Below are positions 1-64,000 of a stretch of DNA of 64,000 nucleotides, in pieces. The notes beneath the pieces are model-generated. The model saw only the letters and a list, made by a program, of their open reading frames with translations. It did not search any database and was not told the origin of the DNA. The DNA is from a virus (Duplodnaviria; Caudoviricetes): the IMG/VR virus record IMGVR_UViG_3300035498_000356, positions 1-64,000 of that record, one strand, 5' to 3'. Positions within the stretch are counted from its first letter, which is position 1, and every line of letters begins with the position of its first letter. Position numbers and translations under genes: made by a program.

Positions 1-44
1 CCAAACCAGATCTATAGGTTATAATTATTTATCTATTATTTAAA

Positions 45-1472
45 TCAAGCTTGGTAAATAATAACAGAACGGAATGGAGTCATAGCTGCTATACCTGCAT
101 ACTGCATCATTACCATCTTAGAACCTGCTACGTTAGATGCTACTTGACCAGATGATTTACCATCAAGACCACCAACACCAGGAATGGTAGAAGTAATAAA
201 GTCTTTACCAAGAAGACTAAACTTCATAATTGCAGGTGTACCAGTTGTCTTATCAGCAGTCAAATCAAGACACATACCATAACCCTTATCAGGGAATTCA
301 CGAGTAAGAGCACGATCAACAGCAAATACTAAAGTATTACCGGCAAACTCATAAGTATTATAAGTTGCACCAACTTTTACATATCCACCTTGACCCTTAT
401 TAGCTGCACGTGAATAAAGATAAGTACCATCTGTACGATAGTTAGCAAGATATTCGCCAAGTACAAGATTAATATCTTCCCAGAGACGACGATTAACAAT
501 GAATTGATAAGTATTGCCTGTCTCATCCTGTGACTTCTCATTCATTGCACTAAGAATCATATTGAATAATGCAATAGTAGGCTTATTCGAATAAACAAAC
601 TTATTAGCCGCTTGTTCAATCTAAGGAATCAAACCTTCGCCAATATATAGAGGTCTATTTGTATCAGGTTCTTGAATAGTAGGTTTGCCAAATTTATCAA
701 CATTACCCTTATTCAAAAGCAAACCAGTTGATACACTATACTAGAATGTATCAAGCAATTCCTTCTCTTTCTTCTTCATCTTGAATACGCCATCAACTCT
801 AGACTTGTCTTTATCATCACAAATCTTCATAAACACATCTTCTTTAAGAGCGTATAGTGAAGACCAAGAAACATCGTGACGGAAACAAGTAATATAGTTG
901 CGATAGCGTTCCATGCTGCTCTGGAACTTAGTATAACCTTCTTCTGACAATTCTACGTTAGCCGTAGATTGGAAAGTAGTAGTCATACCAGGTTGACATG
1001 CTGAATCATCAAGAATGGTATCAAAATTATTTTCAACCAAACGAACTGAAAGTTCCCATTTATTGTCTGCGCGACGAATAGGATGGCTTAAAACAATAAC
1101 TTGCTGACGTGAGCCATCAATACGAATAATATCAAACTTGTTGTAATAATTTTCAACAAATGTCATGATAATATCAGAGCCACCTGCACCATCACCAACA
1201 GGAGCTTCAGCAAATTCAACATGCTTAATTTGATTGTTTTCAACTTCCCACTCAAATACTAATGAGTCAACAAGTTGATACTTATTTTCGGATTCTTTAT
1301 TGTAGAATACATTTCTCAAACCATCAGTCAAAAAGTTAATGGTATTATTAGGATAAGCACGAGCTACAACACCAAGATTGCTAGGTTTCTCACCAACATA
1401 CTTCTTCCAATCTTCGTATGTTTTTGTCTAGCCCATAGTAGGTATTCTACTTGTAAATTCTGCAATTTTCAT
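45..1472 (-). CDS. Major capsid protein, crAss-like (475 aa, TAG-recoded)
   Basis: Track ORFs 741-1331 and 45-560 join in frame through TAGs at 1428, 741 and 621; ATG at 1472 (MKIAEFTSRIPTMG*TKTYEDW); resembles Crassvirales MCP and lies downstream of portal/terminase. Confidence 0.85.
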
Positions 1473-1488
1473 TTATTATGTATTATAG

Positions 1489-2466
1489 TTAAAAATCATC
1501 TAAGTCATCATATTCATTAGATGATTCCTTAGGTTTTTTAATTGTAACTTTATCTTTCTATGTACGATTATTTTTTCGAGATGTTTTTAATTCATTAGTC
1601 CAATAATCATTAATATCTTGCATTGCTTTATCTCCATTTAGTGCAAACCATGCCATTCTAACTAAATATTTAGGATCGTTTAGAACTTTACTAAATGTAC
1701 TTACTCCTGCCTAATCAAATCCAGTAATAAAATCATAAAGTTCTTCCATTTCATCCTCTGACATATCTAAATCAAAACCACCAAAATCTGTAAAGTTTCT
1801 AATCTCATTTTCTACAGTTTCTGCAAAGCGATTAAAATTCTCTACTTGAGTTTGCTGTTCATACATTTGTCTAGATTGAATATCAGCCTATTCTTTAGCT
1901 CTATAATTATTACGAAGCTCGCTTATATACTCATTAAAGAATTCTTCATTCTAACGAGCAGCAAGAAGCTTATCAGCTAATTCTTCAGCAGTGATATTAT
2001 CTGCACCTCTCTTAGATAAAACATCTGTCATATATAAATCATCATCTGAAAGATCGTCAACAGAATAATGAGGTTGCTATATATTATTAATATAGTTATC
2101 AATAGTTGTCTGTTGAACATAATTCATATACTCTTGAGGAGTCATATTACTACTCCTAATAGAATTAATTAATTGCAACTCTGAATCATCCAAGTCACTA
2201 TAAAATGATGTAGGCTGCGAATCATTAGTTCTAAGTATTTCTAGCTTCTCTGAATTTGAAAGATCATCCCAGTTCTTTTCTTCAATTTCACCAGATTCAT
2301 TTTCAAATTTAATGCTAGATTTATCTTCAATTCCTTTATCTGCTAATAAAGAATCAACAATTTCTGGCTAGTCATTATAATCATACTAACCATCTGACTC
2401 TATTTCTTCTGTATCTTGTTGAGTTAAGGTGTCGTCAAGTTCTTCAAAATCATCAAATTCATCCAT
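1489..2466 (-). CDS. Acidic head-assembly/scaffold-like protein (325 aa, TAG-recoded)
   Basis: Open frame when TAG is read through; very D/E-rich (MDEFDDFEELDD...EYDDLDDF); directly upstream of MCP. Confidence 0.6.
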
Positions 2467-2998
2467 TCTTATTCACATTTATATTATCATCAGAAATATC
2501 TATTAATACCCCATCTTTTACATAATATAATTTCTAATCGGATTCTAGATATATAATACCATTTTGTACAGAATTCTCATTAAATTCCGTACAATAAAAT
2601 CCTATGTTTCTTAAAGCATTCAATTTCTATTCAGGGCTAGATTCCTGGTTTTCAGAAAATGAAACTCCGACTTCTGACAGGTTGATTGTCTCGCCTTTGT
2701 ATTTGAGATAGGTTGATTTATCATCCAGAATATATATCCCGTCTTTAGAACCAATGCTATCAGAATCGTTAGCTGTAAAGATAAACTAAGTGTCAACATT
2801 GATGCTTCCATTTTTAATTAAATCTATAAACTTATTTCCATATTTAATCTTAACTTGTCCTCGTGTATTTAAAACTAAATCCTAACTAGAATCTCCTACT
2901 TGAGAATAAGTACGGCCAAACATAGATAATGATTCTTTTTTTAAATCGGCTACTTCTTTCTCTAGTTTTTCTAGTCTATTAGTTAAATCACTTTCCAT
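2459..2998 (-). CDS. Hypothetical structural protein (179 aa, TAG-recoded)
   Basis: MESDLTNRLEKLEKE...GQVKIKYGNKFIDL; 4 in-frame TAG; overlaps both neighbours. Confidence 0.65.
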
Positions 2999-3617
2999 TT
3001 AAATAATTTGAAATTCCGTTTATATGTACTTGAGCTATTTGTTTCTTTCCTTCTTCGGACGAAAGAAATTCAACATCTTCTTTATTATCTTGGAATAGAT
3101 TTTCAGTAAGTATAGCTGGGCATTTTGTATCTCTACAAACAGCTAATGATGCTACCCAATACTTTTCTGTTGGCACTGATCTATTCCCTTTTAAATCAGA
3201 GTTTGATGCTTCTTCATATAATGTACTTGCAAGTTTTTTAGATTTAGTAGAAGAATTGGGAGATACATATACACTCCAACCTCTAGCATTTTTCCACTTG
3301 CCATCTGCTCCTGCTGCATTTACATGAACACTAACATAAATACAATTACTTGAACCATATTTATTACATAAATTATTTACATAATTAACTCTCCAATTTA
3401 ATTCTTTTCTCTGTTCCTCTTTAGCTGAAGAACTTTGCATTTGAGAATTAGGCTCTAGGCTTTCATAATCAACATAAACTGTTAAGCCTTTGGCTTCTAA
3501 TCCTTCTTTAATAAGTTTTATAACTTCTCTTGAAAACACACATTCTTTAAACTTACCATCTGGACTGCATTTGCCAGGTGTAGTGCTTAAATGTGCTGTT
3601 CCTAAAATAACAATCAT
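2988..3617 (-). CDS. N-acetylmuramoyl-L-alanine amidase (Amidase_3), probable endolysin
   Basis: GTAH...E, SVHVNA and PAILTENLF motifs; no internal TAG. Confidence 0.9.
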   Translation of the reverse strand: MIVILGTAHLSTTPGKCSPDGKFKECVFSREVIKLIKEGLEAKGLTVYVDYESLEPNSQMQSSSAKEEQRKELNWRVNYVNNLCNKYGSSNCIYVSVHVNAAGADGKWKNARGWSVYVSPNSSTKSKKLASTLYEEASNSDLKGNRSVPTEKYWVASLAVCRDTKCPAILTENLFQDNKEDVEFLSSEEGKKQIAQVHINGISNYLNGK

Positions 3618-3675
3618 TTAAATATGCTTTTATTTAATAATATTTATTAATAAATGTTAATATACATTTCATTAG

Positions 3676-3707
3676 CAAATATAAATAAAAATTGCTGAGA
3701 ATCCAAA
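3676..3707 (-). promoter_or_regulatory. Bacteroidetes primary-sigma promoter upstream of amidase
   Basis: TTTG (-33) ... TATATTTG (-7, consensus TAnnTTTG) on - strand. Confidence 0.65.
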
Positions 3708-3726
3708 ATAATTCCCAGCAATTTTC

Positions 3727-4104
3727 TTAAATCATATTTTCCCACTCAATCACAATGCCTTGCTTAGACATATCAGCATACCACCGATTGAAAACAAGAT
3801 TTGCTTCATTATCAAATATATCTTTAACAAATAGAGCTAAATGATGATCATCTTGTATACTTGAACCGTATAAAATATTTTTACACCAATTAGCTACATA
3901 TACAGCATCGTATAATTTATTATCTTTTATAGATACACTATAGTTTTTAAGAATAGTTTCTAACTTGTCTTTAGTAATATCTTTAGTTTTAAACTAACTA
4001 CATGCAAATTCACATAATTTTTTATTAAAATGCGAACCGTAATATCTTAGATAATTTATAAAACCATAAGGCTTAATATCATAATCTGTAAAATCTTCTG
4101 TCAT
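3727..4104 (-). CDS. Hypothetical protein (125 aa, TAG-recoded)
   Basis: MTEDFTDYDIK..YLRYYGSHFNKKLCEFA..FNRWYAD..IEWENMI; one TAG. Confidence 0.7.
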
Positions 4105-4106
4105 AA

Positions 4107-4286
4107 TTAATAGATATATCTACCTACTCTTTTAGGAGCAACTTCTTCTAGTTCATCTTCATCATCATAAACTTCAGAATGCTCTGATAATTTCTTTATC
4201 ATTTTACAAGCAATTGCTTTCAATCTGCGAAGATGTTCTATAGTATCTTCATAAGTATCTTCTTTTATTTCAATAAACCCTTTCAT
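4107..4286 (-). CDS. Small hypothetical protein (59 aa)
   Basis: MKGFIEIKEDTYE...RVGRYIY; fills the gap between neighbours. Confidence 0.6.
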   Translation of the reverse strand: MKGFIEIKEDTYEDTIEHLRRLKAIACKMIKKLSEHSEVYDDEDELEEVAPKRVGRYIY

Positions 4287-4292
4287 AGTATA

Positions 4293-4775
4293 TCACTTTT
4301 TAACTTCATCTTTAGCTAATATAGATAATAACTAATCCATTTTAGTTTCAAGACCTCCTAATTTAGATTTAAGGTTATCAATATCCTCATCTCTTTCTTT
4401 TTCTTTTGCAAACTAAGGATTTAGTTCTTTAAGAATAGATTCACATGATTCAATAACTTGTTTATGATAAGGAATATTATCAATTATACTCTTACTATTT
4501 TGCAACATATTATCAACTTCATTAGCCATAAGTTCTTTAGTCTCAGTAATAGTTATATTATTATAACTTGCCACTGATAACTATCCAACAATGTTTTGAA
4601 AATCCATTGATTGCTCTCCAACTTTGACATTAATGTTAATAGTTGATCCGTTCATTAAAAAATTATTATTATAATTTGGCTATGATACACTTGCAACCTA
4701 TCCAATCTTTAATACAGGTTTATCTCCTTTTTCTAAAATATATATAATATTACCCTAACGTAAAGATGAAAACAT
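4293..4775 (-). CDS. Hypothetical protein with C-terminal coiled coil (160 aa, TAG-recoded)
   Basis: MFSSLR*GNIIYILEKGDKP...; continuous frame with TAG readthrough. Confidence 0.7.
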
Positions 4776-4780
4776 AATTA

Positions 4781-5224
4781 TTATTCATTAGAAGTAGAAC
4801 TACTAGAAGTAGTTCCTGAAGTAAATTCTAAAAATCTCATTGTTCCAGTTCTCTTATTAAGATATGCAAATCTTTGAGTATTACTTTGAATATCACATCC
4901 TAATACATTAGAACCCTAACTATCTACAATATTAATAGTATTATTACCAGAAGTATCACTACCTACCGTTGTAGTTGCGTTTCCTACAAATGGAATAGCT
5001 AATGTTACAGGTAAATTTGAACAATTGCTAGGAACTGCTTCATGAACCTATAATAGCAATAAACATTCGCAAGGAAGTTCATTATATAAATTAGGATTTA
5101 CTCCATAATCTATACTTTTATCATTAGTCTAAACACTATTTGTATTTAAAACATATATACCTCCGGCATCTAATCTCTAAATATGAGACTAATTCCAAAA
5201 GTTAGTAATTACAGGACTATACAT
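4781..5224 (-). CDS. Hypothetical beta-rich protein (147 aa, TAG-recoded)
   Basis: MYSPVITNFWN*...; GGAGG SD just upstream; continuous frame. Confidence 0.65.
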
Positions 5225-5238
5225 AATTACCTCCTTTC

Positions 5239-6198
5239 TCAGCAATTACAACCTCCACTTAAAGTTGATAAACCGCTAGCTACATTCAATCCATAATTAA
5301 CAGGAATAAATCCTCCCATTGCTGGAGTATATGGAACTTTAGCAACTAAAGGTTGATTACATTCAATAGAAGCCAATCTATTACTTAAATCACACAGTGA
5401 TGTATTAATAGGAGTAACTGCCTAACTAATCATCTATCCGAATGCTGTTGTTTGCATTTGTTGTGATAATTGTGTTTGTAACTAACTCTTCGACTCTCTT
5501 AAAGCATCAATCTTATCATATAGTGATTGAGTCTACATTGCATCTAATTTACCTATAATAGCATTAGTGTTTGCAGAAGCTCCATCTCTTAATGCAATTG
5601 AATTACTATTAATACTATTAGTTATTGTATTTGTCTATTGACAATTAGCAAGCTAATTTTGATAACCCTATTCTGTTATTGCTTGTCTAACAGAGCAACA
5701 AGATTGTGATAATTGATTAGCGATTGCACAATCTCCTGATTGAACAGCGTTAATTACTTGCTATGACGACATGCCAACTTGGTTACCAACACTTTGAATT
5801 TGTGTAGAAATACTATTAATTGCGGACTAAACATTACCAATAGAGCAATTAAGGGTTGAAGCAAGCTAATTAATAGCATTTCCATTTCCATTTATTGCCT
5901 ACATTAAAAGTTCTCTACCTGCATCATTATTTAATTGAGTTGATAAATAATCTACTCCTTGAGTGGTTGCACGACCATTTCCGAAGCCGCCCCAGCCACC
6001 TCCTCCCCATCCCATGAGGAAGAATAAGAATATTACCCAAATAAACCAAGAGCCATCACCATATCCGTTATTATTTTTCATAAGAGCGAGCAAACCAGGG
6101 TCAACTCCTTTAGATGAAAGCATAGAGCCTAAAATTGACATTAATCCGCTGTTCCCTGAAGACTATTCTGGAAACATATAAACTTTACTATCGGACAT
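5239..6198 (-). CDS. Membrane-anchored Gly-rich, Q/N-rich protein with CC motifs (319 aa, TAG-recoded)
   Basis: Extends track ORF 5899-6141 both ways; WVIFLFFLMGWGGGGWGGFG segment, then QSCCSVRQAI and terminal GCNC. Confidence 0.75.
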
Positions 6199-6282
6199 AA
6201 TAAAAAATTTAAATTAAACTAAAATTGTTAAGAAAAAAATAGACGACGTCGTATAAAAAATTTAGCTAGACTTTTTACATAG

Positions 6283-6313
6283 CAAATATAATAATAGTTT
6301 TTCATAATCCAAA
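6283..6313 (-). promoter_or_regulatory. Bacteroidetes primary-sigma promoter driving the 6198-3727 operon
   Basis: TTTG...TATATTTG on - strand. Confidence 0.65.
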
Positions 6314-6400
6314 ATAATTTTCATAAATTTTTTAAAAATTTTTTAATAAGCATTATGATTTAATTTCGGAAATATTTTATAAGCATAGGTACATAAAAAA

Positions 6401-6429
6401 TAAATCCGACTATCGAATAGCCGGATTTA
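6401..6429 (-). terminator. Rho-independent terminator after the RT gene
   Basis: taaatccgactat-cga-atagccggattta inverted repeat followed by a T-run on - strand. Confidence 0.65.
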
Positions 6430-6465
6430 ATATTGAAAATTTATTAATTCTTTAAACTTTAATTA

Positions 6466-8028
6466 TTATTCGTAATAATAATATTTATCTTGTCTCATAG
6501 TTGCAATGAATGGAAGTAGTGACTTATTTTTATTTAATCTATCAGCAATTACAAAACTTTTTGTAATAGTGTAATAAGATTTATCTTCAAGTTCCTATTC
6601 ATTTGGATCATTTGATAATTCATTAGTTAAACAAAATTTTATAACCATTTTATCTTCACCCCTTAACTTAACTTTTTCGAAATCCAATAATGCAACTTCT
6701 TTATCTTTTAACTACGTAATAGATATGAATCTATCTTTACTTAATCCAAAATAGTATTCGGATTTATTAATGTCAGATATTTTGTTTAATTTCATTTTAC
6801 ATGTATTATTTTTCTTGTTAATAAATAAATTAAGTTTATCTCCCATTGTGCGTTGTAGTAAATGTCGCGCATTCGCATGGCTGCACCAACCATAGTACGA
6901 TGCCATCTGCTGCTTATACACCTTGTTCGGCACATTACCCTTGTGAAGCTGTCGTGCTCTGCGTTGCATGGCCAGCTTAATGCGCTTACGTAGTCGGATA
7001 TGAGTCGGATATATCACGTAGCCAAGAATATCCATGCCGCACGTTACGGGAGCGATTCTTTTATTAGGTTTCACTCGCAAATCATACTCAGCCAATAGAG
7101 CCTCAATCCTTGCAAGCATCTCATGTGCATCTTGCTTACACTTAACAATCACAGCCACATCATCCATATTGCGAGCGAAATCAATCACTCGCGCATCCGA
7201 CTCCAGCATTTTATCAAGCGGAGTTAGATAAAGATTACCATGAAACTGCGACATCGGCACACCTATCGGAATGCCACCACCGCTATAAGAGCCAACAAGA
7301 CGCTTTACAAACGCTCTTACTTCGGTGCAACTTATCACCTCATTAACAAGCTTTAGCAACAACTGCGGATTGATAGACTGATAATATTTCCTCACATCAA
7401 TCTGCAAATAATAGCACTCCTTATGCTGCTTTATCGACTTGGCTAAATGGTTAAGCATTTTCGTAGTTCCGCGCCCCTTTATGCTGCCATAAGTATGCTT
7501 GGAATAGTAGCCTGTATAAATCGGTGCAATGACGTTTAAAACGGCTGTTTCGGCCACATTATCCCACCAGTCGGCATGATAATGTATACTGCGCTCCTTC
7601 GGTTCATACACCTTCATCTCGGCATATTCGCCAAACTCCCAGCCATTGCGCAAACGCTCTGCGAAATGATTGGTGTCGCGCTCGCGATTCTCTAGGAAGT
7701 CACGATACTTAGCTTTCACGCGCTCTTTATGCTGCTCCGGTTCAATATAGCCGATAACCTTGTTAAATGCTAAGGTGATATTCTGTTCAGAGCATATTAA
7801 ATCCCATAATGCTCTGTTGAATTCTGCATCGGAGTATAAATCCGATGCACTCTGTGATGTTCTGCCGTTTTGGTTATTGTCGGCAAAGTCAATCGGGCGG
7901 AAGAGGGATTCATAGGGGGCAGCAACCCCGTTCACGTTGTTCGCATTGCCGACATTGTTCGCATTGTTCGCACGACCCACGCCAGCGAGAAGGGGAAGCC
8001 GCTTGCCCGATAAACTTTCTATACTCAT
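6466..8028 (-). CDS. DGR reverse transcriptase with N-terminal TR segment and an AT-rich, TAG-recoded C-terminal extension (520 aa)
   Basis: YEPKER, TYGSIKGRG, LQIDVRKYY, GIPIGVPMSQ (DGR SQ motif), RNMDD, DILGY; TAG at 6712 reads through to TAA at 6466. Confidence 0.9.
7914..7996 (-). repeat. DGR template repeat (TR), 83 bp
   Basis: AAC-rich (ANNANNVGNANNVN); differs from 9697-9779 at 8 positions, all adenines on the coding strand. Confidence 0.95.
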
Positions 8029-8264
8029 CTTATAATCTTACCTTGTTTCACCTCCTCAGCTGCCGTTGTAGCTGCTCCGCAGTATGGATAACCGGCCACA
8101 GCCAAGGACACTCCTTGTAAGTCAACTAACTCAGCGGTATGTTCCACAGCACGCGTGCAGCCTAGCGACACTCCCTCACCGAAATCAAGTATCGGAGTAT
8201 CCTCATGTACTGCACGTGTGCAGCCTAGCGAAACACCGCCACTAAATAGTACTCTCATAGCCAT
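8025..8264 (-). CDS. Small DGR-associated protein with three GVSL repeats (79 aa)
   Basis: GVSLGCTRAV twice plus GVSLAVAG; start and stop overlap the target stop and RT start. Confidence 0.6.
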   Translation of the reverse strand: MAMRVLFSGGVSLGCTRAVHEDTPILDFGEGVSLGCTRAVEHTAELVDLQGVSLAVAGYPYCGAATTAAEEVKQGKIIR

Positions 8265-10120
8265 TACGCGTTTTTAACCTCGATTTTAAGCTGTATGTAT
8301 CGCGCCTGTGCATTCGCCTTGATATACTTACCGCTGTAACCTCCGTTACCCGTTGACTGCCAAGCTAGGTAATTACCACTAGAGATAACATTACCATCGC
8401 TGTCAGTCTGACGGACTCCGGCAATCTTGCCCTCGAAGTAATCACCCCAGAATTGTGCCTGTACCCATGGCTGTGACGGAACGCGCGTATCATCGAAGAG
8501 CACAGCGATACGATACTCCGCATCATCGGCACACTCGAAAGTGTCTGTGTCGTTCTCAGCGATAAACGACTCATTCTGCACAATTGTGCGCCCTCGATAG
8601 GCGATAGGCTTGTTATATACGTTGATATACGTTCCTCCGGCTTGCAGCCCGTCAGATGCCTTAATATAGGCATAGGCTGTCGGACATGAACGAAGATAAA
8701 GGAAGTCTATCACGTTACCATCTAATATCTCGATAAGATAAGGTTCTTCATCGTCATTCGCCTTCACGAATTCTTGCCCGCTAGTCACCACAACGACTGT
8801 ATCTTTTGCCGCAAACTGGCCGCTTACGTAGATGCTGCCACCACGAATAAAGTAACGCCCTTCGGGTATTTCGTCAGTCAGTTCATAGCGTTCTCCTTCG
8901 GGATAGTCAGCTCCGGCTACGATACCATAATCCTCGAACATTGAGGCATACTGACTAAAGATACCCGATATTGCCACCTTGTCGGGATTGGTTACGAGCA
9001 CCTTGGAATATATCTGCCCCATGTCAGAGCCGCTCGCTTCGTTGAGTACTATGCTATCATTACTTACGGCTAGTAGTCCTACGGCTGTATGCTCATCCCA
9101 TGTAGCCGGAGTTGCGCTGCTGTCTGACTTCACGGGAATATGTATTGCCGGGGGTAATGCTCCCATGTAGGTGTTATCGGCTAGCATCAGGCGTTCATCG
9201 AGGTTGTCGTAGCGGAGTGACAAGTCGCCATTGTCGGGGTCGTTGAATACCTCGTATGACGTGCGGTCGGAGAAGACGCAATCCGTAAACTTTGTAAGAT
9301 TACTTGTATATCCTTTCTCTGATATATAATTCTCTATCCACGCTTGCTTTTCGGCAGATGTCTCGCCCTGCACATCAAGTTTGGTATCACCATCCCACCA
9401 CTCGCAGTCTGAACAGAAGTAGCAATTGATAAACGTGGCATTCTGTTGCAAGAGCATCGCCACCTTGCCAAGCACCCAATATGTCGCTTGAATACCCCAT
9501 GAGCCATTCTGAAATGCTACGCGCTTCTCTCTCGGTATATCATACACTGAGAAATTATATACTTTGCAGTTCGTATTTGACGCGAACCACAGCTTATAGC
9601 TATCATTACACTGAGGACGGCAGATGGAAACGAAACGCGCGGCGGTAGAGCCGCCTATGCCTCCCATGTACACTGCGCAATCTTTGAGTGCAACAGAGGG
9701 GGCAGCAACCCCGTCCACGGTGTACGCATTGCCGACACCGTGCGCAATGATCGCACGACCCACGCCAGCGAGAAGGGGATTACTGTTAGCACTGGTATTA
9801 GCAGTTCCTGCTACGCAATTGCGAAACATCATATTCTGTGACGCAAAACCATAGCACGTATACTCATTATTCCCATCAAACGTAGCTGCACCCCAATAAT
9901 CACCATTGATATTGGTTGAGTGCGTGCCATCCGCCATATCCTCGCAAAACGTACCGCGACAAATGATTGTGCCGGGATGATACGTTGTGTGACCCCTCCA
10001 AGCCTTGCCAAGCGTCTGATACGGATTCTGCATCGTGCCGTTACCAAACACATCGCTTCCCGTATTGCTATCCACATATACGTAGCCGCTATTCTGCGTG
10101 CGCCACTTATACGCCTTCAT
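8264..10120 (-). CDS. DGR target protein, putative receptor-binding protein with beta-helix-like N-terminus (618 aa)
   Basis: YVDSNTGSDVFGNGTMQNPYQTL motif typical of DUF1565/pectin-lyase-like N-termini; VR at about aa 114-141. Confidence 0.8.
   Translation of the reverse strand: MKAYKWRTQNSGYVYVDSNTGSDVFGNGTMQNPYQTLGKAWRGHTTYHPGTIICRGTFCEDMADGTHSTNINGDYWGAATFDGNNEYTCYGFASQNMMFRNCVAGTANTSANSNPLLAGVGRAIIAHGVGNAYTVDGVAAPSVALKDCAVYMGGIGGSTAARFVSICRPQCNDSYKLWFASNTNCKVYNFSVYDIPREKRVAFQNGSWGIQATYWVLGKVAMLLQQNATFINCYFCSDCEWWDGDTKLDVQGETSAEKQAWIENYISEKGYTSNLTKFTDCVFSDRTSYEVFNDPDNGDLSLRYDNLDERLMLADNTYMGALPPAIHIPVKSDSSATPATWDEHTAVGLLAVSNDSIVLNEASGSDMGQIYSKVLVTNPDKVAISGIFSQYASMFEDYGIVAGADYPEGERYELTDEIPEGRYFIRGGSIYVSGQFAAKDTVVVVTSGQEFVKANDDEEPYLIEILDGNVIDFLYLRSCPTAYAYIKASDGLQAGGTYINVYNKPIAYRGRTIVQNESFIAENDTDTFECADDAEYRIAVLFDDTRVPSQPWVQAQFWGDYFEGKIAGVRQTDSDGNVISSGNYLAWQSTGNGGYSGKYIKANAQARYIQLKIEVKNA
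9697..9779 (-). repeat. DGR variable repeat (VR), 83 bp
   Basis: PLLAGVGRAIIAHGVGNAYTVDGVAAP versus TR PLLAGVGRANNANNVGNANNVNGVAAP; A-specific substitutions. Confidence 0.95.
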
Positions 10121-10400
10121 TCGCTACCTCCTTTCCTTCGATAGTGATTACATCTCTCTTCTTCGCCCAGCTGCCATCATCGCGGATATACTCGCGAGTA
10201 ATAACCACCTTAGCAGTGTCTGTCTGATAGACAAACTCCACAGGGCGACCAAACTTGTCATTCTCGGTTACGGGGCATTCCTCGCCACCGATTTTCGACA
10301 TAAACTCATTGTAGAGCCAGTTCAGATATGCTTCCGACTGCTCCTCCTAATCTGGAAAATACATAATATTTCCATCTTCTCCATCTAATATTTTAATCAT
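10107..10400 (-). CDS. Small chimeric protein spanning the DGR right junction (97 aa, one TAG)
   Basis: ATG 10400 overlaps the upstream TGA; 18 AT-rich codons ending in TAG (10347), then GC-rich codons in frame with track ORF 10107-10301. Confidence 0.7.
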
Positions 10401-11029
10401 TCCTTATTCACTTTAAAATTAACACCAATTGCTGCTGATACATCTTCTGCTTCTCTTTCTATATCGAATACTGCAACGCTATTAGAATCTATAACAACGC
10501 CTTCTATATCTTCGGATTGATTTAATAATACTTTAGAACAATTAACTGAAGAAATTGATAAAATAGTTATAGGATATTTTTCCACATTAAACCATGTTGC
10601 TGTTTTTGCATCAGTAGAAAAATCAACTGAAAATGTTTTGTATAAACTAGCATTTACAATATCATTTAGACTTGCGGCAACAACTTTATCAATTGAATCA
10701 ATCTATTCTTGCAAATTTAATTCTAATTCAATTGAATTATCTGTTAATACCTAAACTAATTGATTAGTTGTTTGATTAGATTCTTTTAATGCTAAATATA
10801 ATTTAATTACTGCTTGACTTATGCTATCAGAAGAAGCTAATTCTGTATCAGATGTATTAGATAAGAGTTCGTCTAAATTATATAAAGTATCTAATCCAAA
10901 TATTTCTCCATTTACATAAATAGTACTATTTTCTTTTATAAATACTAATGCTGTAGATGGTATCTAGTCTTTAACCTATTGATAGGCTTTTAATGTTTTA
11001 AATAATAGAAATCTTTTAGTTAAATCCAT
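10397..11029 (-). CDS. Tail-fibre-associated hypothetical protein (210 aa, TAG-recoded)
   Basis: MDLTKRFLLFKT..ALVFIKENSTIYVNGEIFG; in frame with track ORF 10397-10585. Confidence 0.65.
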
Positions 11030-11031
11030 AA

Positions 11032-12246
11032 TCATTTAATATTAATAAAATCCTAAGGATCTTCAATTACAAGAATATCACCTCTATATTGAATTCGTGA
11101 TCCATCTCCACTAGAGTATCTATTATCATCTGCTGCAAATGAGAATATTCCTCCATCTAACATTGTACCATATCCACCGCATTTAATAATACTCCAATCA
11201 TCATATCCAACAGTAGCATAATCGTTATAAAAATAATTATAACTACCAGAACATTCAATAGGTATTAAATCTGCATATTCTCCGTATTTCATTCTAGAAA
11301 CACATCCATATTTATATATCTATTCCTAATCTTTTATAATTCCAAGTTTATCGTCAGTAACCATTCTGTATTTAACTGTTGGTATCTAAAATGGTTGTAC
11401 TCCATCATATATATAATATGTAATTACATTATCTTTGCAATAACTATTAATACCTCCAGTCCATTCCCAAATTGCTCCATATGGATCTTCAATACCAAAT
11501 ATATTTATATGATTTTCTGTAACACCATCTTGATTACCTAAGCTTTTAGTTTCACCACTTATAGCTGTTGCTGACTAATTGGTTTTAAATTTACTAAGTG
11601 CTTGTGGATTTTTAACATGATATTTAGTTAAAAACATGTATGCTATTTTGCATCTTGTTTCATAATCTATAATACTCCATCCATTCCCTATCTAAGAAGC
11701 TCCATAAGAAAAGTATTCCAATGTTCCAGTTTGCGGAACATTTCCATATTTACTATAAGCAACTTCTCCTTCACGATATGCTTTAGTTACTCCAACTAAT
11801 ACTCGTCTTGATTTATGCCCGATTTCATTAGATTGGCTGATGTGTAATTTAACCCAATCTTTTTCTCCTTGAACACAATCAATATTAAATTCTGGAAGAT
11901 CAACCATCCACTATCCCATGGAACCGTCTAATTTAGCTTCTGTGACCCCATCGTGGAATAGTTCTGAATTATTATCATCAAGATAACAAATTGCGACTTG
12001 ATTATTTCCATATTGTTTGGCTAAACATCTTCTTCCTTTAACCCATGAAATATCTTTCTCAATTACTGGAATTTCAGAATTTGCATTATTCCAATCATCA
12101 ATCAATAAAGTAGCATCACAGTGAGTAACAGGCTAATAAATTACTTCTTTAGTATCATCAATTGCAATTATGAAAGGCTCTTCTAAATTCTTAGTAGCTT
12201 CTAATACTTCGGATTTTGTATTTACTTTTGCTAAATGTTTTGACAT
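11032..12246 (-). CDS. C-type-lectin-fold (Mtd/FGE-like) receptor-binding protein (404 aa, TAG-recoded)
   Basis: Joins three track ORFs; FGIEDPYGAIWEW and C-terminal GG..GGIFSF..GSRIQYRG motifs typical of CLec-fold DGR targets. Confidence 0.75.
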
Positions 12247-12261
12247 ATAATTTAGTTTAAT

Positions 12262-12285
12262 TAGAGGGAAGAATTAACTTCCCTC
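12262..12285 (-). terminator. Intergenic hairpin/terminator
   Basis: agagggaag-aattaa-cttccctct inverted repeat. Confidence 0.45.
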
Positions 12286-12294
12286 TATATGTTA

Positions 12295-14649
12295 TTACTC
12301 TTCAGAACTCCAACCTAATGAAATTAATCCTGCTTGTAGTGTTTCTATCTATTTTTGTAAATCAGCAATAGTAGCTTCATTACTTTCTTTGGTAGAATAA
12401 TTTACCTCTTTCCAATTAGATTCATCTTCAAATTCATCATCGGATTCACCGATAAATTGCATTGTTTTCCAAATTGGATCATACTAATCTGTATTAATTC
12501 CAATTACAGTACCAGTTTTATATCCATAACTATTTGTCTTAAACTCTACCTTAGTTTCATCTGAGACTGTTCCTATTACAGATGTATTAGTTGATGTTAT
12601 AAATTTACCTTCAACAACAGTTGATTCATCACCTTCTGTTCCATAGAATTTAAAATAATTACCTGTATTTACTTGTTTCCAATCCGTAAGCGAATAACAT
12701 GTAACCATAGAATCCTTATCTGTCATAACATAAATTAGAACAGGTCTGTATAAATAAGTTATAATCTATCCTGGATTATTTATTGTTAAATTATAATCAT
12801 AACATTTTGATTCCAAATCTGATAATATACCAGTCAAACTTAAATAAGGCATTGATACTCCGCAGAATGCATTAACATTTATAAGTGATGTGGAATTTAC
12901 ATTATACTTAATCTTACTTACATCATCAACAGTATTTTGAGATGTATTGCTTAATGACGTTAATGTTGATTTATCACTAGCACTCATTAATCCAGCTGTA
13001 GACTTGGTAGCAGATGGGATTTCAATATTATAACTAGCAACTTTATCACTATCCCCAGACTAAATATACGAATAAGTTAATGTGCCTTTAGTCGAGTCTA
13101 AATTTGGTCCAGATATATTAGTTATAATTGCATTATAATCAGTATCTAATATTCCTGATAAAATTGGGAATAATATATTATTTCTATAAATGCATAATTT
13201 TTGTTCTCCTGACTCTAGAATTAAATTATAAATTCTATCCTATTTAGGATACCTTACTCCATCCGATTCGCTATACGAACCCCATCTTTCACAATTTGAC
13301 CAATGTATATAATATGTATCTTCATTAATAAGATTTCCGCTTGAATCTGTTTCCTATGCTAATAAAGCATAATTCATTGATGCATTTGTATATACTTTAA
13401 AATATTCACTATTTAAAGTATCTTTTATCGTTATGTTAGCTGGATTAATATTAATATAATTTATTTCTAATATTTCCTTAGTATCATCAGTTACTTCCTA
13501 TCTTACGGTATTAATTTTATCCCCGAGAGTAACAATATCAGAAGCATTTTTAGAAATATTATTAGTATTTGTTTGAATTAGTGAACGCTCATAAGTAGTA
13601 AGTTGTTTTAGCTGATTATTGTAAGCACTAAATTTATATACATTTATTAACGGATCTCCAGCTGAGTCTGAACCAGATAATCTGTATAACTAATTTGAAT
13701 AAGGTATTACATTTACAGGAGATGTTGATGATTCTGTATATCCCCAATATTTACAATTTGTCCATAATGGATAGTATTTATTATTATTCTTATATACAAA
13801 TTTATTAATTTTTGTATTAAAATATACACCATACCCAATTCCTGATACTGATTTATAACTAGAAGTAGTTTCTCCTGATTCCATTTCAGAAGCATTAATT
13901 GATACGAATCCAGCAAATGGAATCATTCCATTAGCTATTATATTATCAATATCATATCTATCAGCAACCCCCTAATCACCAGCATAAGCTGTAGTACTAG
14001 TTGTTCCTAAAGCTAAACTTTTACTAATTTCTGTATATTGCGAGCCTGTCCAACGATATGTTAATTTTGCACTAATATCTACATATATTTTTCCAGATTC
14101 TCCAGTTTTTGGAAATTGCGCAATAGTATCGTATTCAAGAACATCATCTACGTAAGAGGGAAGATACTATGATGATATTAATCCATTTTCATCAAGAGGA
14201 ACTGTATTATTTAATTTAGCCCAATCAGATTCTGACATGGTTCCTGTATCAATTTTCTTTTTATCTGATGCAGATAACACTCCAGCAGTTTCTTGAGTTG
14301 CTGAATTTATTTCTATGGACTTTTTCGTAAGAGCAAGTGTTTTTAAATTCCTTAATTCAGTTTCTACTTCTACTGTATCTGAATTGTAATTTATTGTAGC
14401 TAAAGATTCACTTGACTATTTTGCTAATACATTCAGATGTGTTAAATTACCAATAGTTGTTTTGTCTGTATTTGATAATAATCCATTATGAACAGAATCA
14501 GCTACAGGAATTAATTCATTATATGTTTTCCATGAACCATTTACATATTCATACTATGTACCATTAGATTTTATCCAAATATGATAATTAGTAGGAGGGG
14601 TTGTATCTCCTCTCCAAACTGATATATTTTTATTAATATTTTCTGTCAT
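12295..14649 (-). CDS. Tail fibre protein (784 aa, TAG-recoded)
   Basis: Joins track ORFs 13690, 12766 and 12484 in one frame; LPSYVDDVLEY..FPKTGESGKIYVD and repeated AG(L/V)(M/L)SASDK motifs typical of Bacteroidetes phage fibres. Confidence 0.75.
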
Positions 14650-14650
14650 T

Positions 14651-15514
14651 TTATATCGTTTCTATTTGATAAGTTAATGTTTCAGGATCTAAATACGAAT
14701 GAACTCTTCCATCCAATTCTCCATTTTCTATATCTCCACTTATACTGTCGTAACCATATGATATTCCTTTCTTTATATCAACATTTGATAACTTACCATA
14801 AAATACATTAACTACATTATTTTTTATAGTTACATTACTAACTGATTTCTTAAATATAAGCATTCCAGAAGCATCATCTATTGTTACATTATTAGCATTA
14901 TCTAAAAATATAGCTTTTATTAAACTTTCTGATGCTTTTTCCCCAATATGTACATTTATTGCATTTTTATTAAATGTATATACCGGACTAGTTATTTCTG
15001 TAAGTATATTTGTAAATCGCATATTTTTAAAATCGTAATATGCACTGTTTCCGTTTTCATCCTACATATAAGTTATTTTGCCTTTTGTAGGAATGTCTGT
15101 ATTTTCTTGAGTTGGATCATATCTAACTATCCATTTTGTTGAATTTGCATCAGAATCAGATAAAATAACAACATTCTAATCAATTTTACTTCTAGTTAAT
15201 GCGGTAGTAACTATTTGATATGTTTCTGATTTACACTCTTGTGTATAATCATAACTTCCATTATTGATTAAATCAGGATATGTTTGAAAATCCTTTATTA
15301 TATAAGTATGCCCAACAGCTAATTGAGAATTATCAATCAATTCTTTTAATTCAGAATATGTAACTGCAATTGCTTCAGTAGAGAATTTACTTAATTTTAG
15401 ATTTGAATAAATTTCTTCTAATTCAGAATCTGTATAATTTTTAAAGTAATCATCCTTTCTTACATATTCTTCTAAATCCTTGAAACATACATGTCTTGTA
15501 TCACAATTTTTCAT
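14651..15514 (-). CDS. Hypothetical structural protein (287 aa, TAG-recoded)
   Basis: Track ORFs 15176-15514 and 14651-15022 are in frame across TAGs; TYSELKELIDNSQLAVGHTYIIKDFQT motif. Confidence 0.7.
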
Positions 15515-15659
15515 TGATTAATTTCTAATATATAAATTTATTATTATCCTAAATCTCTAAGTAACAAATCATATTCAGAATATGTGAATAATCTTCTCTA
15601 TGCCCCTTTCGCAATCTTCTTATAAATTTAAGATATTCATCTATAATTTTATCTTCCAC
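15501..15659 (-). CDS. Small hypothetical protein (52 aa, GTG start, TAG-recoded)
   Basis: Fills the gap, overlapping both neighbours. Confidence 0.5.
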
Positions 15660-16377
15660 AGCCACATCCTTTTTGTTTTATACTTTCAATATCTTTACAT
15701 AAGCCATTACACCCTTCAACTTCTTCTAGCAGTCTCTAAGCTTCATTAAGTTGATCTCTTTTAATGTAATAACCTAATACATTTATTGTCATCCATACAA
15801 CATCTCTTCTAAATGTTAAATCTTCTGAAGTAGATTTCTTACATTTCAAAAGACTAGATTCAAATAGAGATTGACAGAGTTTTACATAGCATGTCCAAAG
15901 ATTTGCCAACATAAACATATCTTGACATGATATAAAATAATTAGGATCACAATAGTCTAATGTAAATATTTCTGGACTTACATCATTCCACTTCTTTCCA
16001 TTAAATTGTTGAATAGTATCTGTATCTTCATTATATGCAAATATATCAGAAAACTATTCATAATAATTATTATCAAATTTGTTATTAATACAATTTAATG
16101 TTGGAACTATTACTTGATATATAGTATAAAATCCATCTATATTAAAGATATGATGTAATTCATCTAAGTAAGAACAATGGTCTACTATAAAAGTTTCTAT
16201 TGAATTCTAACTCGAATCTATTTTATTAGATTGGATTATATATACAGTAGCTGTATCTTTATATTTATATTCTCTATAAGGCTAACTAGTCGCATTTTCA
16301 TCCAGATATTCTTTATATGATGTTCCAGTTATTAAGCAACTATTACCTTTCTACTAAATTTTGAAATGTGGATTCAT
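15649..16377 (-). CDS. Cys-rich structural protein downstream of portal (242 aa, TAG-recoded)
   Basis: Extends track ORF 15736-15918; ends CNGLCK..GCGCGR. Confidence 0.7.
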
Positions 16378-18548
16378 GAGCCTAATTGTCTTACTTTATC
16401 ATTATATGGATTTCCATCTGCTAACTACTAATACTCAATATTAGTACGTCTTGCAGTTTCATCAGCCATTTTATTTTTATAAGTTCTATCTGTCTAAGCA
16501 TTAAACCAATCAACTTTAAACTCTAACTACATCTTCTGTTGTTCAAGTTGTATTTTAGATTCATTGAGTTGTTCAATTTTATTCTATGCTTTTTGTAATT
16601 CTGATTGTAACTATTTTAATTGCTAACTAGCTTCTTCGTATTGTTGAGCTAACTTCTATAACTAATCATTTTTCTTTTCTTGTTTCTTTAAAGAAGCAGA
16701 TGCTTTAGTTTTAATCTCAGTTAAACTCTTGGAAGTCATTATATCAAGAATAATATCAGGAGAAACTAATCCAGATTTTGTTAATTCCGGAATAAGCTAT
16801 CGAACATATTCCAAATCTTTAAGAATATCTGTACTAGTTAATATTCTTACATCATAGTCAGTTGTAGTAAAATATTCTGGCTAAGCTGTAAATATTTTCT
16901 AATACTTATCTCCTAAAATAATTGTTCCTGTTAATCCATTCTTATAAACTTTCTTAGCTATATTTAAGCAATCTACTAATAATTCATTTATTACTAAATC
17001 CATTTGATGATAATATTGTTTAGTAATTATGAATGAATTATTAACACCTTGTTTGATATTACTTACAGCATCTCTTTGTTCAATTCCATTTAAACGTTCT
17101 CTAAATACTCCAGTGATAGATGAAACCGTTTCTTCTATAGATTGAATTGCAATTTGAATAGCTTGAACGGCTTGTGCTTTTAATGTATCATCATATCCAT
17201 TAAATATGGTATTTAAACTAGCTTGTTGATTTTCTAGTCTACCTGGTTGAGAACTATCAATTAAAGCAACTCCTCCTTTTTTATAAGCTAAGAATTTCTA
17301 AAGACGTTCTGGAACATCATGTCCTAAAACTTGTGGTAGTAATGAAATATCTACAAAATCTCCAGTTGTTCCACTACTTGCAATTAATCTATCTCTATAG
17401 AAATGCAATATGTTATATCTATCTTGCAATGCAGCACAAGCAAGGACCATAGAATAAGGTCTATTACCTCTATTTAAGAAATATACTCCGTTTACCGTTA
17501 ATGCACAATAATTAGGATTATCCTTACTTCTTATTACTTCTTCATCCTTACCTCTTAATATATAAATATCTTCTCCAATTCTTACTGAAGAATATCGTTG
17601 CATTACTAAATCAGAATCAACCTCAATCCACTCCACTTCATATACAGGAATGTATCCAGAATTAGGTCCTAATTCTCTTCTAGAGAATCCTGGAATAACA
17701 GCTTCCTATCCAGCAAGTAATCCAGTTGAACCTTTTACCTATCCTTTCATATAATAGGCTCCATTATCTTGAATATGATCCCAATGCTCTTTAATTGTTT
17801 CTCTATCTTTAGAACTCATCTCCTTGCCATATTGACTAAGAATTTCTTCTTTTGTAAGATATGATCTTACTACAATTCTTTGCGAATCTTTTACATAAGG
17901 AGAATTAATATTATATTCAGGAAATACATCTCTTGGATCTAATACTCGCACTGATACGTTAGTTCCTCCAGAAGTAGGCTATACTTTATAATAGTTCTAT
18001 CCAGCGATAAGAGTATCAGTAACTAGCATTCTAGATACAGTTGACATATCTATTGCTCTTGATTGCATTAAATATTCTATAACATTCTGAGCTGCAATCT
18101 CATATTCAGATACAAAAGAATTATTTATATCTTCAACTAATTCCTATAATTCCTATTCTATTAAAGGATCTTTAGTATCTTTGCCATCTAAGAAACTAAG
18201 AATAGAATTATTTAAACTCTTAGTAAGATATTTATGCATTTCTGAAGTTATCTTTAACTGCTTTTCTCTTTCTATATTTGAAATAGTTTCAGAATCTTTA
18301 CATTGAACTTTAGGCAATATTGGAGTTCCTAAATATTCTCCTACCAAAGCATCAATGTGTTTACGAATTAAAGGAATAAATTCTATAGATGTTGGATTAC
18401 CCAATCCAAAATTCTCTTCAAGATATTTGTATTGATTGGCATCCATTAATCCATTATAATAATTATATGCTTTCTATAAATCTTCCTTTTCGTATACTAA
18501 TTCAGATATAGCTTTGTCAGTTTTATCGATCAGCACATCTTTCGTCAC
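16374..18548 (-). CDS. Portal protein (724 aa, TAG-recoded)
   Basis: Joins track ORFs 18153, 17739 and 17298; PLIRKHIDALVGEYLG, SITGVFRERLNGIEQRDAV; typical position after terminase. Confidence 0.85.
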
Positions 18549-18834
18549 AGCATTTTTTATTTATTGGTTGACATTGAGCTTTATATACTAAATCAATACT
18601 CCAATAATCATTTGATGAAAAGTGACGATTATGAAGTTCTTGACGTAAGAACTTGATTAAATCATCACCTTTCTATTCAGTATATATTATCAAAGGATAA
18701 TCATTATTATGCAATCCAAATTTAATTAAATATCCTTCTCCTTTTTGTTCAACCTTTAATTTACCAATATATTCAGCATTATATATATCCCTCATAAGCT
18801 CGAGGATCAGTACTTCTAAGTCCTTCGGTTCCAT
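18523..18834 (-). CDS. Hypothetical protein between terminase and portal (103 aa, one TAG)
   Basis: MEPKDLEVLILELMRDIYNAEYIGKLKV... Confidence 0.65.
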
Positions 18835-21163
18835 TATACCAAGTTATTTGAATATTCTGATTATCCTACTTTGGGATTCTACCATAATGTTTTACACCAT
18901 TAGAATCTGTATAATAACCAATATCTTGCCATGTTTCTTCTATCTCATTATTCGCCATTTTAGGTACCCTTCCCATTAACTCTTCATCTGCCAATAATGC
19001 CATACCTAAAGCGGCTACAATATCGAACTTTCTTTTATTAGCATCAGTATAATTATTTAATTCATCAAGCACATCATCAAACCAAATTTCATCACAATAA
19101 TCTGTAACGAAATCAGCTATTAAATCAGTCTAATGAGCAATTATAGCTGCTGTAGCTGGAGTTCCATATTGTTTATTAGTATTTCTGTATTGTTCTGCTA
19201 GTGTAGCTCTAGGTCTACGCATAAACCATTTAGACTATTTTATTGATTTTGCCCACGAAAAGAAACTCATACGAGTTGCTTCTATATTAATAGTAGCATT
19301 GTAATACTATGCTAATTTTAGTGAAATTTTATATGCTTCTCTTACATCTTCAGGTCTATCTTTATATACAGCAACAATCTATGGAATATCAGTTCCATAG
19401 ACTCTTTTATAAACTACACAACAGAAATCAGAAGGATCTTTTGTTGTTTCAGAAGTCTACTAACTACCTATATCAATACCATCGACTCCTATTACATAAA
19501 GATTATCAATCTTTTCACTAGGAGGACTCCATATTATTTTGCCATCTGAATCTCGTTTAGAACTAAGTTCCCATAATGGCTATTCTAATACTTGTAATTT
19601 ACTATTGACATTAGGTATCCACCTAAACCCATTAATATTAGATTCTGAATGCTACCCTTCTTTATAATTATATTCTAAATATCCTCTCTATATCTAAGGA
19701 CCTATTTTTAATGCTCTTATTTTTGTAAGTTGTTCTGTAATAAGTATCTTATTAAATTTATTAATATTTCCAGCAGAAAATGCTTCCGCATCAGTTAATG
19801 GATACTCTGCACAATAATTCATTAATGCTTCAGGAGTATTAACCATTAATGCTCTTTGCTCTTCTTGCCAAGCTTTTACATCATCATAATCTACATATCC
19901 TCTATGTGATAAAAACCTATCACGATCTTTAGGTATTTTAGTACATGGAATAAAATAAGAAGTTAATACATATTCTCCAGTCTAGCTATAATTGTGTCTA
20001 AATGGCAAAATACCATAAGCTATTGGGTTATAGAACATATCCTTTAATCCTTCAAGAGCTTCTTTGGTGTCACCGCTAGTTCCACCAACTAATCTTATTC
20101 CCCAAGATTTACCAGGTGGTCCAATAAGTGCTGTACTCTTAATATATTCTTTAGCCAATCCTTTAAAAGAACCAGCTTCCTCAAACACTAATAAATCTGC
20201 ACGATAACCACGAATCTTATTTGGCTTATCTGCAACAATTCCTATTATTTGAGATTTAAATCCGACTTCTACTTTAGCACCATCTACCATTTTATAAACT
20301 GATGCTTTCTTGTGATCTTGTTTATCTATAACCTAACTCAACTTAAAGAAACCTCCTTGAGTATGGTCATTTAAAAATGATAAACAGTTCCATGCTTTTG
20401 ATAATGTAGTTGCTAAATGTCCAGCATTATAAGCTGCAACAATATTAACAGAATTAGGTACAGAATTATACGAATTAACTGAAATGGCAGAAAGTATTTC
20501 AGACCAACCAACTTCACGAGATTTCATAATACAAGCATTTAATCGTAATTGTCTACATAATTCTATATAATGGAATAGTTCATACTACCCTGCATAGAAA
20601 GCTGGAAATATATAGTTACGGCCACTACCTGCTTTATCTTTAATATCCAGGTCTAGTAACTAGAAGTAATTTAAAAAGAAATAATTATCTCCAGTTATTC
20701 TATATCCATGGGATTCCATTCCATTTATACATCTATAATATTCCTAATCCCAAAATTGATTAAATGCCTTACTACCGTATCTATATTCTGTATATTTACC
20801 TGTTCTTAAAAATACCTATCTAGCTTCTGTAAACCAGTCTGGGTCAAAATCTAATCCTTTAGTTTTAGAAATAGGTTTATATCCAGTTAATTCATAAGAA
20901 CAATCTGCATCAAAATAAGTTATCTTACTATCAATAGGAAAATCCCAATCAGAAACTATTTGAATTTTCCGTTCAGGTTCTTTTTCAATTACTTCTTTTT
21001 TAGGAATCTATTCAACAATAGTTTCCTAAACAGTTTCTTTGGGATTTAACTTAATAGTTTCTGCTTTTTTCTATTTTTCTTTAACTTCCTAAACGGAATC
21101 TTTTATTATTTTAGGAAGTGCTAATTTATTAGATTTTCCTTTCTTTTTCTTAGTTTCCGCCAT
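18779..21163 (-). CDS. terL: Terminase large subunit (794 aa, TAG-recoded)
   Basis: KSREVGWSE (Walker A-like), LVFEEAG (Walker B), GGTSG, YVIGVDGID nuclease motif, FDIVAA; three track ORFs in one frame. Confidence 0.9.
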
Positions 21164-21752
21164 TTAAGAAAGTTGGTATATATCCATCTGTATATCCTCC
21201 TCGCAATTGAGATTGTGATTCAATCTGTTTCTTAACCTAATTTTCAAGTTCAATCATTGTTTCATGAACTTCAGTAAGATTCTTCATTTCTGCTTGAATA
21301 TCTTTTACTTTATAAATAGGTTTACCTGTAGTTGGATCTACAGCTAATGGGTCAGTATATTTAAAATAATCTATAAATTTATCCACCATCATTTTAGCAG
21401 CATTCAATAATTGCATAGATTTATTAGATTCCTAAATCTATCTATACTTTCTACATGCTTCTCTAAAATCTGGGTCATTGAATTCTTTTTCAGTTAATTC
21501 TGAATCTCTAAGAGCTTCTTGATGTCGTTCCTACTCAGTATAGTCGGCATAGATTGATTTCCAATCTAATGCCAACCATATATAAGTAAATTCTCTGAAA
21601 GCTCTTAAACCTAATTCACCTGTAGGATCTTCTTTACATTTATTTCTATCATTATCCATTAACTTAGCAAACTCTTTAACCAATAATAATTCTGGTTTTA
21701 CTAACTAGAGTCTGTTGCTTACATTATCATATTGAAATACTTCAGGTGTCAT
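21150..21752 (-). CDS. Conserved crAss-like protein upstream of TerL, possible small terminase (200 aa, TAG-recoded)
   Basis: AFREFTYIWLALDWKSIY; position and overlap with terL. Confidence 0.55.
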
Positions 21753-21761
21753 ATTTTATTT

Positions 21762-22109
21762 TTATTTTTTAGTTTCTGCTTTAGCGCGTTCCCACATATC
21801 TCTATATTTCGGAAAATCTGTATCAACTCCTTTTGTTGATTCAACTGTACCTCTAGGAGTTGTTATATATATTGTTGAATCTCCATTTATAAAGTTTCTA
21901 TTTAAACGCATATTTGTATTCTGTGGATAAAATCCAGATATATTTCCAGTAGTATAATAATGAGGGTTAATTCTTTCTTTAATTATAGCTGGATTTAAAA
22001 GATTAGGATATTTTATATGACTTCCACCTCTATAATCAGATGTGTTCATAGTCATAGCTTTTAGTCCACCATCACCTTTCTTTACTTTTTTTTGACTGAA
22101 CCTCCGCAA
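21762..22109 (-). CDS. Hypothetical protein (115 aa)
   Basis: Track ORF; same strand and spacing as neighbours. Confidence 0.55.
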   Translation of the reverse strand: MRRFSQKKVKKGDGGLKAMTMNTSDYRGGSHIKYPNLLNPAIIKERINPHYYTTGNISGFYPQNTNMRLNRNFINGDSTIYITTPRGTVESTKGVDTDFPKYRDMWERAKAETKK

Positions 22110-22540
22110 GCTTTCTTATTTATCTTGCGTCCGCACTTAAAAGCATCAACTGGGTCAGAAGGGGCTTCTCCTCCTTGTTCCATCTTCTTTTGTTTAGCAA
22201 CACATTTCTTACAAACAGCTCCACCTTTTTTAAACATTCTCATTTCATATCCATCGGGACAAACTCCATTAAGATAATTAATATAATTAAGTTTAGCACC
22301 CAAACGTGCAAGTTGAGCTTGTGACTAATCAACTTCTTGTGACTGACTAGGAGCAGACTATTGTGCTGTTTGCTAAAGCTATTCTGCAATCTATTGAATT
22401 ATTTGATAAAGCTAAACAGCTTGTTGATTGCCTTGCTATGCTGCTTGAGCAATTTGTTGAATTTGTTGAGTTGCTTCTTGATTACCTTGCATTGCAGCCT
22501 AAACTAGACTTACAAGCTACTGTTGCATTTGTTCATCCAT
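22082..22540 (-). CDS. Gln-rich protein with C-terminal Cys cluster (152 aa, 9 TAG)
   Basis: MDEQMQQ*LVSLV*AAMQGNQEATQQIQQIAQAA*Q...; CPDG..CKKC. Confidence 0.75.
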
Positions 22541-22544
22541 ATTT

Positions 22545-22766
22545 TTAATCAATTATATTTAAGTCCTTAGTATTAAATACAGCTTCTTGTAATTCACCTG
22601 TAGTTGTAAACCATCTGCATCTAATACCTTTTAATATATTATTATCTTTAGTCTAGTTCTTAAACATAGACGTTTCTTTTTTTACTACAATCATTACTGG
22701 CTTATTAGGTATATCTTTATTTAAGGTAACTAAATCTCCAGCATTAAAATAAATTTTATCATCCAT
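22545..22766 (-). CDS. YodC/DUF2158-like small protein (73 aa, one TAG)
   Basis: GDLVTL...PVMIV...CRWFTTTGELQEAVF pattern. Confidence 0.55.
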
Positions 22767-23344
22767 CATTTCTTAAATCTTTCTTCTAGTCCTTCATTAA
22801 CTACTGCTATTACATTTTCTTCTTTTAGTGTCCATAATCCTTGCTTAAAGAAAGGAATTGGAGTAGGAAGATTTCTCATATAAAATACTGCATCTCCAGG
22901 TTGCAGAAACTTACAATCAGGTCCAACTTCTACTACTGTTGCTACAATAATATTTTGCTCACGTTCTTCAAACTGGCCTGTATTAGGATTAAATTCCGTA
23001 TTTGGATTCATCCCTCCAATATCAGTAATAATTCCATTTTCAATTTTAATTTGTTGAAATGGATTGTAAGCAAATGGTTTAACAATGATTCTATTATAAA
23101 GAGGTTTAATTTCAAATAAATTAGCATTTTCTTTTATAGACTCTTGATATTCTTCAATAGCCTTTTTCTGCTTTTCTAATTCCTCTTCGTGTTGTTTAAC
23201 TTCATCATTAAATTTGCGTTTCTTCTCATCCTGAATCATCTTATCAATACTCTGTTCATTCATATTAAAACGAGTATAATCACTATCATCGCCCATTATT
23301 TCATGAGCTAACTTTTCATCATTAGTTAAAGTAAGTCTATTCAT
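22766..23344 (-). CDS. GroES-like co-chaperonin domain protein
   Basis: IKPLYNRIIVKP, ATVVEVGPDC..LQPGDAVFY, EENVIAVV. Confidence 0.75.
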   Translation of the reverse strand: MNRLTLTNDEKLAHEIMGDDSDYTRFNMNEQSIDKMIQDEKKRKFNDEVKQHEEELEKQKKAIEEYQESIKENANLFEIKPLYNRIIVKPFAYNPFQQIKIENGIITDIGGMNPNTEFNPNTGQFEEREQNIIVATVVEVGPDCKFLQPGDAVFYMRNLPTPIPFFKQGLWTLKEENVIAVVNEGLEERFKK

Positions 23345-23357
23345 AAAACATTAAAAA

Positions 23358-23624
23358 TTACCATTTGTTAAGAGGACAATGTGCATCAGGCAATGTTGTC
23401 TTAGCCTAAATTCTACATCCACATCCTCGTTTATAACCATCTTTTGAGGTATCACTAACTTGATTTGTAATAGGATTTAAATATTTGTTATTATTACAAA
23501 TTCCTCCCATTTTATTTAAATATAGCTAACATGAATAGCATATTTTTAATCTTTGTTGTTTAATATCTTTATTCAAGCCTAATACCTCATTTATATGCCC
23601 CTAAATAATATTTCCTAGCTTCAT
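23358..23624 (-). CDS. Small Cys-rich (Zn-binding) protein (88 aa, TAG-recoded)
   Basis: RLKICYSC...GCGCRI*AKT...CPLNKW. Confidence 0.65.
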
Positions 23625-23712
23625 AATACTAAATTAAGTAAAGAGAATAGATAAAATAAAAGTAACGTGTGGTATAAGCTACATTTGAGCTTGAAAATAC
23701 CCTATTTATAAA

Positions 23713-24624
23713 TCAATATTCTATTCTCTTTCTTTTATCTCTTTGATTTTGAATTATTAATTGTTTTTTATAATAAGCAAGCATTAGCTCGACTTCTCTT
23801 TTTAAATAATCACAATGATATATGGTATTATTTCCATCATGGTCATAGTGATTAAGTATTAAGTCTTTAATAATAAAGTCTGGATTTATTTTTTGAAGCA
23901 TCCATGCGTAAGTAGATAATTGTAATTGATAATGATTATAATTTACATCATCTAGATTATTTAATGGATACTTCATCTTTGTTGATGTCTTTGTTTTATT
24001 ATTAAAAAATGATTTCTGTTCTATTTTACCGTTCGTTTTGTGATCGATCAAATAAATCTCATTTCCTGATTTAATTATCAAATCAATTTGTCCTGCAAGA
24101 TGCAGTATACCATCAGGAGAATCTCTATAGATTAGATATTCAGGATATACTCCATATTCCAAGTTTAAATCATAATAATCCTTTTTACATTCAAAAGTTC
24201 CACCAATTCCAAACTTTTTAAGTTGTCCAGCATTGGGATTTTTATAAAAAGAATTTTCAATATCTGCATGAATCTTAGTTCCTCTTTCACAAGATTCTCG
24301 ATTCTTTGCATCCCATTCATCTAATATGCCTTGCTTTGCCTTATTGAATTCAGTATCTGAAATATTATATTCTGTTAATATCTGATTATTAAATTTTTTA
24401 GTATCTAATAATGATTTCTTTTCAATATTCCAAGTTTCTTTAGGCAATAGTTTTTCTAGTGCCTTATAACTTGACCAAAATTCTTTATCAAATTCATTAG
24501 TAAAACTATGAATTAAAGTAGTTACTGATACGTACTTTTTACTATTATCAGTTTCATCAAAATAAACATGGGAAGCATCATTAAAACATATATTTCCATT
24601 CTTCTTATCCGCTTGCATAAACAT
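23713..24624 (-). CDS. PD-(D/E)XK nuclease family protein
   Basis: SVTTLI, RGTKIH, AGQIDL, IDHKTN, YQLQLSTY. Confidence 0.85.
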   Translation of the reverse strand: MFMQADKKNGNICFNDASHVYFDETDNSKKYVSVTTLIHSFTNEFDKEFWSSYKALEKLLPKETWNIEKKSLLDTKKFNNQILTEYNISDTEFNKAKQGILDEWDAKNRESCERGTKIHADIENSFYKNPNAGQLKKFGIGGTFECKKDYYDLNLEYGVYPEYLIYRDSPDGILHLAGQIDLIIKSGNEIYLIDHKTNGKIEQKSFFNNKTKTSTKMKYPLNNLDDVNYNHYQLQLSTYAWMLQKINPDFIIKDLILNHYDHDGNNTIYHCDYLKREVELMLAYYKKQLIIQNQRDKRKRIEY

Positions 24625-24629
24625 TTACA

Positions 24630-24857
24630 TTATTGTTGTGACTTTTTTAATAATTCATCTTTATACATCATATATTTATATTTATAATCCACACCAAGAA
24701 GTGAACCAGCAAAGGTTGCAACTTCGCCATAAGCTACTAATAGTGAACTATCAATAACGCCAAGAGGCGGGACTATAAATCCAGCTATTAATAATCCACA
24801 TCCGATAACTACAAGGAATATAGATATAAACAATTTGATATTAAGTGTTTTTTTCAT
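24630..24857 (-). CDS. Small two-TM membrane protein, holin candidate
   Basis: Two hydrophobic helices, GFIVPPLGVIDSSLL, basic C-terminus. Confidence 0.6.
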   Translation of the reverse strand: MKKTLNIKLFISIFLVVIGCGLLIAGFIVPPLGVIDSSLLVAYGEVATFAGSLLGVDYKYKYMMYKDELLKKSQQ

Positions 24858-24955
24858 TAAGAAATAATTATCTAATTATAAATTAACATTAAAATCTCAC
24901 ACCTCAAACTCTTCATCTTTTCATTATCCTTATTTTTAGAAATATTAAAAATAAT

Positions 24956-24986
24956 TTTGAATAAGTAAATATAATGATTATATTTG
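24956..24986 (+). promoter_or_regulatory. Bacteroidetes primary-sigma promoter for the + strand cargo/lysis block
   Basis: TTTG...TATATTTG about 55 nt upstream of ATG 25042. Confidence 0.55.
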
Positions 24987-25041
24987 AATAAATAAAAAAT
25001 TATTAATGTAAAAAATATTAAATTAAATTTTATTAAAGAGT

Positions 25042-25695
25042 ATGTCTGATACAAGATTTGCAACATACAATCAAGTTGTACCTCCTCCTGCATTATAGGA
25101 TACATCTGACTCATATGAAGATTATTATAATCTTCCAACTTAGGAATATAAACTTCCAGAAGTAGTTGCTGATTATGAAGAAGAGCCTGATGAAATAATA
25201 GAAGGATAGACAGAAAAATAGAAAGCTGAATAGAAAGCTAAAAAGATTATTAAGAAATACAATTTTCCTTCTAGATTTAATTCTGGTAAACAGTTTGCTA
25301 AAACTATGAATGCTTTATATAAGCAAGAATTAATTAAACGTGGATTTAATCCAAATCTATCTGTAATGTTAGTTGCTCAAGATGCTTATGAAACTGCATG
25401 GGGAAAATCTCCAAAAGGTAAATTTAATTTTGGTAACATAACAACAAATGGTAGTGATTGGACTACTAGAACAGGAAATCGTAAATGGAAAGATTTTAAA
25501 TCATTACAAGATTATGTTTCTTATAAAATAGATTTTTTAAATAACAATAGATATTAGTTCTTTAATTATGCTTCTATAAATAATATTTCTGGATCAATGC
25601 AAACTCTAGCTAATAGAGGATATGATTCTACTAATAAATAGTATGGAAATAAAACAAGTGAAGTTGCTAAAACAGTATTAAAATATGTTGGATAA
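25042..25695 (+). CDS. GH73/glucosaminidase-like peptidoglycan hydrolase (217 aa, TAG-recoded)
   Basis: AQDAYETAWG..NFGNI..F..L.DY..GYDST..YG; extends track ORF 25306-25557. Confidence 0.75.
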
Positions 25696-26293
25696 TCCTT
25701 ACAATGCTAGATGGGCTACATATAATATGGTGTAGTAGCCAGATGGTTCTGAAATAGAATATTCAGTACCAGAAATTACATTTCCAGAAATGCTTAATGA
25801 TTATCAAGAATAGCCAGAATATTATGAATCTGAATATTATGAATATCCAGAAGAATATGCAGTTGCTCAAGAAGAAAGTAAGAAGAAGTCTAAAAAACAT
25901 TATGACCATACTATCTCATTTAAATAGTTATGTGATAAACTTGGAATCAAAGTTAGAGTTACTTCTGAATTCAGACCTGGAAGCAAAACTAAATCTGGAC
26001 ATTATTCTAACCATGCATTAAAAGATCAATGGGGTAATTCAAGAGCTATAGATGTAGTTCCTGTTAATGGAGATTTTGAAGATTTAAAAAATAGATTATT
26101 ACATAGTGAAGAAGCTCGTAATTGGTTTGCTAAAAGAGGATATGGAATTATTAATGAAATGATACCTCAAGTAAACAGAAAGACAGGAGCTACTGGTAAC
26201 CATTTCCATATTGGACCTGATTCATGGGGTAGAAGAGTATGGAATCAATGGTTAGCTAATTCTAATTTAAAAGCAAATACATTTATTTCATGA
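25685..26293 (+). CDS. Peptidase M15-like Zn D-Ala-D-Ala/endopeptidase (202 aa, TAG-recoded)
   Basis: VTSEFRPG..SNH...RAIDV...NHFHIG; missed by the ORF track. Confidence 0.7.
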
Positions 26294-26877
26294 TTGCATC
26301 ACACAATTCTTTTACTTATTTAAAACCCAAAAAATGGTGGATGAGAATAGGAAGATTTATGGCTAAATGCCAGTCTAAAACTATTCAAGAACAGTATGAA
26401 AAATACAATGCTAGATTATTTGATTTAAGAGTAGATTTTGATAAAAATGATAATGTTATTTTAAGACACGGATTAGCTGTTTATAAAATTACAGAATCCG
26501 AACTTTATTCAATATTAGACTTTTTAAATACAAGAGAAGATAAGGTATTTTTAGATATAACATTTGAATGTTCATATAAAGAAAGTAAGAATCTTCCAGA
26601 GCATAAATAGGAATTATTTAAAAGATTCTGCGAATATGTAAAAAATACATATACTCATATTACATTCTTAGGTGGATTTGTTAAATATCTTTGGATTAAT
26701 ATTTACAATTTTAATACAAGCTTAGATGCTTCTAGCGTAAGCAAATTTGCTTCTGTAGCCACTAAGAATAAAATTGACGACTTATGGCCTTGGCTATTTG
26801 CTAAAATACATAATAAAAAGTCAGTAGCAGAAAATCCAAATAAATATGTCTGGATTGATTTTGTGGAAATACAATGA
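26290..26877 (+). CDS. PI-PLC-like phosphodiesterase (195 aa, one TAG)
   Basis: ASHNS, CQSKTIQEQY, RLFDLRV, RHG motifs. Confidence 0.7.
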
Positions 26878-27113
26878 AGAATTTTAAAGAATTTATTAAA
26901 TAGGTGGTAACATCTCATTCTGGCATATCTTCTAAAAGGGTATGTGGAGTATTGGGATTTATAATAATAGCATTTGTAACTATATTCTGTACAATAAATG
27001 GCATACAAGCTCCAGAAATGATTGAAACATTTATATGGGCGGTATGTGCTCTTTTGGGAATTGATAGTGTAACATCTATTTGGAAAAATATAAATAATAA
27101 TAACGATGCCTGA
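26874..27113 (+). CDS. Small two-TM membrane protein, holin candidate (79 aa, one TAG)
   Basis: SSKRVCGVLG followed by two TM helices; ATG 26874 overlaps the upstream TGA. Confidence 0.6.
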
Positions 27114-27831
27114 TTATACTAAACCAATTACTAATTATCATCCTCCTAAAAGTGATGATCCAAAAGTTATTGCATGGCTAGCCAATTGGCTTAATAATAG
27201 AAGATCTTAGCTTTATAATAATTTAGGAGGATTATTTTCATTGACTGGGTATAGTCCAGATACGTATAATATTTAGCAGAGGAAATGGGCACGTGCAGGA
27301 TTTAATAGAAGAACTTATGTAAATAAAAATTTTTATAGTCAAATAGAAAATGCAGCTTCTGCTAAGCTTTATAAACATACATTAGGCGATTGGGATGGAG
27401 GATTAGCTTATGGCTACTATAAACCATCTAATCATTCTGTTCATATAAGGCCTTTTGTATTTGAAGAAGAAAAGACATAGAATCCCGATGTTCATGAATA
27501 TACTCATGCTATGCATGCCACTCCTTAGTTATCCGCTATTGGTAATATTTTAAAAACAGCTAAAATAAATAAAGATTGGATTAAAGAGCATTAGGATAAT
27601 TAGAATATTTTAAATTATCTTTTAGACTCAAACGAAATATATTCTCGAATGATGGATTTTAGATATACCACCAAAATGAGTCCGAATCAAATAGCTGATT
27701 AGAAATTTTTAAATTAGCATAGATAGCAAATTAAAGATTTTGATTTAGACATGTTTGAAGATAAAGATTTAATGAGAATATTTAATGAAGTTGCGTATTA
27801 GCCTAATGAAGAATCAACTTATATAACTTAA
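27106..27831 (+). CDS. Zincin-like metalloprotease (241 aa, TAG-recoded)
   Basis: VHEYTHAMH and downstream EIYSR; absent from the ORF track. Confidence 0.7.
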
Positions 27832-27837
27832 ATATAA

Positions 27838-29802
27838 ATGGCAACACCTAATGAATTAACATCGGATAGAATTAAAGATAAAGAAGCACAAGAAGAAGCT
27901 CATAAGAAAGCATTTTCTTTGTTATTTCATAAAGCAGCTGAAGAACGAACTAAAGAATTAACAACTCCTGGATATAAAAGTAATATTGGAACTGGAGTTC
28001 AAACTGAAGCTACAATATCTTCTCCTAAAGAAGATTTAAGAACACAAGAACAAAAAGATTATCAAGAACAATATAATGCTAACCTTCAATAGAATTAGCA
28101 AAGGTTACAAGAAGCTGAATGGTTCTTAGACTTTTTAAATGCTCCATATAATCCAGTTAGATGGGTTCCTGGAATGTATACACTAGGTAATATTAATGCT
28201 GATAATGCTTATAGTAGAGTAAACAATACAGCATTTACTCCTTATACAATTCCTGGATTAGTATCAAGTGCATTAGATGCTACATTATTATCAGGAACTG
28301 GTCCAGCATCAGGATATGTAAGTGGATATGTTGGTGAAAGTATTGGTAGAAAAGTAGGTGAACATTTTGGTAATGGAGATACTGGAGCTGCAATAGGTGG
28401 ATTAGCTGGAGGAATTAGTGGCCCAATTTTTAGTAATATTACAAGACCTTACAGATTTGGTTAGTTATTAAACTATGAATCTAAGCATTTCCCTATATTT
28501 AGAGAAGAGCCATTGTTAAATGTTGGATGGGGTCCTAAACAAACTATAAACGTAACTAACGAATCTAATCATGCAACAATTTCACCTTTATATAATGGAA
28601 AACGTTGGGATGTTGTTAATGAAGGAGCTAACCCATTTGGAATTTGGTGGACTGGATAGCTTGGAATTCCGCGTACTACTGAAACTGGAAATACTGCGAT
28701 ACAAGCACAAAAAGCAGTTAATGCTAGAAATCTCTTTGCTAAACGACCATATACTTATTCTGGTGAATTACAATTAAATAAGCCTATGATTACTGTAGGC
28801 GATGTTCCTGATAGATCAAGATTATCTTGGTTTGCTGATGAAGCAGGAGCTGATGGTCTTGTTTATAATGATGTTTATGATAATGGATATAATAATAATT
28901 AGGTAATATTAGGATTTAAATATCCTGATAATATAAATCAATTTGTAAAGAATTATTTACAAGAAGGTTATGGAAGTAATTATCCAAGTTCTAGTAATTA
29001 TGATAATATGATTAATTTTATAACTAAAGATATGTTTCCTAGACTTAGAGCACAAGGTCATAATCCTTCTGAAACATCAATTCCTGAAATAAGAGTTCTT
29101 GATCCAAAAAATGATTATTTAGATGCTTTGTTGATAAATGATAATGGTGGAGCATGGTATACTCCTCTTTTTCATGATGCTACTTTAAGGGGTCCTATTG
29201 AAAATCAGGATTATGGATTACTACTTCATGAAGTAGGAGGTCATGGAATAAGGTATGGGTTTAATAGATTAGGTGTAGGAATAAGACAGAAGTTTAATTC
29301 TACACTTACTAAACTTGGAGAAAAAATAGGAGAAGATTTTAGTACTCCTATCAACAAAGTTCCATTGAAAGTTAATGAACAAGAAATGTCAATTGTTAAA
29401 GATGTTTATCCTCAAGTATCAAGATACCCTAAATTAGAAAATTTAGAAGATAAGATATTATCTGAATAGTTAGCTGTTAATACATAGTTTAGAGCCAAAA
29501 TATCATAGCGTAATGGATATGTTGTTGGCAAAGAACTTGATGAAGCTATATAGAATACATCTCCTGGTGAAATTTTAAAAATGGAAATCGACCAGCCTTA
29601 TACAAGTTCTATTGTATCTGATATTGCTAAAATTACTAAATTAGATGAAGATGATGTTATGTGGATGACTTCGAAAGAATTAACAGATTTGTGTAATAAA
29701 CATCCTTAGCTAATTAGTATGGTTGATAAAGTTAAAAATGCTATGATGAAAGTAGCTGTTGGTACAGGTGTTACTTTAGGATTAAATCAAAATAAACAAT
29801 GA
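27838..29802 (+). CDS. Large virion cargo-like protein with Gly-rich segment and C-terminal zincin-like motif (654 aa, TAG-recoded)
   Basis: Track ORFs 27838, 28174 and 29008 share a frame; GAAIGGLAGGISG; LLHEVGGHG. Confidence 0.7.
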
Positions 29803-29863
29803 GATAGAAACAATAATGTTAAATAAACTATAGATATTTTATAACAATTAAAAATAAAATTAA

Positions 29864-30961
29864 ATGCCAAATTACATAGACATTAATACCAACGAACAAT
29901 ACACTGATATTCCAGAAGGTAAAGTTTAGCCAGTGATTGTTAATGGTCAACCTGTTACTGAATCGGCATATGATAGTTATTATAACTCACATCCTAATCA
30001 ATTAGATGAAGTATATGTAACTCCTCGCAGTACAACTATGGGAGCATATTATGATAGAATGGCTAATGCTTCTCCTGATAATTATATAAGAGCTGTAAAT
30101 AGAGATGCAGAAGATGCATAGATTAGAAGAAATAATTATTGGGAAGGAGTATTAAATTTTGCTGTTCCATCTACTCTATTTGGAGGTGCGGTTAGAAATG
30201 GAAATTTCTTTACAAATGTATTATATGGTAATAATGGAGTTGTAACAGATAATTTTTATCAAAGACATCCTTATGTATCCAATGCTATAAATTTAGGTGT
30301 TGATTTTGTTACTCCTGCTGCTTTTTCGTTAGGAACTAGAGGATTATCTAGACTTTATCGTTGGGGAACTACTCCTAGATATATAGGAGGTGGCGCTGAA
30401 GCAGAAGTTTATTCTGCTCCATTTTCTAATAAAGTTTATAAGATTGGATTAGATCCAGAACATGTAAACTTAAAGAATCAATTACCAGAAACAGTTCCGC
30501 ATAAGTTTGAAGGATATACTCCTGATGGATAGACAATATATTCATAGAGAAAAATGTATGTTCCTAATGAAGTTAAATAGAAATAGTTTAGTGATATGCT
30601 ACAACGATTAACTGATAATGGTTATTATCCAAATACAGTAGAAGGAGCAATTGATGTTGACGCTGTTAATCCTGTTTCTGGATATACTATAACTGATATG
30701 GGTGCAGGTAATATTGGAACATCAAGTAGATTTAGTAGAAAATATAAATTAATAGATCCTAGTGTTCTTCCTTTAGAAGATTATACAAGTCTCTATTATA
30801 AAAAAGGAGGTATGATTAAGAAAGAGAATAGAGGTAAGTTTACTAAATATTGCAATGGTAAAGTTACTGAAGAATGTATTAATAAAGGCAAACATAGTCC
30901 CGATCCTAAAATTAGAAAGAGAGCTGTATTTGCTTAGAATGCTAGAAAATGGAATGAGTAA
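29864..30961 (+). CDS. Cargo-like protein with protein-kinase-like domain (365 aa, TAG-recoded)
   Basis: IGGGAEAEVY..KVYK, TDMGAGNIG, KLIDP; basic C-terminal KENRGKFT..RKRAVFA*NARKW module. Confidence 0.65.
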
Positions 30962-31829
30962 ATATGTAAAGACTAGAGCAGGTGTACATCAATATGGGTC
31001 TTTTGTAAAACTTAAAGGAGAAAACTTTTGGCGTAGAGTAAATTCTGATGGGACATTAACTAAAGTGGCTGATGGTAAATACGGAACATTTGATTATAAA
31101 AAAGCTCCTAAAAAAGTAAGAAAAGACACATCGTTTAGAGTTTCATTAGCTAATACAGTTAATCCTTCTGATGAATACCCTGGCTTTTGGAGAGGAATTG
31201 GATTATATCATAAAGTTAAAAAGAATAAAAATAAAGTAACCGATCGTACATATAATTTATATTCAATTGGTGATAGTATTTCAGAAGCTGCTTGGAGAAA
31301 ATATTTAGGGCTAGGATATGATCATAACTTATTGCCTAAAGGGGTCTATGATGATAGAGGTGGATACGGTGATAATACAGTTAGACTTCCAATTAGTGTT
31401 GAAAAGGAAATCCCAACTGATACTACTTTCTTAAAGAATAGAATAAAAGCAAATTAGGATGCATTAAACAACGGTTCTCCAAAATCTAATGCTGTTATTG
31501 ATCAAATGCAATTTGCTATTGATGCTGACACACATGCATTAAATTCATTACGTGAAACATATAAAACTGGAAAACCTGTACCTATGACAGAAATGGCATA
31601 TAATTCTAGAAAAGGTATAATTGATTATTCTACTCCTAATTACTAGGCTTTTGATATAACTCCATTAAATGCGTTAGGGTTATATAATATACGATACGAT
31701 AAAGATTCTAATACAATGTATTATAGTGATACATATGATTTTGATAATTTTCATTATCCATTTAATATGGATAATTTTTTAGAAGGGAAACCTGTTAGAT
31801 TTAGAGGTGTAATTGATTTAAATAATTAA
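30954..31829 (+). CDS. Hypothetical virion protein (291 aa, TAG-recoded)
   Basis: MSKYVKTRAG..; reads through TAG 31455; YYSDTYDFD near the C-terminus. Confidence 0.65.
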
Positions 31830-31832
31830 AAA

Positions 31833-33770
31833 ATGGCTGGCAAAATAACATATACTTCTGATATTAGTAATATTGCAGGTCCTGTTGTATTTAATATAGA
31901 TGGTAAATAGCTTTAGTTTTAGAATGGTAAAGATGCTTAGGAATATTTTACTAAGCACTTTTCTAATTCTAATAAAGTTATGCAATTAATACAATATGAA
32001 AATAATAATGATGCATCTAGGCCTGAATATGAATTTACAATAACAGCTCCGAGAGTTTAGAAAGATAATAATTCTAGTAATTCCAGTGATCCTATTGTTC
32101 AAGGTATTCTTAATGGAGAATATAACGGAATTAAATTTGAACCAACACAACAGAATGTTTAGCATTATTTAGATTTATATAATTCAGATAAAGAAGTTGG
32201 TAATAAATTTAGCGGTAAAGAATATGCTAAATTAGCTGGAATAATAGGAGCTGGAGCATTGGCGGCATATGGAGGAGCATATGCATTAAGCACACTTCCC
32301 TAGTGGGGACCTACAGCAGGAAGATTGTTTTCTAAATATGTAGCTGCTCCTACTGCTGCTGGAGAAACATTTGATTTAGTCACAAGACCTTTATTAGGAG
32401 GTTAGACTACATCCGAATTAGCAAGCAATTATTTACAAAGACGTGGATGGAATTAGACACTTGCTGATGTAACTGGTTCATTTACAAATCCTGGTTATTG
32501 GATTAATTTTGGAGGTACTGGTAGATATACAGCTCCATTATTTAATAAAATTGGATTAGGTTTAGAAAAAGAATTTTTAACTCCAGAAATGGAATAGTTT
32601 GTTAAAAGTAATTTACCTAAAGGTAATTTGTTAAAAGGTGAGTTTTAGACTAGAGTTTCTGAACCAGTTGTAAATTCTAATAATAATAATTTTATTAGTA
32701 ATTCTAGTAAATTATCATTTGCAGAACGAATAGGATTACCTAAACAAGATAGAAATAATTTAAATAAACTTCAAAAAGATGCTCTTGATGATTTAGAGCA
32801 ATATATTAACTCAGGATAGCACAGATAGACGCCTTATGTTGATGAAGTTACAGGAGCATTTCATTGGGGGAATAAAAATGAAAATATTCCAGCAATTAAA
32901 ATTTTAATGGAAAAAGGAGTGCCTAATAGAAATGGTAAATTTAATTGGAGATCACCTTACGGCGGACAATATGCTCTTGATGAAAATATGTTATTTGCAG
33001 AATATTCTCCACATTCAATGTTTGAATTAATTCCTGAATTTAGAATTAGATTAGGTGAAGCAAGTTCAACAACAGGAAAATATGGATATAGAAAACTATA
33101 TTTAACATCTCCAAAGGTTGATGCATAGACTTTAATTACCAAAAACGCAGAAGAAGAATTATTAAAATAGAAATTAATACAAGAATCTTCTCCACGAATA
33201 GACAAAAACATAATGAAATCTTTTTGGATAGGAATAAATGATACTACAAAACCTGGTACATATATTTCAGGTGATGAAGGATCGCTTCCATTAGGATATT
33301 TTTTAATTGATGCATATAAAAGTATGCTTAAGGATAAATCGTTTGACAGAGATAATTTTGGAAATATAATTGGACATTCGAGAAAAAATTTTATAGATAT
33401 TGTAAATACATTAAATAGACCATTTAAATGGAAAGCTAGAATTGACGGATTATCTACAGATTCATATTTAGCGTTATTAAAATAGGCTGCAAGAGAAAAT
33501 AGTCCTTACGAATTAAGATATTCTCTTGACGGATTTACAACATTTAATAATTAGAGTATAGATAATAAATTTATTTCAGATTTATTAGAAAAAACTAAAT
33601 CTGGAGAAGCTACGCAAGAAGAATTTTTAAATGCATTCCATGATTGGGTCGCTCCTTACAATGGAATGGATGCAAAAATAGTTAATGGAGAAATTGTAAT
33701 TCCTCATCCATTTTTATATAAACGCAAGAAAGGTGGAAAATTAAACAATAAAGTAAATGCAACCTCTTGA
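31833..33770 (+). CDS. Large virion cargo-like protein (645 aa, TAG-recoded)
   Basis: Track ORFs 32907 and 33213 in frame; hydrophobic AGIIGAGALAAYGGAYAL; ends KRKKGGKL. Confidence 0.7.
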
Positions 33771-34017
33771 AGTACGCCAAGCTAATAGAGCTTTATTAAG
33801 AGCGGCTAAAACTAAATGTGAGATATGTGGTGAGTCAGACTACTGTTGTTTAGAGATGCATCATAAAGAGAATAAACAATATAACATATCTAAAGCAGTA
33901 TAGAATATACCTACTAGATTATTTAAGAAAGAATTATCTAAATGTTTTTGTTGTTGTTCTAACTGTCATAAGAAGTTACATAATAAATCAATAATGCCGG
34001 CCTAGGAGAAATCCTAA
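33757..34017 (+). CDS. Small HNH endonuclease (86 aa, TAG-recoded)
   Basis: CEICG..LEMHH...CSNCHKKLH. Confidence 0.75.
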
Positions 34018-34029
34018 GTCGGCATTATT
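33990..34029. terminator. Bidirectional terminator between convergent blocks
   Basis: aataatgccggcctagga-gaaa-tcctaagtcggcattatt inverted repeat. Confidence 0.7.
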
Positions 34030-34082
34030 TTATATAAATATCATATGTAGGGAGATTTATTAATATCTATAATATTAGCGAT

Positions 34083-34271
34083 TTAATATTTAACACTTTC
34101 ATAATTAATTTCGTCTAAAAAATTTAGAAAGAATTGTTCATTAGTTAATCCTGCTTCTTCAACAGAATGTATGTAAGCCTTAAGCGTTAATAGAATAGTT
34201 TGACCCATACTATATAATCTATTCTTTTCATTATCATATTGTCCTTGTTTGATTCCAGAAATCTTCTGCAT
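34083..34271 (-). CDS. Hypothetical protein
   Basis: Track ORF. Confidence 0.5.
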   Translation of the reverse strand: MQKISGIKQGQYDNEKNRLYSMGQTILLTLKAYIHSVEEAGLTNEQFFLNFLDEINYESVKY

Positions 34272-34275
34272 TTTT

Positions 34276-34578
34276 TTAAGATTCTAATTCATACACTCTG
34301 TTATTTACATAATACTTTTGTTTTTTAATGTCAGATAAAAAAGTATCATATTTGTTATTAGGATTTCTATATCTATACCATTTAAGAGTATATTCTTCAT
34401 TCGGAATATACTCTTTTTTATTTCCTCCTGTTAATTCAACAAATCTATTTTCTAATTTGTCATTATCTACTTCCTCAATTATTTCAATATCAGACTTATT
34501 TAATTTAAGTCGTTTTAATTTCTTATCAAGATTGTTTGCTTGATATAATTTATTATTATATTTAAATATTGTTCCCAT
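34276..34578 (-). CDS. Hypothetical protein
   Basis: Track ORF starting immediately after the suppressor tRNA. Confidence 0.6.
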   Translation of the reverse strand: MGTIFKYNNKLYQANNLDKKLKRLKLNKSDIEIIEEVDNDKLENRFVELTGGNKKEYIPNEEYTLKWYRYRNPNNKYDTFLSDIKKQKYYVNNRVYELES

Positions 34579-34579
34579 G

Positions 34580-34650
34580 TTCCCAAACCAGGATTCGAAC
34601 CCGGACTAAAGGATTTAGAGTCCCCTTTGCTACCATTACAACATTCGGGA
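34580..34650 (-). tRNA. Amber suppressor tRNA (anticodon CUA), Gln-like
   Basis: TCCCGAA/TTTGGGA acceptor with U1-A72, D-loop AATGGT, GGGGA-CT-CTA-AA-TCCTT anticodon arm, CCGGG-TTCGAAT-CCTGG T arm. Confidence 0.92.
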
Positions 34651-34665
34651 AAAAGAAGTACAGTA

Positions 34666-35061
34666 TTACTGTACTTCAAATCTTTCTTTTAGTTTAACTA
34701 AATTTTTTATACGTTCGTCTATAACGCTATTTATTTCATCGTATATAATATCAAGAGCTTCCTGAATATCTTCGGAATCTTCTTTTGTGATATTATCTTT
34801 ATTTATAAGCTCATCAAGCTTACAGAAATCAAGTTGATCTTCAAGTCGTTCAGCTACTTCGATAAATGTATCATCATCAAGAGCTTTAATATCTTCTTTG
34901 TATTTATTAATGACTTTCTTAATAGGACATTCAGTTATCTCAACTTCTTTATCATTAATAAGCAACTTTTTCTTACCATTGACGTCTGAAAACTAAATAG
35001 TTACAGCATCTTCTAATTCTAAATTCGTAAGTAGATTAAATAATTCTTTTAAAATATCCAT
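34666..35061 (-). CDS. Acidic hypothetical protein (131 aa, one TAG)
   Basis: ATG 35061 in frame with track ORF 34666-34965 across TAG 34993. Confidence 0.65.
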
Positions 35062-35086
35062 AAACTTTTAATTTTTAATTACATAG

Positions 35087-35118
35087 CAAATATAATGATT
35101 CTGAAATTATTATCCAAA
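35087..35118 (-). promoter_or_regulatory. Bacteroidetes promoter driving the suppressor-tRNA operon
   Basis: TTTG...TATATTTG. Confidence 0.65.
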
Positions 35119-35128
35119 CATAGAATAG

Positions 35129-35872
35129 TTAAAAGATGTTAAATGATTCTACATCTTCAGAATTAACTTGTTTAAGAAGCTGTTTAACTAATTTAGTAAG
35201 ATTAGCAACTTCTTTCTTTTGTTCTTCGCGTTCTTGTAAGAGTGTTTGTATGTCAGCAGTATTTTTATCTATCTGTTGTTTGTGATTTTTAAGAACCCAA
35301 ATTATTCCTTGCTCTACTTCTGTAAGATGATAAATTTTCTCTCTAACTGCGATTCCCGTTTCGGAATCATGTTTGCTAGTTTTGACTATATTGAGAAGAT
35401 TCTTCTTTTCTAATGATTTATCACATTTATAAATAGTCTTCTCAGGCATATTTATAAGTGAAGATAATTCAGCATTAGAAAGTGAAATCTTTCCATAGTC
35501 TTCAACATCTGTATACATGTATTGTTGAGAAGCTACTAGATACGCTTTTTCTGTAAAGGTGAGATCTTTATTATCTAAGAATTCATAACTAAAAGATTCA
35601 AATTTATCCCACTTTAAAAATCTATATATGTTAGACCTTCCTTTCTTATAAACATATAGGTATCCAGATTCCGTCAAGTTGTCAATACATTTTCTAATTG
35701 TAGGGATTGATGCTCCAGATACTTCACTAATTTTTGATAATGATGGAAATGCTTCTTTAGTTTCCGAATTCATAAATCTTTTTATAGAAAGATAGATTAG
35801 TAAATCTTGTGGAGTCAAATCCAGGGTCATATTGTTCGGCAATTGCACATGCCGCATACTTTTATTGTTCAT
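35129..35872 (-). CDS. Replication initiator-like protein (tandem winged HTH plus coiled coil)
   Basis: AFPSLSKISEVSGASIPTIRKCIDNL..G..KGRSNIY (HTH_36-like); adjacent iterons. Confidence 0.7.
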   Translation of the reverse strand: MNNKSMRHVQLPNNMTLDLTPQDLLIYLSIKRFMNSETKEAFPSLSKISEVSGASIPTIRKCIDNLTESGYLYVYKKGRSNIYRFLKWDKFESFSYEFLDNKDLTFTEKAYLVASQQYMYTDVEDYGKISLSNAELSSLINMPEKTIYKCDKSLEKKNLLNIVKTSKHDSETGIAVREKIYHLTEVEQGIIWVLKNHKQQIDKNTADIQTLLQEREEQKKEVANLTKLVKQLLKQVNSEDVESFNIF

Positions 35873-35876
35873 AATG

Positions 35877-35908
35877 CAAATATAAGCATTATTTTGTTAA
35901 GTTCCAAA
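35877..35908 (-). promoter_or_regulatory. Bacteroidetes promoter, near-leaderless, for the initiator-like gene
   Basis: TTTG...TATATTTG ends 4 nt before the ATG. Confidence 0.6.
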
Positions 35909-35927
35909 ATTTTGAAACATTTTTGAA

Positions 35928-36026
35928 TTCTCTCATTTTTCACATTCATTCTCTCAGATTGCACGATCGTTCTCTCAGATTGCATCTAACTATACTTAAT
36001 ACTATACTTAATAACTATACTTAATA
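35928..36026. repeat. Iteron-like repeats, putative origin of replication
   Basis: TTCTCTCA(GATTGCA) at 35928, 35949 and 35970 (21-bp period); CTATACTTAATA three times at 35990-36026; AT-rich tract follows. Confidence 0.7.
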
Positions 36027-36299
36027 GGGATTGAATATTTTTTGTATAAATTTTGTATAAATGAATTTTTAAAAATTTTTTTATTTTTTTTGATGGGGGG
36101 ATTGATTTTTTATTTTTTTTTTTGATGAATGGGGGAGTAGTCGTAGGGCGTGGTGCCCCCGCTCTACTCGTTGGGAAATCGGAATTGCTATCGCAATTCC
36201 ATTCCCAACAAAAATAAAAACACTAGCAACCTTATAACAAGTTACATTCCCGTAGGCATTGAAAAGATAGATGCCATAAGTCATTAATTAATTAAAGCT

Positions 36300-36893
36300 A
36301 TGTTACAATTGACAGAAGGCGCCCGCTGCCACAAAAGCGGAAGAAAATCCTCGACAATCAACCTCGTCGAGGGTCAGGCCTACTGCATCATCGCAGTGGG
36401 CGAGTTTTCATTTAGGCAGGATGGGAAAACAATTCTGTTTAATAAGGTGATCTTAGGAGTCCTCGACTCCGAGAGTCACCTTGTAAACGTGACCGATGAG
36501 AATCGGTCGAAGTTCATCGCCGAACACAAGACGGCGGTGAACCCGTCAAATGGTCAGTATGAAACTGTCTCCAACGTGGGCAGTTTCATCACGCTGTACA
36601 CCAACAGCGTGATGAAGTCCGGTCTCAACGAAGAGGCCGGGCTCTTCGAAAACTACTCCGACCTGTACGGGGTAGTTTTTGAAGTAGTTTCCGTTCAAGG
36701 ACGCACAGTCCTTGAAAAAGGAACTACTAAGACCTCTACCTTTATAAAGGCAGAGGTTTTAAATAAAAAGCTGTCAGTCGCAGAGATTGCGACTGACGCA
36801 GTAAAGGAACTTATTAATACGCAATACCCCAAGAACTCAATTTGGGGATTGGAAGGTAAGTTCTCTAGGATCATTCCTGCTAAGAAGCAGTGA
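36300..36893 (+). CDS. First early gene, hypothetical (197 aa)
   Basis: Track ORF, relatively GC-rich codons. Confidence 0.75.
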   Translation: MLQLTEGARCHKSGRKSSTINLVEGQAYCIIAVGEFSFRQDGKTILFNKVILGVLDSESHLVNVTDENRSKFIAEHKTAVNPSNGQYETVSNVGSFITLYTNSVMKSGLNEEAGLFENYSDLYGVVFEVVSVQGRTVLEKGTTKTSTFIKAEVLNKKLSVAEIATDAVKELINTQYPKNSIWGLEGKFSRIIPAKKQ

Positions 36894-36902
36894 TGATCCA
36901 TC

Positions 36903-36940
36903 ATAGTAACAGTTGCGTAGAGATACGCGACTGTTACTAT
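36903..36940 (+). terminator. Hairpin/terminator
   Basis: atagtaacagttgcgt-agagat-acgcgactgttactat. Confidence 0.6.
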
Positions 36941-37114
36941 TCTCTCCTCATGACTCTAATTAAAAATATCCTATCGCCACCGTGCGGTAGGATATTTTTT
37001 CTCCGCCATATCTACGCGAAAAACCCCAACCGAAACCCCAACCACTAGCCAAATGTATATCAAGTTACACTAGATGAACGTATAACAAAATTAATCACTA
37101 AATTTTTTAAGATT

Positions 37115-37702
37115 ATGTTACAGTTATTGAACGAAAATGATCAGACTGCATACGATGCAGTCGTAGCTGGTTGCAAAGCCACAGGTGATAAGGCTATAGG
37201 CGCTATTACCAAGACGAGTAAGTCGTCAGAAGGTAATAACTTTGAAGTAGGAGACAGGATTTACTTTCCGTCTCCATTACAGGCATTCGAGACTAAAATT
37301 GGAAATAGCTCTTATCCTGCTTATTATTATCTTGTTAAGGTGGTCAATAGCGGGAATACAACTTTCAAGAAGTTCTTCCCGAATTCACTCGGCAGGCGAA
37401 TTCGTCTCGTCAAGCTTGATGATTCAGGTCAAGTTGTTGACCCGATGAAGGTCGAGTTTGTAGGTGCGCGTGGCACCGCTGCTGATGAATACGGTAAACA
37501 CGTTGGCCAGCGCATTTGCGACTTCTTCGAGCAGATGGTAAGTGAGCATGGTGGAATCTTTGTCTCTGGTAAGGAAGCCATTCACACTTATCATTATGGT
37601 ACTTCTGATGTCGAACCTGCTTCCCTTTACACATGGGACTGGTTCGAAGAGGAACCTTCCGAAGAGAAGCCTACTACCAGCAGAAGAGGGAATGCTAGAT
37701 GA
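37115..37702 (+). CDS. Second early gene, hypothetical (195 aa)
   Basis: Track ORF; starts MLQL like 36300. Confidence 0.75.
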   Translation: MLQLLNENDQTAYDAVVAGCKATGDKAIGAITKTSKSSEGNNFEVGDRIYFPSPLQAFETKIGNSSYPAYYYLVKVVNSGNTTFKKFFPNSLGRRIRLVKLDDSGQVVDPMKVEFVGARGTAADEYGKHVGQRICDFFEQMVSEHGGIFVSGKEAIHTYHYGTSDVEPASLYTWDWFEEEPSEEKPTTSRRGNAR

Positions 37703-37899
37703 TTCTAGTATCCCTCGCCAGGCGGCACAGTGATACTCATCTTGTTTCAGAGCAAGGTGAGTATTACCGTGTTTCCAATGCTGATCGGCTAGAGGATGGT
37801 TACTGGTACTATGTAGAATTGCTTGGTATTCCTGGTAATAGGAGTATCCGCAGAGTTCTGTGTTGCATGCCAGTGACTGTTACTGGCCAGCCTCGTTGA
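37699..37899 (+). CDS. Hypothetical protein
   Basis: ATGA overlap with the previous gene. Confidence 0.55.
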   Translation: MILVSLARRHSDTHLVSEQGEYYRVSNADRLEDGYWYYVELLGIPGNRSIRRVLCCMPVTVTGQPR

Positions 37900-38131
37900 A
37901 ATTTTGATATGACTGAGCGGTGAAGGATAAGAATAGGAGCGGTACATCCCTCTCCCACCTCTAATCTTACCGCTCAGTCACTATCATTTTCAATTTTAGC
38001 GACATCCTATAACATGATCCGTTATACGTCATTGAGCATATATGTTCAATTCTAAACGTGAATTTCGCATGACATTTGATATTTAAGTTAATAATTAAAT
38101 GCAGATTTGGTACGTGAGTATAGAGTCTGCA

Positions 38132-38182
38132 CTGTCGTGTCATAAGGCACCTGATGAGTCGCTGAAAATTGCGACGAAACAG
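38132..38182 (+). ncRNA. Hammerhead ribozyme, type III
   Basis: CUGUC^-GUGUC/GGCAC (stem I)-CUGAUGA-GUCGC/GCGAC (stem II)-GAA-ACAG; predicted cleavage after C38136. Confidence 0.9.
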
Positions 38183-38705
38183 CATTATTTTTAGCCTTAC
38201 TGTCTCTTCCAGATGCTAAGCCATATACTTAATTCCGAGTATATGAATATGGAAGTGAGGACCTATTATACAATTAGCTGCATGTATAGTAGGTCCAATA
38301 TAAAAAATTACGAAATTTAAAAAAAGGGATGAAGGGGAAATGTTCATTTTTTGTATTTCACGGTAATTTACGTAAGTCGGCACCTCCGTTTAAGATAGTT
38401 TGTGGAGGATTTCAAACGGCATCTAGCAGCTGAGATGTTTAGTAGAAATGGAAATAACATAATATCAGTCTGATCAACTGTAAAAGTTATAGAGCCTGCA
38501 AGTAATTAAAACTATTTAGAGATAGGTATACATGTCTCTGAACACTCGCATAGATAGGTGGATTTGGTCAATCTGCATCTAGACTATCTATGTGAGTGCT
38601 ACCGACCATTTTAAACCAACAGCCTGCATGTCCAAAGTAGCAGCCTATCAATAAGATAGATTGGTGATGGGAAGAAATTTAGATTAATCATTAAAACCGA
38701 AAGAA

Positions 38706-38915
38706 ATGAAAAAAGACACAACAAACCATTTCTGGGTTGCCAGAAATGAAGACGGAAGGTTATTCATGTATAATGCTAAACCCATTCGCATAGATAACGA
38801 ATTTAGTCCTGAATATCCAGGAGTAGCAGTATGGGGACTGTCTAAATTCGATTTTCCATCTGTTACATGGGAAAACTCTCCGAAGCAAGTCAAAGTTACA
38901 TTGTTAGGCAAATAA
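38706..38915 (+). CDS. Small hypothetical protein
   Basis: WVARNEDGRLFMY..KP...FPSVTWENSP.QV motif common in Bacteroidetes phages. Confidence 0.7.
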   Translation: MKKDTTNHFWVARNEDGRLFMYNAKPIRIDNEFSPEYPGVAVWGLSKFDFPSVTWENSPKQVKVTLLGK

Positions 38916-38926
38916 AAAGTAAAATT

Positions 38927-39157
38927 ATGACTATTTATAACATAACAACGGTAAATGCTAAAGGAGTACATACCAAATCATTTTTGACAGAGGAAGAAGC
39001 ACGCAAATATTTTAATACGCGTGTTTCTAACATATCTAGATGTGAAAATGTTGCAAAATTTGAAAAGGTATCTGAAAACCTTTTCAAATTTGAAGTAATG
39101 TATTATCCAAAAGATGAAGCAGTTAATTTTATGTCATTGACTGCATCTGAACTTTAA
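38927..39157 (+). CDS. Small hypothetical protein
   Basis: Track ORF trimmed to ATG 38927. Confidence 0.6.
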   Translation: MTIYNITTVNAKGVHTKSFLTEEEARKYFNTRVSNISRCENVAKFEKVSENLFKFEVMYYPKDEAVNFMSLTASEL

Positions 39158-39180
39158 AGACAGCCAGGAGTCTATAAAAT

Positions 39181-39229
39181 AATCTCTGATGAGACTGGAC
39201 GAAACACTATCTTATGATAGTGTCAGATT
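39181..39229 (+). ncRNA. Hammerhead ribozyme, type I with minimal stem II
   Basis: AAUCU-CUGAUGA-G ACUGGA C-GAA-ACACUAUC/GAUAGUGU-C^AGAUU; loop CUGG can pair with upstream CCAG; cleavage after C39224. Confidence 0.85.
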
Positions 39230-39599
39230 AACAGTATTGGATAGTTTAAGTTCTCTCAGAAATGGGAGAACTCACTTTTTGTGTGTTAGAAACCATACTT
39301 GACAGATAGCTAGTCAATAGATGTTTCGACTTTCACTTTGTGAAAGTGTATTTGTACGGGATGTAGCTATCAGGTTATTCACATTAACCTAACGACTCTA
39401 CGAGGAGAGAATAGTAAGTGATAAAGGCTCCTCACTTTTTTTGTGTTACGAGGTTGAAAATCCTCATTATATATGGCAGGAATACGTTCTTGCTATATAT
39501 AATAAAATCTCTCATTATAGACAATACCTTGACGTGGTATGGGAGCTTTAAAAACTAAAATTGTCTGAATCACAAGTTAAACCATTAAATCACAAAAAA

Positions 39600-39755
39600 A
39601 TGAAGGCATGTGAACTTAAATCAGGATACCTGGTATGTCACAATGATGACATTGTACGTTTATATGACAATCTTGAGGAAGCCCAAGAGCATATAGCATA
39701 CCATAAAGGTAGCAACGACTGGAACATTCTTTACATCACAGTTAAGAATGCATAA
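39600..39755 (+). CDS. Small hypothetical protein
   Basis: Track ORF trimmed to ATG 39600. Confidence 0.55.
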   Translation: MKACELKSGYLVCHNDDIVRLYDNLEEAQEHIAYHKGSNDWNILYITVKNA

Positions 39756-39881
39756 TATTACAGTTCTACTCTTCTCCTGTTAAGGTGCAAAACCAGAATT
39801 AAATAGAAGAGCGTTTTAAATCGAGAATATTATGGCGACTCGGAAAGACGAGTATTTTTTATTCACTAAACCTAAACAACT

Positions 39882-40361
39882 ATGTTCGAAGGAAAAACAG
39901 TAGATATTGAGAATATCTCAATGTATCAGCCAGAATTAGCTGATGCAATTCTCAATATTAAAGAGACCAATGAGGTCTATACGTATGATCATAAAGATCT
40001 TGATTTTATCAAAGATCTTATTAATGATCGTATGTACCATTGTCAGAGTGAACTTCAACAACATATTGATACTGCTGAAAGAAATGGCAATTTCATTTAC
40101 TATCGAGTAGATGATGAGATTCGCCACTTCTCAATTCCAGTATATGAGATGATGTTGAAATGGATAACCAGTCTTATGGATAGATGTCAAATAACGGCAT
40201 CTGACCTTAATCAAGGGATAGTACAGCAGGCATTGCGTCAGCTGTTCTATGAAGTAAGATACGGAATCTATGTTAACAATGACGACAAGTCTGTAGATGA
40301 GAAATTTACAATCTTGTCAGACTTAATGATAATTTGTTCACCATATTCACAGAACTGCTAG
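39882..40361 (+). CDS. Hypothetical protein (TAG stop)
   Basis: Track ORF. Confidence 0.65.
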   Translation: MFEGKTVDIENISMYQPELADAILNIKETNEVYTYDHKDLDFIKDLINDRMYHCQSELQQHIDTAERNGNFIYYRVDDEIRHFSIPVYEMMLKWITSLMDRCQITASDLNQGIVQQALRQLFYEVRYGIYVNNDDKSVDEKFTILSDLMIICSPYSQNC

Positions 40362-40394
40362 AAATAGCGGTTCTGTGAACTTAAAACTAACATT

Positions 40395-40709
40395 ATGGTA
40401 CTTATAGACACTCAACGCTTCTTTAACGACTTCGCCCAGTTAATTACTGGACATACTTCCAATTGTGTTCAAGCTGTATTACAGATACAAACTGTTGGTA
40501 TTTTCCATAGATGTACTGTATACAAAGCGACATTTGAACACGAGTGTGGAATCTTTTCAATGGCAGTATTCGAGGTTTCATTCAATGGACACCTATCATT
40601 CGTATATATTGATAATGGACTTACTTATCAATATATTGATGGCAACGTGACCAGAGTGAACAATTCTCGTAGTGACATTTATAAGAGAATAATCGAAGAA
40701 AATCAATGA
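40395..40709 (+). CDS. Hypothetical protein
   Basis: Track ORF. Confidence 0.6.
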   Translation: MVLIDTQRFFNDFAQLITGHTSNCVQAVLQIQTVGIFHRCTVYKATFEHECGIFSMAVFEVSFNGHLSFVYIDNGLTYQYIDGNVTRVNNSRSDIYKRIIEENQ

Positions 40710-40912
40710 TTATGGATGCACTGATAATCGCACTTTGGTTCATCATCCCAATCGTTCTCAACTTTGATTACGATGGTCTTAAAAAGGATGATGAGTAAGA
40801 AATATATCGTTGTAGACTCCGTGGGTGCATACCTGCGGAGTTTCTGCACATACAACGAAGCACTAACATTTAAAGTCAGTAGGTGCAGGACTGACTGGAA
40901 GATAAAAACAAT

Positions 40913-41245
40913 ATGAATCTTTACAAATTCAACCATGAGATTTACATTGAAAAAGCAAATGCAAGTCTCCCGTTCACCAAAATTATTTCAGGTATATTTT
41001 GGAGAAACAGACAATTAGTTCCATTAAACAGTTGTCTTAATACAGCACGTGTAGTTGCAAGAGATCTTACATCAATAGACTTTGTACTTTTAACAGCAAA
41101 TTGTCTTACGAATCTTCAAACTATTATATTACATTACTTCCCAGATGTAAATTTTGATGAAGTAGTAATACGTAGTGAAAATGATAGAGTTAAGGTTTAC
41201 ATCCCTAACTTAAAATTATACGAAGTAAAGGAAGAGGAGGATTAG
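40913..41245 (+). CDS. Hypothetical protein, paralog family A
   Basis: LYKFNHEIYI...IFWRNRQLVPL, similar to 41689 and 47243. Confidence 0.65.
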   Translation: MNLYKFNHEIYIEKANASLPFTKIISGIFWRNRQLVPLNSCLNTARVVARDLTSIDFVLLTANCLTNLQTIILHYFPDVNFDEVVIRSENDRVKVYIPNLKLYEVKEEED

Positions 41246-41247
41246 AT

Positions 41248-41685
41248 ATGGAACTACTACTAGCTATTTGTATAGTGATTGCAGGTGCAATCATTATTGC
41301 AATGATGATTGAACGAGATCGTAAACAAAAGGAGCTTGAAGAAATTCAAGACTTCTATAAAACGATTGATGTGCACGTTGAGGCAACTAAACGTGCTACT
41401 ACCCTTGAAAGACTGTTTTACATACATAAGTCTGCATGGGCTGAGGGAATCAGAAATGATAACCTCGGTCCATGCATATATGGCATGTTCAGAACAGCAG
41501 ACATTAACGATATGACAAAAGATGAAGTTTATCTTGGCAATATCAACGGTTTATTTACACAGCCTTTAACATTCTGGGAATCACAGGATGATCAAGATGC
41601 ATATAAAACTGTTTTTAGACAGTATCAACTTCATCTACTTACAAATTTCAAAGCAGTTAAACTATCCAAATCTCAACAGAGTTAA
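41248..41685 (+). CDS. N-terminally anchored membrane protein
   Basis: Hydrophobic N-terminus. Confidence 0.65.
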   Translation: MELLLAICIVIAGAIIIAMMIERDRKQKELEEIQDFYKTIDVHVEATKRATTLERLFYIHKSAWAEGIRNDNLGPCIYGMFRTADINDMTKDEVYLGNINGLFTQPLTFWESQDDQDAYKTVFRQYQLHLLTNFKAVKLSKSQQS

Positions 41686-41688
41686 AAA

Positions 41689-42027
41689 ATGAAAATATAC
41701 AAATATTGCAATAAAGTTTATATCAATGCCGAAGATGTAGATGCTAACAGAAATTCTGTATATCATACTATATTATGGCACGATATGACACTATTTCCTT
41801 TAGAGGAAATAGTTGAAAGCGTATTGAATTCATTCATATATAATAACAGTGTAAGTCTATGGCTTAATGGCTCTCTCAATATGAATGATATTAAAGCAAT
41901 CTGTAATGTCTTTGAAATAGGACAAGATCAGATTAAAATTGAAGCTACATCTATAGAAGATGATTTGGCAATAGGTTTAACTCTAGAAAATATCAGCTAC
42001 TCCGCAGTTGGCAGAAAAGGAGAATGA
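41689..42027 (+). CDS. Hypothetical protein, paralog family A
   Basis: IYKYCNKVYI...ILWHDMTLFPL. Confidence 0.65.
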   Translation: MKIYKYCNKVYINAEDVDANRNSVYHTILWHDMTLFPLEEIVESVLNSFIYNNSVSLWLNGSLNMNDIKAICNVFEIGQDQIKIEATSIEDDLAIGLTLENISYSAVGRKGE

Positions 42028-42272
42028 GTTGGGCAGAAGAACAACCTTGGTTTGGTACTGAAGATTTAGTGCTAGACCAAGAAGAAAGAGAGCAAGAGTT
42101 ATTAGAGAATCATCTTTGGGAAACCAGAGATGGTTCTCTATATAATATAAGAGACATGGAAACCACTCATATAAAGAACTGTATTAAGATGATATACAGG
42201 TCTAATGGTCAGTGGAGACACTCATACTTGCGACTTTTTGAATCCGAGTTAAGAAGAAGAAAATTCACATAA
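42024..42272 (+). CDS. Hypothetical protein
   Basis: WETRDG..NIRDMETTHIKNCI motif common in phage early proteins. Confidence 0.7.
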   Translation: MSWAEEQPWFGTEDLVLDQEEREQELLENHLWETRDGSLYNIRDMETTHIKNCIKMIYRSNGQWRHSYLRLFESELRRRKFT

Positions 42273-42284
42273 AATTATTTTAGT

Positions 42285-42482
42285 ATGTACACAGAAAAAG
42301 AAGTAAAAACAGCATTAGAGATTGTAGCTCTAATGACACCTCCTGTTTTATTGACAGAAGAGCAGTTTAAAGAAGAGTACAATTCTCTTTCAGAGAAGAT
42401 GCAAAAGCTTGTATCTGCTGTTCTAATGGCAAACAAAGCAACTCGTGATCTTAGAGACTTCATGGATTCACTTGCAGACTAA
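42285..42482 (+). CDS. Hypothetical protein
   Basis: Track ORF. Confidence 0.6.
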   Translation: MYTEKEVKTALEIVALMTPPVLLTEEQFKEEYNSLSEKMQKLVSAVLMANKATRDLRDFMDSLAD

Positions 42483-42661
42483 ACATCTTGAAAACTTTTT
42501 AACACAGTGAAGTTTAGAAATATTTATAGCTGTATATTATTTTTTCTTAGCTTTTGAAGCGAATAATAGTAACTTCCCATAAAAACTAAGTGGAGTGACC
42601 ACGAAAGTGGTAATTAAATTACCTGGAATTAAATTAAATCCTATCCAGGAGGTAAATAATT

Positions 42662-42883
42662 ATGACACTAGGTCGTAATAGCATCATCGCAAAAATCATG
42701 GTCCCGAATGCAATTCAGTTTGAAGGTGAAGTCATTGTTCAATGTGACAAGCTTCATCGCATCTGCGATATGGAACCGCGCATTAATGACATCTTTAATC
42801 AGTTTAAAGGTCGTCAGCTAGACAGTATCAATGTCTATGAAGAACTTGAAGAAGAACTTAATGATTATTTTGTAAAGTTATGA
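42662..42883 (+). CDS. Hypothetical protein
   Basis: GGAGG SD upstream. Confidence 0.65.
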   Translation: MTLGRNSIIAKIMVPNAIQFEGEVIVQCDKLHRICDMEPRINDIFNQFKGRQLDSINVYEELEEELNDYFVKL

Positions 42884-43284
42884 ATAGACTTCCGATAGCT
42901 AGCAAACACATTGATGCGTTAAGAGACTGGATAGCCACGTATAAGAATGCAATTGTTACTACTGATCAAATCAGGAGCATTGCGATAATATGCGGCTTAC
43001 CTAAAAATTCAACGTTCATTAGCACTTTTACAAAAGCTCCATTTATTAAAAAAGTAGCTAGAGGTAAATACAAATTTGTCTCTGATGTTACTGAAGGAGC
43101 TTTAGATAATACTATTAAAGAATACGGATGTATTCTTAAGAAGTATGAATCTAATAAGGCTAGAAAGTTGTCTATTCCCAAACAAGAAATCTTAGTTGCG
43201 CCAACAATGCAACAGAAAGCACTTGAACAATTCGCAATTGACTTCTTAAATACACTTGGATATAGAATTTATAAAAAGTGTTAA
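42880..43284 (+). CDS. Hypothetical protein, possible winged-helix DNA-binding
   Basis: IKKVARGKYKF; AIDFLNTLGYRIYK. Confidence 0.6.
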   Translation: MNRLPIASKHIDALRDWIATYKNAIVTTDQIRSIAIICGLPKNSTFISTFTKAPFIKKVARGKYKFVSDVTEGALDNTIKEYGCILKKYESNKARKLSIPKQEILVAPTMQQKALEQFAIDFLNTLGYRIYKKC

Positions 43285-43287
43285 AAT

Positions 43288-43318
43288 TTTGAAGTTTAAG
43301 GAAAAAACCTTATATTTG
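43288..43318 (+). promoter_or_regulatory. Bacteroidetes promoter driving the tRNA/ncRNA array
   Basis: TTTG...TATATTTG about 11 nt before the first hairpin module. Confidence 0.7.
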
Positions 43319-43383
43319 TAATCGTAATAAAGGAATACGCACTGCAACATTATTAATTAGAGGAAAAATTAAAATGTATTCCT

Positions 43384-43455
43384 TCTCTTGTAGGATTAAA
43401 ATGGTAATCCGCTTAGTCATAAGAGATATGGGTTCGAATCCCATCAAGAGATCCA
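43384..43455 (+). ncRNA. tRNA-like RNA with shrunken anticodon loop
   Basis: Perfect acceptor TCTCTTG/CAAGAGA plus TCCA, D arm, T arm GGTTCGAATCC; anticodon arm only CTTA-GTCA-TAAG. Confidence 0.65.
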
Positions 43456-43566
43456 GTTCATGGCTGATTTGTTTAATTTATAAGTAGTTAGAAAGAGCCT
43501 TTCAATATAATAAAGGAGTTTTTAGATAAACTTAAATACATATAAGTATTTACTCTTTCTACTTTT

Positions 43567-43640
43567 ACTTCCGTAATTCAATGGATAGAATCTTTGACTT
43601 CTAATCAAATTATGGCAGTTCGAATCTGCCCGGAAGTACA
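43567..43640 (+). tRNA. tRNA-Arg (UCU)
   Basis: TTTGA-CT-TCT-AA-TCAAA; cloverleaf. Confidence 0.85.
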
Positions 43641-43850
43641 ATATTTCTATAAGAATGCACGCAGTAATTTTTGCTCAAAAATATAACGAAGGATTTAATT
43701 GCATTCTTTAACTTTTTTCATATGTAATTTTATAAGGATACTTACAGCAAAAATTATTATATTAAATTATTATTGTTTTTTTGTCATATTGCTTTTTCCA
43801 TTTATAAGTATCCTTATTTAGGTTATTAATTTAGTTAGTAACCTAAAACT

Positions 43851-43925
43851 GGGGTTAGTGATGTAAATTGGTTAGCATATCATCTTTGCAAGATGAAAGT
43901 TAGGGTTCGAATCCCTCTATCTCCA
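43851..43925 (+). tRNA. tRNA-Ala (UGC)
   Basis: TCATC-TT-TGC-AA-GATGA; G3:U70. Confidence 0.75.
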
Positions 43926-44043
43926 CAACGCTTTTGATAAAATCTGAATAATCATATTTCTGTGAAGAAATATATCAGATAAAAATTACGAGATTAATAT
44001 TTCATATGTATAAACTACTGGTCTGTGAAGATAGGTAGTTTTA

Positions 44044-44156
44044 TATCTAAGTAGTTTAATTGGTAAAACATTGGTTAAAAAGTTTTTAGTTTACGTTGGG
44101 TATTTTATGATTATGTTATTTAACCAATATGTCAGTTCGATTCTGACCTTAGGTGC
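44044..44156 (+). ncRNA. tRNA-like RNA with a 39-nt U-rich loop replacing the anticodon loop
   Basis: Acceptor, D and T arms intact; 10-bp stem ATTGGTTAAA/TTTAACCAAT encloses 44080-44118. Confidence 0.7.
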
Positions 44157-44330
44157 AATTAGAATAATATTCTTATCTTTGCAACTAATAAAAAATAAAG
44201 ATTTACCTCCTTTCTGTATTTAAGTTAATAATTAGAAGTCTTTTAAACTTCTGGAATATTATTCTTGTCTTTATATAATTAGTATGCAAGATAAAACTAA
44301 GTAGCTGTCTGTGAAGATAGCTACTTATCT

Positions 44331-44398
44331 ATCTCTATAGTTCAATGGTAGAACAATAGTTTTTACTAGAAATGATAGTTCGAATCTATCTAGAGACA
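44331..44398 (+). ncRNA. tRNA-like RNA with truncated anticodon arm
   Basis: TAGTTCAATGGTAGAAC D arm, GATAG-TTCGAAT-CTATC T arm; anticodon arm only TAGT-TTTT-ACTA. Confidence 0.6.
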
Positions 44399-44466
44399 CT
44401 ACTGAGTTTTTCATGATGTTTAGGTTAGATGCAAAAGCTACAGTTCGTGAGAATAGTAGCTTATAC

Positions 44467-44553
44467 ACTCCATTAACTCAATGGTAAGAGTCGGATCCTT
44501 ATAAGATCAAAGCCCTAGCAAGGTATAACCTGGGTCAGTACCAGGATGGAGTA
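44467..44553 (+). tRNA. tRNA with UAU anticodon (Ile?), long variable arm, atypical T-loop
   Basis: ACTCCAT/ATGGAGT; GATC-CT-TAT-AA-GATC; CCTGG-GTCAGTA-CCAGG. Confidence 0.6.
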
Positions 44554-44572
44554 CTAAAATTTTAAATTGATT

Positions 44573-44836
44573 ATGACTTTCAGAGAATTAGAATTCAATC
44601 CACATCGAGTGGACCCTACTGCCATACAAGCTAGAGCATATTTCCCTAATGGATATGAATTATCAATAATAGGAGGTGATAGTTTCTATGGAAATGGAAA
44701 AGATACATTTGAAGTAGCAATACTTAAAAATGGTCAACTATGTTATGATTCTCCACTCACAGATGATGTTTTAAAGTTTCAAACTCCTGAAGATATTGAT
44801 AATATTCTTCAAGAAGTAGAATCTTATCTTCCATAA
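44573..44836 (+). CDS. Hypothetical protein
   Basis: FPNGYELSII...YG...FEVAIL..YDSPLTDDV motif common in phages. Confidence 0.75.
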   Translation: MTFRELEFNPHRVDPTAIQARAYFPNGYELSIIGGDSFYGNGKDTFEVAILKNGQLCYDSPLTDDVLKFQTPEDIDNILQEVESYLP

Positions 44837-44846
44837 TGTTAGTAAA

Positions 44847-44919
44847 GATTTAGGTAGTTTAATGGTTAGAACGCTTAATCGCATTTAAGAGATAGAAGTT
44901 CGAATCTTCTTCTAAATCC
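44847..44919 (+). ncRNA. tRNA-like RNA with 6-nt anticodon loop (Cys-like GCA)
   Basis: CTTAA-TCGCAT-TTAAG; D and T arms present. Confidence 0.55.
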
Positions 44920-44995
44920 TATTTTTGTCATTTTTATAATTGGTTTTAATGGTTGGGTCTTTATAGTTTTCTTCCTTTAAAGAAAGCTATTGTTT

Positions 44996-45066
44996 TGGAA
45001 TATGGTGTAATGGTAGCACTACAGATTTTGATTCTGTCTGCCAAGGTTCGAATCCTTGTATTCCAA
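44996..45066 (+). tRNA. tRNA-Gln (UUG)
   Basis: TGGAATA/TATTCCA; ACAGA-TT-TTG-AT-TCTGT. Confidence 0.9.
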
Positions 45067-45084
45067 CTAAAAATATTTAAAGAT

Positions 45085-45279
45085 ATGGTAAAGTACATAC
45101 TTAAACAAGGCAATGCGGCATTTGTTAGATTGTCAACTAATGATGAGTATGTTATTACTCCTGTAGTTGATAATGCTACTTTATTTGACTATGTTGGAGA
45201 TGCAATGAAAGTTGCAGTATCCATCAATGATAGACTTAGATCTAATATTACACGATTTATTTCAATGAACGTCAAATAA
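45085..45279 (+). CDS. Small hypothetical protein
   Basis: Track ORF 44953 trimmed to the ATG after tRNA-Gln. Confidence 0.6.
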   Translation: MVKYILKQGNAAFVRLSTNDEYVITPVVDNATLFDYVGDAMKVAVSINDRLRSNITRFISMNVK

Positions 45280-45441
45280 AAAATTTCTCAGCTCACACCT
45301 ATTGCTACAATGGTCGTTGACTTTTATAAAAGGGTTTTCAACAAGATAAATCTTTTTCAGGTAGGAACATACTGAATAATTGTTTCAGAGAAATTTATTT
45401 AAGATAGTTTGAGAGTTCTACTTAAATAAATTTCTCACAAT

Positions 45442-45514
45442 GCTCTCTTCTTCTAAGTGGTTAGGAATCCAGATTTTCATTCTGGCAATTCGGGTTCGAA
45501 TCCCGGAGAGAGTG
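45442..45514 (+). tRNA. tRNA-Glu (UUC)
   Basis: CCAGA-TT-TTC-AT-TCTGG; cloverleaf. Confidence 0.88.
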
Positions 45515-45755
45515 CAAAATATTCAAATGTTTTATAGCTTCGCAGGTAAAGACAGAACAGCCTTGCCTATTCAATAATATAATTTGATTCGCGGTAGTAT
45601 AATTATTGAGAATAGCATTGATAGAAACGTCTATGTGCACAAAATATATCTATCAGGAATTTGTAATTACAAATGGCAGTAAGGCTATAAAACTTTATGA
45701 ATATGTAGGTCCATGCCCGATAACACTAGGAGTACCTGTAAAAGTATGGATATTC

Positions 45756-45828
45756 GTGCGTATTAGCTTAAATGGAAAGCGCCTCTTTCAGTAGGTATTT
45801 ATGCTGGTTCGAGTCCAGTCTACGCACC
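45756..45828 (+). ncRNA. tRNA-like RNA with 8-nt anticodon loop (CUUUCAGU)
   Basis: GTGCGTA/TACGCAC, D arm, GCTGG-TTCGAGT-CCAGT; anticodon ambiguous (UUC or UCA). Confidence 0.55.
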
Positions 45829-45836
45829 TAATATAT

Positions 45837-45909
45837 CGGAATGTATTTCAGTAGGTAGAATTCTTCATTTGGGATGAAGAGGTCGCACGTTCGAGTCGTG
45901 TCATTCCGA
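45837..45909 (+). tRNA. tRNA-Pro (UGG)
   Basis: CGGAATG/CATTCCG; CTTCA-TT-TGG-GA-TGAAG. Confidence 0.88.
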
Positions 45910-46200
45910 CTTATTTATTTAAAAAGATTACAGACTTTTTTCTAATATAGTTTTTTATTTTATTTAATTTCATTTTGTATGTCAACTTGAGGAATTAGTT
46001 TTAAACTAAGATGGGCAAAATACTGAATTAACAGTTGAAAGATTCTGTAGCTGTCAGGTGTAATTGGAATCAAATTAGGGTATGCTAAGACAGGCATTAT
46101 AGGAAGTTAATCTATTGTAAAAGGTGTGATTCCTTTGGGAATTAGTATGAATTACTAATTACTTTAAATTCTTTAGATTGAGTAAAGTTGACATATTTTT

Positions 46201-46286
46201 AGAGGATAAACCTTTTAGGAAAAGGAATTGTTTGCTAAACAAATTGTGCAATATTATTGCATATGGTTCGAGTCCATTGTCCTCTA
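46201..46286 (+). tRNA. tRNA-Ser (GCU)
   Basis: TTGT-TT-GCT-AA-ACAA; long variable arm. Confidence 0.75.
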
Positions 46287-46302
46287 CTAATTTTTAATAA
46301 TT

Positions 46303-46581
46303 ATGGCAAAAGCATTTCAAAACGAAAAAGGATTCAAGGTTATTGAATTAAATACTGATGAATGTAGAGATCTTAGATGGGGAATCCCTGAAGGGATGGT
46401 ATGCATGCATTGCAATAATATTATTGAAGGTCCTGTATACTTTATTGTAGTTCTTAATGATGTTATGGATAAAAAATGTTATGATGAATACATGTCCACT
46501 GCTATTTATTATGAAGAAGATAAAGAATACGAAGATAGGAATTTTAAGTATTATTGTAAGCTTTTAAATTTGGCACTATAG
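46303..46581 (+). CDS. Hypothetical Cys-containing protein
   Basis: CMHCN...VLNDVMDKKCY. Confidence 0.7.
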   Translation: MAKAFQNEKGFKVIELNTDECRDLRWGIPEGMVCMHCNNIIEGPVYFIVVLNDVMDKKCYDEYMSTAIYYEEDKEYEDRNFKYYCKLLNLAL

Positions 46582-46620
46582 ATTTTATTTATAGTGCCTT
46601 TTATTTTTTTTTAATTAGTT

Positions 46621-46875
46621 ATGATAAATAAATTAAAACAAGACATTGAGGATGATTATATTTTCTTAGATTCTTTACTTAGTCAAGAAATTACATATAA
46701 GCCAAATACTATCTTGGATATTTATAATAAATATCCTGATGATATTAAAGAAATACTTATAAAATATTTATCAAAACATATTGAATATAATACTTTAAAG
46801 ATATTAAAATTAAAACTTGAGAAATCTGAACAAGGCGAACCTCTTTCAGATGAAGACTTAATAAAATGTATTTAA
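46621..46875 (+). CDS. Hypothetical protein
   Basis: Track ORF. Confidence 0.6.
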   Translation: MINKLKQDIEDDYIFLDSLLSQEITYKPNTILDIYNKYPDDIKEILIKYLSKHIEYNTLKILKLKLEKSEQGEPLSDEDLIKCI

Positions 46876-46876
46876 T

Positions 46877-47203
46877 ATGGACACAATTACAAATGGAGAC
46901 TGTTTAGTAGAAATACTAAGAGACTGTTGGGAGGATAGGTATAAAAAAGAACATCCTTCTTTAAAGTTGGGTAGATTTAATTATGTTGTCGAAGATGGAA
47001 AATTAGATAGAATCTATTCTTTTTTATCAGATATAGGCGCTTATTTATTATGGGATAAGCAAAGGATAGAAGTTGATATAATTCCAGATGTAAAAGATTA
47101 TATTGAATATGAGGAGAAGTATATGCATCATGCATTAGATGTTGTTAACTCTTATATGCAAGATGAAATTAATCAGAATGAAGAAAATACACAAATTTCT
47201 TAA
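46877..47203 (+). CDS. Hypothetical protein
   Basis: Track ORF. Confidence 0.6.
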   Translation: MDTITNGDCLVEILRDCWEDRYKKEHPSLKLGRFNYVVEDGKLDRIYSFLSDIGAYLLWDKQRIEVDIIPDVKDYIEYEEKYMHHALDVVNSYMQDEINQNEENTQIS

Positions 47204-47242
47204 AAACAGTCCACAGAAAGTTGAACTAAAACTGATAAAAGA

Positions 47243-47620
47243 ATGAACTTTGAATTATATACTTATGAAAAGAATGTATATATAAAAAGAGAATTTTTTA
47301 ATAAAGAAGTTAGTCCATTAATTAAATGTGTATTGTATAATGATGAAGTCCTTGTTCCACTTTGTTCATTATTTAGTAGACGTGATGTAGAAAAAGTCAT
47401 AATTAATGAAAAAGGACAAGTATGCTTTATAATACCACAAACAGTTAATAATGGATATATAAAACATGTTACAATTTCATTTATTAATGAACTTGCTTCT
47501 TTATTAGGACTTGACAATATTGATAATGTATCAATAGAATGTACAAATATCAATCCTTTTCATATATACATAATATTTCCTGAAGTTAAAACAATAGAAA
47601 TTAAACATGAGAACAATTAA
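47243..47620 (+). CDS. Hypothetical protein, paralog family A
   Basis: LYTYEKNVYI...VLYNDEVLVPL. Confidence 0.65.
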   Translation: MNFELYTYEKNVYIKREFFNKEVSPLIKCVLYNDEVLVPLCSLFSRRDVEKVIINEKGQVCFIIPQTVNNGYIKHVTISFINELASLLGLDNIDNVSIECTNINPFHIYIIFPEVKTIEIKHENN

Positions 47621-48011
47621 ATTCAGAGGTAAAATTGTAGGAACTGGAGAATGGACTTATGGAAATTTACTTATAGCTAATAATACATATAGTATTTTTG
47701 ATTCTGAATCATATGCCACACATGAAGTAATTCCAGAATCAGTTGGGCAATTCACTGAAGTATATGATTCTACTGGAGAAGAAATATATGAGGGTGATAT
47801 TGTAAAAACAACTCTAATATCTGATGAACCAAATACTGATTATCCAAAAGTTAGTAAAGTAAAATTTCATCCTTGGTATGGTTGGAGATTTGGAGCTGAT
47901 TATATTAGATATGGATTTCCTCTTGAAAATCCTAATCTTAAGCCTAAAGAAAGAGTTGAAGTTATAGGAAATATTTATGATAACCCTAACTTGTTAAAAA
48001 CAAAAAAATAA
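47607..48011 (+). CDS. YopX family protein
   Basis: IKFRGK..WTYG..VGQFT..D..G.EIYEGDI..EVIGNIYDNP.LL. Confidence 0.9.
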   Translation: MRTIKFRGKIVGTGEWTYGNLLIANNTYSIFDSESYATHEVIPESVGQFTEVYDSTGEEIYEGDIVKTTLISDEPNTDYPKVSKVKFHPWYGWRFGADYIRYGFPLENPNLKPKERVEVIGNIYDNPNLLKTKK

Positions 48012-48042
48012 TACTAGAAATTTCATAAATACTTATACCAAT

Positions 48043-48309
48043 ATGACAGACAAACAATTTACTAGAGCACTTGAATTGCGCAAGCAAATGGAAGAACTTC
48101 TAGATAGAGATATACAATTATCTGAATATCTTGAAATAATTGATGATACTAATGATATGACATCTCCGCAAATTATGGAAATAGTCATGAAAATGTTTGA
48201 TTTAAATCCAGAAGCAGCAAGAGATATGATGTATAAACTAATTCACAAGATAAGCGAATATACAATCGAGTACTACAATGTATTACGTAAAGAGTTTCAA
48301 AGTCTTTAA
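48043..48309 (+). CDS. Hypothetical protein
   Basis: Track ORF. Confidence 0.6.
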   Translation: MTDKQFTRALELRKQMEELLDRDIQLSEYLEIIDDTNDMTSPQIMEIVMKMFDLNPEAARDMMYKLIHKISEYTIEYYNVLRKEFQSL

Positions 48310-48393
48310 ATATGTCAATGATTATTTTAATTATATTTGCAGGAATATTTTCAATATTATTTTGGTACATAATAAATAAAATAATTAATTTAG

Positions 48394-48708
48394 ATGAAAA
48401 CAAGGCTGTTAAAGAAACTTCGCAAGCAAGCGAAAAGAGCTATAATTGCTTGCGTCGATGTTTGGTTCGATAGAAAAATAATGTATACGATTACTTACTC
48501 TGGTAAGAGCAATGAAGGTTATGCCCTAAATGCCTTACGACAGTTTAATGCACCTCGTTCTACTAAGTATATTGAGTCTTTACCTGTTTTATATGAATGT
48601 CTATCAGATGTAAGGTGATTATATATTCTTGAATTAATTCAAGATATGCGTAGACAAAGGTTATATAAATTAGCGCAAAACGAAGCGAAAATAATATCTA
48701 AATTATGA
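48394..48708 (+). pseudogene. Hypothetical gene interrupted by an in-frame TGA at 48616
   Basis: Frame continues to a TGA overlapping the next ATG; paralog of 48705. Confidence 0.5.
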
Positions 48709-49040
48709 AAACAGAACTACTAAAAGCACTCCGTGAGTTGGCTAATCTAAAAATTGACTACTCTACAAATAAACATACATATATCTTGTACAAATACACT
48801 TACAGCAGAGACTGTCATATGTATGGTAGAGATGCAGATGTGGAGCAATACTCTGACTATAAAGAATTCGATAAAGCAAGACGTATTTGCAGATGTGATT
48901 GTATTCTAAGGTTCGTACAACTTCTGAGAAATGCCATATCAACGCTCATGGATGCTGAAATACCGGAGTACATGGAGTACTCGGAACTTGCCATTATGTG
49001 GTATATTAAAAAAGCTAAAGAACGCGACAGTATAAATTAG
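48705..49040 (+). CDS. Hypothetical protein (MKT.LLK.LR family)
   Basis: Track ORF. Confidence 0.6.
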   Translation: MKTELLKALRELANLKIDYSTNKHTYILYKYTYSRDCHMYGRDADVEQYSDYKEFDKARRICRCDCILRFVQLLRNAISTLMDAEIPEYMEYSELAIMWYIKKAKERDSIN

Positions 49041-49054
49041 AACATTTCCGACAA

Positions 49055-49270
49055 ATGTCAGAACAGAATAAATGCAAAACGTGCGACCATCACAAACGCA
49101 AGGTGCGGATGGGCGAGATAGTGAGCACTTGTACACTCCGTGCAACCAAGCGCAGCACTATCGATGATGAGATAACAGACCCCGACTCAGTGTGTGACCG
49201 ATACTCCCCCAAGCAGAGCAACATCGTACTCGGCTACAAAGGAGGACTCGGCACTATCAGCGAAGACTGA
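49055..49270 (+). CDS. Small Cys-rich protein, GC-rich patch
   Basis: CKTCDHH...C...CDRY. Confidence 0.6.
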   Translation: MSEQNKCKTCDHHKRKVRMGEIVSTCTLRATKRSTIDDEITDPDSVCDRYSPKQSNIVLGYKGGLGTISED

Positions 49271-49336
49271 AAAAGGGAAATAACAAGGTAAAATAGGGAA
49301 TTTTTCAAAAATTTCCCAATCTAAACAACAGATAAC

Positions 49337-49624
49337 ATGATAGGAAAGAAAGTAATTGTCCGTGGTGACAGAAGTGGTGTGTTTTTCGGCACATTGAGTG
49401 AGAGAAATGGTGGAGAAGTAGTACTGACTAACTGCCGTAGGTTGTGGTATTGGAATGGGGCGAATTCCATATCACAAATTGCTGTTGATGGAGTTGCAGA
49501 ACCCGAAGATTGCAACTTTACAGTAGCAGTAGAGTCTATATTAATACTTGATGCGATAGAGATTATTCCATGTACGGATAAAGCTATCAACTCAATTGAA
49601 GGAGTAAAAATATGGAAGTATTAA
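49337..49624 (+). CDS. Sm-like/DUF6948-type small protein
   Basis: IVRGDRSGVFFG...RRLWYWNGA.SISQIA.DG. Confidence 0.7.
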   Translation: MIGKKVIVRGDRSGVFFGTLSERNGGEVVLTNCRRLWYWNGANSISQIAVDGVAEPEDCNFTVAVESILILDAIEIIPCTDKAINSIEGVKIWKY

Positions 49625-50301
49625 GTACTGAAAAGATAGAAGAATTTCTATCAATTAGCTCTGGCTATGGCTCTAGTCCTGGCTCTGGCGATTGTTATGG
49701 CTCTGGTTATGGCTGTGGCACTAGATCAAGCCATAGTTCAGGTCCTGACTCTATCCTTGGTTATGATCTTGGTCATGGTTATGGCTCTGGTTCTGGCTCT
49801 ATTTATGGTTTTGGCTATGGTGAAGGTTGTGGTCATTATGGTGATAATATTGGTAATTTCAATGGTGTAAAAGTCTATCAAGTTGACCAAATGCCCACTA
49901 TATTTTGCAGTATTCATGGCAATAGTGCGCAATGTATGATACTTAACCAAGATTTTACATTGACTCCTTGTTTCGTAGTAAAAAGTAATGATATGTTTGC
50001 TCATGGAGAAACACTACACAAAGCTATGAGTGCACTCCAATATAAACTATTTCAGAAGTGCCCACCGAAAGAAAGAGTTGCTAAGTTTCGCGAAGAGTTT
50101 CCCGATTTCAACACTCCGATTGACGCAGCAATTCTATTTGATTGGCATCATAAGTTGACCGGTAGTTGTGAAATGGGTAGACTTAATTTCTGTAAAAATC
50201 ATAACATTAACCTTGAAACAGATACATTCACCGTAAATGAGTTTATAGAGTTAACTCAAAACTCTTATGGTGGAGAAATTATTAAACTAATAAAGAGATG
50301 A
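49612..50301 (+). CDS. Protein with G-Y/S-G repeat N-terminus
   Basis: GYGSG repeats; FAHGETLH.A, WHHKLTGSC.MGR. Confidence 0.75.
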   Translation: MEVLSTEKIEEFLSISSGYGSSPGSGDCYGSGYGCGTRSSHSSGPDSILGYDLGHGYGSGSGSIYGFGYGEGCGHYGDNIGNFNGVKVYQVDQMPTIFCSIHGNSAQCMILNQDFTLTPCFVVKSNDMFAHGETLHKAMSALQYKLFQKCPPKERVAKFREEFPDFNTPIDAAILFDWHHKLTGSCEMGRLNFCKNHNINLETDTFTVNEFIELTQNSYGGEIIKLIKR

Positions 50302-50492
50302 ATAAAAAGAGAGAAATTAATTTAAGTGCACTTATGTATATACTTACATATTGCTTGATTATTTTTATTCCTGAGATAATTACACTTGGATTATCAGGAG
50401 AATTAAATGACATATACAATTTGTTAAACAATGCATGGATAGCAGCTATGTTGTCTATTGCTGTAGCTAATTTACAAATAACAGAGTCATAA
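50298..50492 (+). CDS. Small membrane protein
   Basis: Two hydrophobic segments. Confidence 0.55.
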   Translation: MNKKREINLSALMYILTYCLIIFIPEIITLGLSGELNDIYNLLNNAWIAAMLSIAVANLQITES

Positions 50493-50508
50493 ATATCCAA
50501 CTTAGTCA

Positions 50509-51057
50509 ATGAGTTTAATAAACTTTAAAAGAGATATGATGCAAACAGCTACAACAATAAGTCAAGGTAAACATTTACTTGATTTAGGTATATCTTATAA
50601 ATCATCTGATATGTATTATGTCTTTACTATATACACAGAAGATGATAGATTTATAATGAATGCTTCATTAGAAGATTACGAAGATGCAATTAAAAAAGAT
50701 ATGGAAGCATATAGTGAATTATTTTATTGCAATAGAACTCCTAGTGAAGATACCTCTTCATTCCCAGCATGGTCTTTAATGGCACTAATTAATTTATGTC
50801 CAAATGCAATTAATTATGCAATTAAAGATGATGATTATTTTGAAGAATGTGAAGCACTAATATCCAACAATAGCATTATTGGTCGCTTTGCACTTGTAAG
50901 AGAAAGTAATCATAGTTGGAAATGTGGATATTATACTTTAAATAGTTACGTATGTGTTGCAATGCGTGGTTATAGTGCATTTGATGCTATTATCAAATTA
51001 ATTGAATGGTTATTTAATAATTATCCTAAAACTTATAAAAATTATTTAAATAAATGA
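50509..51057 (+). CDS. Hypothetical protein, paralog family B
   Basis: ATTISQGKHL...PAWSL.AL...DAIIKLIEWL. Confidence 0.65.
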   Translation: MSLINFKRDMMQTATTISQGKHLLDLGISYKSSDMYYVFTIYTEDDRFIMNASLEDYEDAIKKDMEAYSELFYCNRTPSEDTSSFPAWSLMALINLCPNAINYAIKDDDYFEECEALISNNSIIGRFALVRESNHSWKCGYYTLNSYVCVAMRGYSAFDAIIKLIEWLFNNYPKTYKNYLNK

Positions 51058-51455
51058 AACCATTTAAATTTAGAGGAAAGAATCCGTATACTAATGAATG
51101 GGTATATGGTTCTTTATTGCAGACTTCGGATGGTACATTAAATTGTATTATTAATCAGGATACTGTAGCACCAGGAGAACCTTTTGAAGTAGATAAAGTA
51201 GATCCCGATACTATTGGAATGCGTACTGAAATGTGTGATTCTGATGGAAAAGAAATATACGAAGGAGACATTATTACAGTAGTTAATGAACCAACTAATT
51301 ATTCAGCAACTATTTTAGTAGAAATTAATCCTTGGCATGGAATTGTACTTGGAACCTTTAATGACGTTTTTGTATACGATCCTTCAAGTGTTCTTAAAGT
51401 TATTGGCAATGCTTATGATAATCCTGAATTATTAGATAAATTAACATATCGTTAA
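51054..51455 (+). CDS. YopX family protein
   Basis: FKFRGK..WVYG..DGKEIYEGDI..VIGNAYDNPELL. Confidence 0.9.
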   Translation: MKPFKFRGKNPYTNEWVYGSLLQTSDGTLNCIINQDTVAPGEPFEVDKVDPDTIGMRTEMCDSDGKEIYEGDIITVVNEPTNYSATILVEINPWHGIVLGTFNDVFVYDPSSVLKVIGNAYDNPELLDKLTYR

Positions 51456-51456
51456 T

Positions 51457-51975
51457 ATGAAAAAATCACAAATAGAGTATCTATTAAATACTCAAGACTT
51501 TAATTCAAATCAAGTAACAACTTTAGAACAAAGTATCAAGCTTAGGAATTTTATTAATTCATTTGCTGATAAAAAGTATATCTTTATTGATACAGTTACT
51601 TTTGAAGAAGTTTCATATGATAAAATGATTGAAGAATCATTAAATTGTCATATTATTTTAGTTGATATTGATTTTGATACTAAATATGGTATTTTAGCAT
51701 GGAGCTTTGAAAAATTATTTCATTTACTAAGATTTATTGGAGGATATAAAATGTTTTATACTCCTGGTGAATGGTTACCTGAAAATGATATAAAAAGCAC
51801 ATGTTGTATTATTAGACCATACACAAAACCTAGTGAAATTTATTGTGGAACAGGAATCAATGAACTAGAAGCAATAGTTAACGCAATTTGTAAACTTAAA
51901 AAAAATGATTTATATTTGCTTAATGATTTTGATATGTCTTCTAACTTTTATCATTTATCAAATAATCAAATATAG
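51457..51975 (+). CDS. Hypothetical protein, paralog family B
   Basis: VTTLEQSIKL...LAWSFEKL...EAIVNAICKL. Confidence 0.6.
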   Translation: MKKSQIEYLLNTQDFNSNQVTTLEQSIKLRNFINSFADKKYIFIDTVTFEEVSYDKMIEESLNCHIILVDIDFDTKYGILAWSFEKLFHLLRFIGGYKMFYTPGEWLPENDIKSTCCIIRPYTKPSEIYCGTGINELEAIVNAICKLKKNDLYLLNDFDMSSNFYHLSNNQI

Positions 51976-52239
51976 TAGAGAAACTAATAGGTTATATGAT
52001 GAATGTAGAGACTCGCTAAGTAAAGCTATACTAGAGATAGAAGAAACTAGAAAGATGTTATTAGAAGAGTTAGATAAACTATAAATAATTTAAATTTTTA
52101 AAACTATGATTAAATTCTTAAAAAAATTAATGATTTGGTATTTTGAATCTACTGCTAAAATTTACAATTAGAAAAGTATTAGTGACTTATAAGTCATTAA
52201 TACTCCATTTTGAGAGTTTAATCTTAAAAAGTTAAAATT

Positions 52240-53895
52240 ATGTTTGATAAGAAAGTTACTTCTCTTATGGAGAATTGTTCAATCGAGAACAAATTTATTA
52301 AGTCTGGACTTATATTAGGTTCAAAGACTCTTTCTGAAGAAGGAGCAGTAAAGTTGTCTACAACAGGAAATGATTTTGTAGATCAATTTGCTTCTATATC
52401 TAAGTACAAGACTCCTAGATCTTATTATGAAGTAGATAAAGATATGAGATTATTATGGAGTCAGAACCCACTTCTTTGTCTAAAGTTATCAGTCTATATT
52501 AGGATGATAACGAGAACTCCTACTTATATTTCTAATAAAAATAAAACTAAGAAGTTTTCAATACAAAAAGGACAAGGATTAAAGAATGAAGGAATTATGA
52601 GAATAATGTGGATAGCTATTAACTATCCTAAAGTATTCTATAAAAATATAACACTTTTCATTGCTGCTGGTTCTTGGAAAGATATTGTAACAATGATGAA
52701 TTGGGATTTACAATTCAATGGATGGAATAATAGAGTTCTTCCATGGAATTTCTTAATGCAGACAATTAGAGCCGGATTAATATGTAATGAAACAACACAT
52801 CTTGTCCGTAAATATCTTCCGACAATTCGCAGTAATAAAAAGTGCACAACTCTTGAATCACAAGCTGATACATTAATTGGTAGATATATAGCTAAAAATC
52901 TATTTCCTAAAGAAGATAAAATTACGCGATATACTGAATATCGTAAATTAAAATCTAAGGGATTAGCACATAAATGGCAACAACAAATTAGTAATCAACT
53001 TTATAATGCAATTGATTTTAATACTATTCCAGGAAAAGCATTGCATTTATTAGTGCACTCCAAATTCTTAAATAACCATAATTTAACAGACAAATATTCT
53101 GAATGGATTAGTAACAAGAAATCTGTTAAATACACTGGATTTGTATTTGAGATATTTAATGATATTAATGGAAATACTGAAAAACATATACTTGATACTG
53201 CTAATGCTCAATTTAATAAATTACTACAACAATGCAATGCATATAGTAAATTATTGCCTATACTAGATAAATCTGGTTCAATGGCTAGTCAATGTATTGG
53301 ATGCAACATGACTGCTTATAATGTAGCTAAAGCAATGGCATTATATTTTTCTAGTTGTTTAACTGGACAATTTACTAATGTATATGGTGAGTTTAATAAT
53401 AAATGCGAATTACGTAAATGGAAAGGTGAAACTGCAACAGACAAGTGGATTAATGCTGGAAACAATATAGCATATGGATCTACTAATTTTGAATCTGTGA
53501 TTGATTTATTAATAGAGATTAAAGAAGCAGGTGTAGATGAATCAGAATTCCCAGAGGGCATATTATGCTTGAGCGACGGCGAATATTCGGATTTTAATCA
53601 TAGAAATGAAACTATGTTTAAAGTTTCTATTAATAAATTAAAGCTAGCAGGGTTTTCTGATGAATATGTCAATAACTTTAAAGTAATACTATGGGATATT
53701 CCTAATTATTTTTATAGTTCTCACCCTGAAACTAAATATGAATCATATGCAAATTGTCCTAATATGTTTCATATGTCAGGATTTGATGCTTCGATTATTA
53801 GTTTCTTGCTTGAAGGCAATATAAATCCATGTAATTCTAAAGAACTATTTTTATCTTGTATGAATCAAGAGTTATTAAATAAATTAACAATATGA
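52240..53895 (+). CDS. TROVE/Ro60-like helical protein with C-terminal vWA domain (DUF2828-like)
   Basis: STTGNDFVDQF, GQGLKNE, GSWKDI; MIDAS DKSGSM..GSTNF..LSDGE; SGFD. Confidence 0.75.
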   Translation: MFDKKVTSLMENCSIENKFIKSGLILGSKTLSEEGAVKLSTTGNDFVDQFASISKYKTPRSYYEVDKDMRLLWSQNPLLCLKLSVYIRMITRTPTYISNKNKTKKFSIQKGQGLKNEGIMRIMWIAINYPKVFYKNITLFIAAGSWKDIVTMMNWDLQFNGWNNRVLPWNFLMQTIRAGLICNETTHLVRKYLPTIRSNKKCTTLESQADTLIGRYIAKNLFPKEDKITRYTEYRKLKSKGLAHKWQQQISNQLYNAIDFNTIPGKALHLLVHSKFLNNHNLTDKYSEWISNKKSVKYTGFVFEIFNDINGNTEKHILDTANAQFNKLLQQCNAYSKLLPILDKSGSMASQCIGCNMTAYNVAKAMALYFSSCLTGQFTNVYGEFNNKCELRKWKGETATDKWINAGNNIAYGSTNFESVIDLLIEIKEAGVDESEFPEGILCLSDGEYSDFNHRNETMFKVSINKLKLAGFSDEYVNNFKVILWDIPNYFYSSHPETKYESYANCPNMFHMSGFDASIISFLLEGNINPCNSKELFLSCMNQELLNKLTI

Positions 53896-54101
53896 AGTTA
53901 ACAAATACACAAGTAGGAGGTATCATATATCTCCTACTTTCTTTATTTTGGATGATATATGCAATAATATTTAAATATGATTTATTGTTGATACTACTTC
54001 CAATTCTTATTCCTATATATTTATTTATTTTTGCATTAATAATTTGTAGCTTAATGGCAGTAATTGCTATAATTATTTCATTATGTAGAAGATATGATTA
54101 A
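53892..54101 (+). CDS. Small membrane protein
   Basis: Highly hydrophobic. Confidence 0.6.
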   Translation: MKLTNTQVGGIIYLLLSLFWMIYAIIFKYDLLLILLPILIPIYLFIFALIICSLMAVIAIIISLCRRYD

Positions 54102-54363
54102 AGTAGGAGAAATTCAAGGACATGATGTAATTTATGTTCCTGAACGTAATCAAATATTCTGTAAAAATACTTCTGTTAATTTTGATTTAATAGAAAGAAT
54201 TATACTTAAACAACAAAAGTTAATGGATGAGATTAAAGAAAAGAATCTCACTATTACAAAAAATGGAAGTTTGGTAACATTGGGATGTTTGACTACAACA
54301 TTAAGTAATTGTAAACAGATTAATAAAACAGTTAAAAACATAAGAAAAAATGAGAAAAAGTAA
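54094..54363 (+). CDS. Hypothetical protein
   Basis: Track ORF, overlaps neighbours. Confidence 0.65.
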   Translation: MIKVGEIQGHDVIYVPERNQIFCKNTSVNFDLIERIILKQQKLMDEIKEKNLTITKNGSLVTLGCLTTTLSNCKQINKTVKNIRKNEKK

Positions 54364-55801
54364 CCCTATTTTCAAACAGAAAGTTAGTAAATACGAGCAA
54401 TCAATGAAGGAAAAGTTCGTAGAAATTATGAACAATCCTAACACTAAATATGCTGATTGCCTTGATTACATTCAGAATGAAATTGACCAATCTAGAAAGA
54501 TGGCCAATCTTCAATATTCAATTCCGTGTTTTAGGAACGATGGTGTATATCAACTTAATCAAGCTATTAGTGAAGTATTTGGTTCTACTACATCTAAAGA
54601 GAATGATAACCCTTCAGGAGATAGTAATGTATCTACAGTAGATATTACTCTTGCAGATGGAACTAGAATTAAAGCCCCTTTTGGTGATATTTCACTTTCT
54701 GGACTTGGAGATGATTCTTATATCAACATTAATTATGATTATGATAAGCATACACTAGAAGTAACTGGAAAATGTCAATTTAAGTTTTCTTCTCTAATGG
54801 ATGATATTATAGAAGTTACTAAAAGAAATATTTCTCAGAATTCTATTTATAAAGGTCAAGCTTTAGAAATTACTGATATTAATGAACCTAAAATACTTAA
54901 CCTTGATAACATAGATAACCAACTTCTTATCCTGTCTGATAAAACTAAATATGATCTAAAGCCTATTAGAGCTAGACTTTTGAATCCTCAGAAGTGTTTA
55001 GATAAAGGAGTTCCGCTTAAATATGGAGCTTTGCTATCTGGAAATTATGGAACCGGCAAGACTCTCGTAGCTTTTAAGCTAGCAAAGCTTGCTGTGGATA
55101 ATGGATGGATATTTATCTATCTTAAAGACCCTAAATTACTTGCAGAATCACTTCGAATGTCCAAAATTATTGATAAATCTGGATATGGCGTAGTGATTTT
55201 TACAGAGGATATTGATCAGGTAATTCGTGGCAATCGTGATGCTGCTATGCAAGATATTCTTAATACTCTCGATGGTGGTGATACGAAAGACATGAATGTA
55301 ATTAGTTTGTTTACAACTAATCATATTGAATTGATTGAACCTACTTTCTTACGTGGTAAGAGAATTAGTTCAATTATTGAAATGGGTGCTCTTGATGCTA
55401 AAACAGCAGAAGAATTTATTCGTGCGTCATTTGAATCTGGATGTTACACTATTCAAGATGATTTGACAGAAGTATGTCAATACATTGAGAAAGCTAACAT
55501 TGTTCCAGCATTCATGGCTGATATTATTGAACGAGTTAAAGCAATGATGATTCTTAGTGATCAATGTTTTGTTGATCCCAAGGAGATTAAATATTCTGTT
55601 GACTCTTACATGCATCATGTTGAATTATCTAAGATTAAGGATTTATCAATAACTCCTGAAAAGCAGTTTGTAGATTCACTTAGACAAATTTTAGATACTG
55701 ATAAAGATGATGCTCGCATTAAAGGAATCCTAGAAATGACTGGTGTGCATATGGATGAAGATCCAGATGATTATTTACCATCAGCTTATAAAATTAGGTA
55801 A
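54350..55801 (+). CDS. AAA+ ATPase
   Basis: GNYGTGKT, IFTEDID, LNTLDG, TTNH..LRGKR. Confidence 0.9.
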   Translation: MRKSNPIFKQKVSKYEQSMKEKFVEIMNNPNTKYADCLDYIQNEIDQSRKMANLQYSIPCFRNDGVYQLNQAISEVFGSTTSKENDNPSGDSNVSTVDITLADGTRIKAPFGDISLSGLGDDSYININYDYDKHTLEVTGKCQFKFSSLMDDIIEVTKRNISQNSIYKGQALEITDINEPKILNLDNIDNQLLILSDKTKYDLKPIRARLLNPQKCLDKGVPLKYGALLSGNYGTGKTLVAFKLAKLAVDNGWIFIYLKDPKLLAESLRMSKIIDKSGYGVVIFTEDIDQVIRGNRDAAMQDILNTLDGGDTKDMNVISLFTTNHIELIEPTFLRGKRISSIIEMGALDAKTAEEFIRASFESGCYTIQDDLTEVCQYIEKANIVPAFMADIIERVKAMMILSDQCFVDPKEIKYSVDSYMHHVELSKIKDLSITPEKQFVDSLRQILDTDKDDARIKGILEMTGVHMDEDPDDYLPSAYKIR

Positions 55802-55844
55802 TAAAATATGCAAAATTTAGGTAATTAGAAATAGTTATCTAAAT

Positions 55845-55875
55845 TTTGCACTTTGATAAAAAATGTGTATATTTG
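55845..55875 (+). promoter_or_regulatory. Bacteroidetes promoter
   Basis: TTTG...TATATTTG upstream of 55901. Confidence 0.55.
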
Positions 55876-55900
55876 AAACATAATTTAAAAACTTTATATT

Positions 55901-56194
55901 ATGGATTCAATAACTTATAGAGATTTAGAAATAAATCAAAATCGGAAAACGTGTTATGTTGGAGGATCCGAAGTATTTCTAACTAAAAAAGAGTATGAGT
56001 TGTTGAAATACTTTATGGAGCATCCAGATTATGTTTATTCACGTAAAGAATTAACTTCTGAACTATGGTCAGAAAAAAGTAATGATAGAGTAATAGATAT
56101 TACAATATCTAGACTTAGAAAAAAAATTCCCAAGTATAGTAAAAACTTAAAAACAAGAGTTGGATTTGGGTATTATTTCGATTCTGAAAATTAA
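55901..56194 (+). CDS. Stand-alone OmpR/PhoB-type winged-helix DNA-binding domain
   Basis: LTKKEYELL..VYSRKEL..W..RVIDITISRLRKKI..TRVGFGY. Confidence 0.88.
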   Translation: MDSITYRDLEINQNRKTCYVGGSEVFLTKKEYELLKYFMEHPDYVYSRKELTSELWSEKSNDRVIDITISRLRKKIPKYSKNLKTRVGFGYYFDSEN

Positions 56195-56311
56195 ATTATA
56201 GTTATAAGAATACTTACAGCAAATTAATTACTTGCTAAAAATTACTATTGGTTGTAAATAAATAATAGTATTCTTTATTTAAGTAAATCATTATTTAATC
56301 TTATTATCTAA

Positions 56312-58228
56312 ATGTCTTACAATAAACAAAACGAATAGCCTAATTTTAATTACGAAATAGGAAATTTTTATAATCCTACATGGCTTCCTGAAATAACTAT
56401 ATATGGATAGAGACCTTTACCTTGGAGTACAAGGGCTTTTAATAATGTAGGTAGGTTTTTTAACAAAATACTCCTTAACAAAAATAATATTCGTGTAAGA
56501 AATGCTATGACACATCCTAAAGCAATGAATGCAGTGCAAGAGGGAGGTAATATAGCAGGAGCAATTGCTGTTGCCCCACTTGCAGCATATACGGCTGTTC
56601 AAGCAGCTCCAGTAATCATGCCAGCACTTAAGGTAGCAGGATAGGCTATGACTCCTTCAACATGGATTGGAGGATTATCACAAGCTGCTGGCTATTAGGC
56701 ACCTGCTTGGATGCTAAATGGAGCTGACTTAGCTTTATCAGCATATTTCGCTAACGAAGCTGGTAAAGACATAGACCAAAATGGACTAACTTGGAGAACT
56801 GGACTTAATGCTTTAATGTCGTTAGCTCCATTTACAAAAGAGACTGAGGCAATTAATGGTGTTGCTAATACTGTTAAGAAACCTATGTCTGCTGTAAATT
56901 CAGTAGTTGATGATTTTAGAGCAGCAAGGAATGCAGTTAGTAAACCAGAAACTGCACTTGCAAGAGGATTATAGTTGAGTAAGAATACTTCTTCTCCTAT
57001 ATATGAGAAATAGATATTGACTGCTAATTAGTATGGAGTTAAGGATTAGAACGGATTCTATATCCAATAGCGTTTTGATGGTCCATTCCTAAACGAAGAT
57101 TTAGAATGGATAGCACATAACTTTAATTCTGGTGCTTTAAAAAAGGACAATATTGGTACATATAGACATTTCAAGTTAGGAGACTTAGAGAAATTTAAGC
57201 TTCGTTATAATGGAGGAGAAACCTTTACTCTAGAATAGAGACTGTATAATCCAAGCTCTAAGACCGAAGAATGGTATGAAGTAATGAACGGGCCAATCGG
57301 AGAAATTAGAGGATATATGGAATAGGTTAGGAACAATACTATGAAGAATGCTTCTCCAATTCAAAAGGAATTAATAAATCACTACGATGCTGTTAAAGAA
57401 TATGAAAGCGGAACTCGCCTTAATGAATATACATCTTTTCCAGAAGTTACAAATGAAGTTAAAAAAAATTTATAGAATGATATAGATAATTTCTATATGA
57501 GTCCAGAATATATGGATAAGTTAGAAACTCAAATAAGGGAGAATCCAGACATAAAGATGATACCTAACTTGAAAAATGAGTTCTATTCTGAATTAACTGA
57601 TTTAAAAGATAATACTATTCCTGTAGCATATGGAACCACAAACTAGAATAGTGGCATGTCACAAACTCTTGTATATTCAATTGAAGACCCGAATACTGGT
57701 GAATTACTTGGGTTTGAAGAAGAACCTTATATAGGAATAAATGTAAACCATCATAAATTTGATTTTCCAGAGTTTACTATAACTCATGAGAATGGTCACA
57801 ACATGTGGAGAGAATCAAAAGACTATAATTCAGATAGATTCCCTGTATTTAGTGCCATAACTGAATTAAACAAGAGAAACTTTGGAGATCCTAGATAGTA
57901 TGCTCGTTTAGAGGCTGTAATTGTAAATGATGATGCACAAATAAAGTATATGACTGATGTTAATGAATTCTCCTAGAGAATAAGAGAAGGAATTAAGGAT
58001 GGCATTTTAAAAGGATATTCTCCAGAATAGATCTATAATGAATCTCCAGTATTTGAAAGAACATTTTTAAAAAAGTGGTATCCAAAAGATTATTTAATAA
58101 AGGCTTTAAGTACTGGATTAGGATTAACACCAATATTAAATAACAATTCGATGGAAAAGATTAACGAAACTCCTGTGTGGGATGCTCCAAATAATAATGA
58201 ACAGACCAAAGAGGAAGACAAATATTAA
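56312..58228 (+). CDS. Cargo-like protein with hydrophobic N-half and zincin HExxH (638 aa, TAG-recoded)
   Basis: Track ORFs 56711 and 57656 are in frame across many TAGs; ITHENGH; TAA at 58226. Confidence 0.75.
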
Positions 58229-58325
58229 AATCAGGTTCTAAGTTTTGCAACAGTCGGTGAAAGACCGAATAAAGTGAAAACTTAGCATTCCTTCTATTCT
58301 CTGTATATCAAAGTGGGAGGTGATT

Positions 58326-58410
58326 GCCAGAATGATGAAATAGGTAGACATAGAAGATTTAAAATCTTCTGATTATTATAATCGTGCGGGTTCGAGTCCC
58401 GCTTCTGGTA
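58326..58410 (+). tRNA. tRNA-Leu (UAA)
   Basis: GAAGA-TT-TAA-AA-TCTTC; long variable arm; GCGGG-TTCGAGT-CCCGC. Confidence 0.9.
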
Positions 58411-58458
58411 CTAAATTAATACAATTAAATTATGAATGGAAAATAAATTTGATTTACA

Positions 58459-58731
58459 ATGAAAAGGCAGAATTATAATTATAAAATTCTCGAAACAATT
58501 CAAAATAAGCTTCCTGAATTTGAAGCTTATTATGATGAAATTGAGAATTACATTGAGAAATGTCCTCAACAACGTTTTGGACAAATACTTTGTAATTATA
58601 TATGTTGGGATTATAGAGATAAACAATGCGATTGGGAACATCGTAAGTTATTAAATACTATATTTCCTAATAATCCTGATCCATTTTTTGAAGAAAGTAG
58701 TGAAACATATTTAAGATTAAATGAAGAATGA
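58459..58731 (+). CDS. Hypothetical protein
   Basis: PQQRFGQIL...DPFFEES motif. Confidence 0.7.
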   Translation: MKRQNYNYKILETIQNKLPEFEAYYDEIENYIEKCPQQRFGQILCNYICWDYRDKQCDWEHRKLLNTIFPNNPDPFFEESSETYLRLNEE

Positions 58732-58942
58732 AATATTGACTTTAGAAGAAATTCTAAAAGAGCCGTTGAAGAAAAATATTAAACATAATTTTTCTGATAA
58801 ATTTGGTAAAATTGTCTATTATGATTATAATGGTATTTGTAAAACAGGTACACTTATAGGATTAGTAGACAATAATTATATTATAGAGAAAGAAGGAATT
58901 AAAACTTATTTACCATTATGGAAATCAATAAGCCTACTTTAA
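58721..58942 (+). CDS. Hypothetical protein
   Basis: Track ORF. Confidence 0.6.
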   Translation: MKNEILTLEEILKEPLKKNIKHNFSDKFGKIVYYDYNGICKTGTLIGLVDNNYIIEKEGIKTYLPLWKSISLL

Positions 58943-59175
58943 TTACATGTGCTTGTCAAAGTCCTGAACACATAATGTTAGCCGATTTTGATGAAGATAA
59001 TAACTTAGTATTTTTAAGTGTACATCTTTGTCCAGAAAGAAATATATTTAAAAGAATTTGGAAAGCTATTAAATATATTTTTGGTCATATTTGTATTTAT
59101 GGAACATTTGATGAATTTGTAATAGATAATTCAAATGTAAATGAGTTTAAAGAAATAATTAATTTTATAAAATAA
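58918..59175 (+). CDS. Hypothetical protein
   Basis: CAC..PEH; RIWKAIKYIFG. Confidence 0.7.
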   Translation: MEINKPTLITCACQSPEHIMLADFDEDNNLVFLSVHLCPERNIFKRIWKAIKYIFGHICIYGTFDEFVIDNSNVNEFKEIINFIK

Positions 59176-59549
59176 TGCGCTTATATTCTACAAATAAAGA
59201 TCCTTATATAGCTGAAGATGATATAATGTGCTATAAGATATTATTTACAGATAATAATGAATTACGTTCTCCTTATCAGTTTTTTAAATTTGAAAGAAAA
59301 ATTAGATATGATAATTCTGATGAACCAAGAATATCAAAAACTGAGGATAATAAATATGAAATTTCCTTTGGATATTTTCATGCATATTCAAATGTAAATA
59401 CAGCAATATCACGTTGTTTAGCAATAGATAATGATATGTCATGTAATGCTCTATTACCAAAAGTATTTATTGCAATAATACCTAAAGGTTCAAAATATTA
59501 TAAAGGAGAAGATGAAGATATATGTTCTGATTCAATAATAATTATATAA
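59175..59549 (+). CDS. Hypothetical protein
   Basis: AEDDIMCYK..SPY..GYFHAY..IIPKGSKYY motif. Confidence 0.7.
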   Translation: MRLYSTNKDPYIAEDDIMCYKILFTDNNELRSPYQFFKFERKIRYDNSDEPRISKTEDNKYEISFGYFHAYSNVNTAISRCLAIDNDMSCNALLPKVFIAIIPKGSKYYKGEDEDICSDSIIII

Positions 59550-59584
59550 TCAATTTAATTAAGAATATACGTTAGTTTCCTATT

Positions 59585-59998
59585 ATGGAAAATATAGATC
59601 TAAAAGTTGATAAGTATTATGTTGATGATTTAAGAGATGATTTGATGGTCAATACTGATTTAGATTTATATGAATTTATTGGTAATGACCCTGTAAGAGC
59701 GTTTTATTTAGGAATAAATATGCGTAATTGGTTTAATGAATTAGATAAAGGCCAACAATATTTATATTCTAAACAGCTTAGACACAACAAAGATGATCTG
59801 GAAAAATATGAGAATCAAATTAAGTTTTGGACTGATAAATATCCAGAAAAAGGTGAAGTTAATTTAGCAGAACTTGCTGAATATATAATGAATAATCTTT
59901 TTTATGACGAAGAAACAGAGGAATCAGATAAAGTCAAATTTGGTTTCTTTTTTGGTGATATGATTGCTCAATCTTCAAAAACTTCACAAGATGAATAA
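59585..59998 (+). CDS. Hypothetical protein
   Basis: Track ORF. Confidence 0.65.
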   Translation: MENIDLKVDKYYVDDLRDDLMVNTDLDLYEFIGNDPVRAFYLGINMRNWFNELDKGQQYLYSKQLRHNKDDLEKYENQIKFWTDKYPEKGEVNLAELAEYIMNNLFYDEETEESDKVKFGFFFGDMIAQSSKTSQDE

Positions 59999-60419
59999 TA
60001 TTACTATTTACACAGATGGCGCTTATTCTCCTCTACGAGACCAAGGAGGTATAGGATTAGTAATTCTATATAATGATAAGAAATTATTAGAATATTCTAA
60101 TACTTATTATCATACAAGTAATAATCAAATGGAGGTAGGAGCTGTAATAATAGCTTTACGATTAATTAAGAAACCATGTGAATCCATTGAAATTCACACT
60201 GATTCCCAATATGTTATCGGATGTGGTACATTAGGTTGGAAACGTAGAAAGAATGGAAAACTATGGCAAGAATTTGATAATCAAATTAAAAGAGTTAATC
60301 AATTATGTCCTAATATAAAGTTTATTCATGTAAAAGGACATCAAAATGATGACTCTGAATCTACTAAATGGAATAATATAGTAGATAAACTTGCTGTCCA
60401 AGCGTCACAGACAGTTTAA
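59991..60419 (+). CDS. rnhA: Ribonuclease HI
   Basis: IYTDGA, SNNQMEV, TDSQYV, HVKGH, N..VDKLA. Confidence 0.92.
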   Translation: MNNITIYTDGAYSPLRDQGGIGLVILYNDKKLLEYSNTYYHTSNNQMEVGAVIIALRLIKKPCESIEIHTDSQYVIGCGTLGWKRRKNGKLWQEFDNQIKRVNQLCPNIKFIHVKGHQNDDSESTKWNNIVDKLAVQASQTV

Positions 60420-60424
60420 TTTTT

Positions 60425-60805
60425 ATGAAGTATTTTTTAACTCTGTTGTTAAGTTTGTTTTTCTTAACATCATTCGCTGAGCAACCTTCATTTATGTCTT
60501 TAGGACCTAAAGAAGGCTTATGGGAAGCTTTAGAATATTACAATATCCATAATAAGGAAATTGTATATGCTCAAGCTGTTCTGGAAACTGGACACTTTAA
60601 ATACACAAATAATAATAATTTATTTGGCATTAAAAGTGGTAAACATTATCGTAAGTTTAAACATTGGTCAGAAAGTGTTGAAGCTTATAAAAATCTTATT
60701 CAATCTAGGCATAAACCTGGAGAAAATTATTATCATTTTTTAGAAAGAATTAGATATGCAGAAGCTAAAGCATATACGAGATTACTTCGTCAAATTGCTA
60801 AATAG
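60425..60805 (+). CDS. Glucosaminidase (GH73)-like protein with signal peptide
   Basis: AQAVLETG..NNLFGI..F.HWSESV.AY..YAE..Y. Confidence 0.8.
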   Translation: MKYFLTLLLSLFFLTSFAEQPSFMSLGPKEGLWEALEYYNIHNKEIVYAQAVLETGHFKYTNNNNLFGIKSGKHYRKFKHWSESVEAYKNLIQSRHKPGENYYHFLERIRYAEAKAYTRLLRQIAK

Positions 60806-61283
60806 CAATATCATCGGAAGTATTCAAGGGTATGTTAAAGAATTTAAAACTAACTTTAAATATACAATTGAAGGCTATAAACGATGGTTTGATTATAGAA
60901 GATTAGTAATTCACGACTTCTATGATTTTGACTACTCTAGTATTCTATTAGCTGAACAATATCAAATTAAGCGAGTGCGGGATTCAATTATTAAATATCA
61001 AACTCATGTATCATGGGAAAGAGATGTTGAAAAAATGAATCTTGCACTTTCTTTATTGGATATTATTCTTGATAATGTAGATATACTTGAGATAGGCGAA
61101 GGTCCGTGGAAGAAAGGTAAATGGAAACTACTTAAATATGTAAACACTAGAAACCTTTATAGATTTACAGACTTTGATGTTCCTAAATTACCTGAAATTA
61201 CAGCCAAAAATCTATATTACGAAAAAGCTTGGTATCTTTATTTTGAACTTAGAAAAGAATTTACACGTAATTGGTGGGATTAA
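60756..61283 (+). CDS. Hypothetical protein
   Basis: DFDY...WWD ending. Confidence 0.65.
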   Translation: MQKLKHIRDYFVKLLNSNIIGSIQGYVKEFKTNFKYTIEGYKRWFDYRRLVIHDFYDFDYSSILLAEQYQIKRVRDSIIKYQTHVSWERDVEKMNLALSLLDIILDNVDILEIGEGPWKKGKWKLLKYVNTRNLYRFTDFDVPKLPEITAKNLYYEKAWYLYFELRKEFTRNWWD

Positions 61284-61286
61284 AAT

Positions 61287-61730
61287 ATGGAAAAGTTAAC
61301 AAACGCTGAAGTTAAAGCATTGACTAATCAAGTAATAAAAGAGCTTGAAAATTATCAAGAAAGAAAGAGGAAAGAAAATATGGATAAATATCAACCTAGT
61401 GATACTTATCTAAAACTTGATGCTTTGCTTAAAGAATACAAGAGGTCCAATGATGTAATAGAAGCTATGCAAAAAATAGCAAAAGAGAGTTATGATAAAA
61501 TTCAAAAACTCTCTAAAGAAGCTACTAATAATAAGTATTGGATTAATTGTGGAGATGCTAATCATGTTCTTAATATGCAAAAAGAATACGAATGCACTCC
61601 TAAAATACCTGATAGAGAAACAATTAAAGATGATATTATAATATCTTCTATTGGTTGTGAGCAAAGTGGATTTGCTGAGAATATTATTAGACGTATTGTA
61701 AATAAATACATAAAGTATGGTAATAAATGA
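61287..61730 (+). CDS. Hypothetical protein
   Basis: Track ORF. Confidence 0.65.
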   Translation: MEKLTNAEVKALTNQVIKELENYQERKRKENMDKYQPSDTYLKLDALLKEYKRSNDVIEAMQKIAKESYDKIQKLSKEATNNKYWINCGDANHVLNMQKEYECTPKIPDRETIKDDIIISSIGCEQSGFAENIIRRIVNKYIKYGNK

Positions 61731-62001
61731 ATCTGATTTTCGATTAACTTTAATTAAAGATACAAGTGGTATTTTTGATTTAGAGTTATTAAAGACAATC
61801 AATAAAGGGAAAGAGAATGAAAGGCAAGAATTTGCTAATGTAGCTTATGGAGTATCTTTAGATACAGCAATTAAATATATTGCTAACTATAGAATACAAA
61901 ATAAGTTAGAATCCTCTAACCTGGAAACATACTTAACCGAATATAGAAACATTGTAAAAGAAATAACTGATTGTGTTAGAAAGATTACTGAACTCCCTTA
62001 A
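61717..62001 (+). CDS. Hypothetical protein
   Basis: Track ORF. Confidence 0.65.
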   Translation: MVINESDFRLTLIKDTSGIFDLELLKTINKGKENERQEFANVAYGVSLDTAIKYIANYRIQNKLESSNLETYLTEYRNIVKEITDCVRKITELP

Positions 62002-62452
62002 TTCATTATGTGAATTTTTAGAAGAAGTATATGAAATAAATGAAGGAGGATGTTGTTTTGTAGCTATGGAATTAGCTAAACAATTTGATAAACTTCATAT
62101 TAAATATGAACTCGTTGTTTATGATACAGAAGAGCGTAGTCAATTTGAAATTGAAGATGAGATTCGGAATAAGCATCGAAATAGTATGCATCGTAGGCAT
62201 TGTATAACTGGAACTGGAACATGTTATCATTATTGTTTGAAAGTAGGAGATACTTTCATTAATGATACTGATCGAGAAGTATATGGTTACTTAATTCCAG
62301 ATGTTGATGCATCTAATATATCGTATATTTACAAAAATGGATTGTGGAATGATTTATATAACAAAAATCATAACAAAACAGTTAGAAGTCTAATAAAATC
62401 ATTCTTTAAAGAGTATGAAGATATTGATTTCAAAAATGTATGTCTAGATTAG
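61973..62452 (+). CDS. Hypothetical protein, possible papain/transglutaminase-like (GGC..H..D)
   Basis: INEGGCCFVA...HYCLKVGDTFIND. Confidence 0.55.
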   Translation: MLERLLNSLNSLCEFLEEVYEINEGGCCFVAMELAKQFDKLHIKYELVVYDTEERSQFEIEDEIRNKHRNSMHRRHCITGTGTCYHYCLKVGDTFINDTDREVYGYLIPDVDASNISYIYKNGLWNDLYNKNHNKTVRSLIKSFFKEYEDIDFKNVCLD

Positions 62453-62492
62453 ACATGCCAATTAAATATTCACAATGTAATAATTTACACGT

Positions 62493-62885
62493 ATGAAAAA
62501 GAATGTAAAATCAGAGAGAGTTAATGTAAGAAATGATAATGAAATGCGTTTAAATGGCTTCTTTAGGCCTTTTGAACAAGCTAAACGAGATGTATCAGTA
62601 TGGTCAAAAACTGATAATGATCGTAAACTCTTGAAACGATTGAAACATAGCATGAAAGGAGATTGGCATTTTCATGCTATTCCTAGACCGAGACCTTTGT
62701 GTAAAGCTAAACTTATTGTAAGACTAAAGAATAATAAGAAATTTAAGAAATCTGTTTATTCTTTTGAATGTTTTGATACTGAAATTAATGATTTGATTGC
62801 TTCATTTGGACATGTAAATAAAAATGGGTATCACGTTTCTCCAGTAATTAGTTATTCATTTAATGGAAAATATCATCACGTATAG
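62493..62885 (+). CDS. Basic hypothetical protein
   Basis: Track ORF. Confidence 0.65.
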   Translation: MKKNVKSERVNVRNDNEMRLNGFFRPFEQAKRDVSVWSKTDNDRKLLKRLKHSMKGDWHFHAIPRPRPLCKAKLIVRLKNNKKFKKSVYSFECFDTEINDLIASFGHVNKNGYHVSPVISYSFNGKYHHV

Positions 62886-63126
62886 ATATAATAATGAACA
62901 ATTAATAGAAATGCCATATTATTTATATGAATTTTCTTATTATGAATTATTTAAGAATGGATGTAGAAGTATAGATAGTAAGTTTATAAAATCAAATAAA
63001 CCACTTAGTATTTCCGATTATTCTAAAATTAATTCTAAAGTTGTTCGTTTTGTCTCTTTATTAGGTGCTCCATTATCTTACATAAAAGAATTAAAATTAC
63101 CAATATTTAAATTAAAGAAGAAATGA
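62863..63126 (+). CDS. Hypothetical protein
   Basis: Track ORF. Confidence 0.55.
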   Translation: MENIITYRYNNEQLIEMPYYLYEFSYYELFKNGCRSIDSKFIKSNKPLSISDYSKINSKVVRFVSLLGAPLSYIKELKLPIFKLKKK

Positions 63127-63494
63127 AAGAAAAATTCACAACTTGGACTGATACTTTTGTTGATAATGAGGGTAAGTCACATCATTTTATAATTGTTGCT
63201 CTTACTGAAATTATTGATCCAAGAGTGCTTGCATTTCCAGATGGGAATAGAACCAAATTAGTTAAAGGTGTTAAACTTGGATGGGCTATTTGTAATCCTA
63301 CTGATAAATTTGATACCCAGTTGGGTATTGAAATTGCAAAAGGACGTGCCAAAAAGAATTCTGAATATGCTTTAATGGCAAGTGAAAATGGATACATAAA
63401 TACCAATATGATTGTTGCATTTTTAGGACAAGAAGCTCAATTCTTTAAGTCTAATCCTGGAACTAAGATAGTAAAATATCGTAGAATTAAATGA
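63123..63494 (+). CDS. Conserved phage hypothetical protein
   Basis: GWAICNPTDKFD..GIEIAKGRA motif. Confidence 0.7.
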   Translation: MKEKFTTWTDTFVDNEGKSHHFIIVALTEIIDPRVLAFPDGNRTKLVKGVKLGWAICNPTDKFDTQLGIEIAKGRAKKNSEYALMASENGYINTNMIVAFLGQEAQFFKSNPGTKIVKYRRIK

Positions 63495-63826
63495 AAAAAG
63501 CTTTAAGTATTGCAATAATTATTATTGGATTACTTCTAGTATATATACTGTGTAACTGGTATTATACTCATAAAACAAATGTAGATTCAATAGATTATGT
63601 TGAACAAATAGATTCTATTGAATCTGCATTAGATGACCTGCAAGTAAAGAAAGACAGTACAAATTCACAGATAGAAGCAATAGTTATCAAAATAAAAGAG
63701 AATTCTGATAAGTATGAAAAAGTTAGTAATACTATTATTAACAACACTCCTACTGACGACTACTTGTTTTTCTCAAACTATATCAACTCAAACAAATCAA
63801 GACTCGATAGTTTATATAACTTCTGA
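63491..63826 (+). CDS. N-anchored coiled-coil membrane protein, i-spanin-like
   Basis: TM helix then coiled coil; overlapped by the next ORF. Confidence 0.6.
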   Translation: MKKALSIAIIIIGLLLVYILCNWYYTHKTNVDSIDYVEQIDSIESALDDLQVKKDSTNSQIEAIVIKIKENSDKYEKVSNTIINNTPTDDYLFFSNYINSNKSRLDSLYNF

Positions 63827-64000
63827 ACAACTTAAATATACGAATCTTATATTTGTAGAGCACGATAAGTTATTTAATGAAAATATTCTCTTAAATAAAC
63901 AAATTTCTAATTATCAGAATAAAGTGGATATACTTGAAAAATCTGATTCTTTAAGAAATGTAGAAGTAGGAGTATATAAAGATTTAAGTAGCAATTATAC
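63714..64000 (+). CDS. Signal-peptide protein overlapping the previous gene (partial, runs off window)
   Basis: MKKLVILLLTTLLLTTTCFSQ...; open to the end of the window. Confidence 0.55.
   Translation, partial: MKKLVILLLTTLLLTTTCFSQTISTQTNQDSIVYITSEQLKYTNLIFVEHDKLFNENILLNKQISNYQNKVDILEKSDSLRNVEVGVYKDLSSNY

Follow-up and report, generated by a model that had tools for sequence, protein, structure and literature searches.

The 64,000-nt window analysed here (the whole stretch of DNA under study, positions 1 to 64,000 of virus record IMGVR_UViG_3300035498_000356) comes from a gut-type, 155-kb, TAG-recoded, crAss-related phage and holds a diversity-generating retroelement (DGR), confirmed as such by a pair of template (TR) and variable (VR) repeats that differ only at adenines and by an adjacent reverse transcriptase (RT). 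We consider it likely that this DGR is functional and that it overwrites a VR located in the N-terminal, tailspike-type beta-helix domain of a tail-module protein. To our knowledge, all structurally described DGR targets adopt a C-type lectin (C-Lec) fold, which has been regarded since 2005 as the evolutionary solution for DGR-scale variation, and a beta-helix would therefore be a second natural scaffold for programmed hypervariation. On the fuller reading, in which the beta-helix is that second scaffold, the variable residues line a tailspike-like ligand face, and the system is Avd-free with its retrohoming signals in coding sequence, we find the case evenly balanced.

The repeat search returned an 86-nt direct repeat of 90% identity, with the TR at 7911..7996 (minus strand), in frame inside the 5′ end of the RT ORF, and the VR at 9694..9779 (minus strand), which encodes residues 114-142 of the 618-aa target. 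Read on the coding strand, all nine mismatches between the copies fall at TR adenines (9/9; hypergeometric p = 5.3e-8). The TR has 17 adenines in its 86 nt, and 16 of these 17 occupy the first two positions of eight AAY codons. The first-pass annotation had described an 83-bp pair with eight differences, each at a TR adenine, and had placed the VR at about residues 114-141 of a 618-aa protein; its pair corresponds to this repeat cut short of the final mismatch (9696), and the VR now runs to residue 142. The TR-encoded peptide is ANNANNVGNANNVN, in agreement with that annotation, which had also noted a short-period pattern in the VR. Codon mapping put the eight diversified codons at 9713..9751 (minus strand), as target codons 124, 125, 127, 128, 131, 133, 134 and 136, with A126, V129, G130, A132 and V135 as the fixed residues between the variable ones, and the 3′ end of the VR is rich in GC (GGGGTTGCTGCCCCC). 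The whole genome has a single TR, a single VR and a single target, and the potential repertoire of the eight AAY codons is at most about 15^8 (2.6e9) variants of one putative surface patch.

The target gene (P0001; 8264..10120, minus strand) was defined from the ORF list, its translation, its homologs and the family alignment A1, across which a conserved N-terminus backs the start codon; at least 43 homologs have a similar length. The RT (6712..8028, minus strand; 438 aa; RVT_1 3e-16, phrog_1423 7e-73) carries the DGR-type GxxxSQ motif as IGVPMSQ and NMDD instead of YMDD, and decoding TAG as Q would extend its ORF to 6466, for a length of 520 aa. The sole ORF in the avd position encodes 79 aa with three tandem phi-S-phi-G repeats (8025..8264, minus strand), and its start overlaps the target stop codon. 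This ORF travels with the target rather than with the RT: in 11 other loci, too, the target is followed by a similar ORF with three repeats, and these include loci whose RT and TR are located upstream of the target gene. A word-based homolog search with the 79-aa ORF returned only itself. The D4 repeats at 8025-8264 were also considered as DGR RNA hairpins and rejected, since other loci keep the three-fold phi-S-phi-G peptide on unrelated DNA.

In composition profiles, the whole cassette falls within a high-GC island (6800..10340, no strand assigned) of about 45-55% GC against about 29% around it, and the target gene itself has about 49% GC and zero in-frame TAG codons. The island reads as a laterally imported module. 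A 97%-identical cassette is found in a contig of 37% GC (L008), and the cassette behaves as a portable module across phages of 29% to >55% GC, even in a stop-codon-recoded genome. Blastn and tblastn searches of GenBank phages found zero relatives of the cassette or the target.

The deviant composition of the cassette and its lack of TAG codons, in a genome recoded at TAG, would also fit a relic that was imported recently, has ceased to diversify and owes its TR/VR differences to the donor lineage. The RT active-site motif NMDD and the absence of Avd (PF05635; zero matches across all 155 kb of the genome, E up to 1) would suit a relic too, and decay does occur in the family, in which one locus (L013) has a 29-nt TR remnant and no RT. 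We nevertheless regard a relic as improbable. The RT has an intact ORF, and all eight AAY codons persist in the TR; avd is not universal among DGRs, and most zeta crAss-like DGRs have also been reported without it (PMC12386605). All four members of the NMDD clade (the window, L008, L009 and L010) show clean A-only mismatches (9/9, 13/13, 14/14 and 9/9, respectively). Moreover, five relatives that are at least 97% identical to the target and come from different samples have different VRs, with three or more residue types only at the eight codons and at position 183.

A functional DGR is likewise the reading that the wider family favours. The same TR/VR layout with an RT is shared by at least 15 other target genes, from 13 further non-redundant phage/prophage loci, with the VR at about residues 108-149 throughout and the RT within about 0.5 kb of each target, and the TR/VR mismatches in relatives are nearly only at adenines (for example 13/13, 14/14, 18/19 and 14/14). 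Four clusters at 90% identity, drawn from independent metagenomes and compared as assembled proteins from different samples and not as reads, have their positions with at least three residue types concentrated at AAY codons. Across 43 VR haplotypes, every residue at the variable codons (275/275) fits the NNY alphabet, with Tyr accounting for 19%. These patterns show natural hypervariation at AAY codons and indicate that diversification is ongoing in populations; judged from its relatives, the window copy would also be active in diversifying.

For the domain that bears the VR (residues 1 to about 323; 9152..10120, minus strand), the predicted fold is a right-handed parallel beta-helix that has a DUF1565-like cap. 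AlphaFold2 gave a pLDDT of 89.5 and a pTM of 0.89 for the full-length target, and 94.2 and 0.92 for the N-terminal domain with a deeper alignment; both models are the same beta-helix. The top VIA match was Pel9A (1ru4; Z 12.1, 237/332 residues aligned, rmsd 3.8), and among the VIA matches listed, which also included PL6 lyases, pectin methylesterases and phage tailspikes, 50 of 50 belonged to right-handed beta-helix or beta-solenoid proteins. In the ESM Atlas, the clusters closest to the domain carried DUF1565, Beta_helix and Pel9A-like_beta_helix (TM 0.55-0.65), and BFVD matches to the N-terminal domain were phage beta-helix proteins. Foldseek against the PDB gave weak E-values, yet every match was a beta-helix; usable scores came from VIA and the ESM Atlas. 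No lectin or Ig fold occurred among the structural matches listed for the predicted models, though a fold may be present without showing up in such a list; the standard CLec or Ig domain that the first-pass annotation had weighed against its own proposal was not what AlphaFold2 and Foldseek returned.

At the sequence level, the target matched zero Pfam families at E up to 1, the beta-helix entries PF07602, PF13229, PF12708 and PF22842 included. NCBIfam and PDB sequence searches gave nothing usable: the weak PDB matches, to the tail fibre/tailspike chains 9rkv and 8fqc (E 0.05-0.065), were to the cap motif, as was the only PHROGs match, also weak (phrog_4577, tail protein, 1.6e-3). The cap motif itself, YVDxxxGxDxxGxGTxxxPYxT, is DUF1565-like, in line with the DUF1565/pectin-lyase-like start proposed earlier. 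Further along the domain, rung motifs of the form h-x-h-x-[ND]-C-x-h recur, and they flank the VR at N101-C102 and D147-C148.

Between these two rung markers, the model shows the VR region as an ordered coil in which short turns and isolated beta-bridges occur, and which makes up a 40-residue non-beta segment. Its pLDDT was only 62-67 in the first, full-length model. AlphaFold2 could have mis-modelled the region, which would then be divergent but of C-type lectin-like (or another known DGR) fold; unannotated VR domains have been argued to be probably new C-Lec variants (Roux et al. 2021, PMC8144416), and the earlier 'Ig' VR classes were reassigned to C-Lec when good models became available (tentaclins, PMC10743442). 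We consider such a hidden lectin highly improbable. With the deeper alignment, the VR blocks reach pLDDT values of 92, 84 and 80, and >90 on either side, within the same beta-helix as before; the superposition of 237 of 332 residues on Pel9A leaves no room for a lectin domain of at least 100 aa; rung motifs stand on both sides of the VR, behind a DUF1565-like N-terminal cap; and the lectin-type signatures FGE-sulfatase, DUF1566/Lcl_C and DUF6273, as well as Ig, are unmatched in the target (Pfam, E up to 1).

A VR inside a right-handed parallel beta-helix, and hence on a non-lectin, non-Ig scaffold, is therefore the placement supported by prediction, and within the helix it may be a true rung or a surface elaboration. 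The sequence pattern and the DSSP strings of the predicted model suggest that the eight variable residues are surface-exposed. The earlier proposal of a different, beta-helical scaffold is upheld as far as prediction goes (two AlphaFold2 models, VIA and ESM Atlas), and for the VR itself, which it had read as possible rungs, the model gives coil between two rung markers. Capsule polysaccharide, the ligand that it had put forward, is at most a candidate.

In the largest survey, annotated VR domains were systematically C-Lec and C-terminal (Roux et al. 2021, PMC8144416). The window system has in common with C-Lec DGR proteins (BPP-1 Mtd, Treponema TvpA, Thermus TaqVP and the targets of zeta/epsilon crAss-like phages) the A-specific TR/VR differences, a GxxxSQ-type RT, AAY codons alternating with fixed scaffold residues, and a phage tail-module protein that presumably sets host recognition. 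It differs from them in a VR at about 20% of the target length and not at the C-terminus, in the predicted beta-helix, in a short VR of eight variable codons, in the lack of avd and in putative cis signals within coding sequence. Tentaclins, the counterparts of what Wu et al. 2018 classed as 'Ig1/Ig2' VRs, have Ig-like domains behind an N-terminal VR domain of C-Lec/DUF6273-like type (PMC10743442), and resemble the window target in an N-proximal VR followed by a long conserved C-terminal part likely to serve virion attachment; their VR is a beta-hairpin on a C-Lec domain, whereas the window target is a predicted beta-helix with no DUF6273 or Ig match. The 'Ig2' internal-VR class of Wu et al. 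2018 was considered as a home for the family and is probably not one, as it maps to PC_00003, PC_00008 and PC_00062, of tentaclin-type C-Lec plus Ig architecture.

With tailspikes and DUF1565 or Pel9A-like proteins (1ru4, PL6 lyases, CBA120 TSPs and Klebsiella Kp9 gp42), the target shares the predicted fold over residues ~5-323 (VIA Z 8-12), the cap motif and the tail-module location; it departs from them in having no sequence-family membership, no N-terminal anchor domain and a 40-residue non-beta segment that carries the VR. To go by their descriptions, the tailspikes and beta-helix proteins matched here include no DGR target, and the searchable literature yielded no account of a beta-helix DGR target.

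The family very probably equals 'Rare: PC_00083', a supplementary entry of Roux et al. 2021 (PMC8144416), an assignment drawn from sample ids and layout, not from sequences. The RT clusters of that entry share metagenomes with five of our loci (L011, L014, L015, L018 and L023), its host call is FCB (Bacteroidota), its VR relative position is 0.2, and its gene numbers 12 and 14 fit the order target, small ORF, RT. The first-pass annotation, which had named an already catalogued target class as a refutation, is supported in part: the class has very probably been listed before, as a rare cluster left unanalysed and with no fold assigned.

The setting of the target and its homologs is that of tail genes. 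A phrog_5302 tail protein lies near the target in the window, one homolog (in L003) neighbours a tape measure gene and Collar/Gp10_C, and homologs sit in the tail modules of several unrelated phages. By homology with phage BPP-1, the RT would copy the TR transcript with adenine-specific errors, and the mutated cDNA would overwrite the VR of the neighbouring tail-module gene. Pairs of variable residues would then stand between fixed small A, V and G residues that probably pack against the helix body, and the variable patch would most likely tune binding to a host surface ligand, with the conserved C-terminal 290 residues probably attaching the protein to the tail. For the C-terminal half, the only structural lead, a phi812 baseplate chain, was rejected because its match (Z 7.9 over 100 aa) was too weak, and an ESM Atlas feature search with residues 330-618 was uninformative.

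The same protein could instead be an enzyme (a polysaccharide depolymerase or esterase) with a diversified substrate groove, or a non-virion protein, rather than a receptor-binding adhesin. In fold, it comes closest to polysaccharide lyases, pectin methylesterases and tailspikes that depolymerise, the family has invariant acidic residues in the helix (E60, D74, D82, D238 and D299; alignment A1), and the AlphaFold2 model has no N-terminal virion-anchor domain, unlike typical tailspikes. We think this unlikely, given that no catalytic motif is assignable and no family is matched at the sequence level, a shared fold being no proof of function; that the Tyr enrichment at variable sites resembles binding surfaces; and that the gene recurs in tail modules across several unrelated phages. 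A depolymerising tailspike is also a receptor-binding protein, and to that extent the enzymatic and adhesin readings overlap.

The position of the VR has a further consequence. Roux et al. 2021 (PMC8144416) explain the C-terminal location of VRs in part through a requirement for cis elements in non-coding DNA; here the VR is internal, and retrohoming signals must therefore lie in coding DNA. The candidate cis-acting element is a GC-rich inverted repeat, GGCGG-CTCTA-CCGCC (9641..9655, minus strand), inside codons 156-160, with a 5-bp stem and a 5-nt loop. It starts 38 nt after the end of the TR/VR homology in the window, and 38-44 nt after it in the family, where it is present in 11/16 targets analysed (12/17 counting L013) and missing from five. 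All carriers in the 16-gene table have the codons GGC GGC NNN (A/T)CC GCC, their proteins being about 40% identical; at other conserved Gly columns of the family, GGC is used in only 12-56% of sequences. The repeat shows no covariation across the family, and its stem, loop and distance fall outside the consensus for phage DGR hairpins, which have a 7-10 bp stem, a GRNA loop and a distance of 4-34 bp (PMC3240598). Its invariance at synonymous sites makes it a candidate retrohoming signal embedded in coding sequence, and a protein-plus-codon constraint may be the alternative cause of that invariance.

If true, these findings would contradict the view of VRs as necessarily C-terminal and C-Lec. 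A recurrent, naturally active family with an internal beta-helix VR would show that another fold tolerates about 1e9 variants and that retrohoming signals can coexist with coding constraints, and the compact scaffold, with eight codons and no avd, would lend itself to DGR-based continuous evolution of beta-helix binders. For the phages themselves, such a family would show DGR tuning of tailspike-type glycan-recognition domains, which bears on the host range of Bacteroidota phages.

The diversity-generating retroelement (DGR) centers on an 86-nt direct repeat that joins a template repeat (TR) at 7911-7996 with a variable repeat (VR) at 9694-9779. The VR is in frame with the target (618 aa; ORF 8264-10120, minus strand) and covers its codons 114-142. 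The copies mismatch at nine sites, and on the minus strand every one of these is an adenine in the 7911-7996 copy, an outcome with a chance probability of 5.3e-8 given that adenines make up 17 of its 86 nt; 16 of these 17 adenines are bases 1 and 2 of eight AAY codons. The first-pass annotation had described an 83-bp pair differing at 8 sites, all TR adenines; this is the same repeat minus its final mismatch, and the adenine specificity holds over the full 86 nt. TR, VR, and target each occur just once in the entire genome.

The reverse transcriptase (RT) next to the TR matches RVT_1 (3e-16) and phrog_1423 (7e-73) and carries the motif IGVPMSQ. Its catalytic motif is NMDD (RNMDD, ~7130-7145) in place of YMDD, a replacement shared by a clade of four cassettes (that of the window and those of IMG/VR loci L008, L009, and L010), all four with clean adenine-only TR/VR differences; ten other aligned family RTs have YMDD, save that of L019 (FTDD). 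The TR is itself an in-frame part of the RT ORF (region 7911-8028, minus strand). From the ATG at 8028 up to the RT core, in-frame ATG, GTG, and TTG codons occur only within the TR; if the ATG at 8028 is used, the sequence implies that the RT N-terminus would be an unmutated copy of the VR peptide. With TAG translated as sense, the RT reading frame gains 82 aa including two TAG codons, in low-GC DNA (6466-6714, minus strand), so that full-length RT may depend on the suppressor tRNA of the phage (anticodon CUA; 34579-34650, minus strand).

As a stand-in for the read mapping proposed in the first-pass annotation, natural diversification was gauged on four 90%-identity clusters, of 10, 335, 155, and 89 members, whose sequences come from different samples. 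In all four, positions with at least three residue types concentrate at AAY codons, with a few scattered others at most; for the window's cluster these are 124, 125, 127, 128, 133, 134, and 136 plus the outlier 183, while position 131 has two residues. The 43 distinct VR haplotypes supply 275 residues at variable positions, every one of them among the 15 that adenine changes in AAY can produce; Tyr accounts for 19%, a three-fold enrichment.

At least 43 full-length relatives of the target (33-98% identity) were found, none carrying any annotation, and a profile search of 1.84 billion representatives yielded 87 proteins at E<1e-30, about 55 of them full-length 50%-identity clusters. The family alignment shows a single hypervariable block at a fixed position, LLAGVGRA-xx-A-xx-VG-x-A-xx-V-x-GVAGS. 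An RT lies within ~0.5 kb of nearly every complete target gene (contigs of family members P0020, P0032, and P0044, plus 19 IMG/VR loci), and a TR/VR pair occurs at protein positions ~108-149 in 15 other target genes from 13 further non-redundant loci, a count that leaves out the near-duplicate contigs L005, L007, and L014. Family mismatches fall almost only at TR adenines (7/7, 10/10, 13/13, 14/14, 9/9, 11/11, 12/13, 18/19, 12/12, 13/13, 14/14, and 9/9). Locus L006 has paralogous targets P0045 and P0044 (1576-3504 and 4496-6376) with one TR (6600-6677) and one RT; a similar small ORF lies upstream of each target. Locus L013 is a decayed DGR in which the RT is missing and the TR is reduced to a 29-nt remnant, and in three distant relatives (~26% identity) neither TR nor RT was found. 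Five full-length proteins (P0111, P0115, P0124, P0125, and P0144) have the LAGVGRA...GVAGS block absent, shortened, or degenerate, and may be non-diversified forms of the scaffold, useful as controls.

The proposal that the diversified scaffold is of beta-helix type, other than a lectin or Ig fold, agrees with the predicted models and their structural matches. From 39 sequences, AlphaFold2 modelled the target at pLDDT 89.5 and pTM 0.89 (VR 62-67); a model of the N-terminal 332 residues, built from 69 diverse sequences, reached 94.2 and 0.92 (VR blocks 92, 84, and 80) and has the same secondary structure. The matches listed by VIA against 48,161 PDB chains are all right-handed beta-helix or solenoid proteins, led by Pel9A (Z 12.1, 237 aa, rmsd 3.8), rhamnogalacturonan lyase (11.7), and BT_1002 (11.4), with PL6 alginate lyases, pectin methylesterases, and many phage tailspikes and fibres (Z 8-9.4) among the others. 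Foldseek matches were weak, nearly all beta-helices and related solenoids; annotated BFVD matches include phage 'parallel beta-helix', 'DUF1565', and tailspike proteins, and ESM Atlas neighbours (TM 0.55-0.65 over 250-285 residues) belong to DUF1565, Beta_helix, NosD, and Pel9A-like_beta_helix clusters. No lectin or Ig fold appears among the structural matches listed, and no Pfam lectin-type family matched the target. On either side of the VR is a rung marker with the pattern h-x-h-x-[ND]-C-x-h (FRNC at 98-102, LKDC at 145-148). The VR itself is modelled as an ordered coil of three-residue turns with isolated beta-bridges, its fixed residues recurring at every third position (A126, V129, A132, V135). 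It may be a rung of irregular shape or an outgrowth on the T3-PB1-T1 side, and its variable residues may face the usual sugar-binding groove.

VRs are mostly C-terminal, with internal ones chiefly in 'Ig' classes (Wu et al. 2018). Roux et al. 2021 (PMC8144416) re-assigned those classes to PC_00003 and PC_00008, described annotated VR domains as systematically C-type lectin (C-Lec), and explained C-terminal placement by a requirement for cis elements free of constraint. Later work showed the 'Ig' proteins with an N-terminal VR to be C-Lec 'tentaclins' (PMC10743442); zeta and epsilon crAss-like phages likewise have C-Lec DGR targets (PMC12386605 for zeta). The literature searched on DGRs with beta-helix, pectin lyase, solenoid, or tailspike contained no description of such a target. 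The Roux supplementary tables give 'Rare: PC_00083' as the target of RT clusters from the metagenomes of L011, L014, L015, L018, and L023; its entries have host FCB and one listed VR position of 0.2, against at least 0.9 for the others shown. Judged by sample identifiers and layout rather than sequence comparison, the target family is very probably PC_00083, detected automatically and set aside as rare without analysis.

TR/VR homology stops at codon 142, and 38-44 nt beyond its end, 11 of 16 targets scanned carry GGCGG-N5-CCGCC, as does L013; it is absent from five targets. Carriers in the codon table of the family invariably use the codons GGC GGC NNN (A/T)CC GCC, though their proteins are only ~40% identical, and two have Ser (TCC) for Thr (ACC) with CC kept, whereas GGC serves only 12-56% of sequences at other conserved glycine columns, which indicates selection at the nucleotide level. 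BPP-1 requires a hairpin or cruciform downstream of its VR (PMC3240598), and by analogy the inverted repeat is a plausible candidate counterpart, though it differs in its shorter stem, non-GRNA loop, and greater distance.

The target stop codon is overlapped by the start of a small ORF (60-100 aa; 8025-8264, minus strand, in the window) with three tandem repeats of a phi-S-phi-G motif (GVSLGCTRAV twice, then GVSLAVAGYP), and similar ORFs directly follow the target in L003, L004, L006, L009, L010, L011, and L015-L019. Its place behind the target persists in loci that have RT and TR upstream of the target. It is thus linked to the target rather than to the RT, and resembles a partner or chaperone of that protein more than a replacement for Avd.

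The virus record (155,354 bp, direct terminal repeats, rated complete), whose first 64 kb make up the window, has ~29% GC, and its open reading frames appear only with TAG as sense. TerL (18779-21163), portal (16374-18548), tail protein (11032-12246), and capsid-like (45-1472) genes flank the DGR region, TerL being 44-47% identical to human-faecal phages and ~30% to crAss-like phages. Elsewhere lie an array of ~12 tRNA genes, some with odd-anticodon calls (43384-46287, plus strand), and a RAGATH-1 hammerhead ribozyme (39157-39229, plus strand, 78 bits). The cassette (6800-10340) is a GC island of ~49%, with no TAG codons in target or RT core against 2-21 per neighbouring late gene. A 97% identical cassette occurs in the 37% GC contig L008, and L013 has a comparable island with its DGR decayed; together these sequence features suggest that a plug-in module was recently acquired by lateral transfer. 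The island junctions fall within the small upstream ORF (TAG at ~10347) and the RT C-terminus.

The main uncertainties concern the predicted structure, exact VR geometry, putative ligand, and role of the candidate inverted repeat. Overall, the DGR is real, recurrent, and naturally active, with its variable patch in a predicted beta-helix, not a lectin fold: a known kind of system that, on the models, is new in the fold carrying the variable patch.
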